Assembly (NCBI GenBank): GCA_002269645.1
Contig: NIVC01000910.1
Location: 198,944-262,943 of the forward strand
Direction: 5' to 3'
Length of the DNA: 64,000 nt
Origin: Macrostomum lignano
Lineage: Eukaryota
The notes under the pieces were generated by a model that had not been told where the DNA came from, searched no databases, and saw nothing but the letters and a program-made list of their open reading frames with translations. A program made the translations under genes and the position numbers. Each line of letters starts with the position of its first letter. Within the stretch, counting starts at the first letter, position 1. Shown one piece after another: positions 1-64,000 of this stretch.

Positions 1-48
1 AGACCCAGACGCGCTATGACTATTGACTATACTAGAGTGTGATCTCTA

Positions 49-477
<429 letters not shown>

Positions 478-2959
478 CTAGTAGAGAAGCAATAGTTATT
501 TCAATCAGTGACGTTGTCTAGTTGAAGTATCGAGGCAGTGTAATGCACACTCGTATTCCTAATAACAAAGCTTATATGAGGCTTTCTATTCAAAAGTGTC
601 TATGGCCATCTGAGCTGAAGATAATAAGCTGGTTTTCAATGAATTGATTGTGCATTTGAGTGGAAGAAGAGTAAAATAAAGGTGGAAGACGAGTGTGAAA
701 GATACCTGTTGTTATCTGTCTAACTTTTCAATAACTTTGACAATCGGCAGAGTATTTCCTTTAATCAAATACTTAGCATTACATTCACGACACTGCATGA
801 TAGCAGACAAATGAACCAGCAATCTAGTTTTGCCATGATTTGGCCTATTATCTCACCTATTTAAGTAGTCTTAGTAGTCCTAAGTATAATCCTAGTAGGT
901 CAAGTACTTACTGCTACCAGTACATTGACTAAATTTACATTTAATCGACAGATTTTTATTACAAAGTATATTGATATCAATTTAGAGCAGCTTCTGTAAT
1001 GCAAAGAGTAAGTTAAACAGTTAAAATAAGAAATTTAAATTGAAAACAAGCAAAGAAATATTCTAACAATTCTAACAATGACAGTTTATAATACGAGCTA
1101 TTAGTGAGTTCCATATCAATTTAATAGTCTACTTGCTTTGTCTATTGGTTCTAATGTGTGATTCAAATTGGTTTTATCCCTAATGTGCTAATAGATAACC
1201 CTAAATGGTCTAAAATGTCTGAGACTATTTAGTATCAATATGTTACTTATAACCACTGCACTATAATTGTTTTATAATCTATAATCTAATCTAATTGCTA
1301 AAAAGTTTAGTAAAAAATACCAAATATATATTTTAATGTTAATTTGTTATAAAAGCTAATATATTATCTTGCCTTGATTTGCTTTAACAAAAATTTATTA
1401 TAGAAAAAGTAAGATATAGTAGTTATAATAATATAATTAATCTTGATACTAATTGATAATAAATTACTTTTCATTGCATATAAAATCAAAATAACTATCT
1501 AGCAATTTAAGTATATTGAATCTACTAAAAGTAACAATTATTAACTAGATATCATTTTAGTTTTGTTGTAAGACTTGGCTATAGTCAAAGTAATACTCTT
1601 GTCTCAGAAATTGACCATATATAAATTGATTTTGATACTTTCAGATATTTTTTGGCTTTGTCTAACTATTATTATTAGTTGTACTATGTTTAACCATTTT
1701 GTAGTTCATTATTAGTATTGGAACAGTTTTGGGTTTTCTCTTTTGATTTTTATTATTGTCATTTTAAATGAACCTTTAAGCAAAAAGCAGTCTTTATGGC
1801 CATGATTATATGCTAAAATGCCCTTAGTAGGCTAAGTCTACTTTTTATTATAAACATGTAAGCCATTTTGGTACAAAGCTAAACTTACAAATGCTAGGCA
1901 TAAAGTATAATTAGGCAAACCATATTTTATTATAATTAGTTTTACATAGATTAGTATTCCACTGTAGCCATAGCTACAGCTACGGGATCCTATAGCAAAT
2001 ACGGTAAAATAGGTGCCTATGGCAGCTATGGATATGCCTACAGTAGCTAGCTGCTTTTATGGCTACGACTATGGAAATATGGTAGTTGTTGTCACATTCC
2101 ATAAATTCCCATAGCCGTAGTTATTAATGTTAAAAAATTGAAAAAATATTAGAAACAAGTAGAGTAAAACAAATATACTTTTAGTAAACTGTATTATCAA
2201 CTTTTAAAAATATCTAAAAAAGTACAATAAAACACTAGCAAACTCTAATTTTTATTAATGTGAAAAAGTTCAGAATTAGTACTTTCAGTAACGATTATGT
2301 ATTATTGCTCTGAAAAAAGATGAAATATAATCTACAAAGGCAATTGTTACTTTTATTTTCTAACTTAATTTGCAGTTGTTTAAGCACTAGGTTATCTTCT
2401 TGATTCAAAATATTTTGTTTTCTAGACTTTTAGTTAAAACTATGGCTACGGCTACGGTATATGGACCCTCCTTATGGCAGAAAATTAACATAGATATTAT
2501 TCACTATTTTGATTTTTGCAGAAAAATACCCAGTAACAATATATCTTGGCTATAATAAAGATTTAGGTAATAATATTTTTATCAAAGTTAAGGTTTTATA
2601 TAAAATAAACTCCATTTAGGATTAATTATAAAACTTTAGATTCTAACCATTTAATTTAAAATATACAAAGCATTTATTATTGTTTTTAAATGCAAATTGA
2701 TAATTATTTTTAGTATAGTTACAAGCTGTTGAAACCCGCGGATTTTGAACCTGGGAAACTCCAATCCCTGGAACCATTTTTGCATGTATTTTAAAATCTG
2801 AGGTCAAACTCAAACAAAAACTTGTTAATAGTTAGGATAGAGTTAAACATAAAATAGAGTACACTTGTGTAAAATTAGGATTTGAAGCAAGCATTGATAT
2901 TGTTGGCTGGGGTGCTGCGCAGAATGTCAAGCAAACTCTGGCCTCTGCCCTTTACCTTT

Positions 2960-4420
<1,461 letters not shown>

Positions 4421-5230
4421 GCCATGAGCTGGATTCTTTATCTGGCCTTTGAGGTAAAAATCTACTGATCCCTGCTTCGAAAGCCAGTTTGTGGGATGTA
4501 GTACTCTCATGGTTATCATTTCTCATGCTTTAATCACGTCACCTTTCTGGCCAATTAGCAGTCCTAAGGGGAATTTGTGTATCTCTACCAGACCACCACC
4601 ACCACCACCATCACAGTCTGCACTTTGCAGCAGTCCAACACAACCAAGGAAATACGCATTTCTTAGGAGCCATTAAATTTTAAAGTTTTAAACCTTATGC
4701 GAAACTTAGTTAAAATTTTGATGGTGTAACTAATTTAGTTGCATTGTAATCAATAATCAGTTATTCATTAATTTTTCGCTATTTTTATCCCACACCCCCG
4801 CATTGCCTTGATTTGCCATCCACTGTTAAACTGCTGCAGACTTGTCTATACAGAGGACAGTGGTTTGAATCTCTTGCTAAGCGGCTAAACTGTTATGGCT
4901 AAATGTAGCCTCTCATCTACATGCGCAGGGTGCAGGGAAAGAAGGCTATTAAAAAGTTATTCCAAAACACTGTACATTTGCTATGTACATTGAGCCTGGC
5001 CCTATTGCCTTACCCTTTTTCTGGGCTGGGAGAATGAGTGAGTGAGCAGCACAAAAAAACAGAAAAAGCAGACAAACTTCACATGCTTACAGTTTCTGTC
5101 CTGATTGAGATACAGAATTGAGACTTTACATTAAGACAGAGAATGAGTCAATAAAGAATTGTGTCAAATTTGAAGTCAATTGCTTCATGTGGAGCAAACT
5201 TATGGCAGCCAAAAAATAGTCATTTTAAAA

Positions 5231-6009
5231 TAGAGGTCAGATAAGCAGAAAATTTTGGTTGGGCGTGAAATTTTTTAAAGTCGGGCATGATTGTGAATTT
5301 ATATTTGCATACACGTATTTTGGGGTCTCCCTAAAACATGCCCCACACTGCCCTGCACCACTACACATTATAACATTTTTTGTCAATGCAGTATTTGATT
5401 GCAGAGAAAAGTATTTGTTGTAAGAGTAATGGAATAAATAACTTTAATTATCATTCTAAATAATAGCATTATTTTTCATTTTCTCATTTCTATTATAAAA
5501 TTATAGTATTATTATTTTACTAATATTACTATTTATATCGCTTATTATTCACCAAATTGTATATTTCATAGTAAAAAAAACTAAATTCGATACAAACTTG
5601 AAGCTTAACAGAGAACTAACTAACTTTGAAATGTCTTCAGTTATAGCCAAATTTGTTATAATGTGTAGCAGTTCGGGGCGGCGCAGGGCATGTTTTAGGG
5701 AGACCCTGTAATTTGAGCTCGTAAGTTACAAGTGTTGAAAATAACAAAATAAGAAAAGAAATATTTATAAATTGATAATAGCTACTCGTAATGCTGTCAA
5801 GTCAACAAATTTAAAATTTATTACTCTTTTACACATTTGTATTCACATATTTTGGTAAACCAAGTAGAAAAGTTATACTTCTAATAAAAATATAATAAAG
5901 CAGAAATTCACGACTGTCGTGAATGGGTTTCAAGAAAATCACGATCGTGAAAAAAATGGTTGTGAATTCACAAAATCGTGATCACGATCGTGATCACGTC
6001 TGACCCCTA
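5231..6009. mobile_element. hAT-like non-autonomous element (MITE) with a nested inner inverted-repeat element
   Basis: Ends TAGAGGTCAG (5231-5240) and CTGACCCCTA (6000-6009). The 8-bp TTTTAAAA is duplicated at 5223-5230 and 6010-6017. CACGATCGTG subterminal repeats lie at 5905-5998. Inner perfect 21-bp inverted repeat at 5323-5343 / 5686-5706. Confidence 0.65.
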
Positions 6010-9000
6010 TTTTAAAACCTATTTACACCCTTTGCCTAGATCAGGAAAGAGAGGCAGGCGGGTGGAGGTTGGGGTGGCTGCCTCGCACAACATGATGAAC
6101 AGGATTAACTTTGAGACTCAAAATTTTACATGATTGTGTCAAAATGAAGATTAAGATTAATTATGTTAAATTTGAAGAGGATCAATAGAAGTGGAGTAGC
6201 ACTATGGAGGATTTAGTAAAAATCACAAATTTTAAGCTGTTTTTTGCACTTTTAGGTAGGAAGACTCAAATTTAGGAAATTTAAAGGTAGCCTAAGACAT
6301 TCTCCGTAGTGAGTTTAGGGTGGGTGCAAAATTTGGTATAATTTGGTTGAGCGGTTTGGGAGTCCATAGCAAAGTAATTTGTCCACAGACAGACAGACAG
6401 ACAGAGTTTTGATTTTTATAGGTAGAGAAGATATATTATTTACGTAAGTCTTAACTGTTCTACCATAGTTTGAAGGCAACATATATGCCAGGATCCTAGT
6501 GTACAATAAGGGTCTTACCATTTTTCAGCCTTACAGAGTATATCCTAGCAATTAGCATAGATGACATAGCAGATATACCACACTCCGGATCATGTAGTAT
6601 ATGCCCAAAAAATTTGGGCATGCATTGGCCTTGCATGCCAAAACTAGGCATGCACAGATCGCGTGCATCACTTGAGTGCATCACTTCACTCGCGTGCATC
6701 ATTTGAGTATATGCCCAAAAATTTGGGCGTGCATTGGCCTTGCATGCCAAAACTAGGCATGCACAGATCGCATGCATCACTCTTGAGAAGATAGTATATA
6801 TGCACACCTGGCATGCACTTTATAGAATCACGCGTAAGAGTTATTGTGAAGTAGAAAAAAGATGAAAACAATTTTTAAGCACAAATTTTAAGCTTGTAAA
6901 AGGGCATTTAAAATTAAATAAATCTTTGATTCTTTGCATGTAAAATTTTTCTGCTATTAAAAGTACTGCCAAAAAAGCATAAAAAGCAACCAAATTATCT
7001 GGTATTAAGTGTCTATTATGCAATTTGAAAAAATTATTTTATTGTCACAACATAAAAAACGTCATTTATTGTTGCAACACTGGCATATTTTTGAAAATGG
7101 GTGTGCACTACATTTTTTTCTGGCGTGCATCTGTAATTATTTAATTTTTGTTCGGGCGTGCACCCAGCATGATCCGGACTATGGCAGATACATTGTGTCA
7201 AATTATGATAATTTTTTGTATTGGCATACAAACTGGGCATACAAACAAGGTCTCATCATTTTTTTAGCATTAAACCCAACATACACTAATACAAGATCCA
7301 AACTATGGCTGCTTCATACTCTCAATTTTTTTATATAAATATACTAGAAAAAGTGATCTTCTTTACTTTAAATTCAGGTTTATGCTAGACAAAATAAATT
7401 TACTTCCTGGCCCCCAAATGTGAAAGCAATATAACATACCTGGATGACATTGAGCTTTTACCAATATCAAGTCTGTGTCGCATAGACATGTTGTAATTTT
7501 GTTGATGCAGTTTAGTATATATACTCAAAACGTTGCTAAGTTCAAAATATTGTTGCAGGTCTTGGTCAAGCTAATTGGCTAGGCCTTCTTAACACAGATT
7601 AATCAGTGCAATTAGCTTAAAACTTTAATGTTCCAACAAACAAACAAATACGAAAAAAAATTTTCTCTTCTGTGACGAATTACTGACTCTTTCTCGATAA
7701 GCTAACACACTATAGTATGGGTCTAATCCTATATTTATCGCATTAATGTAACTTGTTATGTTAATACGTTATGGTCAACACACACTGAGCAAGGGCCTTG
7801 CGCGCACAATTTTCAATAAAATGAATTTAAATAAAAAATTATTAGCAAAGCTCAACACGCACGCTTTCTTAATATTGCTAACAACTTTTTTTCAAAATTT
7901 TTAAATGTACAAGATTGATTTTCTGGCCTAAAGACAGTAAAGCAATAAAAATTTAATTTTATAAAAATTATTTTATTTTAAGTCACCCGTAAATTAAAAT
8001 TTGTCTACGGCTTTGAAATCTACACGACATAATTATAACTGATTTATATTTGATTGATCATTATTCCTTCGTCACTTAATACAACAGCAACCAGGTAGTT
8101 GGTGGTTGTCCGCTTACGGATGGTCTTCACTGTCTCTTTTTGGAGTATATTTAAGCAATATGAGTAATGTATTAAGGATATTTTTTCGTGTCAGATATTA
8201 AATTGGTTACGAATCATTTCGTCATCTCGGGTGTCTGGGGTGCTCACCTCGACTAGGGTCGGTTCGTCATTTTAATTAGCGTGCACTACCTGAAGAGAGT
8301 CATTTCGTCATCCACCAATCATATCAATTCCAACTTCCAAGTGAATTATTGTGGCAATTAAACATATTTACTTGGAATCCTAATGAATCCAGATCTAGAC
8401 AATTAAGAAATGAAAAAGAACAGGTGTGTAATTTTATTAATTCCTATAATACAAAATGGTATTAGCCTAGTCAATATAGGCCTAACATGCGGCCGAGCAT
8501 TGTCAAGAAGGAAGCAAACTTGCTAAATACAGGGCCTACATATTAACTTTCCCCTTAATTACGCTTGTTTTATCCATTATTTATCCTGTGCTTGATCCAA
8601 TTATGCTCTTTAAATCATGTTTATTCATTCTTGAAAATGTGGAATTTCAAATTTATTTTAGTACAACATTTTTTCTATCAAAAGCCATGGTCCTTTGTAT
8701 CAAATCATTGCACTTTGATAGCTATTATTTGCATGGTAGTATGTAAATATTGCTAGTGTTATTTACAAGCTAGGTTTTTAAGGTTGGAAATCCAGTTGCC
8801 AACTGGCCCTTGGGGCTCAAAATCCAGTTGCCAATGGCTATTTTCAGTTGCTCATTGGTAACTAGCCAAATTCTCGAGGATAGGCCCTAGATATTTCCAA
8901 TTCTATGTTTAAAAAGCAGAAATTTGTTCTCTCAACTCTAAGATCTATGCTGCTAACAATTCCATTATATTGATTCATATCAAATAATTTTTTGAAATTG

Positions 9001-9865
9001 GCAACTAGCATGGGAAAAATAAAGTAGCCAGATTGGCCTCTGATGCCGAAAATCCAGTTGCCAATGACATTTTTAAGGGGCCAAAAAAACCAATTTACAA
9101 GGTAACAAATAAATACTTTATAAATAGTTATCCTACCCTATTATGGACTATTCAATATTTATCCCAATATCATTTTTTTTCATAATGAGTTTAAACTATC
9201 TAAAGCTCTCAAATGCTGTTGCAAATTATCAGTATTTTGATAAGTCCAATAATAATGTCTTGCAACATTCTTCTATTAGTAGCTATTGGTGATATTTTGC
9301 ATATTCTCTTATTCTCTACATGCTACTATAGCATTTTTACTTCTTAACTTTTAGTCTTCTATTGCAGCCAAGGTCTAAATCATTTCTTATACCAATTGCA
9401 TTGGCATGCCAGACTATGCCTATATTGCTAAAGGCCAATCTGCAGTAGACACTACAATAATAGCCATTGGCTGCAATAGGGTTTTAGTCCTATTTACCTA
9501 AGAAACTTAAGTCATTTTAAGAAACCTTTTTACCTAACTTTAGTTGGGTAATGCTAAAATTAATAAGTTAATAGGGCCTAATATCTTTAAATTATAAGAA
9601 GCTAAAAGCTTAATACTAGGTTGAGGTCTTTGTTAAAATCAGTTGAGACTATAGCTTTAAATTAATAGTTAATTCCAAGCTTTAATCTAAGATACTAAGG
9701 CACTAAAGCTAGGACAAAGAACAAATCCCAATGGATCATAGAAGAAACTGAGTGATGGCTAACTATTACAATTATTATACAAAGTATTGTAAGAGTATAA
9801 ATTTATATAAATACTTGTTAAGCCTAGATAGAGAATTATATCAAGTATTGTTTCATTTGTTTCAG

Positions 9866-9991
9866 GACCCTCAACAACCAGAAACTGCAGCTTCAAAGCG
9901 TCCAAATGCCACACCACCTGGACCAGCCAGTGACAATAAATGTGCCAGGTTAAGTCAGGATGAGAATAACAAAGTGGCAGCACTATTTCAG
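9866..9991 (+). CDS. TSNAX: Translin-associated factor X (TRAX), first identifiable coding exon
   Basis: Acceptor ttcatttgtttcag|GAC and donor CAG|gtatac. Encodes DPQQPETAASKRPNATPPGPASDNKCARLSQDENNKVAALFQ and joins the next exon in phase 0 (..AALFQ-TFKERLD..), paralleling TRAX ..MLAFKSFQQELD. Confidence 0.75.
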
Positions 9992-10796
9992 GTATACAAC
10001 TGTGCTGAATTAAATTTAAATTAGAGCAACCTGGGCTACTGTTTTCCAGTCTTAGTTATCATTCTTTGTTAAGCCCTAGTGACAAACTTTTTGGTGGCTA
10101 ATTAGTTAATCCAGTTTTCATCTACCCAATCATCTGGCTATCTAGGAGCCTGATAACTGGGAAGGGCTCAAAAGATTAAGGATAAGAATTATGATGCTAC
10201 CTTATAACATGGCAAATTTTTTTGGCAAAGTACAGCAAAATTTCTGCAAAGTCTGTCGATTTTGATAATTTTAAATGTACTAATTCCAATAAAATCAAAG
10301 GCTGTACTATAGAACTAGCAAAGAAATTACACCCTGACCCATTTCAACATGGCCCAGGTGTTGCAGTCAGTGGCATGGTGCATCCGAGATATGCATATAG
10401 CTTGTACAGTCCTGACATTGTAAGGGTCGCAACTCCCATCCTGCACTTGTACCGCAGCTCAGGGCTGCTAATTATTGACCATTTACTCAGTCTTGATGAT
10501 GCAAGCCTGTTCAATATGCAAGTCTGGAGCATCATGAAATATGAGTATTGTATAGAAGAAAACTGTCAGATTGATAATATAAAATTTATAAAAACAACTA
10601 CAATATGTTGCATTTCTTTGACATTTTACTTGCAGTAAAAATAACCAATTATTACCTGTATAAAATTAACTATAATTTGCTTTTTGTGCTGTTACTCTAC
10701 TAATAGTAGCGATCTACGAAAAATACGCTGATAAAAAGTTAATAAACGTATTGAATACTTACCTCGTAAAATTAACTGTTCTAATACACCAATTAG

Positions 10797-11282
10797 ACAT
10801 TCAAAGAGCGCCTCGACGTCAAGCAGGACAGGCGGGAGCGCATTGTGAAACTGTCTCGCGACATAACCATGGAGAGTAAGCGGCTTATTTTCACTCTGCA
10901 TCGAGTGGCTGGCGCCTCCGATGAAGAAAGATTGGCTGTACTGACTGAAGTTAGCCAGCGATTGGACAAGCTGATTGCGTCTAAGCTGCTGCCAATCAGC
11001 TCTGAGCTGACCGGCCAGGATCCCTGGGAATACAGGCGGGCTTATAGTCCAGGACTGCAGGAGCTGATCGAGGCTATGACTTTCTTAGAATTCCTGTCCA
11101 CCGGCCGCCTGCTAAGCCTGTCCGGCGGGGTACGCGACCGCCTGCCGTCCGGACTGCTGGTGTCCCAGTTCGACTACCTGCTTGGCGTGTGCGACCTCAG
11201 CGGCGAGTTGATGCGCCTGGCGCTCAATGCCGCTGCCAAGGCTGATTTCGATACGCCGGAGCGCGTGCTGGCGTTTCTACAG
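10797..11282 (+). CDS. TSNAX: TRAX core exon
   Basis: TFKERLDVKQDRRERIVKLSRDITMESKRLIFTLHR...YSPGLQELIEAMTF...DYLLGVCDLSGELMRLALN contains TRAX hallmark motifs (VKLSRDIT, GLQEY/LxEA, DYLLGxxDLxGELMR). Acceptor caattag|ACA and donor CAG|gttggt. Confidence 0.95.
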
Positions 11283-11352
11283 GTTGGTGGCCGTTCTCAT
11301 TGATTCATTGGGGCAGAGCGGGTTGCTCAACGGTTTTTTGCACAACATTGAC

Positions 11353-11580
11353 CCAGGGGTTGTCATGCGATTCACACCCATGCCATGAGGGCCAACCCAC
11401 AAGGCACCGAGAGTGTACATGCCTGACCGATTAGAAAGTCAGGGCCACTGAAAACCCTGTGAGCGTGTGTATGAGTACGTGCCTGCGTACAGCATTGGTG
11501 CTCTTGTATGTGCTCAGCGAAATAGGCAGATTTGCCTCAGCACTGGTTGTTGGGACGATGTCGCCGAAGGTAAACGGCGA
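11353..11580 (-). mobile_element. Copy of an unnamed dispersed repeat family (also at 36339-36593, 48047-48184, 24632-24674, diverged at 12724-12905)
   Basis: The reverse complement aligns by eye with 36339-36593: cggcgacatcg...ctgactttctaatc...catgtacactctc..tgcc...ggccctcat...tgtgaatcgca(c/t)gacaacccc. Confidence 0.7.
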
Positions 11581-11817
11581 ATAGCTCAAAGCTAAGCTAA
11601 GCCTTGACGCTACAGATATCAAGTATGTGTGTGATTCGTGCATTGCTATACTACAAAAACCCTGTATGGATGCGTGCACATTTAAGTCACCATTGGCTGG
11701 ACATAGTCACGTGACAATTGTTTTCTCTAATTGCTCTAATTGCTAATTTCTCTAGTTTTACATGTCCCAATTCTTTCTCCCACAAAAGACAAATTCATCC
11801 TGCTGTTAACGTTGCAG

Positions 11818-11997
11818 AAGCTGCTTGGCTGCTGCGAAACAGTGCCAGACCGCGGTCCGGATTGGTTCCCGAAAGACTTCGCTGGCAAGCTGGAGACAAT
11901 GCGGCAAAGCGTGGAAAAAGTTGAGACAGTGTGCTATCAGCAGTGCCTGCGTTGCATTGAGGAGTCAAACATACAACTGCCAGTTGTAACCCATTGA
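11818..11997 (+). CDS. TSNAX: TRAX last coding exon
   Basis: Acceptor gttgcag|AAG. KLLGCCE...KLETMRQSVEKVETVCYQQCLRCIEE parallels TRAX KLYTLKQSLAKVENACY. Stop TGA at 11995-11997. Confidence 0.85.
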   Translation, partial: KLLGCCETVPDRGPDWFPKDFAGKLETMRQSVEKVETVCYQQCLRCIEESNIQLPVVTH

Positions 11998-13234
11998 TTT
12001 GACATTGCTTACTAATTTTTTATGCGTTTCGTCTACATTTCCTGTTGTATAAGTTGCTATAATTATTGGTGCTGTCTATTTCGGTCTTAAGAAATACAAA
12101 TAATTTGATAAACTGTTTGATAACTAGCTTTTCAAACATCTTGGTACATTTCAACTTGTGCTAAACATACATGTGCATTGATAGTTTGGTATTTTGCTAT
12201 TTTTTATTATGCATAAATTTTCCATGTACGTGTAGGTCATGCAGATCGATAACCAAGTAATTCTTGTATTGCTGAGATACAGGTATCATGTCCGCATGCA
12301 AGTTTAACAAAGGGTAGTTTTAGAGTTTTAGGGAGAATGCATATTTTCAAGATTGTAAAAATAAAAAACACACTTTATTATGATTCCAGAACTTGATTGC
12401 TCGCTTTGTTTTGCGTAGAGTATTACATGTACTTCAGCCATTTTCAGTTACAGCCTAGTAAATTTATGAGATGCATGTAGTTTCAGTACGTTTGCTGTTC
12501 ATGTCGTCATAATCCTTTTAATTTAATTTACTTTAATACTGCATACATGTAGTATACCTGTAATCCAAAACACCGCAAACTCCTGCTTGTAGCAGCTAGC
12601 GTAATTAAATCTAAAATCATATACAGTGTAGTAGTAGTGCTGCAATATATGTAGTATTCGAAAATCTATTTTATTTTTAATCAGAGCAAGGGGCTGTGTG
12701 CCGATCCTGGCTCACTTACGCAACATTGTCAAAACCGGTAGGGGCCGATGATCGTGCCAATCCGCCGACTCTCCTAAGCAGGTCGACACACAACAAGGAC
12801 CACTCTCGTTATACGCAGTCAAACGCATAACCAGACTCACACAGGAGTTTACAGCGGCCCTAACTTCATTAATCGTTACCCAATGTAAGCTTCGTACTGT
12901 GCCGGTGCATGGACACGGTGGACTCGTAATATAGTACTCGGTACTAGGTCACCCCATTGGACTTCTTGGTACTCCATACTCGGAAGTGACTGAACCAATA
13001 CGATCGCCCACGCCCAGCCGTTGGCCCTTGGAGCTAATTGCACGAGCAGACCTAGTCGAGTTTACAATTTAACCCTAAATCACTACGCTTCACTTGAAAT
13101 CGAGCCTAGGTCGCTTCGAAGAACGCTGCGTTCGACCAATAGGCTACGGCTCTGTTTAAAAATCCTTGCTAATATTCCTTATTGTTATTCTGACAGAGTT
13201 CGGGATAGAATTTTAACTTAACTATTTTCCTAGA

Positions 13235-13490
13235 ATGAAAAGGAAGACACGTAGGTACGTAGTCAATCATGTGATTTGGTAATCGCACTATCTGTTAGTC
13301 GACAACGACATTGAAAAGTACCTTCATACAAAGAGTATAGTCAACAGCATACCAAATAAAATAAAAATAAATTATCACCTTTATCGATAATTACTGTTTT
13401 CTTAACACTTTTGAAACTGAAAAACAGTTATCCATTTAGTCAAGCAATTGAATAATAGAATATAAAAATAATTTATACGATGGAGATGAG
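13235..13490 (+). CDS. TBC1D13: Candidate first micro-exon(s) of TBC1D13: 13235-13254 (MKRKTR-R) or 13480-13490 (MEM-R)
   Basis: Both begin with ATG and end AG|gt (gtacgt, gtaagt) in phase 2, which is the phase required by the exon at 15199. The sequence does not show which one is used. Confidence 0.4.
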
Positions 13491-15198
13491 GTAAGTTTAA
13501 CTTTGAATTGAAATTATTTATTTATTATTGAATTCTTCAGATTTGAAAATAATTATTGCATTTATTAAGCAGACAACATCACTATCAGATTTTCAAAATT
13601 TGTGGTTGAGGTTATAGGTATATCTGAGTTAAGATGATTGAGATTCAGTCAACATTTAGGACTTGTACAAATGTGTGCAAATCAATATAGCTTTAGTTTT
13701 AGATTTTTAGCATTTAAAAACCTAAATATTTAAAATCTTACAATTGAAATTTAGATCTTGTCTAATCTTTAATTCTATATTTTTAATGATATTCTAAACT
13801 AGGCCTATTACTTCTAAACATACTGTTTTGCTATGAACCTAAGCTAAATAGGTCACTTCTAAATGTCTAGACAATGTTTAAAAAGTCATCTAGACATCTA
13901 GATAGAGCTTAAAATTGACTTATTTTATTGATTTCGAATTTTTAGTAGGGACTTTAGTGAGATTTTGAAAGTTGAAAATGTTGCAGAAAAAACAAAAATT
14001 CTTAAAACTTTAAAATTCAATTGCTATGTGTTGAACTGGTTTTATAAAAATCTATAATATGTATCAAAACTAGAGAAATATATCTTTCAAGTGAAATAAC
14101 TCCTAAACAAAAAAACTAAATATTTTAAGAGCAGTGATCATTTAAACATTGTACATTTTTTGTATACATGTAAATTGGTGCTATGAAATACTACTTTAAA
14201 CAGATTCATTTTTCATGCTAAAAGGGCCATTTAAACAAACTTTAATGATAGAAATGCAAAGTTAGATAGTTAAAAGTCCAAAAAACTGCTTTGTAAGAAA
14301 AAAAATTATTGTTCTTACTTGGCCCATGTAAAAATTTAAAAGTTGAATAACTTTTTGTATTGCATTTTGCGCAATTCTAAATGCAATTTTTTAATGCGCC
14401 TTTATGAAATGAACATGAATATAAACACTGTAGGATAAATATTAAGAGAGATATGACCAAAAAATAAAAAATTCAAATATAGCACTTAAAAGGCACCAAT
14501 CAACCCATAGTGTATTTTTCTTTTACAAGAAAAAAATTATGAGACAAAAATCATAATTTAAAATTTTGAGGCATGATTTTTCATTTACAATTATACAGTT
14601 GCATGCAGCTATGTAAGGCTTAAAATAAAGCTATTAATTGTTCATATATGTAAAATTGTTGGGTGAAAATTTCAGGTTCATATGTTCATCCAATCAAAAG
14701 TTATAACAAAATTCTCATTACTTTTAAAACACTCCTTGTATGTATCAAAAATACAAAAAAAACTTTCAAAATCTCACTACTGAAGACCCTATTTATAGCA
14801 AAACACTTTTGCTAATATTAGGTAGCTTTTAAAAGTTGAACAAGACAATGTTTTCTAGAATATTAGTTTTAAAGAAGCAATATTAAATGTGTAGTATAAA
14901 ATTTTTAATAGCAAATATTAACTATAAATCTATTATTTAAATAGTTTTGTTTCTATCATCTATTTACCTAGGCCTAAACTAGCTAGCAATCTAGACTATA
15001 CATGTATAGATATAACATCAAAAATTATACTAGCTTTGTAACTTATTTAAAGTTGTTATGAAGTTTCAAACTTGTAAAATTTTGAGCTTGTAAAACATCT
15101 CATTTTGCAATTGCTACAATCTTTGTATCAGTCAGGTGCTTCATCAGTTTAATATATCAATATCAGTTGTTTTAAATTCCATTCTACACCAACCACAG

Positions 15199-15590
15199 AG
15201 CTGCCATATTTGAGAACATCTTCTCCAAGAATCCGCTGGATTTGCATCGCCTTCGCGACGAAGCCTTCAACGGCTGTCCGAGTGCGGCAGCCATCGGGCA
15301 GTCACCTGGCGCCTGCTGCTCGGCTACCTGGACCCCAGACCGGCCGAGTGGCCTGCTCACCTGGCCAAAATGCGCAGCCTCTACGATCAGTACGTCGAAG
15401 AAGTCATCCTGCAGCCGGATGAGGAACGCCAGGGTGCCAGTGTTGAAGGCTCCGGCGGCGATCATCCGCTGAATTTGAATCCCAACAGCCAGTGGGCCAA
15501 GCACTTCGAGGATAACGAGACTCTGCAGCAGATTGACAAGGATTGCCGCCGGCTGTGCCCCGATCTGAACTTCTTTCAGCAGGCTAGTCG
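15199..15590 (+). CDS. TBC1D13: TBC1 domain family member 13 (Rab-GAP), exon containing an apparent -1 frameshift near 15278
   Basis: AAIFENIFSKNPLDLHRLRDEAFNGCP then, one base shifted, ECGSHRAVTWRLLLGYL...DHPLNLNPNSQWAKHFEDNETLQQIDKDCRRLCPDLNFFQ, matching TBC1D13 (DHPLNPNPDSRW..DNEVLLQIDKDVRRLCPD). Acceptor ccacag|A and donor CG|gtaagt. Confidence 0.9.
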
Positions 15591-15769
15591 GTAAGTTTTT
15601 GGCCTAGGTATTCTGAACTAATTAATGCCAGGGACCTATTCCCAACTTAAAAATTGCACCTAAAAATAGGACTCAAGACACAATTTCGACCGCAAATAAA
15701 AAAATGGGCCAATATGCAAAAATAGAAAATTGTATTCTGCAAAAAACGAATCTTTGGCAAATTAGTTAA

Positions 15770-16102
15770 GATTCAAGTCTTGTCAGGTATTGACGGCGGG
15801 TGCTGACAATCCAGCTGTTTATTTAGAATCTGATAAAATTAAATCTTGTCAGGCATTGGCGGGTGCTGACAATCCAGCTGTTTATTTAGAATCTGATAAA
15901 ATTAAATCTTGTCAGGCATTGGCGGGTGCTGACAATCCAGCTGTTTATTTAGATTCTGACAAGTTCAAATCTTGTCAGGCATTGACAGCGGGTGCTGACA
16001 ATACAGCTGTTTATTTAGAATTTGACAAGTTCAAATCTTGTCAGGCATTGGCGGGTGCTGACAATCCAGCTGTTTATTTAAAATCTGACAAGTTCAAATC
16101 TG
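15770..16102 (+). repeat. 63-66 bp tandem repeat, about 5 copies, in a TBC1D13 intron
   Basis: Unit ggcattggcgggtgctgacaatccagctgtttatttagaatctgataaaattaaatcttgtca. Confidence 0.9.
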
Positions 16103-16139
16103 ATAGGTGCATTAGGATATGAAAATCTTTTTTCACCAG

Positions 16140-16383
16140 CTGGCCGAGACGACGGCAAGCCTCGCTGCGGCACCGCGTAGAGACCGGGCTGCTTGAGGCG
16201 CAGACGTTCGGCCGCAGCCAGTTCGGCGTCAACACCCTGCTGGCCCGGCCCGCCAGGCGGCGCAACTCGGACATGTTTCGGCTGCCGGAGGGCCAGGAGG
16301 CCCACTGGGAGGTCTGCGAGCGGCTGCTGTTTCTCTATACTAAACTCAACCCTGGACAGGGCTACGTACAAGGAATGAACGAG
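16140..16383 (+). CDS. TBC1D13: TBC1D13 exon (missing from the ORF track in this frame)
   Basis: Acceptor tttttcaccag|C. Encodes WPRRRQASLRHRVETG...PEGQEAHWEVCERLLFLYTKLNPGQGYVQGMNE, including the TBC glutamine-finger YxQGMNE. Donor GAG|gtgagc. Confidence 0.93.
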
Positions 16384-16403
16384 GTGAGCATTCTATCTGA
16401 ATC

Positions 16404-17170
16404 TGCTCAAACAGTGAGAACTCAGAGACTGCTGCTCAAACAGTGAGAACTCAGGGACTGCTGCTCAAACAGTGAGAACTCAGAGACTGCTGCTCAAACA
16501 GTAAGAGCTCAGAGACTGCTGCTCAAACAGTGAGACTCAGAGACTGCTGCTCAAACAGTGAGACTCAGAGACTGCTGCTCAAACAGTGAGAACTCAGGGA
16601 CTGCTGCTCAAACAGTGAGAGCTCAGAGACTGCTGCTCAAACAGTGAGACTCAGAGACTGCTGCTTAAACAGTGAGACTCAGAGACTGCTGCTCAAACAG
16701 TGAGAACTCAGGGACTGCTGCTCAAACAGTAAGAACTCAGGGACTGCTGCTCAAACAGTGAGAACTCAGGGACTGCTGCTCAAACAGTGAGAACTCAGGG
16801 ACTGCTGCTCAAACAGTGAGAACTCAGGGACTGCTACTCAAACAGTGAGAACTCAGGGACTGCTGCTCAAACAGTGAGACTCAGAGACTGCTGCTTAAAC
16901 AGTGAGACTCAGAGACTGCTGCTCAAACAGTGAGAACTCAGGGACTGCTGCTCAAACAGTAAGAACTCAGGGACTGCTGCTCAAACAGTGAGAACTCAGG
17001 GACTGCTGCTCAAACAGTGAGAACTCAGGGACTGCTACTCAAACAGTGAGAACTCAGGGACTGCTACTCAAACAGTGAGAACTCAGGGACTGCTGCTCAA
17101 ACAGTGAGACTCAGAGACTGCTGCTCAAACAGTGAGACTCAGAGACTGCTGCTCAAACAGTGAGAACTCA
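16404..17170 (+). repeat. 28/29-bp minisatellite, about 26 copies, filling a TBC1D13 intron
   Basis: Unit ctgctgctcaaacagtgagaactcaggga. Confidence 0.95.
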
Positions 17171-17229
17171 TTGAAAATTTAATGGAACAGGGAAACAGTG
17201 AAACAGTCATGAAAATTCCCCATTTGCAG

Positions 17230-17667
17230 GTCCTCGGTCCCATCTACTACGTACTGGCCAGCGATCCCAATCCGGACTGGGCCGCCCACGCAGAGCCGGA
17301 CGCGTTCTTCTGTTTCACATCGCTAATGTCGGAGATTCGCGACCACTTCATCAAGGAGCTGGACTCCAGCCAGTCCGGAATCCAGGGCCGCATGCGCCAG
17401 TTCCAGGCCCGTCTGAGACTGCTGGACCTGCCGCTGCACAGTCGCCTCACTCAGCTGGGCTTGAAGTCGGAGTTCTACGCCTTCCGCTACCTCACCCTGC
17501 TGCTGTCTCAGGAGTTCCGCCTGCCCGACCTGCTGCGCGTGTGGGACTCCCTGCTGGCAGATCCACAGCGGTTCAACTTCCTGCTGGACGTCTGCTGCGC
17601 CATGCTGGTGCTTATCCGAGACCAGCTGCTGGCTGCCGACTTCTCCGACTGCATGCGGCTGGTGCAG
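17230..17667 (+). CDS. TBC1D13: TBC1D13 exon
   Basis: VLGPIYYVLASDPNPDWAAHAEPDAFFCFTSLMSEIRDHFIKELD...FYAFRYLTLLLSQEFRLPDLLRVWDSLLAD..RFNFLLDVCCAML. Acceptor ttgcag|GTC and donor CAG|gtgagc. Confidence 0.95.
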
Positions 17668-17701
17668 GTGAGCTGCCAACTGGGCTATGGAGTGCTGGTT
17701 G

Positions 17702-19666
17702 CTCAGTTGCTGGGCCAGCCTCCCAGATCCTCAGTTGCTGGGCCACAATCCCAGATTCTCAGTTGCTTGGCCTCAATCCCAGATCCTCAGCTTCGGGGCC
17801 AGCCTCCCTAGATCCTCAGTTGCTTGGACAGCCTCCCAGATCCTCAGCTTCGGAGCCAGCCTCCCAGATCCTCAGCTTCGGAGCCAGCCTCCCAGATCCT
17901 CAGTTGCTTGGACAGCCTCCCAGATCCTCAGTTACTGGGCCACCAGCCTCTCAGATCCTCAGTTGCTGGGCGAGGTTCCCAGATCCTCGGTTGCTGGGCC
18001 AGCCTCCCAGATCCTCAGTTGCTGGGCCAGCCTCTCAGATCCTCAGTTGCTGGGCGAGATTCCCAGATCCTCAGTTGCTGGGCCAGCCTCCCAGATCCCC
18101 AGTTTCTTGGCCAGCCTCCCAGATCCTGAGTTACTGGGCCACCAGCCTCCCAGATCCTCAGTTGCTGGGCCAGCCTCCCAGATCCTCAGTTGCTGGGCCA
18201 GCCTCCCAGATCCTTAGTTGCTGGGCCAGCCTCCCAGATCCTCAGTTGCTGGGCCAGCCTCCCAGATCCTTAGCTGCTGGGCCAGCCTCCCAGATCCTCA
18301 GTTGCTGGTCCAGCCTCCCAGATCCTTAGCTGCTGGGCCAGCCTTCCAGATCTTCGGTTGCTGGGCCAGCCTTCCAGATCCTCGGTTGCTGGGCCAGCCT
18401 CCCAGATCCCCAGTTTCTGGGCCAGCCTCCCAGATCCTGAGTTACTGGGCCACCAGCCTCCCAGATCCTCAGTTGCTGAGCCAGCCTCCCAGATCCTCGG
18501 TTGCTGGGCCAGCCTCCCAGATCCTCGGTTGCAGTGCCAGCCTCCCAGATCCTCAGTTGCTTGGACAGCCTCCCAGATCCTTAGTTGCTGGGCCAGCCTC
18601 CCAGATCCTCAGTTGCTGGTCCAGCCTCCCAGATCCTCGGTTGCTGAGCCAGCCTCCCAGATCCTCAGTTGCTGGGCCAGCCTCCCAGATCCTCGGTTGC
18701 AGTGCCAGCCTCCCAGAGTGTCAGTTGCTGGGCCAGCCTCCCAGATCCTCGGTTGCTGGGCCAGCCTCCCAGATCCTCGGTTGCTGGGCCAGCCTCCCAG
18801 ATCCTCGGTTGCTGGGCCAGCCTCCCAGATCCTCGGTTGCTGGGCCAGCCTCCCAGGTCCTCAGTTGCTGGGCCAGCCTCCCAGATCCTCGGTTGCTGGG
18901 CCAGCCTCCCAGATCCTCAGTTGCTGAGCCAGCCTCCCAGATCCTCAGTTGCTGGGCCAGCCTCCCAGATCCTCAGTTGCTGAGCCAGCCTCCCAGATCC
19001 TCAATTGCTGGGCCAGCCTCCCAGATCCTCGGTTGCTGTGCCAGCCTCCCAGATCCTCGGTTGCTGTGCCAGCCTCCCAGATCCTCAGTTGCTTGGACAG
19101 CCTCCCAGATCCTTAGTTGCTGGGCCAGCCTCCCAGATCCTCGGTTGCAGTGCCAGCCTCCCAGATCCTCAGTTGCTTGGACAGCCTCCCAGATCCTTAG
19201 TTGCTGGGCCAGCCTCCCAGATCCTCAGTTGCTGGTCCAGCCTCCCAGATCCTCGGTTGCTGGGCCAGCCTCCCAGATCCTCAGTTGCTGGGCCAGCCTC
19301 TCAGATCCTCGGTTGCAGTGCCAGCCTCCCAGATCCTCAGTTGCTGGGCCAGCCTCCCAGATCCTCAGTTGCTGGGCCACCCTCCCAGATCCTCAGTTGC
19401 TGGGCCAACCTCCCAGATCCTCAGTTGCTGGGCCAGCCTCCCAGATCCTCGGTTGCTGGGCCAGCCTCCCAGATCCTCAGTTGCTGGGCCAGCCTCCCAG
19501 GTCCTCAGTTGCTGGGCCAGCCTCCCAGATCCTCGGTTGCTGGGCCAGCCTCCCAGATCCTCAGTTGCTGGGCCAGCCTCCCAGATCCTCGGTTGCTGGG
19601 CCAGCCTCTCAGATCCCCAGTTGCTGGGCCAGCCTCCCAGATCCCCAGTTGCTGGGCCAGCCTCCC
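17702..19666 (+). repeat. 28-bp minisatellite (family A), about 70 copies
   Basis: Unit ctgggccagcctcccagatcctcagttg. Three units equal 28 codons, which explains the repetitive PQLLGQPPRSSVAGPASQILSCWASLPD ORFs in all three frames. Confidence 0.97.
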
Positions 19667-19715
19667 TCACCATCAAAAAGTTCAGCTATAACAATCATCA
19701 ACCCACCGCCCCCAG

Positions 19716-19913
19716 AATTACCCGTACGCGGACGTGCGCCAAATCCTGGCCAAGGCGCACGAGTTCTACACTCGCCGGCCCCACAACGCTGCCTCCGCTA
19801 GCGGCGCCCCGTCGAGCGCGCCAGGCCGTCCGGCAGGCGCGCTGGGCTCCTTCGACTCTCAGGATGGCGCTGTCGATGCCGAAGACTCGACTGCCAGCGA
19901 GGCGGGAATTTGA
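19716..19913 (+). CDS. TBC1D13: TBC1D13 last coding exon
   Basis: Acceptor cccccag|AAT. NYPYADVRQILAKAHEF parallels DYPITDVCQILQKAKEL and is followed by a low-complexity tail. TGA at 19911-19913. Confidence 0.88.
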   Translation, partial: NYPYADVRQILAKAHEFYTRRPHNAASASGAPSSAPGRPAGALGSFDSQDGAVDAEDSTASEAGI

Positions 19914-20267
19914 AGATAACCCGCTTCTAAAGTACTGTTAGTAGTGCGTTTTTTATTTGCTCACTTTAATCCGCACCGCTTCTATCTCTGAATGATTGCA
20001 ACATTTTCGCAAGTATAGGGGCTTAACTTTTGATTTCAAAGATTTTATAGGCTGAATCTTAAGTTTTTAAGCTTTAAATTTGAGTTTAGAATCTCTATAT
20101 TCAGTGTAGAAGTCCATTGATTGGATGTTTAAGTAAATTATTAAGCATATATATTCGACTTGGAAGTCCCTAGATTCGGCGTGTGAATCCTTAGGACTCG
20201 GTGTGCTCTTCCCTTAGAGATGGATTGGTAATTCTTTAAATTAGGTGAAAGTATACATTCGCTGTGT

Positions 20268-21055
20268 TAATCTATTGTAAATCTGTAGATTAAGTGTGTA
20301 AATCTGCAGATAGGGTGTGTAAATCTATAGACTCGGTGTGTGAATCGATAGACTCGGTGTGTAAATCTGTAGACTCGGTGTGTAAATCTATAGACTCGGT
20401 GATTAAATCTATAGACTCGGTGTGTAAATCTACAGATTCGGTGTGTAAATCTACAGATTCTGTGTGTAAATCTACAGACTCGGTGTGTAAATCTATAGAC
20501 TCGGTGTGTAAATCTACAGATTCTGTGTGTAAATCTACAGATTCGGTGTGTAAATCTACAGATTCGGTGTGTAAATCTACAGATTCGGTGTGTAAATCTA
20601 CAGATTCGGTGTGTAAATCTACAGATTCGGTGTGTAAATCTACAGATTCTGTGTGTAAATCTACAGATTCGGTGTGTAAATCTACAGATTCGGTGTGTAA
20701 ATCTACAGATTCGGTGTGTAAATCTACAGATTCGGTGTGTAAATCTACAGATTCGGTGTGTAAATCTACAGATTCGGTGTGTAAATCTACAGATTCGGTG
20801 TGTAAATCTACAGATTCGGTATACAACAACAACAACAAAATACGCGACCCCGCATGCACAGTCACAGTTAGAGCAGGGCGCGTCAGATGGCGCGCCGCAG
20901 AGCCTGGGAGCGAACAAAGTCAGATTCGGTATGTAAATCTATAGACTCGGTGTGCAAATCTATAGACTCGGTGTGTAAATCTATAGACTCGGTGAGTAAA
21001 TCTATAGACTCGGTGTGTAAATCTATAGACTCGGTGTGTAAATCTATAGTAAATC
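20268..21055. repeat. 21-bp minisatellite interrupted by a unique GC-rich island (about 20821-20920)
   Basis: Unit gtgtgtaaatctacagattcg with ..tatagactcg variants. Confidence 0.95.
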
Positions 21056-21984
21056 TCTACATTCGAATCTGGAAGTGTCAATATTCCGCGGATAACTGCA
21101 TAAAATGAATGTCATAAATGACCCGTGAAGAATCAGTTAAAGTCAGAGTATTTGTGGACTAGATATTAACTGTTTCATATTATTATTCCCGAGCTCAAGC
21201 CAATGCTCGATGACTGACTTTAGCCGAATTCGGTCAATCAAGAATTGCATCATATTCTGCTCTCGTTTGCCGAAATAAAAATTCGGTTTCGTAAATTTTT
21301 CATGTACCTTGTTGTTGCGTTCAAATCGGTTTTCTTGCTACCATAGTACTATGTGATGAATTGTGATATCTAAATTAATTTCACGCACTTATCATGGCTA
21401 CTCTGTTGGATGATTGAACTCAAATTCAATTTCATTTGTGTCACTTATTCACGGAAACAGTGCCAAGTTACATTCAAGGTCATCAGGTAAAGTTATAATT
21501 GCGTATTTAAAACAGTAGTATTTCATTTGAACAAAAATACTTGGCATTCCTACTGTTAGTAATATAAAATTGTGCCTTGGTAAGATTGTTAATTGTTAAT
21601 AAACCAGTGTCATATTGCTGTTGATTTGCTTGCCTTACTTTATCGATTATTATCAATATGGTGCTTTTAATTGAATTTATATTGATTGCAATAATTGTCT
21701 CTAATTCTATGCTTGCTACTTGTTAGTAGTAGAGCTAATCAACTTCTTTTCAGTGTTTTCAGGTTTTTTTCTGAGTTAAAGAAGCTTAAATTGGTCAAAC
21801 TAGCGTAAATAAATAATTAATTAATGTATAACAGACCATTTTTCCCGATTCGTAGTATTCTTCCTTTTGCCGCTGAAACTGAGCAGAGCTCAAATAATTA
21901 CTCATATTTCAGTCGATAGTCTGATGTGTTCTTTTTTAATTCTTTGATGTTGTAAGCCTGTCCTGAGAATCTAGAAAACTTTCC

Positions 21985-22585
21985 GCGAAATCTGGAATGT
22001 TCTCTCCGAAATCTGGAATGTTCACTCCGAAATCTGGAATGTTCTCTCCGAAATCTGGAATGTTCACTCCGAAATCTGGAATGTTCTCTCCGAAATCTGG
22101 AATGTTCACTCCGAAATCTGGAATGTTCTCTCCGAAATCTGGAATGTTCTCTCCGAAATCTGGAATGTTCTCTCCGAAATCTGGAATGTTCACTCCGAAA
22201 TCTGGAATGTTAACTCCGAAATCTGGAATGTTAACTCCGAAATCTGGAATGTTCTCTCCGAAATCTGGAATGTTCACTCCGAAATCTGGAATGTTCTGTC
22301 CGAAATCTGGAATGTTCTCTCCGAAATCTGGAACGTTCTCTCCGAAATCTGGAATGTTCACTCCGAAATCTGGAATGTTCTGTCCGAAATCTGGAATGTT
22401 CTCTCCGAAATCTGGAATGTTCTCTCCGAAATCTGGAATGTTCTCTCCGAAATCTGGAACGTTCTCTCCGAAATCTGGAATGTTCTGTCCGAAATCTGGA
22501 ATGTTCTCTCCGAAATCTGGAACGTTCTCTCCGAAATCTGGAATGTTCACTCCGAAATCTGGAATGTTCTCTCTGAAATCTGGAA
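21985..22585. repeat. 21-bp minisatellite, about 28 copies
   Basis: Unit ccgaaatctggaatgttctct. Confidence 0.97.
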
Positions 22586-22639
22586 TTCATCCGAACTCTA
22601 GAAAGTCCTTATTAATTTTTACTTGCTTTTTTAGAAATC

Positions 22640-22948
22640 TAATAACAATAATAATTGATTACACCTGCCCCAATCGGGCCAGATGTGCAACCCACAGCTT
22701 CGCCGCAGCTATTGCGCGGCGCATCTGAAGGCTGCGTACGGCTGTTCAGTCCAAGGACTGGAGGGTCGCCACACACCCTCAATTACCCCAGTTAATGCTG
22801 GCACCCATTTTACAGCTGGGTGAACTGAAGCAATGCAGAGTTAAGTGTCATGCTCAAGGACGCAAATGGTTCCGAATGGGTCGAGAATCGAACCCCCGAC
22901 CTTTCAGTCGTGAGTCCGACGCTCTAACCACAAGGCTACTGCAGCCCC
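22640..22948 (-). mobile_element. tRNA-derived SINE with a Meta-domain-like core
   Basis: Minus-strand tRNA-like head with A-box TAGCCTTGTGGTTAGAGC (22938-22921) and B-box GGTTCGATTC (22894-22885). It is followed by gtccttgagcatgacacttaactctgcattgcttcagttcacccagctgtaaaatgggtgcc, which resembles the recalled MetaSINE core, and ends in a (TTA/TTG)n tail. Confidence 0.75.
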
Positions 22949-22950
22949 CT

Positions 22951-23475
22951 CTATATGAAATCTAGAGAGTTGTATATGAAATCTAGAGAGTTGTATATGA
23001 AATATAGATAGTTCTATATGAAATCTAGAGAGTTCTATATGAAATCTAGAGAGTTCTATATGAAATCTAGAGAGTTCTATATGAAATCTAGAGAGTTCTA
23101 TATGAAATCTAGAGAGTTCTATATGAAATCTAGAGAGTTCTATATGAAATCTAGAGAGTTCTATATGAAATCTAGAGAGTTCTATATGAAATCAAGAGAG
23201 TTCTATATGAAATCTAGAGAGTTCTATATGAAATCTAGAGAGTTCTATATGAAATCTAGAGAGTTCTATATGAAATCTAGAGAGTTCTATATGAAATCTA
23301 GAGAGTTGTATATGAAATCTAGAGAGTTCTATATGAAATCTAGAGAGTTCTATATGAAATCTAGAGAGTTGTATATGAAATCTAGAGAGTTCTATATGAA
23401 ATCTAGAGAGTTGTATATGAAATCTAGAGAGTTCTATATAAAATCTAGAGGGTTCTGTATGAAATCTAGAGAGTA
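22951..23475. repeat. 21-bp minisatellite, about 25 copies
   Basis: Unit atatgaaatctagagagttct. Confidence 0.97.
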
Positions 23476-23869
23476 TCTACGCGTATTTGTGAACTTTGCC
23501 GAAATGAAAGTATGCTAGTAGGTTAGGTAACAGACAGACAGAAGTGACAGAGCAGTCTCTGGCACATTTAATGGTCGTTATTAGACTGAAAATAATTTAC
23601 TGCATGATAACTTGACCAAGCTTATCTCACATTTATACATAATAGACAGGATATCCCTAAGTTGCAGATTGAATAATTATATTGAAGACCTTTAGAGGTC
23701 GCTCCTCTTGCACTATACATTTAGTAGTGGGGTTTTTTGCAGAATAAAAAAATGCGATTTAGTAGATGCGACAGGCAATTGTTAAACTGCATTCTGACTG
23801 CACACTGTGGTCTCTACATTGTTTTTTCTTATTGTTTGCTCGTTAAAACTGCGGGAGGTAACTGGCGCG

Positions 23870-24434
23870 TCACATGCTGAGATAGGCTGCTGGCCCGTGG
23901 CCCCTTGCTTCTTGGTGATGATAGTGCTCCAGGGAGTTGGGATATTGAGACTGCTGATGATGATGCTGGTGATGAAGCTGCTGAGGCTGCAGATTGGGCT
24001 GCTGCTGCTGCCTGCCAGCTGCCGTCGCTGCGTACAGCGACGTTGGAAACGGCAGGCCTGGAAGGACGTGGCCGCCGTAAGCCGCTGCAGCTGCGAACGC
24101 GTTCAGCGACTGCTGCTGGTGCTGATGCTGGTGCTGAGCTGGCATTGGCGAGGGCCCAGTAGCCCAGTTAGGCTGCTGCTGCGACTGCTGCTGCTGCGCG
24201 TTCAGCCTCGAGAGATCGGGCGACTGCAGTGCCGCCTTCCTAACAGCAACTTCCTGGCCGCCCTGGTCCTCGTGCTTCCGCCGTTCAACCCGGCGGAACT
24301 TGGCCCGCCGGTTCTGGAACCAGACCTGGACGCGGGCCTCCGTGAGCCGGATGCTGCGGGCGAGATCCTCGCGAAGGAATGCGTCCGGATAGTGCGTGTG
24401 CTCGAACACGTTCTCCAGGGCGGACAGCTGCGCG
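23870..24434 (-). CDS. PRD-class (Prrx-like, Q50) homeobox gene, exon 3
   Basis: Acceptor caacaacccctag|C. Completes the homeodomain (S)[51 protein letters not shown], closest by recall to Prrx1/2 (..[38 protein letters not shown]). Q/H-rich tail; no OAR motif seen. Confidence 0.92.
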
Positions 24435-25150
24435 CTAGGGGTTGTTGAACGGGGAATTATCGATTAGATGTTGGTTGCATTTTTGATTATTGATCAACAG
24501 TGTCAAATCTCATCCAGAATTTTATCTAATCCACTATGAGAATTTGAGAATCTCAGCGATAAAGCAGCGCCCAAATCTCGCGCCACAGACCCTGGTTCGA
24601 TTCCGTGCTCAAACAAAACTTCCGTGCTTGGTAGGGGGTTGTCGTGGGGGGTTGTGGGACGATGTCGCCGAAGGCATTGTGCCACGGTCTCTATAACCCT
24701 CCTGAAAATATTTATTATTTTTTACCTGGAGATCTCATCTAATCTACATCAAATATGAGACTATTTTGTCTACCTTCGTAATCGTTTTGGCCCATTCAGC
24801 CCTATTCACTGAAAGCACCGTACAGGAATGATTTTACGTAGAGTTCGCACGCACCAGAACAGCGGAGCGGATCCAAATGCAAATCGCTTAGATGTGTGGT
24901 ATCAAATTTCAAACGGCGATACTAAAAGGAAGCGGCTGGCTCTTTGGTGCGGCCTGCGGTCTCAACAGTGCCATAAAAATACGCTCGAAATTTTGGAGCC
25001 AATTCGCTCTATCAGCTCGCTATAGTTACCGACCAATTATCTGCTGATGCAATCTGGCGCAAGTGCACTACTGGCTTTGCGTTTAATCAGCTTTGCTCAA
25101 CCTGATTCCGGCTCCAGATTCCGTCTCAGAATCTCGATACTCGCGCGCTC

Positions 25151-25508
25151 ACCTCCCAGATCCTCAGTTGCTGGGCCAGCCTCACAGATCCTCAGTTGCT
25201 GGGCCAGCCTCACAGATCCTCAGTTGCTGGGCCAGCCTCTCAGATCCTCAGTTTCTGGGCCACCTTCTCAGATCCTCAGTTGCTGGGCCACCCTCTCAGA
25301 TCCTCAGTTTCTGGGCCACCCTCTCAGATCCTCAGTTTCTGGGCCAGCCTCCCAGATCCTCAGTTGCTGGGCCAGCCTCCCAGATCCCCAGTTGCTGGGC
25401 CAGCCTCCCAGATCCTCAGTTGCTGGGCCAGAACCCCAGATTCCCAGTTGCTGGGCCAGCCTCCCAGATCCCCAGTTGCTGGGCCAGCCTCCCAGATCCT
25501 CAGTTGCC
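25151..25508 (+). repeat. 28-bp family A array in homeobox intron 2
   Basis: Same unit as 17702-19666, about 13 copies. Confidence 0.95.
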
Positions 25509-25569
25509 CATCTATATGTCATATGCCGCTTTGCACCGGATGCTGTGAGACACTCTCCAGCCCCCTCAC

Positions 25570-25816
25570 CTGGTAAAGGAAGTCCGGTGTCGCCTGGCCT
25601 TCGCCGAGTCGGCTCGCTTCTCCGTCGGCGACATCGCCGCCGCTGTTTGACCGTCGCCAACAAGCTGGCCCGACATCGCCGTGGCGTTTTGCTTTCCGTC
25701 CAGCATTCCAGCGCCATCATCATCTTCCAGTTCGTCATCTTCTGCGTCCTCGTTGTCTCCGTCGTCAGCTTGATTGTTGGCCGCTGTTGCTGGTGTTGCT
25801 GAAGGTCTGCGGCACG
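25570..25816 (-). CDS. Prrx-like homeobox gene, exon 2
   Basis: Acceptor aaatccacag|CG (phase 1). An acidic stretch is followed by AKARRHRTSFT, the homeodomain N-terminal arm. Donor AG|gtgagg (phase 2); phases fit both neighbouring exons. Confidence 0.88.
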
Positions 25817-25946
25817 CTGTGGATTTAAAAAATATAAAATCACGAACGTTTAATTTCATGTAAAAAAGGAAAACTAAAGCAACTTGGAAAAAATAGTAGT
25901 CCTTGGCAAAAATATTGAACGGGAATATGTCCACCTTGATGTGCTT

Positions 25947-26585
25947 AACCAGATTGCAAGAGACAACCGCCCCCTCTGACCAGATTGCAAGAGACATCCG
26001 CCCCTCTGACCAGATTCCAAGAGACACTCGCCCCCTCTGACCAGATTGCAAGAGAAATCCGCTCCTCTGACCAGATTGCAAGAGACATCCGCCCCCTCTG
26101 ACCAGATTGCAAGAGACATCCGCCCCCTCTGACCAGATTGCAAGAGAAATCCGCTCCTCTGACCAGATTGCAAGAGACATCCGCCCCCTCTGACCAGATT
26201 GCAAGCGACATCCGCCCCCTCTGACCAGATTGCAAGAGAAATCCGCTCCTCTGACCAGATTGCAAGAGACATCCGCCCCCTCTGACCAGATTGCAAGAGA
26301 CATCCGCCCCCTCTGACCAGATTGCAAGAGACATCCGCCCCCTCTGACCAGATTGAAAGAGAAATCCGCTCCTCTGACCAGATTGCAAGAGACATCCGCC
26401 CCCTCTGACCAGATTGCAAGAGACATCCGCCCCCTCTGACCAGATTGCAAGAGACACACTCGCGCTCTGACCAGATTGCAAGAGTCATCCGCCCTGTCTG
26501 ACCAGATTGCAAGAGACACACTCGCCCTCTGACCAGATTGCAAGAGTCATCCGCCCTCTCTGACCAGATTGCAAGAGACATCCGC
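25947..26585. repeat. 30/31-bp minisatellite filling homeobox intron 1
   Basis: Units gaccagattgcaagagacatccgccccctct and gaccagattgcaagagaaatccgctcctct. Confidence 0.95.
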
Positions 26586-26599
26586 CCGAAGGCACGTAC

Positions 26600-26858
26600 C
26601 CAAGCCAGCCGCAGCGTGGTTGCCATCAGCGTCAGGCGAAGTCCTGTTGACGCTGCCTCGCCCGTCGGACTGCATCTCGGAGCTGTCAGTTGACGACGGG
26701 CACCGGCCGGAGGCTGCCGCTGCGGCGGCGACAGCGTTGGCAGCGGCCGGGAAGCAGGGACTGGACTCGGCCACTGCCAGCCAAGTTTGAATTCGGCTGT
26801 CAAGATTGGCCAAGTGGCTGCTCATGCTGAACATGCTGCTGTTTAGATGGCTCGACAT
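26600..26858 (-). CDS. Prrx-like homeobox gene, exon 1
   Basis: ATG at 26858 (MSSHLNSSMFSMSSHLANLDS...). Donor TTG G|gtacgt in phase 1, matching exon 2. Confidence 0.75.
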
Positions 26859-28868
26859 TAGTCTCTAAATTCGTTCTTGTCTGTCGAATAATTCCTTTGT
26901 ATAATATTTTAAAATGACAGCGCCACGGCTCTCTTATTGGTCCGCGCGCTCCAAGCCACGAATCCGAGTTCCGCCAACCGCCAGCCCGATCGGCCATGGA
27001 TTTCTAGAGCAAAATAAGCATCTGGAATGGAAACTGTCAATAGAAATTCAGGTTAAATTTTTGTAAGTTTGCAACATAACTAGGCTTTTCGTTAGCTCCT
27101 CGCCATCTACTCCCTTTCTATCCCTCATCTAATCTACTGGCGCTCCTTTCTATTCCCCATCTAATCTACTGGCGCTCCCTTTCTATCCCTCATCTAATCT
27201 ACTGTCGCTCCCTTTCTATCTCTCATCTAATCTACTGGCGCTCCCTTTCTATTCCCCATCTAATCTACTGGCGCTCCCTTTCTATCCCTCATCTAATCTA
27301 CTGGCGCTCCCTTTCTATCCCTCATCTAATCTACTGGCGCTCCCTTTCTATCCCTCATCTAATCTACTGGCGCTCCCTTTCTATCCCTCATCTAATCTAC
27401 TGGCGCTCCCTTTCTATTCCCCATCTAATCTACTGGCGCTCCCTTTCTATCCCTCATCTAATCTACTGGCGCTCCCTTTCTATCCCTCATCTAATCTACT
27501 GGCGCTCCCTTTCTATCTCTCATCTAATCTACTGGCGCTCCCTTTCTATCTCTCATCTAATCTACTGGCGCTCCCTTTCTATCCCTCATCTAATCTACTG
27601 GCGCTCCCTTTCTATTCCCCATCTAATCTACTGGCGCTCCCTTTCTATCCCTCATCTAATCTACTGTCGCTCCCTTTCTATCTCTCATCTAATCTACTGG
27701 CGCTCCCTTTCTATTCCCCATCTAATCTACTGGCGCTCCCTTTCTATCCCTCATCTAATCTACTGGCGCTCCCTTTCTATCCCTCATCTAATCTACTGGC
27801 GCTCCCTTTCTATCCCTCATCTAATCTACTGGCGCTCCCTTTCTATCCCTCATCTAATCTACTGGCGCTCCCTTTCTATTCCCCATCTAATCTACTGGCG
27901 CTCCCTTTCTATCCCTCATCTAATCTACTGGCGCTCCCTTTCTATCCCTCATCTAATCTACTGGCGCTCCCTTTCTATCTCTCATCTAATCTACTGGCGC
28001 TCCCTTTCTATCTCTCATCTAATCTACTGGCGCTCCCTTTCTATCCCTCATCTAATCTACTGGCGCTCCCTTTCTATTCCCCATCTAATCTACTGGCGCT
28101 CCCTTTCTATCCCTCATCTAATCTACTGTCGCTCCCTTTCTATCCCTCATCTAATCTACTGGCGCTCCCTTTCTATTCCCCATCTAATCTACTGGCGCTC
28201 CCTTTCTATCCCTCATCTAATCTACTGGCGCTCCCTTTCTATCCCTCATCTAATCTACTGGCGCTCCCTTTCTATTCCCCATCTAATCTACTGGCGCTCC
28301 CTTTCTATCCCTCATCTAATCTACTGGCGCTCCCTTTCTATCACTCATCTAATCTACTGGCGCTCCCTTTCTATCCCTCATCTAATCTACTGTCGCTCCC
28401 TTTCTATCCCTCATCTAATCTACTGGCGCTCCCTTTCTATTCCCCATCTAATCTACTGGCGCTCCCTTTCTATTCCCCATCTAATCTACTGGCGCTCCCT
28501 TTCTATCCCTCATCTAATCTACTGGCGCTCCCTTTCTATTCCTCATCTAATCTACTGTCGCTCCCTTTCTATCCCTCATCTAATCTACTGGCGCTCCCTT
28601 TCTATCCCTCATCTAATCTACTGGCGCTCCCTTTCTATTCCTCATCTAATCTACTGTCGCTCCCTTTCTATCCCTCATCTAATCTACTGGCGCTCCCTTT
28701 CTATCTCTCATCTAATCTACTGGCGCTCCCTTTCTATCCCTCATCTAATCTACTGTCGCTCCCTTTCTATCCCTCATCTAATCTACTGGCGCTCCCTTTC
28801 TATTCCCCATCTAATCTACTGGCGCTCCCTTTCTATCCCTCATCTAATCTACTGGCGCTCCCTTTCTA

Positions 28869-30178
28869 CGAGGGTCACTCAGAAAGTTCTTAGCCTGAAC
28901 AAGAAAACAGCAACAAATGAACTAAAAAACGACTACAAGTGCTCAAAATACTCTCCACCGGCATTGATACAGGCTTGCATCCTGTGAAACCAGCTGTCGA
29001 AGCAATGCCGCCAATCCTCATCCCGGAGCTCCTCGATGATGTTTTTGAACTCATTTACAGCTTCTTCCGGTGAAGAAAAAACCTGGCCCTTCAGAATCTC
29101 CTTGCACTTCGGAAACAGAAAAAAGTCGCACGGTGCCAGGTCTGGACTGTAAGCAGGGTGAGTCATCAGCTGGACCCCACAGTCAGCCAGAAACTCCAGA
29201 GTTTGAGCCGCCGTGTGCGCGCTGGCGTTGTCGTGGTGCAGAAGCACCCCACGCATTCCGCACCTTGGGCGCCTCTGGCTCACAGCAGAAAAGACCTTGG
29301 GCAGGCAAACCGTTGTGTACCAGTCAGCGGTGACTGTCTGGCGATCTTCAAGTGAAACGGAAGCCACATGCCCAGTGCGCATGAAGAAACAGGCCACCAT
29401 CTGCTTGCCGACACTCCGGCTGCGTCGAAACTTTGTGGGGCTGTCCTCGTCTCCAAAGGTCCACATGGCTGACTGGCGCTTGCTTTCGGGGTCGTATTGA
29501 TAAATCCAGGTCTCATCGCCCGTGAGGATGTCCCAGATACGCCGGCTGGTCCCGGATTCGAATTTCTGCAGCATGAATCGGCACCAAGCCACCCTGGTGT
29601 CCTTCTGCACGTCCGACAGCTGATGGGGGATCCACCGGGAAGCCAGCTTCCGCACTCCAAGGTGTTCGTGCATAATGGCGTGCACACTCCCCGATCCAAT
29701 ACCGATCTCCTGCTGGATCTGCTGGTAGGTCACTCGCCGGTCAGCGGCAATCATGCTGGACACAGCGCAGATATTTTCTGGAGTCACTGCGTCACAGGGT
29801 CTCCCGGATCGATGTTCATCTTCGAGGCTTTCTCGACCTCGGCGAAACTCAGCGAACCAGTTTTTGACGGTTGCGTATGAAGGACATACATGGGTGAAAA
29901 CGTTCTGTAAAGTTTGATACGATTCGGCCGAAGACTTGCCTTGCTTGAAGTGCAAGTAAATCATTGCTCTGAAGTCGCGATTTTCCAGCTTCATTGTTGA
30001 ATTGAAGAACTCAGGGGGTGAACTGACTTTAACTCGCTGCAGTGGACTCAAAAGTGGCTGCTTCTGTTTGAAATTTTTGCTGCGATACTTTTAAAAGTTG
30101 GTCTTTACCATAGACAAATTTCATGCTTCTACGTCTCGTGGATCCTACTCAGGCTAAAGACTTTCTGAGTGACCCTCG
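28869..30178 (-). mobile_element. Full-length mariner (Tc1/mariner, DD34D) transposon, 1310 bp
   Basis: About 30-bp TIRs starting CGAGGGTCACTCAGAAAGT, with two mismatches further in. TA is duplicated at 28867-68 and 30179-80. The pre-insertion site ctttcTAttcccc equals one array unit. Confidence 0.97.
28933..29994 (-). CDS. Intact mariner transposase, 353 aa from ATG 29994
   Basis: HTH N-terminus, WIPHQL, TGDETW, LHHDNA and YSPDLAPCDF motifs; no internal stops. Confidence 0.95.
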   Translation of the reverse strand: MKLENRDFRAMIYLHFKQGKSSAESYQTLQNVFTHVCPSYATVKNWFAEFRRGRESLEDEHRSGRPCDAVTPENICAVSSMIAADRRVTYQQIQQEIGIGSGSVHAIMHEHLGVRKLASRWIPHQLSDVQKDTRVAWCRFMLQKFESGTSRRIWDILTGDETWIYQYDPESKRQSAMWTFGDEDSPTKFRRSRSVGKQMVACFFMRTGHVASVSLEDRQTVTADWYTTVCLPKVFSAVSQRRPRCGMRGVLLHHDNASAHTAAQTLEFLADCGVQLMTHPAYSPDLAPCDFFLFPKCKEILKGQVFSSPEEAVNEFKNIIEELRDEDWRHCFDSWFHRMQACINAGGEYFEHL

Positions 30179-31009
30179 TATTCCCCATCTAATCTACTGG
30201 CGCTCCCTTTCTATCTCTCATCTAATCTACTGGCGCTCCCTTTCTATTCCCCATCTAATCTACCGGGGCCCTCTTTCTAGCTGCACCTAATCTACTGACG
30301 CAGGCCCTATCTAGAACCACTTTCCTACAGTTTCTGGTAGTTTACTATTCATGCCCAGCAACAGTCAGGCTAACATAACACAAATTTAAAAGCCAATACA
30401 CCGGCAATTGCCAAAAGTTTGTCAAATTCAAAGCAAACAGCTTGACCTAAAAATGCTTCTCATAATTGCATTGTTGTGTTGCCAAACTATTGGCATGTTT
30501 TTAAAACTATTAAAATAAGCGGCGGAACTGAGGGGTGGGGGGTTGAAAATCATCTGCAGCCATGCGGGCGGGTTTATCTGTCTATCCGTGCGAGAAAAGC
30601 CCCCAAGAGCCGGAGCGAAATGCAAGCAAAAAAGCAGCAGACAGACAGGCAGACAGGCAGACGAAGGGCGGAGCGACGGCGGCGTCCCGTCCTACATCGG
30701 AGGCGTCCCAATGACGCCAGAGAGCAAAATTTCTTGTCGGAAAAAAACAGCAGAAGAAGTAGCAGAAGAAGATTCGAAGCCATCCGGTGCAAACGGAACA
30801 GCGCACCCGATCGATGGGCGCAACAAAGGCCATCGGCTAGGACTGGACAGAAATGTTGAGATAGAATGAGTTACAGTTTTCATTCATCGCCAAATGCTCA
30901 GCGTCTTCTGAACTGCCAAACAATCACTAGGAAAATAACTGACTTTTCGATAAGTAAATTTAAGTAATGAAACTCAGCCTAGCCTAGAATTATTGAACCC
31001 CAAACTGTA

Positions 31010-31470
31010 ATTCTCTCCCCACACTCTACCCCACTGTCTACCCTACCCTCTCTCCACACTCTACCACTGTTTACCCTACCCTCTCCCCACACTCTACCCC
31101 ACAGTCTACCCTACCCTCTCCCCACACTCTACCCCACAGTCTACCCCACCCTCTCCCCACACTCCCCCACTGTCTACCCCACCCTCTCCCCACACTCCCC
31201 CACTGTCTACCCCACCCTCTCCCCACCCTCTCCCCCCACTGTCTACCCTACAACTTTCTCCACACTCTTTCCCACTGTCTACTCTAAACTTTCCCCACAC
31301 TCTCCCCAACTATCTACCCTAAAACTCTCGCCGCACTTTTTCACTATCTACTCTACACTCTCCTACTCTCCCTCATCTCTCCCTCATCGTCTATCTCACA
31401 TTCTTTCCGCCCTCTTCCTCACTCTACTCACCAGTCTCCTCATACTCTCCTTACTGTCTACTCCACTATC
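31010..31470. repeat. Degenerate C-rich tandem repeat (G-rich on the minus strand)
   Basis: Repeats of ctctccccacactctaccccactgtctaccctacc and variants. Confidence 0.85.
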
Positions 31471-32204
31471 TACCCTACAGTTCTAAAGTGAAGGCACCAT
31501 TGTAATTTTTTTAAATCTATTAGAATATCGTTCAGAGCATTAGAAAGTCCTGCCCCGAAAGTCAATAAAATCTTGGCGGTCTTCATCAAAACTGACGAAT
31601 TCCAGACAACTCCACGTATCCTTTATTCTGTACAAAATCGCTGCCAGAAGCAAGTAAACATTTTTTCTTGTGCTCCTCCTTCTAGGAGAGGAAAGGGGAG
31701 AAGAATGGAGAGGAATTACACCAGCGTCAGATCAATGTCAAATTTTCCCTTACACCGAAAGAAGCAACCCCCTTGCTGCTGCTGCCGCCGCTGATTGCAA
31801 TCAAGCAGGTACAGGGATGCAAGCGGCTTCAGGTGGGCTGGCGCGTGCGCCACAAGCAGAATTGCTGAAGCAGTTTCTGCCAGCCAGCGCTTTTAAAAGC
31901 TACAGGCAATGCAACTGTGTTCTCCGCTCCAGCCTCCTTGTTATGCCACTCTTCTGCAGATTCTTATCGCAAGTGAAAGCTTAGCCAACGGGAAGGGGTT
32001 CTCTATAAGAAACAAAGACTTGCATGCAGAAATACCTTACAATCTTGATCGTCCATTTATGCGTGATCTTAAGCATTTTGATGGGCCAGCTCTGCGGATC
32101 CTAACAGAGTCACATTTTACATGAATACATGGCTTGCCTTGGTCATTAGAGAACCCTGACTGAAGTCTTAAAATCATTAATGACCATCTAAGCATCCTAG
32201 ATGG

Positions 32205-33112
32205 CATCAATCTCATCCTAAATGGCACCAATCTCATTCTAAATGGCACCAATCTCATTCTAAATGGCACCAATCTCATCCTAAATGGCACCATTCTCAC
32301 CCTAAATGGCACCAATCTCATCCTAAATGGCACCAATCTCATCCTAAATGGCACCAATCTCACCCTAAATGACATCAATCTCATTCTAAATGGCATCGAT
32401 CTCGCCCAAAATGGCATCAATCTCATCCTAAATGGCACCAATCATTCTAAATGGCACCAATCTCACCCTAAATGGCACCAATCTCACCCTAAATGGCACC
32501 AATCTCATTCAAAATGGCATCAATCTCATCCTAAATGGCATCAATCTCATCCTAAATGGCATCAATCTCATCCTAAATGGCATCAATCTCATCCTAATCA
32601 ATCTCATCTTATCTCATCTCATCCTATCTCAGTCTAAATGGCACCAATCTCATTCTAAATGGCACCAATCTCATCCTAAATGGCACCAATCTCATCCTAA
32701 ATGGCACCAATCTCATCCTAAATGGCACCAATCTCATCCTAAATGGCACCAATCTCATCCTAAATGGCACCAATCTCATCCTAAATGGCCCCACTCTCAT
32801 CCTAAATGGCACCAATCTCATCCTAAATGGCATCAATTTCGCCCTAAATGGCACGAATCTCATTCTAAATGGCACCAATCTCATTCTAAATGGCACCAAT
32901 CTCATCCTAAATGGCACAAATCTGATTCTAAATGGCACCAATCTCATCCTAAATGGCACAAATCTCATTCTAAATGGCACAAATCTGATTCTAAATGGCA
33001 TCAATCTCATCCTAAATGGCACCAATCTCATCCTAAATGGCATCAATTTCGCCCTAAATGGCACCAATCTCATCCTAAATGGCACCAATCTCATTCTAAA
33101 TGGCACCAATCG
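32205..33112. repeat. 21-bp minisatellite, about 40 copies
   Basis: Unit aatctcatcctaaatggcacc. Confidence 0.96.
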
Positions 33113-34335
33113 TAAATGGGAACACTCCAACTCTTGGCTTCGGTTAATTACGCAGATAAGCACCTGTTTTTTTAATTTTCCTATTCACAAAATGACCCAG
33201 CTGTCCCCCCCTATAACATGGTGGAGAGAATATAAAAATAGTAAATCAAAGTCAATTGCATCATCACAGTATCGCATATCAGTGAATATTAGCTCATAAT
33301 TTATGCGAGTCTGTATAGCTGTTCAACCCCCCCATGTGCGCACCGAAGCATGGTCCCCAAGTAATTGACAAGTTTATACACATTCTCATTGCAATAACAA
33401 TTGCGTCATTGTCTGTGCGTTCGTCTATTTTTTGGGAAATTGCGTCGGTGAAAAAACCCCCAAAAAATCCACAACACAGTCTATCCCTTGGGGATACAAG
33501 GCCGCGAGGTCACATACTGGGAGAAAAATCCCCTTTATACTGGGGGATTGATTTTTTGGGATATACTCGTAGGCGAATACCGTAGGCCTCTCTAACTTGT
33601 CGCAAAACAACAACCGAACGAGAATGGAATGGAACCGATCATCTTTCACCCCGCTCCCCCCAAGGAGGATAACAGAAAACACTTAATGATGCTTGTAATT
33701 TGCTTTAGACCCTGTCTGCGCCAACCCCCCTGGACTAACCCTGGAGGCATTTTCGGAACAATTGCAGCCATCTGGGGATCTTCCAGTCCGCGGCAGTCTG
33801 CAACGCCAAGGGACCCTAAAGCCCCACTTTGCCGTGGCCGCTGCCCCCTCACTCCGTGTGGCTCTCCTCCTTCTATCATCTATCCGCAAAAAAAACGTTT
33901 CCCGTCGGTCGTTTTCGTTTCGTCGCCCAAGTCTTCCATCTCTCTTCTCTCTCTCTCTCCACCCTCTTTCTCGGTGTCTTCTCTCGGTATTTTTACAGCA
34001 GCCGGTCCCAGCGCCGCTCCCTAGTTAGACTGGGGGGCGCCGCCTGTCAGAACCTGTTAGTGCCGGCGGGCCCTGACATGCTGCGACTCCCCGGCCCGAT
34101 GCGGCACTGCGGTGATGCAGCAGAGCTACTCCCGTCTGGCTCCCCGCCAGCCTCTCTCCGACCCCCCGCCTCTCCGCTCCCAATAGCTAGGGGATTTCTT
34201 TGTTCGAATATTCTTTCCCCCGGAGTTGCCGAACGATGGATTGCGGGGCCGGGAACTGTAGCGTGGGAAACTCTGCCAACCGGAGGGTCGGGACATTCTG
34301 CTGCTCCCAGTTTAGATTGAGCGAGGCGGGCCGAC

Positions 34336-34762
34336 CCAGGATCTGGGAGGCTGTCCAAGCAACTGAGGATCTGGGAGGCTGGCCCAGCAACTGAGGATCT
34401 GGGAGGCTGTCCAAGCAACTGAGGATCTGGGAGGCTGTCCAAGCAACTGAGGATCTGGGAGGCTGTCCAAGCAACTGAGGATCTGGGAGGCTGTCCAAGC
34501 AACTGAGGATCTGGGAGGCTGTCCCAGCAACTGAGGACCTGGGAGGCTGTCCCAGTAACTGAGGATCTGGAAGGCTGTCCCAGCAACTGAGGATCTGGGA
34601 GGCTGGCCCAGCAACTGAGGATCTGGGAGGCTGGCCCAGCAACTGAGGATCTGGGAGGCTGGCCCAGCAACTGAGGATCTGGGAGGGTGGATCAGGACCT
34701 GAAGATCTGAGAGAGTGGACCAGCAACTGAGGATTTGGGAGACTGGCCCAGCAGCTGAGCAT
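34336..34762 (-). repeat. 28-bp family A array, inverted
   Basis: caactgaggatctgggaggctg(g/t)cc(c/a)ag units. Confidence 0.95.
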
Positions 34763-35050
34763 GTGGGAGGGTGGCGGCGGCCCTGTCTGCATTCGAAGCG
34801 GGTCCATGGAAAATGGTTAAAGCAGCAGAACACCGCAAATAACGTCACGCCTGGCTTCTTATCTTCAAGCAATAGGGGAATGCTCAACTGCTGGGCTATT
34901 TTTGAAGCAAAAAGCTATCTTTCCCTAAGCGGAAGCGAAAAGTGATCAGAGCTGATTCAACCAACTGTCTATGGCCCAAGTCAAACAAGGCTCCCATTAA
35001 GCCGCAACCAAGAAGCACGCCATCAGAGGTGGCGGAATCGAAGCGCAGGA

Positions 35051-35371
35051 ATGTGCAGTGACGGCGAATGCCTTCGCCGAGTCATCAAAGTCAGCCTGCT
35101 GCTGTTCAGCCTCTCTCTCGCCGGCATGGGCTCTGGCGGCCTGGCCCTGGGTGCCGGCCTTCAGTTCGCCAAGAAGGACACCCTGCGGATGGCCTTCCAG
35201 TACAGCGGCGTCACCGGCAGCACCAGGGCGCATATCAGAGCCGCCGCCGACATCGTCAGCTTGGTGTCGACGGCCTCCATTGTCTTCTGCGCCGTTGGCA
35301 GTGTCGGTGTGGCAATGGGCGGCCTCGGCTGCATCAGCGCCTGCTACGAGAAGACCCGAATGCTGCGGCTG
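35051..35371 (+). CDS. Tetraspanin, exon 1 (TM1, EC1, TM2)
   Basis: ATG 35051. Two hydrophobic segments and the LGCISACYEK motif (tetraspanin GCxGAxxE loop). Donor CTG|gtgagc. Confidence 0.85.
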
Positions 35372-35392
35372 GTGAGCGACCCAGCGATTTGG

Positions 35393-35846
35393 GTCACCTC
35401 ACTGATCCGTCACCTCACTGATCCGTCACCTCACTGATCCGTCACCTCACTGATCCGTCACCTCACTGATCCGTCACCTCACTGATCCGTCACCTCACTG
35501 ATCCGTCACCTCACTGATCCGTCACCTCACTGATCCGTCACCTCACTGATCCGTCACCTCACTGATCCGTCACCTCACTGATCCGTCACCTCACTGATCC
35601 GTCACCTCACTGATCCGTCACCTCACTGATCCGTCACCTCACTGATCCGTCACCTCACTGATCCGTCACCTCACTGATCCGTCACCTCACTTATCCGTCA
35701 CCAACCCGATCGTTACCTTACTGATCCGTCACCGTACCACCGATCCGTCACCTCACTGATCCGTCACCTCACTGATCCGTCACCTCACTGATCTGTCACC
35801 TCACTAATCCGTCACCTCACTGATCCGTCACCTCACCGATCCGTCA
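35393..35846. repeat. 16-bp minisatellite filling tetraspanin intron 1
   Basis: Unit cacctcactgatccgt, about 28 copies. Confidence 0.97.
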
Positions 35847-35962
35847 GCGCCCACAGCCTCCCCCTAACAAGCTAAAAATGGCTTTAATTTGAAATTACAT
35901 TTCCCCAATTAATTATGCAAGCAACTCACCATTCTAGCATCCTTGCCTCCCAATCCTTCCAG

Positions 35963-36190
35963 TACGCAATACTGCTCAGCGCAATTTTACTCCTGCACGT
36001 GGGTCTCCTGCTGGCTTTGATTCTACTAGTATTCAAGGAGAGCTCGATAAACCTGATTCGCAATGAACTACTTCAAATGCAGAACAAATACTACTTGCCA
36101 GTAGTGCCTACTACAGACTCTAAAAATAATAGGAAAAGTTACAAAGAAAAAGTGAGCGCCACTCGCATCATTAACAGTATTCAAGTCTGG
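35963..36190 (+). CDS. Tetraspanin, exon 2 (TM3 and start of EC2)
   Basis: Acceptor ccttccag|TAC. YAILLSAILLLHVGLLLALILLVF...IINSIQVW. Donor TGG|gtaagt. Confidence 0.85.
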
Positions 36191-36786
36191 GTAAGTTCCA
36201 CAAATGTTTTTATGCATTTGCGCAACAGGCTACTGGCAAAAGCAATAAATCTCGGGTCTATAATGCGTCGTTTAAAGCCAAAAGTAGAATTTACACACAA
36301 ATAGGTAAGTTTCTCTCGCAGGATATAAGAATCAATATTCGCCGGAAGCCTGTGAGCATCCTGTCGCAAAACCTCGGCGACATCGCCTCAAAACCAGCGC
36401 TGACGGTAGTTCTGCCCATCCCGCTGAGTCCTGAGCACATGCAAGCGCGCCAATACTGTACACAGGCACGCACTCATACACAGCTCACACAGGGTGTACA
36501 TTTACAGCGGTCCTGACTTTCTAATCGACAAGCATGTACACTCTCTGTGCCTTGAGGGATTGGCCCTCATGTATGTGAATCGCACGACAACCCACCGGCC
36601 AATTTTACGAAATCGAACCAGAGGTCTGTGGCGAGAGACTCAAATGCGCTTACCGCTGAACTGCTCTGCTCCCTTGAGATAGGAAGATGATCAGATGCAG
36701 TCAGTTTGTTTGAGGGGGGGGGTTGGGGGGGGCAAAGCCAAGAATTCTACATGTACATGTACATTATTTTAAGAATTGGTGTTGTC

Positions 36787-38198
36787 AGCGCTCATTTTAG
36801 CGCCACAGGCACTCATTTTAGCGCAACAGTCACTCATTTTAGCGCCACAGTCACTCATTTTAGCGCCACAGTCACTCATTTTAGCACCACAGGCACTCAT
36901 TTTAGCGCCACAGTCACTCACTCATTTTAGCACCACAGTCACTCATTTTAGCGCCACAGTCACTCATTTTAGCACCACAGTCACTCATTTTAGCGCCACA
37001 GGCACTCATTTTAGCGCCACAGGCACTCATTTTGGCGCCGCAGGCACTCATTTTAGCACCACAGTCACTCATTTTAGCGCCGAAGGCACTCATTTTGGCG
37101 CCGCAGGCACTCATTTTGGCGCCGCAGGCACTCATTTTGGCGCCGCAGGCACTCATTTTAGCACCACAGGCACTCATTTTAGCGCAGCAGGCACTCATTT
37201 TAGCGCCGAAGGCACTCATTTTGGCGCCGCAGGCACTCATTTTAGCACCACAGGCACTCATTTTAGCGCCGCAGGCACTCATTTTAGCGCCGCAGGCACT
37301 CATTTTGGCGCCGCAGGCACTCATTTTGGCGCCGCAGGCACTCATTTTAGCACCACAGGCACTCATTTTAGCGCCGCAGGCACCCATTTTAGCGCCGAAG
37401 GCACTCATTTTGGCGCCGCAGGCACTCATTTTAGCGCCGAAGGCACTCATTTTAGCGCCGCAGGCACTCATTTTAGCGCCGAAGGCACTCATTTTAGCGC
37501 CGCAGGCACTCATTTTAGCGCCGCAGGCACTCATTTTGGCACCGCAGGCACTCATTTTAGCGCCGTAGGCACTCATTTTAGCGCCGCAGGCACTCATTTT
37601 AGCGCCGCAGGCACTCATTTTAGCGCCGCAGGCACTCATTTTGGCGCCGCAGGCACTCATTTTAGCGCCGCAAGCACTCATTTTAGCGCCGAAGGCACTC
37701 ATTTTAGCGCCGCAGGCACTCATTTTAGCGCCGAAGGCACTCATTTTGGCGCCGCAGGCACTCATTTTAGCGCCGCAGGCACTCATTTTAGCGCCGCAGG
37801 CACTCATTTTAGCGCCGCAGGCACTCATTTTAGCGCCGAAGGCACTCATTTTAGCGCCGCAGGCACTCATTTTAGCGCCGCAGGCACTCATTTTGGCGCC
37901 GCAGGCACTCACTTTGGCGCCGCAGGCACTCATTTTGGCGCCGCAGACACTCATTTTGGCGCCACAAGCACTCATTTTGGCGCCGCATACACTTATTTTG
38001 GCGCCGCAAGCACTCATTTTGGCGCCACAAGCACTCATTTTGGCGCCGCAAGCACTCATTTTGGCGCCACAAGCACTCATGCATTTGAGCGCCACAGGCA
38101 CTCATTTTGGCGCCACAGGCACTCATTTTAGCGCCGCAGGCACTCATTTTAGCGCAGCAGGCACTCATTTTAGCGCCGCAGGCACTCATTTTGGCGCC
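36787..38198 (+). repeat. 21-bp minisatellite (family B), about 67 copies, preceded by a leader at 36729-36798
   Basis: Unit gcactcatttt(a/g)gcgccgcag. Confidence 0.97.
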
Positions 38199-38270
38199 AA
38201 TGTTTTATTGCAGTCGGTTCTGAGCCAGCTGTGACGTTGTTTCGTAACAACCCTCCTCTGACATCCGCAG

Positions 38271-38498
38271 TTCGGCTGTTGCGGCATCAAAAAAGTCGGC
38301 GACATCACCGGGAGCAACCGATGGAACGAATCGGACAGGATCTGGCAGGGCAAGCAGCTGGTCCGGCCGCCCACCTGCTGCCAGCTGGTCAACAGGCGGG
38401 TGCGGACCATCGTGCTGCGGCCCAAGTTCAACCAGAACGAGCGCCTGCACGAGTTCCTGCTGGAGCCCGACTGCCCGTTCGTAGCCGAATCGGCCGGG
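38271..38498 (+). CDS. Tetraspanin, exon 3 (EC2 with CCG); 3-prime boundary uncertain
   Basis: Acceptor catccgcag|TTC. FGCCGIKK...RPPTCCQ...EPDCPFVAESAG supplies the CCG and PxxCC hallmarks. Phase-0 donor GGG|gtgaac at 38499; alternative AAG|gc at 38511. Confidence 0.88.
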
Positions 38499-38689
38499 GT
38501 GAACAATAAGGCTGGTGACCTTCTTTATTATGCTGGCTTGGTAAAACAGAAGGTTAAGCTTGGGGGGGAGTACATGTAAGTCGATAAAGACAGAAGTAAG
38601 GTTGCACGCACGCAATTGTGCTGAGTGGCCCACCTTATAGTTACTAATACACGTACATGTATCTTTGTCGACACAGTTAGTCCACAGGC

Positions 38690-39290
38690 AGAGGGGGTGG
38701 CGGGCAGGCAACTGAAGAATCTCAGAGGGGGTGGCGGGCAGGCAACTGAAGAATCTCAGAGGGGGTGGCGGGCAGGCAACTGAAGAATCTCAGAGGGGGT
38801 GGCGGGCAGGCAACTGAAGAATCTCAGGATGGCGGGCAGGCAACTGAAGAATCTCAGAGGGGGTGGCGGGCAGACAACTTAAGAATCTCAGAGGGGGTGG
38901 CGGGCAGGCAACTGAAGAATCTCAGAGGGGGTGGCGGGCAGGCAACTGAAGAATCTCAGGATGGCGGGCAGACAACTGAAGACTCTCAGAGGGGGTGGCG
39001 GGCAGGCAACTGAAGACTCTCGGAGGGGGTAGCGGGCAGACAACTTAAGAATCTCAGAAGAGATGGCGGGGGGGGGCAACTGAAGAAGCTCAGAAGAGAT
39101 GGCGGGGAGGCAACTGAAGAATCTCAGAGGGGTTGGCGGGCAGGCAACTGAAGAATCTCAGAGGGGGTGGCGGGCAGACAACTGAAGACTCTCAGAGGGG
39201 GTGGCGGGCAGACAACTTAAAAATCTCAGAAGAGATGGCGGGGAGGCAACTGAAGAATCTCAGAGGGGGTGGCGGGGAGGCAACTGATGA
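38690..39290 (-). repeat. 34-bp minisatellite related to family A
   Basis: Unit gggcaggcaactgaagaatctcagagggggtggc; its reverse complement contains ctctgagattcttcagttgc. Confidence 0.9.
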
Positions 39291-39444
39291 AGAATCTTGG
39301 GTAGCGGGTAAGACAATTGAAAGATGGCAGAGGGGGTGGCGATGTCCAACAAAGGTAGATAGATACGCACAAGTTATTCAATCGTTTTTTGAAACAATTT
39401 TTATTTTAACATTAAATACGATTTCTCCGAAACCTCTTTTTCAG

Positions 39445-39528
39445 ACCTGTCCCGAAGCAGTGGTTAATTACCTGTCCAAATACGAAGTTGTTGGCCTAGT
39501 ACTGGCTGGCCTGCTGATTGGAATGCAG
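39445..39528 (+). CDS. Tetraspanin, exon 4
   Basis: Acceptor ctttttcag|ACC. TCPEAVVNYLSKYEVVGLVLAGLLIGMQ provides the last EC2 cysteine and start of TM4. Donor CAG|gtgagg. Confidence 0.85.
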
Positions 39529-40137
39529 GTGAGGCTCTCTGCTCGCGTACAGGAAGTAGAGGGTCTCGTTACTACACGGCAGTAAAATCAGCAAATACTC
39601 GTACACTGATGGACATTGAAAAGTATCCCCCCTGATCTCGTGAGCCATTTCTCTACGATCGTAACTGCATCCCGCGCTGGCAACCGGTATTATTCAATTG
39701 CACACAATACATTAGGAATAATAGGGTGCAATAATACACTACTGAACCGTAGTGGCTAATACCGTCCAAAGTGGAGAACTGCGTACCTTCGCTTTGTGTT
39801 TCCTGACATTCTGGAGATCAACTTTGGAGTCGCTTTTAATGCGTCAATCTCCACTTCTGGGCAGCGGAGTCACTCTTAAGGAACCTGTGCAGCGTGATGT
39901 TGACTCCATCTCTTGTTGTTGCAGACAATTTATGTGCTGCTGCAGCCCTGAACACAGCAGCTCCTTGAATTCAGCACTCTTTCGTCCATTTGTTTGATAG
40001 CAAAGCGCAAGGACGCGAGGACCGGTGAACTTTGTGTGTATTGCAAAAATATTGGGGCGTCGCCATGGATTTTATGGCGGGGGCCAAAGCAAAGAATTCT
40101 ACATGTACTTGTACATTATTCTCAGGATCGGTATTGT

Positions 40138-40810
40138 CAGCGCTCATTTTGGCGCCGCAAGCAGTCATTTTGGCGCCACAAGCACTCATTTTGGCGCCGC
40201 AGGCACTCATTTTGGCGCCGCAGACACTCATTTTGGCGCTGCAGACACTCATTTTGGCGCTGCAGACACTCATTTTAGCTCCGCAGACACTCATTTTGGC
40301 GGCAGACATTCATTTTAGCGCCGCAGGCACTCATTTTGGCGCCGCAGGCACTCACTTTGGCGCCGCAGGCACTCATTTTGGCGCCGCAGACACTCATTTT
40401 GGCGCCACAAGCACTCATTTTGGCGCCGCATACACTTATTTTGGCGCCGCAAGCACTCATTTTGGCGCCACAAGCACTCATTTTGGCGCCGCAAGCACTC
40501 ATTTTGGCGCCACAAGCACTCATTTTGGCGCCGCAGACACTCATTTTGGCGCCACAAGCACTCATTTTGGCGCCGCATACACTTATTTTGGCGCCGCAAG
40601 CACTCATTTTGGCGCCACAAGCACTCATTTTGGCGCCGCAGACACTCATTTTGGCGCCACAAGCACTCATTTTGGCGCCGCAGACACTTATTTTGGTGCC
40701 GCAAGCACTCATTTTGGCGCCACAAGCACTCATTTTGGCGCCGCAAGCACTCATTTTGGCGCCGCAAGCACTCATTTTGGCGCCGCAGACACTCATTTTA
40801 ACGCCGCAGA
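40138..40810 (+). repeat. 21-bp family B array, about 32 copies, with leader at 40079-40150
   Basis: Same unit and homologous leader as 36729-38198. Confidence 0.96.
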
Positions 40811-40964
40811 CACCCTTTGGCACTATAGGCACTCATCATGACGCCGCAGGATAGCAAAATTATTGATTTCCATAACGGGTAACAAGGTCGGGTGGGCGTG
40901 GACAAATATATTGAATGCATTGAGACTGTTCTAGCGCACAGTTTATGAACTAACGAATCCGCAG

Positions 40965-41051
40965 GTGCTTGGCGTCGTTCTGGCCTGCTACATGCTCAAA
41001 ATACTTGACGAAGAAGAGGACAGCTACGACTATTACGAAGAAGATTGGTAA
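40965..41051 (+). CDS. Tetraspanin, last exon
   Basis: Acceptor aatccgcag|GTG. VLGVVLACYMLKILDEEEDSYDYYEEDW then TAA. Joined protein is about 315 aa with four TM segments. Confidence 0.85.
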   Translation: MLGVVLACYMLKILDEEEDSYDYYEEDW

Positions 41052-41985
41052 CCATAGCAACTGGCCGCCCAGCCGAGACCGTTAGGCTCTGCGCATTGAT
41101 TGATTATTATGCGAGCGTATTAGACCTAGCCCGAGTTGCTTTATGTGTACAAGTATAATAATAATAATAATAATTAAATAAGCAAACACGTGTACGAAGA
41201 ACTTTCATTTGTAAAATGTAAATATAAACATTAATGGCACAAGTGCAATTTTATCAGTAATATTTATATAATATATAGATATAGATATTTAAGCTTTATT
41301 TTACTATGTTTATTTATTTAATTTTATTCACTACAGCAAAATGATGACAATATTTGTCCCATGTAGCTAGAAGTACTAATAAAGGACTGCAGGACAGTCA
41401 GGTATTCAGGTAAATACAAGCGACATGAGACAGTGGACACTATCTGACTGTCTCTCTCTGTTTGATCCCTCTGTGAGTCATATTTAATAATTACACTCAT
41501 TAATTACAGCGAGGATAGTGGAAGGGGCAGATATATATAATATAGTAAAAAAGCAAAAGCAAAATTAATACTTGCCCACACAGACTTTGCAAAATGGGCA
41601 CTGTAAAAAAGAAGGGAGATTATTAGGGTTATGCAGGGACAGCATGCAGGGTCCACGGAAACAAGGGAGCTGCAAAATGCGAGTGGCCGTTAATTACTCA
41701 CCGATAAATTTAAGCCCGCACAGTTCGGTCAGGTCAACAGTTCGAGTAATAATAATAATGTTAAAATACTAAAAATGTACTTCGTCTATAAATGAAAAAA
41801 ACCACTGTACCGGAGATTTATTACAGCTCAAAAATTACTAAAGATTACCTTAACTGCTGGTTCTAAACAGCATTCATCTATTGCACTCTCAAATGCTTTT
41901 ATTGCGGCATTTATCTACAGAAATCTTAATACTATACATTCAATACATTAGTCCCATGGGTGTGAAAATTTATCAAAATTTTATC

Positions 41986-43340
41986 TGCTGGTTCTCTGGG
42001 GTGAGTCTAAGGGGTGCTGGTTCTCTGGGGTGAGTCTAAGGGGTGCTGTTTCTCTGGGGTGAGTCTAAGGGGTGCTGGTTCTCTGGGGTGATTCTAAGGG
42101 GTGCTGTTTCTCTGGGGTGAGTCTAAGGGGTGCTGGTTCTCTTGGGTGATTCTAAGGGGTGCTGTTTCTCTGGGGTGAGTCTAAGGGGTGCTGTTTCTCT
42201 GGGGTGAGTCTAAGGGGTGCTGGTTCTCTTGGGTGATTCTAAGGGGTGCTGTTTCTCTGGGGTGAGTCTAAGGGGTGCTGGTTCTCTTGGGTGATTCTAA
42301 GGGGTGCTGTTTCTCTGGGGTGAGTCTAAGGGGTGCTGGTTCTCTTGGGTGATTCTAAGGGGTGCTGTTTCTCTGGGGTGAGTCTAAGGGGTGCTGGTTC
42401 TCTTGGGTGATTCTAAGGGGTGCTGTTTCTCTGGGGTGAGTCTAAGGGGTGCTGGTTCTCTGGGGTGATTCTAAGGGGTGCTGTTTCTCTGGGGTGAGTC
42501 TAAGGGGTGCTGGTTCTCTTGGGTGATTCTAAGGGGTGCTGTTTCTCTGGGGTGAGTCTAAGGGGTGCTGGTTCTCTTGGGTGATTCTAAGGGGTGCTGG
42601 TTCTCTTGGGTGATTCTAAGGGGTGCTGTTTCTCTGGGGTGAGTCTAAGGGGTGCTGGTTCTCTTGGGTGATTCTAAGGGGTGCTGTTTCTCTGGGGTGA
42701 GTCTAAGGGGTGCTGGTTCTCTTGGGTGATTCTAAGGGGTGCTGGTTCTCTGGGGTGAGTCTAAGGGGTGCCGGTTCTCTGGGGTGAGTCTAAGGGGTGC
42801 TGGTTCTCTGGGGTGATTCTAAGGGGTGCTGGTTCTCTGGAGTGAGTCTAAGGGGTGCTGGTTCTCTGGGGTGATTCTAAGGGGTGCTGGTTCTCTGGGG
42901 TGAGTCTAAGGGGTGCTGGTTCTCTGGGGTGATTCTAAGGGGTGCTGGTTCTTTGGAGTGAGTCTAAGGGGTGCTGGTTCTCTGGGGTGAGTCTAAGGGG
43001 TGCTGGTTCTCTGGGGTGAGTCTAAGGGGTGCCGGTTCTCTGGGGCGAGTCTAAGGGGTGCTGGTTCTTTGGGGTGAGGCTATGGGGTGTCGGCTCTCTG
43101 GGGTGAGTCTAAGGGGTGCTGGTTCTCTGGGGTGAGTCTAAGGGGTGCTGGTTCTCTGGGGTGAGTCTAAGGGGTGCTGGTTCTTAGGGGTGAGGCTATG
43201 GGGTGTCGGCTCTCGGGGGTGAGTCTAGGGGGTGCTGGTTCTTTGGGGTGAGACTATGGGGTGTCGGCTCTCTGGGGTGAGTCTAGGGGGTGCTGGTTCT
43301 TTGGGGTGAGTCTAAGGGGTGTCGGCTCTCTGGGGTGAGT
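41986..43340. repeat. 29-bp G-rich minisatellite, about 46 copies, between convergent tetraspanin and Nck 3-prime ends
   Basis: Unit ctggttctctggggtgagtctaaggggtg. Confidence 0.97.
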
Positions 43341-43849
43341 TCAAGTGTCCTAATTGGTCAATAGGAACACAGGGGCAATAGTAGAAGTGAGTTTAGGAGC
43401 ACGGATTCAGTTAAACTAGACACTAAACAGTCTAATAAAGCCAGTTTAATTGTAAAAAAGAATCAAATTAATGGTAGACAACTGAACAAAAAATGAACGA
43501 CCAAAAAACAGATTTGACTACTCATAAGTACGCAAGAGAGCGGAGTTGATGCAATTTTCAAATATTTACGCAACTACTTTTAATTCTTCTCTATTTGACA
43601 TGCACAGTTAATAAAGAACAGAAAATTGCACAAACAGATATGAGAACAAAAATATAAGAAAGTGAAAAATTGCCGATAAGCTGAGGTGAGAAAAAGCGGT
43701 CAAGCGCTTGTCTGTCATCCAGTGCTAGTCGTACGCCGTCAGAATAAAAAAATTAAAAAAGACACCACAATGACACAGTGATAATATTCTACTAGGATGG
43801 AAACCACTGGGGTTGCAAATGGCGCTGAACTGCCAATTAGATGGGGCTT

Positions 43850-44080
43850 CTACAGCTGGGATCCCGACAGGCTGGGATGCTGGAAAGCGCCAGCCAGATG
43901 GCATCTCTCATCAGTTGACCGGAATATCGGGTGCTCCATATAGTGCTTGACCAGATCCTCCAGGCTGTTGAAGTACTTCTGCCCGATGTTGTAGCGGAGG
44001 CCGTTGGACTCGGGAATTCGGCGGATCTTGAAATTGCGATTCTTCTCCCGCGCCCGCATGGTCAGGGTGAGGTCGCTCGG
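43850..44080 (-). CDS. NCK: Nck/Dock adaptor, last exon (second half of SH2)
   Basis: Acceptor ccccacccag|CCG. PSDLTLTMRAREKNRNFKIRR...YNIGQKYFNSLEDLVKHYMEHPIF matches the Nck SH2 (..[24 protein letters not shown]). Stop at 43850. Confidence 0.92.
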   Translation of the reverse strand, partial: PSDLTLTMRAREKNRNFKIRRIPESNGLRYNIGQKYFNSLEDLVKHYMEHPIFRSTDERCHLAGAFQHPSLSGSQL

Positions 44081-44475
44081 CTGGGTGGGGAAGGCGGGAG
44101 GCATTGCGTTAGTCATGGTTCAGCTTCATTATGGTGAGCAAAGTGCTTAACAGTGAGGGCTGGTCCAGCAACTGAGGATCTGGGAGGCTGGCCCAGCAAC
44201 TGAGGATCTGGGAGGCTGGCCCAGCAACTGAGGATCTGGGAGGCTGGCCCAGCAACTGAGGATATGGGAGGCTGGTCCAGCAACTGAGGATCTGAGAGGC
44301 TGGTGGCCCAGTAACTGAGGATCTGGGAGGCTGGCCCAGAAACTGGGGATCTGGGAGGCTGGCCCAGCAACGGAGGATCTGGAAGGCTGTCCAAGCAACT
44401 GAGGATCTAGGAGGCTGTCCAAGCAACTGAGGATCTGGGAGGCTGGCCCCGAAGCTGAGGATCTGGGATTGTGGC

Positions 44476-44762
44476 CATACATGCGCAACCTCCAAAATTC
44501 GGTCGGCCGTGCGACTTAGTTTTAACAAAAATGCAATGTGGTTTTTGGCCAAAAATGCGAAAAAAGCCTAAATCAAAATTAACGCAACTCTGGGTAAACG
44601 GCTGGAGTAACCATCACTGTCTTATTAAACCAAAATGCCCCGTTAGCTACTTAGTACTACTTCTTGGGTGTTTTTTCGGGTGGGCATTTTTGCGACTTCC
44701 TTGGTTGGCCGCCAAATCGGTCGGCAGGATCGGCCGACTCGGCCGACTGTTGCGCATGTATG
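44476..44762. mobile_element. hAT-like MITE, 287 bp
   Basis: Perfect 14-bp TIRs CATACATGCGCAAC / GTTGCGCATGTATG. 8-bp TSD ATTGTGGC at 44468-44475 and 44763-44770. Subterminal CGGCCGAC repeats. Confidence 0.85.
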
Positions 44763-44874
44763 ATTGTGGCCAAGCAACTGAGGATCTGGGATTCTGGCCC
44801 AGTAACTGAGGATCTGAGATTGTAGGAAAATAAACGTCAACAAAAACATAAAAAGTAGACTTTGTTTAATTCTA

Positions 44875-44912
44875 GCCAACGCGTTTCGTCAAACACAAGA
44901 TGTCGTCAGGGC
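44875..44912 (-). ncRNA. Minimal type I hammerhead ribozyme motif, copy with a stem II mismatch
   Basis: Minus strand reads gcc-CTGACGA-catcttgtgtttgac-GAAA-cgcgtt-ggc. Confidence 0.65.
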
Positions 44913-44974
44913 AAATTCAATCAGCCTAAGATCACACCACCATCTGGAAAAAAAAATAAATAGACACGGCTCTG

Positions 44975-45894
44975 GGGCCCATGCTATAGATTTAAGAGCA
45001 AAGAGTAAGGAGTTAGGAGTCAGGAGTGCTCCTAGCAAGGAGCGAATCGATTTTGTGTGCTATAGAGTTCAAGAATCAAGAGTTAGGAGCTAGGAGTTGT
45101 TTTAAGGAGTGCAGCATAGGAGTGAGGAGGAGTTCTAAGGAGTGTAAGGCGATTGGCTAAGGAGTCTGCCAATCTGCGTGCTATATTAAACTCCTAAATG
45201 AACGCACCTTAAGGAGTAATTATAGGAGCAATTCGTGAATTCAAACAATGCAAGCAAACCAAAAAGTTGCGTTTGTTAAAGCGATTGCGGCTCGAAAGGA
45301 CGTGCACCTTTTCGGTGCCTTTTCGCCAACAATAACAAAAGCACTCAAGATTGAAATGTGGAGAGAGGTCATCCTTGAATGTCGCCAAGAGTTGATTCTC
45401 ATTGAGCCGAAATCGTGACACAGTATTATATTCTTCAAAAAAGTTAATCCTCTGCTTAAATTGTCTGGGTCGCCGATCATTAGCTCCCTCATCGTCCGAG
45501 CCTAGCTAGCTCACTGTCCGAAAACATGAAAAAAGAAACGAATCACACGATCCTACTATAACCTAAGAGTGAAATTTGGCCCTTGAAGTCTTAACTAGGA
45601 GTTAGGAGCTAGAAATGAGTTTCGCTCCTTCTATAGGACACGCACTCCTAAAACTCACTCCTAAACGGCAATTCCTAGCTCCTAGCTCCTACGCTCCGCT
45701 CCTTATTCTATAGCACGCGACAAACCTTAATGAGGTCTCCTAAATTCACCAAGGAGTATCCTAACGTCCTTAAGGAGCCTCCTAGCTCTTAAAATTTACT
45801 CTTGATTCAATAGCACAGAAAAGCCAGCTAGGAGCTAGGAGTTAGGACACTCTTAAGGATTTAGGAGTTAAAGAGTATTCTATAGCACGGGCCC
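44975..45894 (+). mobile_element. PIF/Harbinger-like non-autonomous element, 920 bp
   Basis: TIRs GGGCCC(A/G)TGCTATAG. 3-bp TSD CTG at 44972-74 and 45895-97. Many TAGGAG/CTCCTA subterminal repeats. Internal Myb/SANT-like ORF. Confidence 0.8.
45248..45418 (+). pseudogene. Truncated Myb/SANT-like DNA-binding ORF (56 aa) of the Harbinger element
   Basis: MQANQKVAFVKAIAARKDVHLFGAFSPTITKALKIEMWREVILECRQELILIEPKS resembles the xKDVLFGxFSxxITxxxKxxxWxEI pattern of Harbinger-associated Myb/SANT proteins (by recall). It is below the ORF-track length cutoff. Confidence 0.6.
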
Positions 45895-46115
45895 CTGCTC
45901 ACAGTACTCTTAGCTCACAATGTGTACTTAGCTCAATGTGTGAGCTAAGAGTACTGTGAGAAGAGCCGTGCCTATTTATTTATTTTTTCTCTCTCTCACT
46001 TTGTTGTGTACTTGGCACTTTCTTAATTCTACCGGACTGTTTTGACCCGCCTCTGGACTGTACAGTGATTTTTGCTTAAATATATTGGTGTTGTGATCTT
46101 AGGTTGATTGAATTT

Positions 46116-46153
46116 GCCCTGACGACGTCTTGTGTTTGACGAAACGCGTTGGC
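46116..46153 (+). ncRNA. Minimal type I hammerhead ribozyme motif, intact-looking copy
   Basis: gcc-CTGACGA-c-GTC-ttgtgttt-GAC-GAAA-CGCGTT-ggc: conserved CUGAnGA and GAAA core, stem I gcc/ggc, stem II gtc/gac, palindromic ACGCGT helix III and a GUU cleavage triplet. Confidence 0.75.
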
Positions 46154-47194
46154 TAGAATTAAACAAAGTCTACTTTTTATGTTTTTGTTGACGTTTATTT
46201 TCCTACTATTTGTTAGACGAGCTACACTTCCACAATCTGGGATTGTGGCCCAGAAACTGAGGATCTGGGAGGCTGGCCCAGCAACTGAGGATCTTAGTGG
46301 ACTGTTGAGTCAGAGTTTTTAAAGATTTCTAAAACAAAAAATGGTCTGCTATTCCAACTGATAATTATGATAACGAATATCTGCTATTAAATCGACATGG
46401 TCAATGATGTGACAAAAGAGACAAAATACAATTCCAGAGATTATTCTCAAAGTATAGGTATTTTCTTGTCTCAACTCGCGCGTATGAAAAAAGTTGAATG
46501 AGTAATGAGTCTAGCTCGTAGCAGCCATCTTAAAAACTTTTTTTACCAGGAATTTTCAGGATTAAAATGATGAGGATTAAGATAAAAAATTGAGCATTAA
46601 ATAGTTAAATGAAAAATTTTTAAGAGTGCCAATTGGCACCCTGATTTTGGACCCACAATCTTGACGAAAAAATCCAGTGTACAGTTAATAATTAAGATAT
46701 AATCGTACAGAAGGTTAGAGTGAGGAATTATTGCAGATGTGATCGGCTACGGACATGGTCCTCAATTTTTCTGCTCCCGCAGTCTCCAAGGTAGTGTGCT
46801 CAAGATGCATCCTCATACACTTGGCCCCAGCCACCCACGCTTCATTACTCGCATCGATCGCATGAACTGGACTCGCTGAATCAATCTAGGAGAGGAGAGC
46901 AGTCAGATCAGGCACACTGCAAGTGCATCACATTTTTAGTTTAGGCCTTAGAATCTTTCAGATTGAAAATCTGAAAGATCTGACATCTGGGGATCGTCGA
47001 TCGACACACTGAATTGCCACCCTCCTCAGGTATTGAGCCACTGCCTCCCTCCTAGATTCTCATCCTTAGTTGCTAGGCCATCTTCTTAGATTCCCTGTTG
47101 CTAGGCCATCTTCCCAGATTCCCTGCTGCTAGGCCATTTTCCCAGATTCCCTGTTGCTAGGCCTTCTTTCCAGATTCCCTGTTGTTAGGCCATC

Positions 47195-47545
47195 CTCCCA
47201 GACCCTCAGTCGCTGGGCCAGCCTCCCAGATCCTCAGTTGTTGGGCCAGCCTCCCAGATCCTCAGTTGCTGGGCCAGCCTCTCAGATCCTCAGTTGCTGG
47301 GCCAGCCTCCCAGATCCTCAGTCGCTGGGCCAGCCTCCCAGATCTTCAGCTGCTGGGCCGGCCTCCCAGATCCTCAGTTGCTGGGCCAGCCTCTCAGATC
47401 CTCAGTTGCTGGGCCAGCCTCGCAGATCCTCAGTTGCTGGGCCGGCCTCCCAGATCCTCAGTTGCTGGGCCAGCCTTCCAGATCCTCAGTTGCTGAGCCA
47501 GCCTCCCAGATCTTCAGCTGCTGGGCCGGCCTCCCAGTTGCTGGG
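47195..47545 (+). repeat. 28-bp family A array (with a degenerate extension from about 47040)
   Basis: Same unit as 17702-19666. Confidence 0.93.
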
Positions 47546-48158
47546 CATGCCCCTCGTATTTAGTATTCTACATACCTCGAACAAGCATAAAAATTTGCAC
47601 ACTGATTAGATTTACAAAATACAAACTAGGAATGCAGAGATTGGAAAGAAGCGGAACCCTCATTGATTCGCTGAATATTCTCAAGAATTCTTAGAAATCT
47701 ACTAGAAGCAGAAAACGAGGCACGGACGACGGGCGTGATACTCGAAAATTCAAGCAGAACAGCTTTTCTTCATTTAATCAATCCCGGGCGATGAGATGGA
47801 GTGACGGATTGGGAAGAATTTGACGGACAACGAAAGCCTCCCCTTATCGGCGGGGCAGAAGCTGGATATGCATGTGTAAACATACTGTGAAGCTGCAAAA
47901 CTGGAGGCATTACCGTAAGAGTACAATGAATGACAAATTTATTCATGAATATTTTTTAAAAAGGAAAGCACTTGTTTCACAGTTGCATGCTTTAAGGTAT
48001 TCAGTATACTTTTGGGTTTGTTAAATTGTCAATTTGGTATCGGCAATTCTGCCCATTCCGCTGACTCCTGAGCACATACAAGCGTACACGCTCACACAGG
48101 GTGTACAGCGGCCCTGACTGTCTAATCAGCAGGCATGTACACTCTCTGCGCCTAGGGG

Positions 48159-49033
48159 GTTGTGAATCGCACGACAACCCCTAGCACAAGCTGGTTGTGA
48201 ATCGCACGACAACCCCTAGCACAAGCTGGTTGTGAATCGCACGACAACCCCTAGCACAAGCTGGTTGTGAATCGCACGACAACCCCTAGCACAAGCTGGT
48301 TGTGAATCGCACGACAACCCCTAGCACAAGCTGGTTGTGAATCGCACGACAACCCCTAGCACAAGCTGGTTGTGAATCGCACGACAACCCCTAGCACAAG
48401 CTGGTTGTGAATCGCACGACAACCCCTAGCACAAGCTGGTTGTGAATCGCACGACAACCCCTAGCACAAGCTGGTTGTGAATCGCACGACAACCCCTAGC
48501 ACAAGCTGGTTGTGAATCGCACGACAACCCCTAGCACAAGCTGGTTGTGAATCGCACGACAACCCCTAGCACAAGCTGGTTGTGAATCGCACGACAACCC
48601 CTAGCACAAGCTGGTTGTGAATCGCACGACAACCCCTAGCACAAGCTGGTTGTGAATCGCACGACAACCCCTAGCACAAGCTGGTTGTGAATCGCATGAC
48701 AACCCCTAGCACAAGCTGGTTGTGAATCGCACGACAACCCCTAGCACAAGCTGGTTGTGAATCGCACGACAACCCCTAGCACAAGCTGGTTGTGAATCGC
48801 ATGACAACCCCTAGCACAAGCTGGTTGTGAATCGCACGACAACCCCTAGCACAAGCTGGTTGTGAATCGCATGACAACCCCTAGCACAAGCTGGTTTTGA
48901 ATCGCACGACAACCCCTAGCACAAGCTGGTTGTGAATCGCACGACAACCCCTAGCACAAGCTGGTTGTGAATCGCACGACAACCCCTAGCACAAGCTGGT
49001 TGTGAATCGCACGACAACCCCTAGCACAAGCTG
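48159..49033 (+). repeat. 35-bp minisatellite, about 25 near-identical copies, derived from the end of the dispersed repeat
   Basis: Unit tgtgaatcgcacgacaacccctagcacaagctggt. Confidence 0.97.
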
Positions 49034-49613
49034 AGTGTCAAGACGCTGAGCTGGTTCTGCCGCATCTGTCTAGTCTAATTTCGAAGAAATTGAGTTTCGA
49101 CACGTATCGGAAATCGGCAAGTTTTTCAGTCTCAGCCGTTTCTACTTTCAATGCAGCAATTCTCCTGTTATTGCATTTTACTAAGTCGCGGCATTCCATC
49201 AATCATTGCACAGTGCGCCCGGCGGATTCCAGCTGCCCCGCCAGGGCCCGAATATTTCTATTCCTTTCTGTGTTCTCTTTCAACACTGTTGACAACGACA
49301 GAAGCAGACGAAAAGACGGAAAGCAGAAGGCGCGCGGAAATGAACATGCCGCAGCCGGCCGTTGTTGGTCTTTTTTTGTTCTATAGTAAAATCTCTACCC
49401 TAGTGAGTGGCACTACCTGACTGGTAGAAAAGTACTTTTTTTCATATAACACTAATAGTTGGCTTTATATTATCTCAGGCATTCAATACATTTGTTTGTT
49501 TATAAACTATATGCTCTCGTATTTTTTTCATAGATTTTGCAATCGGGAGGTTTTGGGCTCGATTCCACACGTGACCAACTGTGCCAAATAAAGTCAGTGG
49601 TTAAAAAATTAAG

Positions 49614-50703
49614 ATCCTCACTTGGAGGGCACCGCCACCTTCCCAGATCCTCACATGTAGGGTCAACGGGATCCTCCCAGATCCTCACTTGCAGGGTCAA
49701 CGGCATCCTCCCAGATCCTCACTTGCAGGGTCAACGGCATCCTCCCAGATCCTCACTTGCAGGGTCAACGGCATCCTCCCAGATCCTCACTTGCAGGGTC
49801 AACGGCATCCTCCCAGATCCTCACTTGCAGGGTCAACGGCATCCTCCCAGATCCTCACTTGCAGGGTCAACGGCATCCTCCCAGATCCTCACTTGCAGGG
49901 TCAACGGCATCCTCCCAGATCCTCACTTGCAGGGTCAACGGCATCCTCCCAGATCCTCACTTGCAGGGTCAACGGCATCCTCCCAGATCCTCACTTGCAG
50001 GGTCAACGGCATCCTCCCAGATCCTCACTTGCAGGGTCAACGGCATCCTCCCAGATCCTCACTTGCAGGGTCAACGGCATCCTCCCAGATCCTCACTTGC
50101 AGGGTCAACGGCATCCTCCCAGATCCTCACTTGCAGGGTCAACGGCATCCTCCCAGATCCTCACTTGCAGGGTCAACGGCATCCTCCCAGATCCTCACTT
50201 GCAGGGTCAACGGCATCCTCCCAGATCCTCACTTGCAGGGTCAACGGCATCCTCCCAGATCCTCACTTGCAGGGTCAACGGCATCCTCCCAGATCCTCAC
50301 TTGCAGGGTCAACGGCATCCTCCCAGATCCTCACTTGCAGGGTCAACGGCATCCTCCCAGATCCTCACTTGCAGGGTCAACGGCATCCTCCCAGATCCTC
50401 ACTTGCAGGGTCAACGGCATCCTCCCAGATCCTCACTTGCAGGGTCAACGGCATCCTCCCAGATCCTCACTTGCAGGGTCAACGGCATCCTCCCAGATCC
50501 TCACTTGCAGGGTCAACGGCATCCTCCCAGATCCTCACTTGCAGGGTCAACGGCATCCTCCCAGATCCTCACTTGCAGGGTCAACGGCATCCTCCCAGAT
50601 CCTCACTTGCAGGGTCAACGGCATCCTCCCAGATCCTCACTTGGAGGGCACCGCCACCTTCCCAGATCCTCACATGCAGGGTCAACGGCATCCTCCCAGA
50701 TCC
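49614..50703 (+). repeat. 34-bp minisatellite, about 32 copies, related to family A
   Basis: Unit cagggtcaacggcatcctcccagatcctcacttg. Confidence 0.97.
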
Positions 50704-50753
50704 TGCCCCCGTCCCCGCACTACTCGAGTCTTGATAAATAATGACGGACTCAC

Positions 50754-51078
50754 ATTAGACTCTCCCGTTCGAATAATAAACTCGCCAGGACGGGCCATCT
50801 GCATCAGCATTCTGTCCGCTTCGCCCCTACTAATGCAGCCCCAATAGTAGGGCCGATTAGCCAAACCCTGGGCTTCCGCATCTGCGTCTATAAACTGCTG
50901 ACGCGGATCCCGAACCGGCTGCTGCTGCTGCTGTTGGTGATGAGGCAGAGGTGCTGATTGCTGATCCTGGTATCCCCGGTTGACCTCGGAAGCTCCTGTA
51001 GTGCCGCTTGGCGGCAGGACGCGAACATAATTCTTGGGTATTAGACCCGACTGGCCGGCAGAGTTCTTGGCCAGCCAC
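50754..51078 (-). CDS. NCK: Nck/Dock, exon 2 (end of SH3-3, linker, start of SH2)
   Basis: Acceptor gaatccag|G. (W)WLAKNSAGQSGLIPKNYVRV...ANRPYYWGCISRGEADRMLMQMARPGEFIIRTGESN. Donor AAT|gtgagt. Confidence 0.92.
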
Positions 51079-51131
51079 CTGGATTCGACAGTTAGACAGG
51101 ATGCGATGTCGACATGTTAGATCATAATCCT

Positions 51132-51622
51132 AACACCTTTTAGACAGGGTACATAGAACACCTTTTAGACAGGGTACATAGAACACCTTTTAGACAGGGT
51201 ACATAGAACACCTTTTAGACAGGGTAAATAGAACACCTTTTAGACAGGGTAGATAGAACACCTTTTAGACAGGGTACATAGAACACCTTTTAGACAGGGT
51301 ACATAGAACACCTTTTAGACAGGGTAAATAGAACACCTTTTAGACAGGGTACATAGAACACCTTTTAGACAGGGTACATAGAACACCTTTTAGACAGGGT
51401 AAATAGAACACCTTTTAGACAGGGTACATAGAACACCTTTTAGACAGGGTAAATAGAACACCTTTTAGACAGGGTAGATAGAACACCTGTTAGACAGGCC
51501 AGATTGTACACCTGCTATACAGGGTAGATAGAACACCTATTAGACAGGGAAGATGGAACACCTGTTAGGGTAGATAGAACACCTGTTAGGGTAGATGGAA
51601 CACCTGTTAGACAGGGTAGATA
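51132..51622. repeat. 25-bp minisatellite in Nck intron 1
   Basis: Unit acaccttttagacagggtacataga. Confidence 0.95.
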
Positions 51623-51667
51623 AAACGACAAAGATCCCAGAAAATTGCTACAGAATTTCAACTTTAC

Positions 51668-52707
51668 CACTCCGGGTCGTCGGCAGGCGTAGCGATAACG
51701 CGCAGGATTTCATTCTCCCGGAAGCCCATCTCCTCGGAGTGCGTGGCCGTGAATCGGTACAAAGTCTCAACTAGGAACATCGCGTCCTGGCCTGCGCTGC
51801 CTGTTGACGCCGGGACAGCTGGTCCAGCAATCGGCGCCGATGTCGATTTCGGCGCCTCGCTTACGGCTGGCACCATTTTTAGCGGCCCGGCAGGCGCGGG
51901 AACGGACGCCGAGTGCTGCTGGCCAGGCGGCGAAGACATCGATTGAATGTTTGATGCCGGCGGTGCGGCTGCCAACGCCGCTGCTACAGTTGGCGCCTCG
52001 ACAGACACGTAATTAGACGGGAACCAGCCGACGCGGTCGCTGCGCAGCTGCCGACCGCGCCACCAACCGTCGGTGCTCTCCTCCAGCACGGTGATCAGGT
52101 CGCCTTTAATCATGGACAATTCGTCGTCCTGGGCGGCCTGGTAAGCGTAGCGAGCGACGGCTACTCGGCCGCCTTCGACTGCAGGGTCGCCGCCGGCTCC
52201 GTTGACGCCTAGGAGAGGCGCCCCCGACGCCGGTGGCAGATAGTCGCCGGCTGCACTGCCGCCGCCGCCATTCGAATGAGTGCCAAAATGTGAGGCGGCA
52301 GCGGCGGCGGGCTCCAACGGTGAGCTGCCCAGGCCAAGCAGGCGGTCGCCGCCGCCGCTGCTGCCAGATTTCGGCAGGAAAGCTCCGCCGCCACCGGCAG
52401 ATGTCGTACCGTGCGGCGAACCAACAGTGCTTTGACGCTGCTGCTGTTGCTGCTGCAGTTCTTTTTTACTTTTCTTTTTAGTAAGCGTATTCTTTAAAGA
52501 GCTGAATAGGCCTTGACGAACTTTCTTCATATAGTTGCTGGGCACGTAGCCCTCTTTCCCTTCGGAATTTTGCACCTTCCACCAGTGCTGACTGTCGTCT
52601 AGCAGCATGAGCCGCTCGGATTTGCGTATAGTGAGCTCGGAGCCGTCCGTGGCCTTGTAGTCGTAGCGGGCAACCACAATTGCGCCATCGTCTGGCGCCG
52701 CAGCCAT
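51668..52707 (-). CDS. NCK: Nck/Dock, exon 1 (SH3-1, SH3-2, start of SH3-3)
   Basis: ATG 52707. VVARYDYKA..ELTIRKSERLMLLDDSQHWWKVQN..GYVPSNY; AVARYAYQAAQDDELSMIKG..DGWWRG..GWFPSNYV; VETLYRFTATHSEEMGF..DDPEW. Donor TG|gtaaag. Confidence 0.95.
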
Positions 52708-53141
52708 GATGCCAAATTTGGAGTCAGCTGTTCTGATTGACTATTTTTTAATACAACAATTGACCAGCAATTTGGCCGCCAATCCTACAGCACTACTGTT
52801 TTGTGAAACAGTCAGTCTGTTTGAGAAATTTTAAAGTTGATTACAGCAGCATGAATAATGTATAATGAACAAAATAACTGGTTCAGCTCGACCTTTCTAG
52901 TGTTATAAGTGAACTAAACAATTTATGCCTGTTTGAAAGAAATGAGGACATTATCATAATTCTTCCGAATCTATAATGGTATAGTACTTGAGACCTTTAG
53001 TAAGTGCATTTTAAAACTTTCATTTAATTAGGGATATATTGTGGAGAAAATTATGTCACAACAGCGATGCCCCAAAAAAGAATTTTGCATTTAAAATTCC
53101 ATATTTAGTGTTAACTTTTGTCGTTTGAGTGAAATTTTTAA

Positions 53142-53473
53142 CCCCCTTTTCGGACTGAAACTTTCTACTAAAAACGGGGACTAACTCTGTGGGTCCTAGC
53201 CATAGACAGACAGTACTTGCAGTCTGGTAAGAAAGAATTGACGAGATAAGAAAACTTATCGGAATAATGCTGCTGATGGATAAAAAAACCGAAAATATCC
53301 AGCTACTGGTCAAAAGATCCGACTTTCTATTGTGCATTCGTGGCTGAGAAATGTTCTTTATCTAGAGACAGGTTCAAACAGATTTTGTCCTGCCTGCACT
53401 TCTGTTCTATGATTGAACAGAAGTGCCAGATCCGGCTGAGCCTCTAGCTAAGATGCAGCCCTTCCTGCAGCAG
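53142..53473 (+). mobile_element. piggyBac-like relic (left terminus plus a transposase fragment)
   Basis: TTAA at 53138-41 is followed by CCCCCTTTTCGGAC. Fragments EIRKLIGIMLLM, PKISSYWSKD, LSRDRFKQILSCLHF and PLAKMQPFL match recalled piggyBac motifs (SRxRFxxILxxLHF, KIRPL). Frameshifted; no right terminus found. Confidence 0.65.
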
Positions 53474-55071
53474 GTAGTTTTTCTTGCAATCGACGAAATT
53501 TATTCGTCGAAGCAAATGAAATTCAGTGAAGGCAAGGTATTTGGCAATGACGCAGAAACTGATGAGCTTGCCAAAACTGTGTGCGCTTTTCTGATCAAGT
53601 TGCTGCATGGATACTTCCAGGAAGTAATTTCTCTTATTCCAAAAAGTATCCTTAGTGCTCTGGACTTGCAAAATCACCTCACTGACTGCCTTGCTCTGCT
53701 TGATCGGGTTTACCTGAAGCCAGTGGTGTGCATTGTTGACAACAATGCAGTGAATAGGAGCCTCTTTCAGGGTCTTCTATGCAAAGGCAAGCTGCAGTCA
53801 TCAATTCCGAATCTGGTGTCTAGTGAGCCGCTGTTCCTTCTCTTCGACCCTGTATACAACTTCAAGAACATCTTGAACAAATGGATTTCGCGCCAGGTGT
53901 TTTAATTTCCGGACTTCACCAACCCCCAGAATATCCAAACAGCAGATTTTCACGATTTGTACAAATTTCATGAACAAGAACTGGGCAACCAGCTCGGATC
54001 GCCTTTCAAATGAATACAAGGTCCTTGAATCCAACGAACCTGGAGAAGACTAATGTTCAGCACGCAGCCAGCATATTCAGCGAGTCTACTGTAAAAGAAG
54101 CAAAGTTCTACCATTTTTCCTCTGGCTTGGTAGCTTTCCTAACGCTCATTCTTAATATGCAGACGATCTAGAATGTCAAGACCACTAGGAAAGCGAAGGA
54201 AAAGTGGCTTCCCGACGCCGCTTCACTGGTGCTGAACGATCACCATCTCGACAAGCTGCGCCAGTTTGCCATTTCTTCCAACGTTGGGAGGATTCGAAGT
54301 TGCCCGGCTTGACTGTTCCCACTTTCCTTGCTGTTAAGTCCTGCTGTCTCACTCTTGCTGATCTTTCTGAGCACTTTTTTTTCTAGGTATTTATTTCTCT
54401 TTGTTTTTGACAGGTAAGATAGTCAGTGACTGGATCGAGCAGCGCTTTGGTTGCTACTGTCAATTTTACAGAGGCAAATATTTTGTTTCAATCTGGCAGA
54501 TCCTTCAAGCCAAGAAGAAAATTCGCGTTTCCAGCCTGCTTCAGTTTCATGGCCTTGGACTAAAAGATTAAAAAATTCTTGACCAGGCAAGTTTATCCAA
54601 GTTTTTTTAATCCACTCTTATCCATGAAGCTTCCAGGTCGCTAGCATCTTGATGCTGCTCTTACATCTAGTGACCAAAAAATTTGTTTCTATCTTGGTGG
54701 CTATGTTTCTAAAGCTCTATGTAGCCAGCTAAAGTGCACTGACTGCAAGAATCTTCTACTTACTAACAATTACTTGGAGTTTATTGCTGAAGAGGATTGT
54801 GCCAACAACTTTGCCCTGTTTCAAATGCGTGAACAAGGTGGTCTGAAGTGCCCTAGCAAATTGGTATTTTTTCTTTTGAAGGCATCCTACTTCATGTTTG
54901 GACATATGCAAGATAATGGTCTATTAATTGCTCTGGAAACTTAGTTCAAAATATTATTGAGCTTTGCCAGGACTATGTGAGTGAATCTATTAATTTTAAG
55001 ATCCTTTCAAGCCAGACTTGCAGTTGTGGAAAAGCAATGAGAAGGCAAAGAACAAGAAAGCCACAAATTGT
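53474..55071 (+). pseudogene. Degenerate P-element/THAP9-like transposase
   Basis: LAIDEI, CIVDNNAVNRSLF, LFDPVYNFKNILN, LNPTNLEKTNVQHAASIFSES, DWIEQRFG, FYLGGYV..CTDC and GGLKCPS occur in the order expected for P/THAP9 transposases. Multiple stops and frameshifts. Confidence 0.75.
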
Positions 55072-58000
55072 AAGGTATAATTATAGGTAAGGTATTTGTT
55101 GTATAATTTGTAATTTCAGCTTTTTATTTTTTAAATAAACATGTACCAATTTATACACATCTATATAAATGCACTGAAATAAGTGGGCTCTTGGGTAGTC
55201 TAGGGAAGAAAAACAAGACCCAACTTGTATAGGCAGAATTTCAGTGTTGCTTCCTAGTAAGCAAAGCAAACAAAGAGGCTTCCCTAAAATATCCCATTGT
55301 CTTAAGTATTTAAGTCACAACATTCAAAATGAGCTAAGTTAATGAGCCATTAGGTATTACAAGAGCTCACAATAGTCCACAATATAATAGATGCCAAATA
55401 ATTTTGAATCCTTGCAGACATAACAATAGACTATATAGGTTTCAAGTAAAGATTCCTACCATTTCCAAGTAGGCCTTGGCAATAGATTTTCGAACTGGCA
55501 ATGCTTATCCTCATAGTACACTGATTAACATTTTAGATAGTGCATACCTTTATTGTTATTCTAGCTTTGGTTTATGATGTGCCACAATCCTATCTAATTG
55601 ACCTAATTATAGGGTTGACATAATCCTTAGCAAAGACCAATCAAAGCTGACTAAAGGTTTATTGAAAAAACTGAAAACAATAAGTTTATCCTATATTGTA
55701 TTGTACATATATATATATATATATATACCAGTGCCTATAATATGTCTTTATAATACCTTAATAATTCATTTGCTAGTGCCTATAATAGAATGTTTGTTAA
55801 TAGATCATTGTAACTTTGCTTATCCTATTATACACGCGAAAATTGCTTTAACTACAGTAAAATTGAATTAGCGCGAAAACTAAGAAACACTATTCTACTT
55901 TGTTTTAAATAGCAAATTATAAATGGTAAATAATTTTTGTTATAACCTAGCCTTCCCGAATCCTATATATACAAGTGAATTTTGCCTAAATAAAAGTAAC
56001 CTTTTCTTGCACTTGAAATACTTGTGCACTAAAATATTGGTTTGTTCTATATTCTCAGATAAACTTTGAAATCTTATTAAGTTAGTTATTTTAAGGAAAA
56101 AGGGAGTAACAATGCTCAGAAACTTACTAAAAGAAGGGATTGGGAAAATATACAAAGGGAAATTCAGAGAGTTGTGCTGTGACCCTCTAATCCCGGTGAA
56201 CGCCTGACTAGGACAATCTGATAAGTTCATGTACGAGTACTAGACCACTCAGGCCATACATAAGATGCTACCAGACTAATACATCAGATGCTACCAGACT
56301 AATACATAAAACGCTACCAGGATATTCAAATGAAATTCTAAGAAACAGTTAAGGAGTGAAAATAGAAGTGCAATTAGGATAGACTTTAAATTGGTAGATA
56401 GGAACAACACCTGTACAACTTTGGTGGCAGCTCATAGGAGATTTAATAAACACTAGCATCAGTAGTTAGGAGTTTAGAAAGAAAGAGCCAAAAGGCCTGT
56501 CATTTGGTGGCAATTAGTGGGATTGTTTATAAAGACAGAGGGATAACCCCTGTCACATATGCACTTGCATTTTTTCAAAGTATCAGTGCCTAGCTGCTTT
56601 TTATATATATATAATGAACATTTGTGATTGTGATTTTATATTTTAAATGCTGATTCATAGAATTCAAGCTGCACTTACATTCTTACTTGCTGTATAGCTA
56701 TTTGCTCTAGCTAGTTTTGCAACTGCTTACTTTGTAGCATCTTAATCAGTGAGATGTTAGAAGCTGTGGCATATTTGTTTGCAAATTTATAGCTACATTT
56801 CTAGAATTGCAATCAGATCAAAAATTGATCTTTTGCCAACAACTATACCCTCTAAGAGGCAAAAAATCTAGCATTGGCTGTTAGACAATCCAGATAATAT
56901 TGATAACTTGTGCTTTAAATGTGGCAAGATATTGTTGCCATTTTGAATTTCTAGCCTAGAAAATTGGATATGCAATAATTTGAATCATTATGTAATATTT
57001 ATGTTGTAGTTGCTATGCAATAATTATGACTGATAAGGACTGATTATTTGACTAAAAACTATATAAAGCTTTTTTGTGCAGACATGTTCAAACTGCTATC
57101 AACCACTATCAAAACAAATGCTTTGTACATTTCTTTTAATGGGTATTAATCTAGACATTAAAAAAATTGCATGAACAAATGGTTGTTTGATAGCAATATG
57201 AATAAGCCCTAAATCCTGTAACTTTGCTATTTTTTAACAGGTCAATTGCAATCATTGTAAGAAGTGGTTTTACATAGGGTATATTGGCTATCCTGATGAT
57301 CTAAGACCAATATAGTATTGAAATATAAGAACTAATTAAATGTATTTTAACTAATCTATTAATATTATAATTTCTAGAAGAGTCATATATATATGCACCA
57401 AGACATCTTGTAATTGACTAAATATTATATACATTAGAATGTGAGTTAGCAACTAGCAATTTAAAATTATAGAGTCTACTTTTTTTCATTAATTAATTTA
57501 AATATCAAATTTTAATATATATATATGTTTTGCTTAATATTCTTTACTTTCAAATTTATCACAAAATTAATATGTTAGTTTAAACAAATTATATAGTTAA
57601 CTAATAAATTTAATTTAATCATATATAGAAATATACTATTTAAGATGTTAATTATTTAAATAATTATTACTAAATTTAATTACCATCATAGAAACATAGT
57701 ATTACTATATTAATAGGCCTAGTTGTAAATCTGCTTTGTTACCAAAGTGGGTATTATGAAATGGATTGTATTTATTCATATAAATTTATTATCATTAACA
57801 ATATATGCTAACAGGAAAGGTGTTAATATTTTTATTTTGTTATATTCCTATTTAAAACTAATTTAGGGCCTACAATATTTTGTACAAAATAATGCAAAAA
57901 ATACAAACACAAATATAGAAATATCTGCATTACATTTGCCATTATTGGTTAGTTAGTATTCTAGGCCTAGTTAGTAGTATTCTTGGCAATCTTTTGGTTT

Positions 58001-59666
58001 CCCACTTTAAATTATTTTAGGCCTAATGCTTTTATCAAACTTTTTAGCTATTGCTAGTATGGCTGGTTGACCTCCTGCGCCACAGACCATTGTCACAGCC
58101 ATCAAAGTCCTCAACAGCATAGTTCTAAATGACATTGATCATTGATGTCAATCATTGAGGACTGGTTGCATTGGTGCCCAATGTTGTCGAGGCGATGCAT
58201 TGGATGGTAAGGCACCACCTGCTTGCCAATAGCAGGAATTGCAAGACCTGTTAGGCCCTAGGCCTACATTACTATGTCACTTCAGCGATGTCTTGGCGAG
58301 GACTCCATCGATGGCTGGCGCTGGTCCTACAAGCAGTGCAGTACAAACTTATTTGAACATACGCTTCTGCTTCGCCAGGGTGCACACAACCCCCCTGCCT
58401 CTAATAAAAATAAAAATGCTTCTGCTTCCATGCTTCTCAGCTCTGAAAAGTTTGAAAAAAGTGTTAAAATAGGGCCTAATTTAGATCATGAAACCAAAAG
58501 ATCACCGTATTCTTAATCTTATCAAGATAATCAAATAATTACAATTTCAAAATGGTTAAATGTCAATGCCAATGTAACTGCAATCATGACATTTTTATTT
58601 TAGACCAAACTATCAGTATAGCCAGATCTATAATTTATATATAGTATATCAATAAGATACAAAGCTTTTCATAGGCCCTAGCCTATATGGCTATATGTCT
58701 AGCAATGGCTAAAAAGCCTATAGCTATAGCGACATTTTTAAATATTACTAGGGGCCTACTGTGTTGGATTCCTTGACTTGTTTAAGCCTTAGGCCTAACG
58801 TTTACTATTTCATACAAGTTTCTTACAATACTTATTGAATATTATTTCCGTTAGAGTTTCCTTAGAAGACGTCAGCCACGTACGTCTCTTTGGCAAATCA
58901 TCCAATGCATGAATGCATGATGGTTCCGAACTTCCGAAGTCCAGTGCAGCATCGGTCCGAATCAGAGGTTCCATCCATCCGGGGGCCCTCCAGATCCAGG
59001 GTTCCAGCGTTTATAGTTTACGGACTATTTCTACAAAAAAGGTTTAATTTTTTTCAAATACTTTAAAAACTAGAGTTTTTGGTTCTAATTTTGTAAATGT
59101 TTTACATAGGACTAAAACATCGTTTTTTAGCTATGATTTTGTAACTTTGTTTTACGTGATTCGACAAACATTTTTAAAAATCGGTTCTCGTGTCTGATTT
59201 TTCATTTAACAAGCTGTACTCTGTACATGCCGCGCGCTTTATTTTTTTCTTGATTTTCTTGATTAACAAGGATCTATTAACCTTACTGTTACCGTTTGCT
59301 TCACTAACAGCCTAATTTTTAACTGTATTTTTTTTCATCTGACGATTATTTTGATTTATCAAAATAGTGCCGTTTATGCTCCGTTAGGCCTTAGGTTTTA
59401 AGTGATCAAAGGAAATTAAACTTTCTTGTCTGTATTGACTATTACCCTAGAACTAGGCCTACGGCTGCAACACTAGGCCTCTATTGACGAACATTTTTGT
59501 ACCAAACTTCTACTGGTCTTATTTTTAGATGTAAAGTGTAAAGTTTTAATCTTGTTTCTTAGTTACCACACTCAGCAGTTATAAAAATGAGTTAAATTTT
59601 AAATGTGTATATTAATAACTTAACACGAAGCATTTGATATTTAAATCTATCTTTGTTTATGTCCAA

Positions 59667-59806
59667 ATGAATAGATTTTTAAGCACCCAGTCTCATAGTC
59701 AGTGTGCTAATGCCACTAACTTTATTGATAAGTCAAATTCAAGTTTAAAAGCTAATATCAACGGATCTTTTGCTGATATGTATCAAGTATTTGAAATTGT
59801 TGGACG
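59667..59806 (+). CDS. CASK: CASK (CaMK-domain MAGUK), first coding exon
   Basis: MNRFLSTQSHSQCANATNFIDKSNSSLKANINGSFADMYQVFEIVG-R parallels LFEDVYELCEVIGK. Donor CG|gtaaga in phase 2 fits the next exon. Start codon choice is uncertain. Confidence 0.7.
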
Positions 59807-61180
59807 GTAAGAATTTTTATCAAAACTTTATCAAACATTTTTTCAAGTTGAACTTTAAGTGCACTAGGGTCTAAAAAAAGTATATTATACATAGTAGGGC
59901 CTAATTCTTTTATTTGCTATTATAGACTCTTTTTCTACTTGAGCCTTTGTGCAAAAGTATAATAAAAAATAATTAGGGCCTATGCTAGATTGTAATTTAC
60001 AAAAAAATTTAATCTCCCATCTTTTACTAGCAATTTATTATCTTTTTGTGGGCTTATAAACAAATCAACTTTTTCTAGTAAATAAATAAGAATAAGTCCT
60101 AGTTCTGTAGTCCTAGGCCCTTAAAGAAAAACTTAAATAAATATGTAATTTATGTGTTTGACAATAAATTATATAAGTGGCATATTATATCTTTACAATA
60201 CTTTTATATGTAGCAAAAATAAATAAGTGCTGACTTAATATATACCTTGTAGGCCTAAAAATTTTCATAGTAGACAAAATAACTTTTTATGATAATTAGC
60301 AGATTATAAAAGGCTGAAAAACATAGCAGTCTAATTCTTTATCAACTTAACCAATTACTAAATTTCAGCTTAATTATAATATACATAATTTTTGGTCAAA
60401 AATTAAGATTATATAGACCTACTCTTATTAATTTTATAATAGTATTTACATAATAGTATCCTACAATATATGGTTAATTGTTGTTTTCATTGAATTTTTG
60501 AAGCTCAATTATTTAATACATTTTTATAGATAATTATATAATCATGCAATAAAACTAATAAGCATTATGACCTATGAATTATTTATGTATAAGCCCCTGA
60601 TTTATATTGGCCATGTCACTTACTTTTTGACCAAAAATGCAACTTACCTATAAAAGAAAAGCTAAAGCAAAATTAATGCAATTTTAGGTAAATCACAAGA
60701 GTAACTATGACTGTCTTAAAAAAACTAAAGGCCTCAGCATCTAAGTAACACTTTGTCTGTATTATTTGGGTAGGCATTTTTGTGACTTGTGGTAAAGTGC
60801 TTTGCTTCAAAAGTGAAATAAACAGGAAGCTGTTTAGAAAGAAATAGAAAGCTAATATAGGCAAAAATATAGTAAATGTTGATTTTAAGCTTTCTGTTCA
60901 TTTTTTGCAACTTTCCTTGGCTGGGCCCCTCGCCAGCTAACTAGATCAGCTAGGTGTTATATATGTATGCTAAGAGTTATCAATTATTATTAAAAGTAAA
61001 CATATATAAATATAGTATGGTTTCTAATCAATATAAAATAGATTTATCCAGATGCAGTTTTTAATTGTAAAATGAAAATTTTATTCCATTGCATATACTT
61101 TTCCTTTGAAGGTAGCTTATCAGTTATAATTTTGAAAATCATTTGTAAGCTAGAATGGTTAATTTTGCTTTTAATTTTAG

Positions 61181-61293
61181 GGGTCCATTCAGCACTTTAA
61201 GAAGATGTCTTCACAAGCAGACACAGAAGCAATTTGCTGTGAAAATCGTTGACATAGCAAAGTTTACGTCTAATCCTGGATTAACTTTGGAAG
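61181..61293 (+). CDS. CASK: CASK exon 2
   Basis: [37 protein letters not shown], compared with [36 protein letters not shown]. Boundaries ttttag|G and G|gtatgg. Confidence 0.93.
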
Positions 61294-61450
61294 GTATGGT
61301 TATTTGACTTATGCAATATTATAATTGCTTTATATTAGTAGCAACTTATGTTATGGCATACACAGGCATGGTGCATGGAAAAAATTTGCCCGAGGCAAGA
61401 TCTTGGCATCTGTGTCAATACTATTGCTGACTAATCTGTCTAATCCACAG

Positions 61451-61556
61451 ATCTGAATCGCGAAGTCGAAATCTGCCGCCAGTTGAAGCATAGCCACATT
61501 GTTGAGCTATGCGAAACGCACAGCTCTGATGGAAAGCTGTACATGATCTTCGAGTA
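61451..61556 (+). CDS. CASK: CASK exon 3 (gene continues past the window)
   Basis: [36 protein letters not shown], compared with [36 protein letters not shown]. Boundaries ccacag|AT and TA|gtgagt. Confidence 0.93.
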
Positions 61557-62309
61557 GTGAGTACTTTTATGCCTTCTGTGTTTTATAGTCGCCCATCTGT
61601 TTACTAGAGCTGAAGCTGTACTTCAAGACGGGATACAGCACAAACATTTCGCATCGTTGAAAAGTCAATCGATGACGTTGACAAGCTTGAAACTTTTTGA
61701 ATTGTCAAAAAATCATATTGCTAGCCACTTTCGCTAACTCATAAGTTGATCAAGTTTATTGATGCGAAATTTTGAGCTTGTAAACTGTCGATCATTTGTC
61801 AACTCCACTCCAGTAGCTAATTCAATCATCATTAACCTTGATCGACAATTAAAAACTGTCAGAATTGATGACTAATTGAATAAATATTTTAGTCTTTTTT
61901 AGCTCATCTTTTCCAACTTTCTTAGTTTAGTTTTACGGTTCATATAGTCTAATTCCGATTAGATCTTTAGGAAAATAATCCATTTGTACTTTAACGTTAA
62001 GAAGCACCATTCTTTGTATTCGTGAGACCACGGTCCACAATGCTGAGCACTACTCATATTCAATTTGCAAAGTATTATTTGTCGGCCGTATAAGTTTAGG
62101 GCGCTCACAGTCGCTTATTGTGCTTCAGGCGTGCTTGCCCTTGTTTTTGAAACACTGTCGTACACATTTTTATTATTCTCAAAATTCTGAATGACTTGTG
62201 CTGCTACAATCTGCGCATTTGCTGTTACTTTAATGATTTTCAACATTTAGTCTTTCTCTCCTAGGACTGAGTTTCTTCGTAGCTATATGATAGTTATGCA
62301 TTTTAAGCG

Positions 62310-62535
62310 GTCCAGTACAAAGTCTAACGAGTCTCGTCTCTTCCTTTACTAAGCTTTACTTGAGTCTGCTGACCCTGCCCCAACTCAAAGTGGCATTTCT
62401 TTCATTTTCTTTCTTTCTCTCAAAGTTACTCTCAGTGCATTTTATAACCCACTGCTAAACTCCCTTCAACCTCCACCCACAATTCTTGGACAATTAGTCT
62501 TACTGGCTGGAGTTTTTCTGGAGAAATGGAAATGA
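62310..62535 (-). pseudogene. Possible highly degenerate Gypsy-type pol fragment (region before the integrase zinc finger)
   Basis: A stop-ridden translation ELWVEVEGSLAVGYKMH...CHFELGQGQQTQVKLSKGRDETR*TLYW is loosely like ELSVxDGxLxxGxR...HxGHxGxxKTxxxAR..YW. Weak resemblance only. Confidence 0.25.
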
Positions 62536-64000
62536 CAAAAAATTGTTTAACTCCCTGACTCCCCGTAGTAGTTAACACGCACAGCGACAGCGGTTAGGGC
62601 GGGGTTAGCATAGCCCACAGGTGTTAGCTAGTAAATATTGTGCTGCCAGGTTAAACTTTCTTGTAGGCAAGCTTTGCTATGTGTACGAAGTATAGCAAAA
62701 GATTATAGCAAAGTCAGGTGGTTTTGTTAAATGTTCACTGTAGCACCATTTATACTCTTTACACTGTGTTTGGTTGTTTTCGAAATTGGAACTTATGAAA
62801 TTATCAACTAGTCGAATGGACGCTTTCAATGTCTAGCAGTAACTAAAGGATTAACCTATTGTTACTCTCATAACCTACATGTAGAAGATGTAGAAGAGTC
62901 AGTCTTTCAGAAGCTAAAATGAAATAAAGTACCATAAATCGCAGTGAATGCTCCTTTCTCCCATCCTTTGTGGATTCTTAAGGCTTTTCTAAGTCAGTCG
63001 ATGTCGTGATTGGGACATGTGAATGTTTTAACTATATTAGCTCATATATTCTGTTAAAATATGCGTGCATAGTACACAGGTTTAGTATATGTGGTAGATC
63101 AGAGTACGTCCAAGAAAAGCTCTTAGACTGAGAATACGGCGAATGTTCTAATTAGCTAGTTGTGCAGTCTGGCCCAAAGACTGCAGAGGCTTTTTGCTTT
63201 GTAATGTGCGGACATGACACGGAATTGGAGAAATTCAATTTGCTGCTGCTCAATGGATAGCATAAAGTCTTTGCTTTTAGCACATATATTTTTGCGCTTT
63301 TTACGCTCATTATGGGCCGTTGCAGTCTCTTGTGAGTTTGATTCACCAAGGTAAATAATGCATTGCAACTGCAAATGCAAAAATGTGTATGTATTTTGAC
63401 TGGCACATACAATCAAAGGTAGATAGAATAACAGAAAGGCAAGATAAATAAACCAGGAGCTACTGATAAAAGCTAAGCTTCTGCTTTCAACTCCGCTTCG
63501 ACACAATCGCCCCTGCATAGATGCAATCACTACTGTGCGAATATTCATAATACACTGTCTTTCCTTCCATCTGTCAAAGTACAACCAACGGAGGGTTTTA
63601 TTGCCGCAGCCTTAGTCGAAAAGATCCTGCTGGGCTGGCTGGCTGAATGACTGGCCGGACGCGATTGAAACTTGGGAAATGGAATTGGGCTCAGCGGCAG
63701 TTCGGTGGGTTGGTCTAGGGCTAATTTGCATCATCCCTAGATATTATATGTATACTAAATAGTAAACCCAGCGGGCAGCCCAGTTGCTGTTGGTTGGCTT
63801 AGATCAAGTAGAAGCAACTGTGTCGCTTGCAGCTTCGCTTAGCTCTTCGCCTTGCTTTACCTCCTTGCTGAACCGTTGGGTTTCTTGTACTTTATTCAAC
63901 TGTGTTCAATGCTGCCACTACTGGCATACATATGGAGGATCGCTAGGCGCCATAAATACATGGACAGAGAGACGTCTATTCTCGCCGTTACTGAAACGAA

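What the first reader, a model, noticed from the sequence alone, without database searches (positions are those of the whole stretch)
44822..46235. Foldback element carrying two inverted minimal hammerhead ribozymes inside Nck intron 2
Removing the Harbinger leaves a roughly 500-bp near-palindrome: 120-bp outer arms, an inner hairpin (aaataaatag(a/g)cacggctct-ctcacagtactcttagctcaca) and one arm with a 29-bp extension and about 100 bp extra. Each arm contains CUGACGA-c-stemII-GAAA-CGCGUU with a 3-bp (extendable) stem I. Minimal type I hammerheads with a palindromic helix III (here ACGCGT) are characteristic of Penelope-like pLTRs and are thought to cleave as dimers. A non-coding, inverted two-ribozyme cassette in a host intron could produce self-cleaved RNAs on either strand, a long dsRNA hairpin (small-RNA source), or a retrozyme-like non-autonomous unit.
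Basis: partly seen in the sequence, partly recalled or inferred. Interest (0 to 1): 0.8.

Follow-up and report, generated by a model that had tools for sequence, protein, structure and literature searches.

The report
Inverted dead Penelope-like retroelement tails
The near-palindrome in intron 2 of the flatworm Nck gene is most likely an ordinary dead insertion of a Penelope-like retroelement: two 5'-truncated tail ends joined head to head, each carrying the element's minimal hammerhead motif, rather than a new foldback or two-ribozyme device.

Summary
Two 121-124 nt arms (97% complementary) and an inner hairpin are split by a 0.9 kb nested TIR element. One side has a 28 nt extension and a 98 nt extra segment. 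Each arm carries a minimal type I hammerhead motif, on opposite strands. The locus is intron 2 of Nck in Macrostomum lignano.

The anatomy matches what is published for Penelope-like element (PLE) insertions:
- Both hammerheads point outward, so each outer end is an element 3' end.
- The predicted cut site lies 56 nt from one end and 84 nt from the other. The difference is a one-sided 28 nt "tail".
- A 10-12 bp target-site duplication flanks the whole block. Removing the block restores the 28 bp minisatellite phase exactly.

A weevil PLE I fetched has the same layout (56 and 86 nt, a 30 nt one-sided tail, a 10-11 bp duplication). A model built from PLE hammerheads ranks the two arms first and second in the window (E 0.024 and 1.5).

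The motif is weak: helix II is only 3 bp. The copy that is sense to Nck has lost the G10.1-C11.1 pair. Any transcript is predicted to bury the motif in a long duplex. A second copy of the locus has deleted one arm.

No other family copy and no PLE ORF from this genome could be reached.

The parts
44812..44823 (+). Left target-site duplication ATCTGAGATTGT (10-12 bp; the last GT overlaps the element end)
   Evidence: The matching copy is ATCTGGGATTGT at 46235-46246.
44822..44973 (-). Left 5'-truncated PLE copy, outer part (sense on the - strand). It ends at the short-form 3' terminus ...TTCCTAC and lacks about 90 nt that the right copy has.
   Evidence: Inverted repeats I1 and I2; alignment A3.
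44875..44912 (-). Left minimal hammerhead motif, sense to Nck. The core is intact, but G10.1 is changed to A, so helix II keeps only 2 pairs. The predicted cut lies between 44878 and 44877, 56 nt from the end.
   Evidence: Fails the descriptor. Model R1 gives 11.1 bits, E 1.5, rank 2 in the window.
44974..45895 (.). Nested non-autonomous TIR element (PIF/Harbinger-like by its TIR GGGCCCATGCTATAG and a 3 bp CTG duplication), inserted into the left copy
   Evidence: Inverted repeat I13; sequence; no Pfam support.
45896..45919 (-). Inner end of the left copy (left arm of the central hairpin)
   Evidence: Inverted repeat I3.
45920..45938 (.). 19 nt spacer at the head-to-head junction (10 nt in the second locus copy, L001)
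45939..46206 (+). Right 5'-truncated PLE copy (sense on the + strand), including the 98 nt segment 45988-46085 that the left copy lacks
   Evidence: Conserved in L001.
46116..46153 (+). Right minimal type I hammerhead motif, antisense to Nck. The predicted cut lies after U17 at 46150. It is 56 nt from the short terminus and 84 nt from the long terminus.
   Evidence: Only descriptor hit in the window. Model R1 gives 18.1 bits, E 0.024-0.039, the top hit. Identical in L001.
46207..46234 (+). One-sided 28 nt 'tail' TATTTGTTAGACGAGCTACACTTCCACA with an AC-rich end
   Evidence: Compare the 30 nt one-sided tail in weevil PLE locus L002 and the 30-40 bp tails described in PMC8557442 and PMC11167929.
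46235..46246 (+). Right target-site duplication ATCTGGGATTGT
   Evidence: Removing 44824-46246 restores four in-phase 28 bp minisatellite units.
44762..44821 (+). Flanking 28 bp minisatellite that served as the target (continues at 46235-46294)
   Evidence: Tandem Repeats Finder.

Best explanation
The block 44822-46234 is one dead-on-arrival insertion of a Penelope-like retroelement (PLE), or of a non-autonomous relative that uses the same machinery. It sits in a 28 bp minisatellite in intron 2 of Macrostomum lignano Nck.

It consists of two 5'-truncated 3' ends of the element joined head to head. Each 3' end therefore faces outward and carries the element's pLTR hammerhead.

Inferred origin: the element's GIY-YIG endonuclease nicked both target strands 10-12 bp apart. 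Each exposed 3'-OH then primed reverse transcription of element RNA. One start was at the nearer of two internal start sites (56 nt past the hammerhead cut). The other was at the farther site (84 nt past the cut), which gives the one-sided 28 nt tail. The two short cDNAs were joined at a 10-19 nt spacer, or one cDNA snapped back on itself.

Later events: a TIR element inserted into the left copy, and the left copy lost about 90 nt.

Present activity is most likely none. Neither copy has a same-sense partner for the dimer that a palindromic helix III requires. The Nck-sense copy has lost the G10.1-C11.1 pair. Any read-through RNA is predicted to fold the arms into a ~120 bp duplex.

Shown here: the anatomy, the motif, the comparison with other PLE loci, and the age and decay of the insertion. 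Inferred only: the priming mechanism and the lack of cleavage.
For: 1. Motif. All conserved core nucleotides are present, plus three of the four non-descriptor hallmarks of PLE min-HHRs listed in PMC4209133: an unpaired nucleotide between A9 and 10.1, G10.1-C11.1 (right copy), and a palindromic 15.2-16.2.
2. Model test. A covariance model built from four PLE-linked hammerheads (Anolis, weevil, two from lamprey) recovers a held-out PLE hammerhead at E 1.6e-5. It ranks the two arms first and second in the window, at 18.1 bits (E 0.024) and 11.1 bits (E 1.5).
3. Orientation and spacing. Both motifs face outward. The cut-to-end distance is 56 nt on both sides, plus a 28 nt tail on one side only.
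4. Comparators. Weevil PLE locus L002 shows outward-facing hammerheads on opposite strands, distances of 56 and 86 nt, a 30 nt tail on one end only, and a 10-11 bp duplication. A lamprey inverted copy ends 91 nt past the cut. Published Anolis Poseidon has its cut at +26, reverse-transcription starts at +111-118 (85-92 nt past the cut), and a tail equal to the stretch between the two start sites (PMC11167929).
5. Published mechanism and anatomy. The Poseidon protein cleaves and extends both target strands in vitro. Adjacent inverted 5'-truncated copies, one-sided 30-40 bp tails and microsatellite targets are described as typical PLE features (PMC8557442).
6. Single event. A 10-12 bp duplication brackets the whole block including the tail, and removing the block restores the minisatellite phase.
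7. Age and lack of constraint. A second copy of the locus (L001, 93-97% identical flanks) keeps the right copy, tail and duplication but has deleted the left arm, with the breakpoint at the palindrome centre.
Against: - No RT or GIY-YIG coding sequence is present in the window, L001 or L005, about 115 kb of M. lignano DNA.
- No second, independent copy of this sequence was found there or in the metagenome and viral collections. The link to an autonomous PLE in this genome is therefore untested.
- Helix II is only 3 bp, against 6-8 bp in the PLE hammerheads described and fetched.
- The model score is modest and its E-value calibration is rough.
- Both copies are truncated at almost the same point. 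Two independent priming events do not predict that, and it fits a snap-back mechanism better.
- The tail region shows no significant stem-loop.
Confidence: 0.8

Rival explanations
1. The source was not an autonomous PLE. It was a short non-autonomous, retrozyme-like or SINE-like derivative of a PLE pLTR, mobilised in trans by PLE reverse transcriptase. The insertion anatomy would be the same, so this is a variant of the main explanation rather than an alternative to it.
For: No coding sequence lies within the roughly 230 nt upstream of the hammerhead in the right copy. Animal retrozymes have been proposed to be non-autonomous derivatives of PLE pLTRs (bioRxiv 10.64898/2026.07.22.740005).
Against: 5' truncation alone explains the missing ORF. 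No direct repeat of the post-cut sequence occurs within the copy, so any unit would have to exceed about 290 nt. There is no tandem arrangement here.
Confidence: 0.25
2. It is a foldback or MITE-type DNA transposon with ~120 bp terminal inverted repeats that happens to contain, or captured, a hammerhead-bearing fragment.
For: The inverted repeats are long and nearly perfect, and the element is non-coding. The same minisatellite hosts other TIR elements.
Against: The inverted repeat stops 28 nt short of the right boundary defined by the duplication. No duplication directly flanks the inverted-repeat ends. The palindrome runs through to a central hairpin instead of enclosing unique internal sequence. 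The hammerhead-to-end spacing and the one-sided tail reproduce PLE loci.
Confidence: 0.06
3. The host has taken it over as a functional RNA element. Either an intronic hairpin yields small RNAs, or an intronic hammerhead cleaves Nck pre-mRNA, as the conserved intronic hammerheads of amniotes are proposed to do.
For: The Nck-sense transcript is predicted to form a ~120 bp duplex. One hammerhead copy is in the sense orientation of Nck.
Against: The Nck-sense copy is the one that lost G10.1-C11.1. The second locus copy deleted that whole arm and kept only the antisense copy, so the cassette is not conserved. A TIR element sits between the arms.
Confidence: 0.05
4. The hammerhead-like motif is a chance match inside an unrelated palindromic duplication.
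For: The relaxed descriptor is expected about once per 6 Mb of random sequence. Helix II has only 3 bp. Rfam finds nothing.
Against: The motif lies at 56 and 84 nt from the insertion ends, facing outward, with the PLE-specific extra nucleotide and palindromic helix III. It is also the only significant hit of an independent PLE-hammerhead model in the window. A chance motif falling in such a position is very unlikely.
Confidence: 0.04

Closest known systems
Penelope-like element insertions with an adjacent inverted 5'-truncated copy and a one-sided 30-40 bp tail (Evgen'ev & Arkhipova 2005; Craig et al. 2021, PMC8557442; Frangieh et al. 2024, PMC11167929)
   Same: Outward-facing 3' ends, 5' truncation, a one-sided tail (28 nt), two alternative 3' termini at fixed distances from the hammerhead cut (56 and 84 nt), a 10-12 bp target duplication, and a repeat-array target.
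   Different: Both copies are short (about 190 and 290 nt) and truncated at nearly the same point, which makes an almost perfect palindrome. The usual picture is a short inverted copy next to a long or full-length copy. No ORF is present. The host species, M. lignano, has no PLE hammerhead described in the papers I could search.
Minimal type I hammerheads of metazoan PLE pLTRs (Cervera & De la Pena 2014, PMC4209133), including the dual motifs on opposite strands 100-700 bp apart reported in Schistosoma mansoni
   Same: CUGANGA...GAAA core, an unpaired nucleotide after A9, G10.1-C11.1, palindromic helix III with no loop, a short open helix I, and the opposite-strand pairing of two motifs.
   Different: Helix II is 3 bp instead of 6-8 bp. 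The helix III palindrome is ACGCGU (6 nt) rather than ACGU. One copy carries a disabling G10.1A change.
Sitophilus oryzae PLE locus fetched here (L002, PPTJ02000576.1)
   Same: Hammerheads on opposite strands facing outward, 56 nt from the cut to the short terminus, a 30 nt tail on one end only, and a 10-11 bp duplication.
   Different: L002 has a 544 nt inverted copy next to a full-length copy with an RT-containing ORF (Pfam RVT_1). Its hammerhead has a 6 bp helix II. There is no sequence similarity to the flatworm element outside the core.
Metazoan non-LTR retrozymes (Cervera & de la Pena 2020, PMC7229834)
   Same: Non-coding, carry a type I hammerhead, and are probably PLE-related.
   Different: Retrozymes are direct tandem repeats that yield circular RNAs. 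This locus is an inverted pair with no direct repeat.
Foldback and long-TIR MITE DNA transposons
   Same: Long inverted arms and no coding capacity.
   Different: Asymmetric termini, a duplication that includes the 28 nt tail, and retroelement-type 3'-end anatomy.

Membership tests
Hammerhead ribozyme, PLE minimal type I variant | Conserved core C3 U4 G5 A6 N7 G8 A9 / G12 A13 A14 / A15.1-U16.1 / H17 | tested here: met
   Both arms: CUGACGA ... GAAA ... U-U.
Hammerhead ribozyme, PLE minimal type I variant | Unpaired nucleotide between A9 and 10.1 (PMC4209133) | tested here: met
   An extra C is present in both arms. The same feature is present in all six control PLE hammerheads.
Hammerhead ribozyme, PLE minimal type I variant | Conserved G10.1-C11.1 pair closing helix II | tested here: inconclusive
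   Present in the right copy and in L001. Replaced by an A-C mismatch in the left copy, which is the one sense to Nck.
Hammerhead ribozyme, PLE minimal type I variant | Palindromic 15.2-16.2 with no helix III loop (dimer-type helix III) | tested here: met
   ACGCGU.
Hammerhead ribozyme, PLE minimal type I variant | Long helix II (6-8 bp), typical of metazoan PLE min-HHRs | tested here: not met
   Only 3 bp (GUC/GAC) with an 8 nt loop. The controls have 6-7 bp.
Hammerhead ribozyme, PLE minimal type I variant | Scores against a covariance model of PLE hammerheads | tested here: met
   Model R1: 18.1 bits, E 0.024-0.039, the top hit in the window. The held-out control scores 31.2 bits. This is a weak pass, and E-values are rough.
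Hammerhead ribozyme, PLE minimal type I variant | Match to the Rfam hammerhead families | tested here: not met
   No hit at E<=10. The same is true of genuine PLE hammerheads, so this test does not discriminate.
Hammerhead ribozyme, PLE minimal type I variant | Self-cleavage, as a dimer or with protein assistance | not testable with these tools
   Needs in vitro transcription. The monomer's minimum-energy fold is an alternative hairpin (-15.0 kcal/mol against -4.1 for the hammerhead fold).
Hammerhead ribozyme, PLE minimal type I variant | A genome-wide family of copies with covariation in the helices | not testable with these tools
   No other copy in about 115 kb of M. lignano DNA. The genome itself is not searchable here.
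Penelope-like element (insertion of) | ORF with a telomerase-like RT and a GIY-YIG endonuclease | tested here: not met
   tblastn with Anolis Poseidon protein finds nothing in the window, L001 or L005. This is expected for 5'-truncated copies, so it does not exclude PLE origin.
Penelope-like element (insertion of) | Hammerhead in the pLTR close to the element's 3' terminus, with two alternative termini that differ by a 30-40 nt tail | tested here: met
   56 and 84 nt here, 56 and 86 nt in L002, 91 nt in L003, and 85-92 nt published for Poseidon.
Penelope-like element (insertion of) | 5' truncation with an adjacent inverted copy | tested here: met
   Also seen in 2 of the 3 control PLE loci.
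Penelope-like element (insertion of) | A target-site duplication brackets the whole unit including the tail | tested here: met
   ATCTG(A/G)GATTGT on both sides. The in-silico empty site restores the 28 bp phase.
Penelope-like element (insertion of) | The same pLTR found next to a PLE ORF elsewhere in the genome | not testable with these tools
Foldback / long-TIR DNA transposon | Symmetric termini with a fixed-length duplication directly flanking the TIRs | tested here: not met
   A 28 nt asymmetry at the right end, and no duplication next to the inverted-repeat ends.
Metazoan non-LTR retrozyme | Direct tandem repeats of a hammerhead-bearing unit | tested here: not met
   Only an inverted pair. 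No direct repeat of the unit was found.

The most novel reading that the evidence does not exclude
The intronic palindrome is transcribed with Nck and processed into small RNAs that silence the parent PLE family, making it a hairpin-RNA locus born from a retroelement's own insertion mechanism. Alternatively, its sense hammerhead still nicks Nck pre-mRNA. Either way a routine PLE insertion by-product would be a recurrent source of regulatory dsRNA.
Probability: 0.05. Interest if true: 0.5.

Novelty: new member of a known kind. Interest (0 to 1): 0.2.

Why it matters
Mainly as correct annotation. An eye-catching 'two-ribozyme foldback' turns out to be the standard scar of Penelope-like retrotransposition.

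Two modest points of value follow.
- It documents a hammerhead-bearing PLE-type element in Macrostomum lignano. No paper in the searched library describes one.
- The cut-to-terminus spacing (56 and 84 nt) and the one-sided tail agree with a weevil locus (56 and 86 nt), a lamprey locus (91 nt) and the in vitro start sites of lizard Poseidon (85-92 nt). That genomic agreement across phyla supports the view that PLE reverse transcription starts at two fixed internal sites and can be primed from both target strands.

The second locus copy also shows how such palindromes decay, by deleting one arm from the centre.

Tried and rejected
- Rfam at gathering score and at E<=10 gave no hammerhead. The only hits were sub-threshold miRNA models matching the central hairpin, which are generic hairpin matches. 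I set this negative aside because Rfam also misses all six control PLE hammerheads.
- Searches for further copies found none: within the window, in L001 and L005, and in the metagenome and viral collections by exact pattern.
- Look-ups of small ORFs inside the arm and of the window's mariner ORF returned nothing on record.
- A protein search with Anolis Poseidon RT-EN listed only the best 120 of 4603 hits, none from Macrostomum.
- A search with the window's mariner, meant to sample more M. lignano DNA, gave no hit above 65% identity.
- I could not evaluate the double-hammerhead energy, because the dimer is a pseudoknot in concatenated notation.
- The idea of an AC-rich stem-loop in the tail, as in Poseidon, is not supported. 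Folding is no better than for shuffled sequences.
- The Myb-like reading of the 56 aa ORF in the nested element is not supported by Pfam.
- The open frame that follows the hammerhead (MARIKQSLLFMFLLTFIFLLFVRRATLPQ...) is too short to mean anything, so I did not pursue it.
- Literature searches linking Macrostomum with Penelope or hammerheads found nothing relevant.
Full report
**What is there.**
- Two arms, 44819-44942 and 46086-46209, are 97% complementary over 124 nt. The exact pairing ends at 44822 and 46206.
- Inside them a second pair (44948-44973 with 45962-45987) and a central hairpin (45895-45919 with 45939-45963, 19 nt spacer) continue the palindrome.
- The left half is interrupted at 44974-45895 by a non-coding element. 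It has TIRs GGGCCCATGCTATAG and a CTG duplication. Calling it Harbinger rests only on those features, because Pfam gives nothing for its ORFs.
- Without that element the block is 491 bp.
- The right half has 98 nt (45988-46085) and a terminal 28 nt (46207-46234) that the left half lacks.

**Organism and gene.** The Nck first coding exon is 99% identical to Macrostomum lignano BOX15_Mlig025024g1. tblastn places the coding exons at 52707-51667, 51077-~50697 and 44086-43853 on the - strand.

**The hammerhead motif.** On the + strand at 46116-46153 the sequence reads GCC-CUGACGA-C-GUC-UUGUGUUU-GAC-GAAA-CGCG-U-U-GGC.
- Every conserved core position is present. Helix I is open (type I), with 3 bp plus 4 more after a small internal loop. 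Helix II has 3 bp.
- Helix III is the loop-less palindrome ACGCGU, which can only pair between two molecules.
- The mirror copy is on the - strand at 44875-44912. It has A for G at 10.1, which breaks the closing pair of helix II.
- A relaxed descriptor of my own finds exactly one hit in the window and 0.01 per random 64 kb. That is improbable for one window, but about a hundred such hits would be expected genome-wide. The motif alone proves little.
- Rfam finds no hammerhead. Rfam also misses all six hammerheads that sit beside PLE ORFs in three control loci, so that result carries no weight.

- The second and fourth are met in both arms. The third is met in the right arm. The first cannot be tested here.
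- The same authors also report dual min-HHRs on opposite strands 100-700 bp apart in Schistosoma, which is the arrangement seen here.
- The clear departure is helix II: 3 bp here against 6-8 bp.
- I built a covariance model from four PLE-linked hammerheads: Anolis Poseidon from the supplement of PMC11167929, one from weevil locus L002, and two from lamprey locus L003. It finds a held-out PLE hammerhead in L004 at 31.2 bits, E 1.6e-5.
- With filters off it ranks the two arms first (18.1 bits, E 0.024) and second (11.1 bits, E 1.5) in the whole window.

**Anatomy of the insertion.** This is the stronger evidence.
- Both motifs face outward, so each outer boundary is the 3' end of a sense copy and the two 5' ends meet in the middle.
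- The predicted cut (after 46150, and after 44878 on the other strand) lies 56 nt from the end of the inverted repeat on both sides. The right side then runs 28 nt further.
- A 12 bp direct repeat, ATCTG(A/G)GATTGT, flanks the block only if those 28 nt are included. Removing 44824-46246 restores four consecutive in-phase units of the 28 bp minisatellite. The whole inverted structure, tail included, therefore came in at one staggered break.

**Published and fetched comparators.**
- Craig et al. (PMC8557442) describe PLE insertions as strongly 5'-truncated. They often have an inverted 5'-truncated copy adjacent, a 30-40 bp tail at one end only, and a bias for microsatellites.
- Frangieh et al. 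(PMC11167929) show that Poseidon protein cleaves and extends both target strands. Reverse transcription starts at two internal RNA sites, the farther at +111-118, which is 85-92 nt past the hammerhead cut at +26. The tail is the stretch between the two sites.
- Weevil locus L002 has hammerheads on opposite strands facing outward. A 544 nt inverted copy sits next to a full-length copy. The cut is 56 nt from the short terminus and 86 nt from the long one. A 30 nt tail is present on one end only, and the duplication is 10-11 bp.
- In lamprey locus L003 an inverted copy ends 91 nt past the cut.
- The flatworm values, 56 and 84 nt, fit this series.

**Most likely origin (inferred).** A PLE ribonucleoprotein nicked both strands of the minisatellite 10-12 bp apart. 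The top-strand end (...GATT or ...GATTGT) primed a cDNA from the nearer start site, and the bottom-strand end primed one from the farther site. Both syntheses aborted after roughly 280 nt and the ends were joined.

The near-equal truncation points are not predicted by two independent events. A snap-back of one cDNA is an alternative that I cannot exclude.

Whether the RNA came from an autonomous PLE or from a short non-autonomous derivative is open. No RT or GIY-YIG sequence and no further copy is present in the 115 kb of M. lignano DNA I could reach. I exhausted the protein searches without reaching a Macrostomum PLE.

**Present function.** I think it has none, for four reasons.
- The two motifs are on opposite strands, so a single transcript holds one sense and one antisense copy. 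That pair cannot form the dimeric helix III. It is predicted to zip into a duplex across the whole arm, burying the core.
- The isolated monomer also prefers an alternative hairpin (-15.0 kcal/mol against -4.1 for the hammerhead fold).
- The copy that is sense to Nck is the one with the G10.1A change.
- A second copy of the locus (L001, NIVC01000152.1, flanks 93-97% identical) keeps the right copy, its hammerhead, the tail and the duplication. It has lost about 1.3 kb, from inside the neighbouring MITE to the palindrome centre. The gap carries a 32 nt filler that copies adjacent sequence in inverted orientation.

The insertion therefore predates the split of the two locus copies. The two-arm cassette is not conserved, and the surviving motif in L001 is antisense to Nck. 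A role as a dsRNA or small-RNA source cannot be excluded without expression data.

**Verdict.** The hammerhead-PLE link is supported. The 'foldback element', 'two-ribozyme cassette' and 'retrozyme-like' readings are not the best description. This is a new member of a known kind: an inverted pair of 5'-truncated Penelope-like tails with the family's characteristic tail. Interest is low. The main gap is the untested link to a PLE ORF elsewhere in the M. lignano genome, which a single genome-wide BLAST would settle.

Noticed in passing
window 44476-44762: A second small TIR element sits in the same 28 bp minisatellite. Its 14 nt TIRs are CATACATGCGCAAC / GTTGCGCATGTATG, and it has an 8-9 bp duplication ATTGTGGC(C), which is hAT-like by length. 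It is truncated in the second locus copy, L001.
   Followed up: partly
L001 17095-17135 (corresponds to window 44629-~45917): The second copy of the Nck locus has deleted one whole arm of the palindrome plus the nested element. The breakpoint is at the palindrome centre. A 32 nt filler contains an inverted copy of the adjacent gactgtcttattaa, which looks like templated end-joining repair.
   Followed up: partly
window 28933-29994 (- strand): An intact 353 aa mariner-type transposase ORF (Pfam HTH and DDE domains on its relatives). The best database relatives are only 65% identical, and no gene with this product is on record.
   Followed up: partly
L002 4770-4780 (Sitophilus oryzae PPTJ02000576.1): The 5' end of the full-length weevil PLE copy coincides, within 2 nt, with the predicted hammerhead cleavage site. 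This fits a ribozyme-processed RNA having served as the template.
   Followed up: no
window 46127-46134; L003 7420-7464 and 8025-8065: Loop II of the flatworm motif (UUGUGUUU) resembles loop II of two lamprey PLE hammerheads (UUGUGUU, UUGUG). This could be a conserved loop or a coincidence.
   Followed up: no
protein P0066: A protein labelled 'hypothetical protein, partial [Escherichia coli]' is 62% identical to the Anolis Poseidon RT and carries RVT_1 plus the animal HTH domain. It is probably eukaryotic contamination in a bacterial assembly.
   Followed up: no
window 17500-19900, 25050-25600, 34050-34900, 44154-44468, 47062-47537: The same 28 bp minisatellite (GGCCCAGNAACTGAGGATCTGGGAGGCT) recurs in both orientations across the window and produces long spurious ORFs (...PPRSSVAGPASQILSCWASLPDPQLLGQ...). 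Several other minisatellites (periods of about 21, 34 and 35 bp) fill much of 20-41 kb and 48-51 kb.
   Followed up: no
window 45880-45977: Sub-threshold Rfam miRNA-precursor hits (mir-H2, mir-586, mir-253 and others, 24-37 bits against gathering scores of 65-93) fall on both strands of the central hairpin. They are generic hairpin matches, not evidence of a miRNA.
   Followed up: yes
window 46200-46240 and 44815-44830: The two alternative 3' termini have similar last bases (...TTTTCCTAC and ...CTTCCACA). This may reflect a short motif at both reverse-transcription start sites.
   Followed up: no
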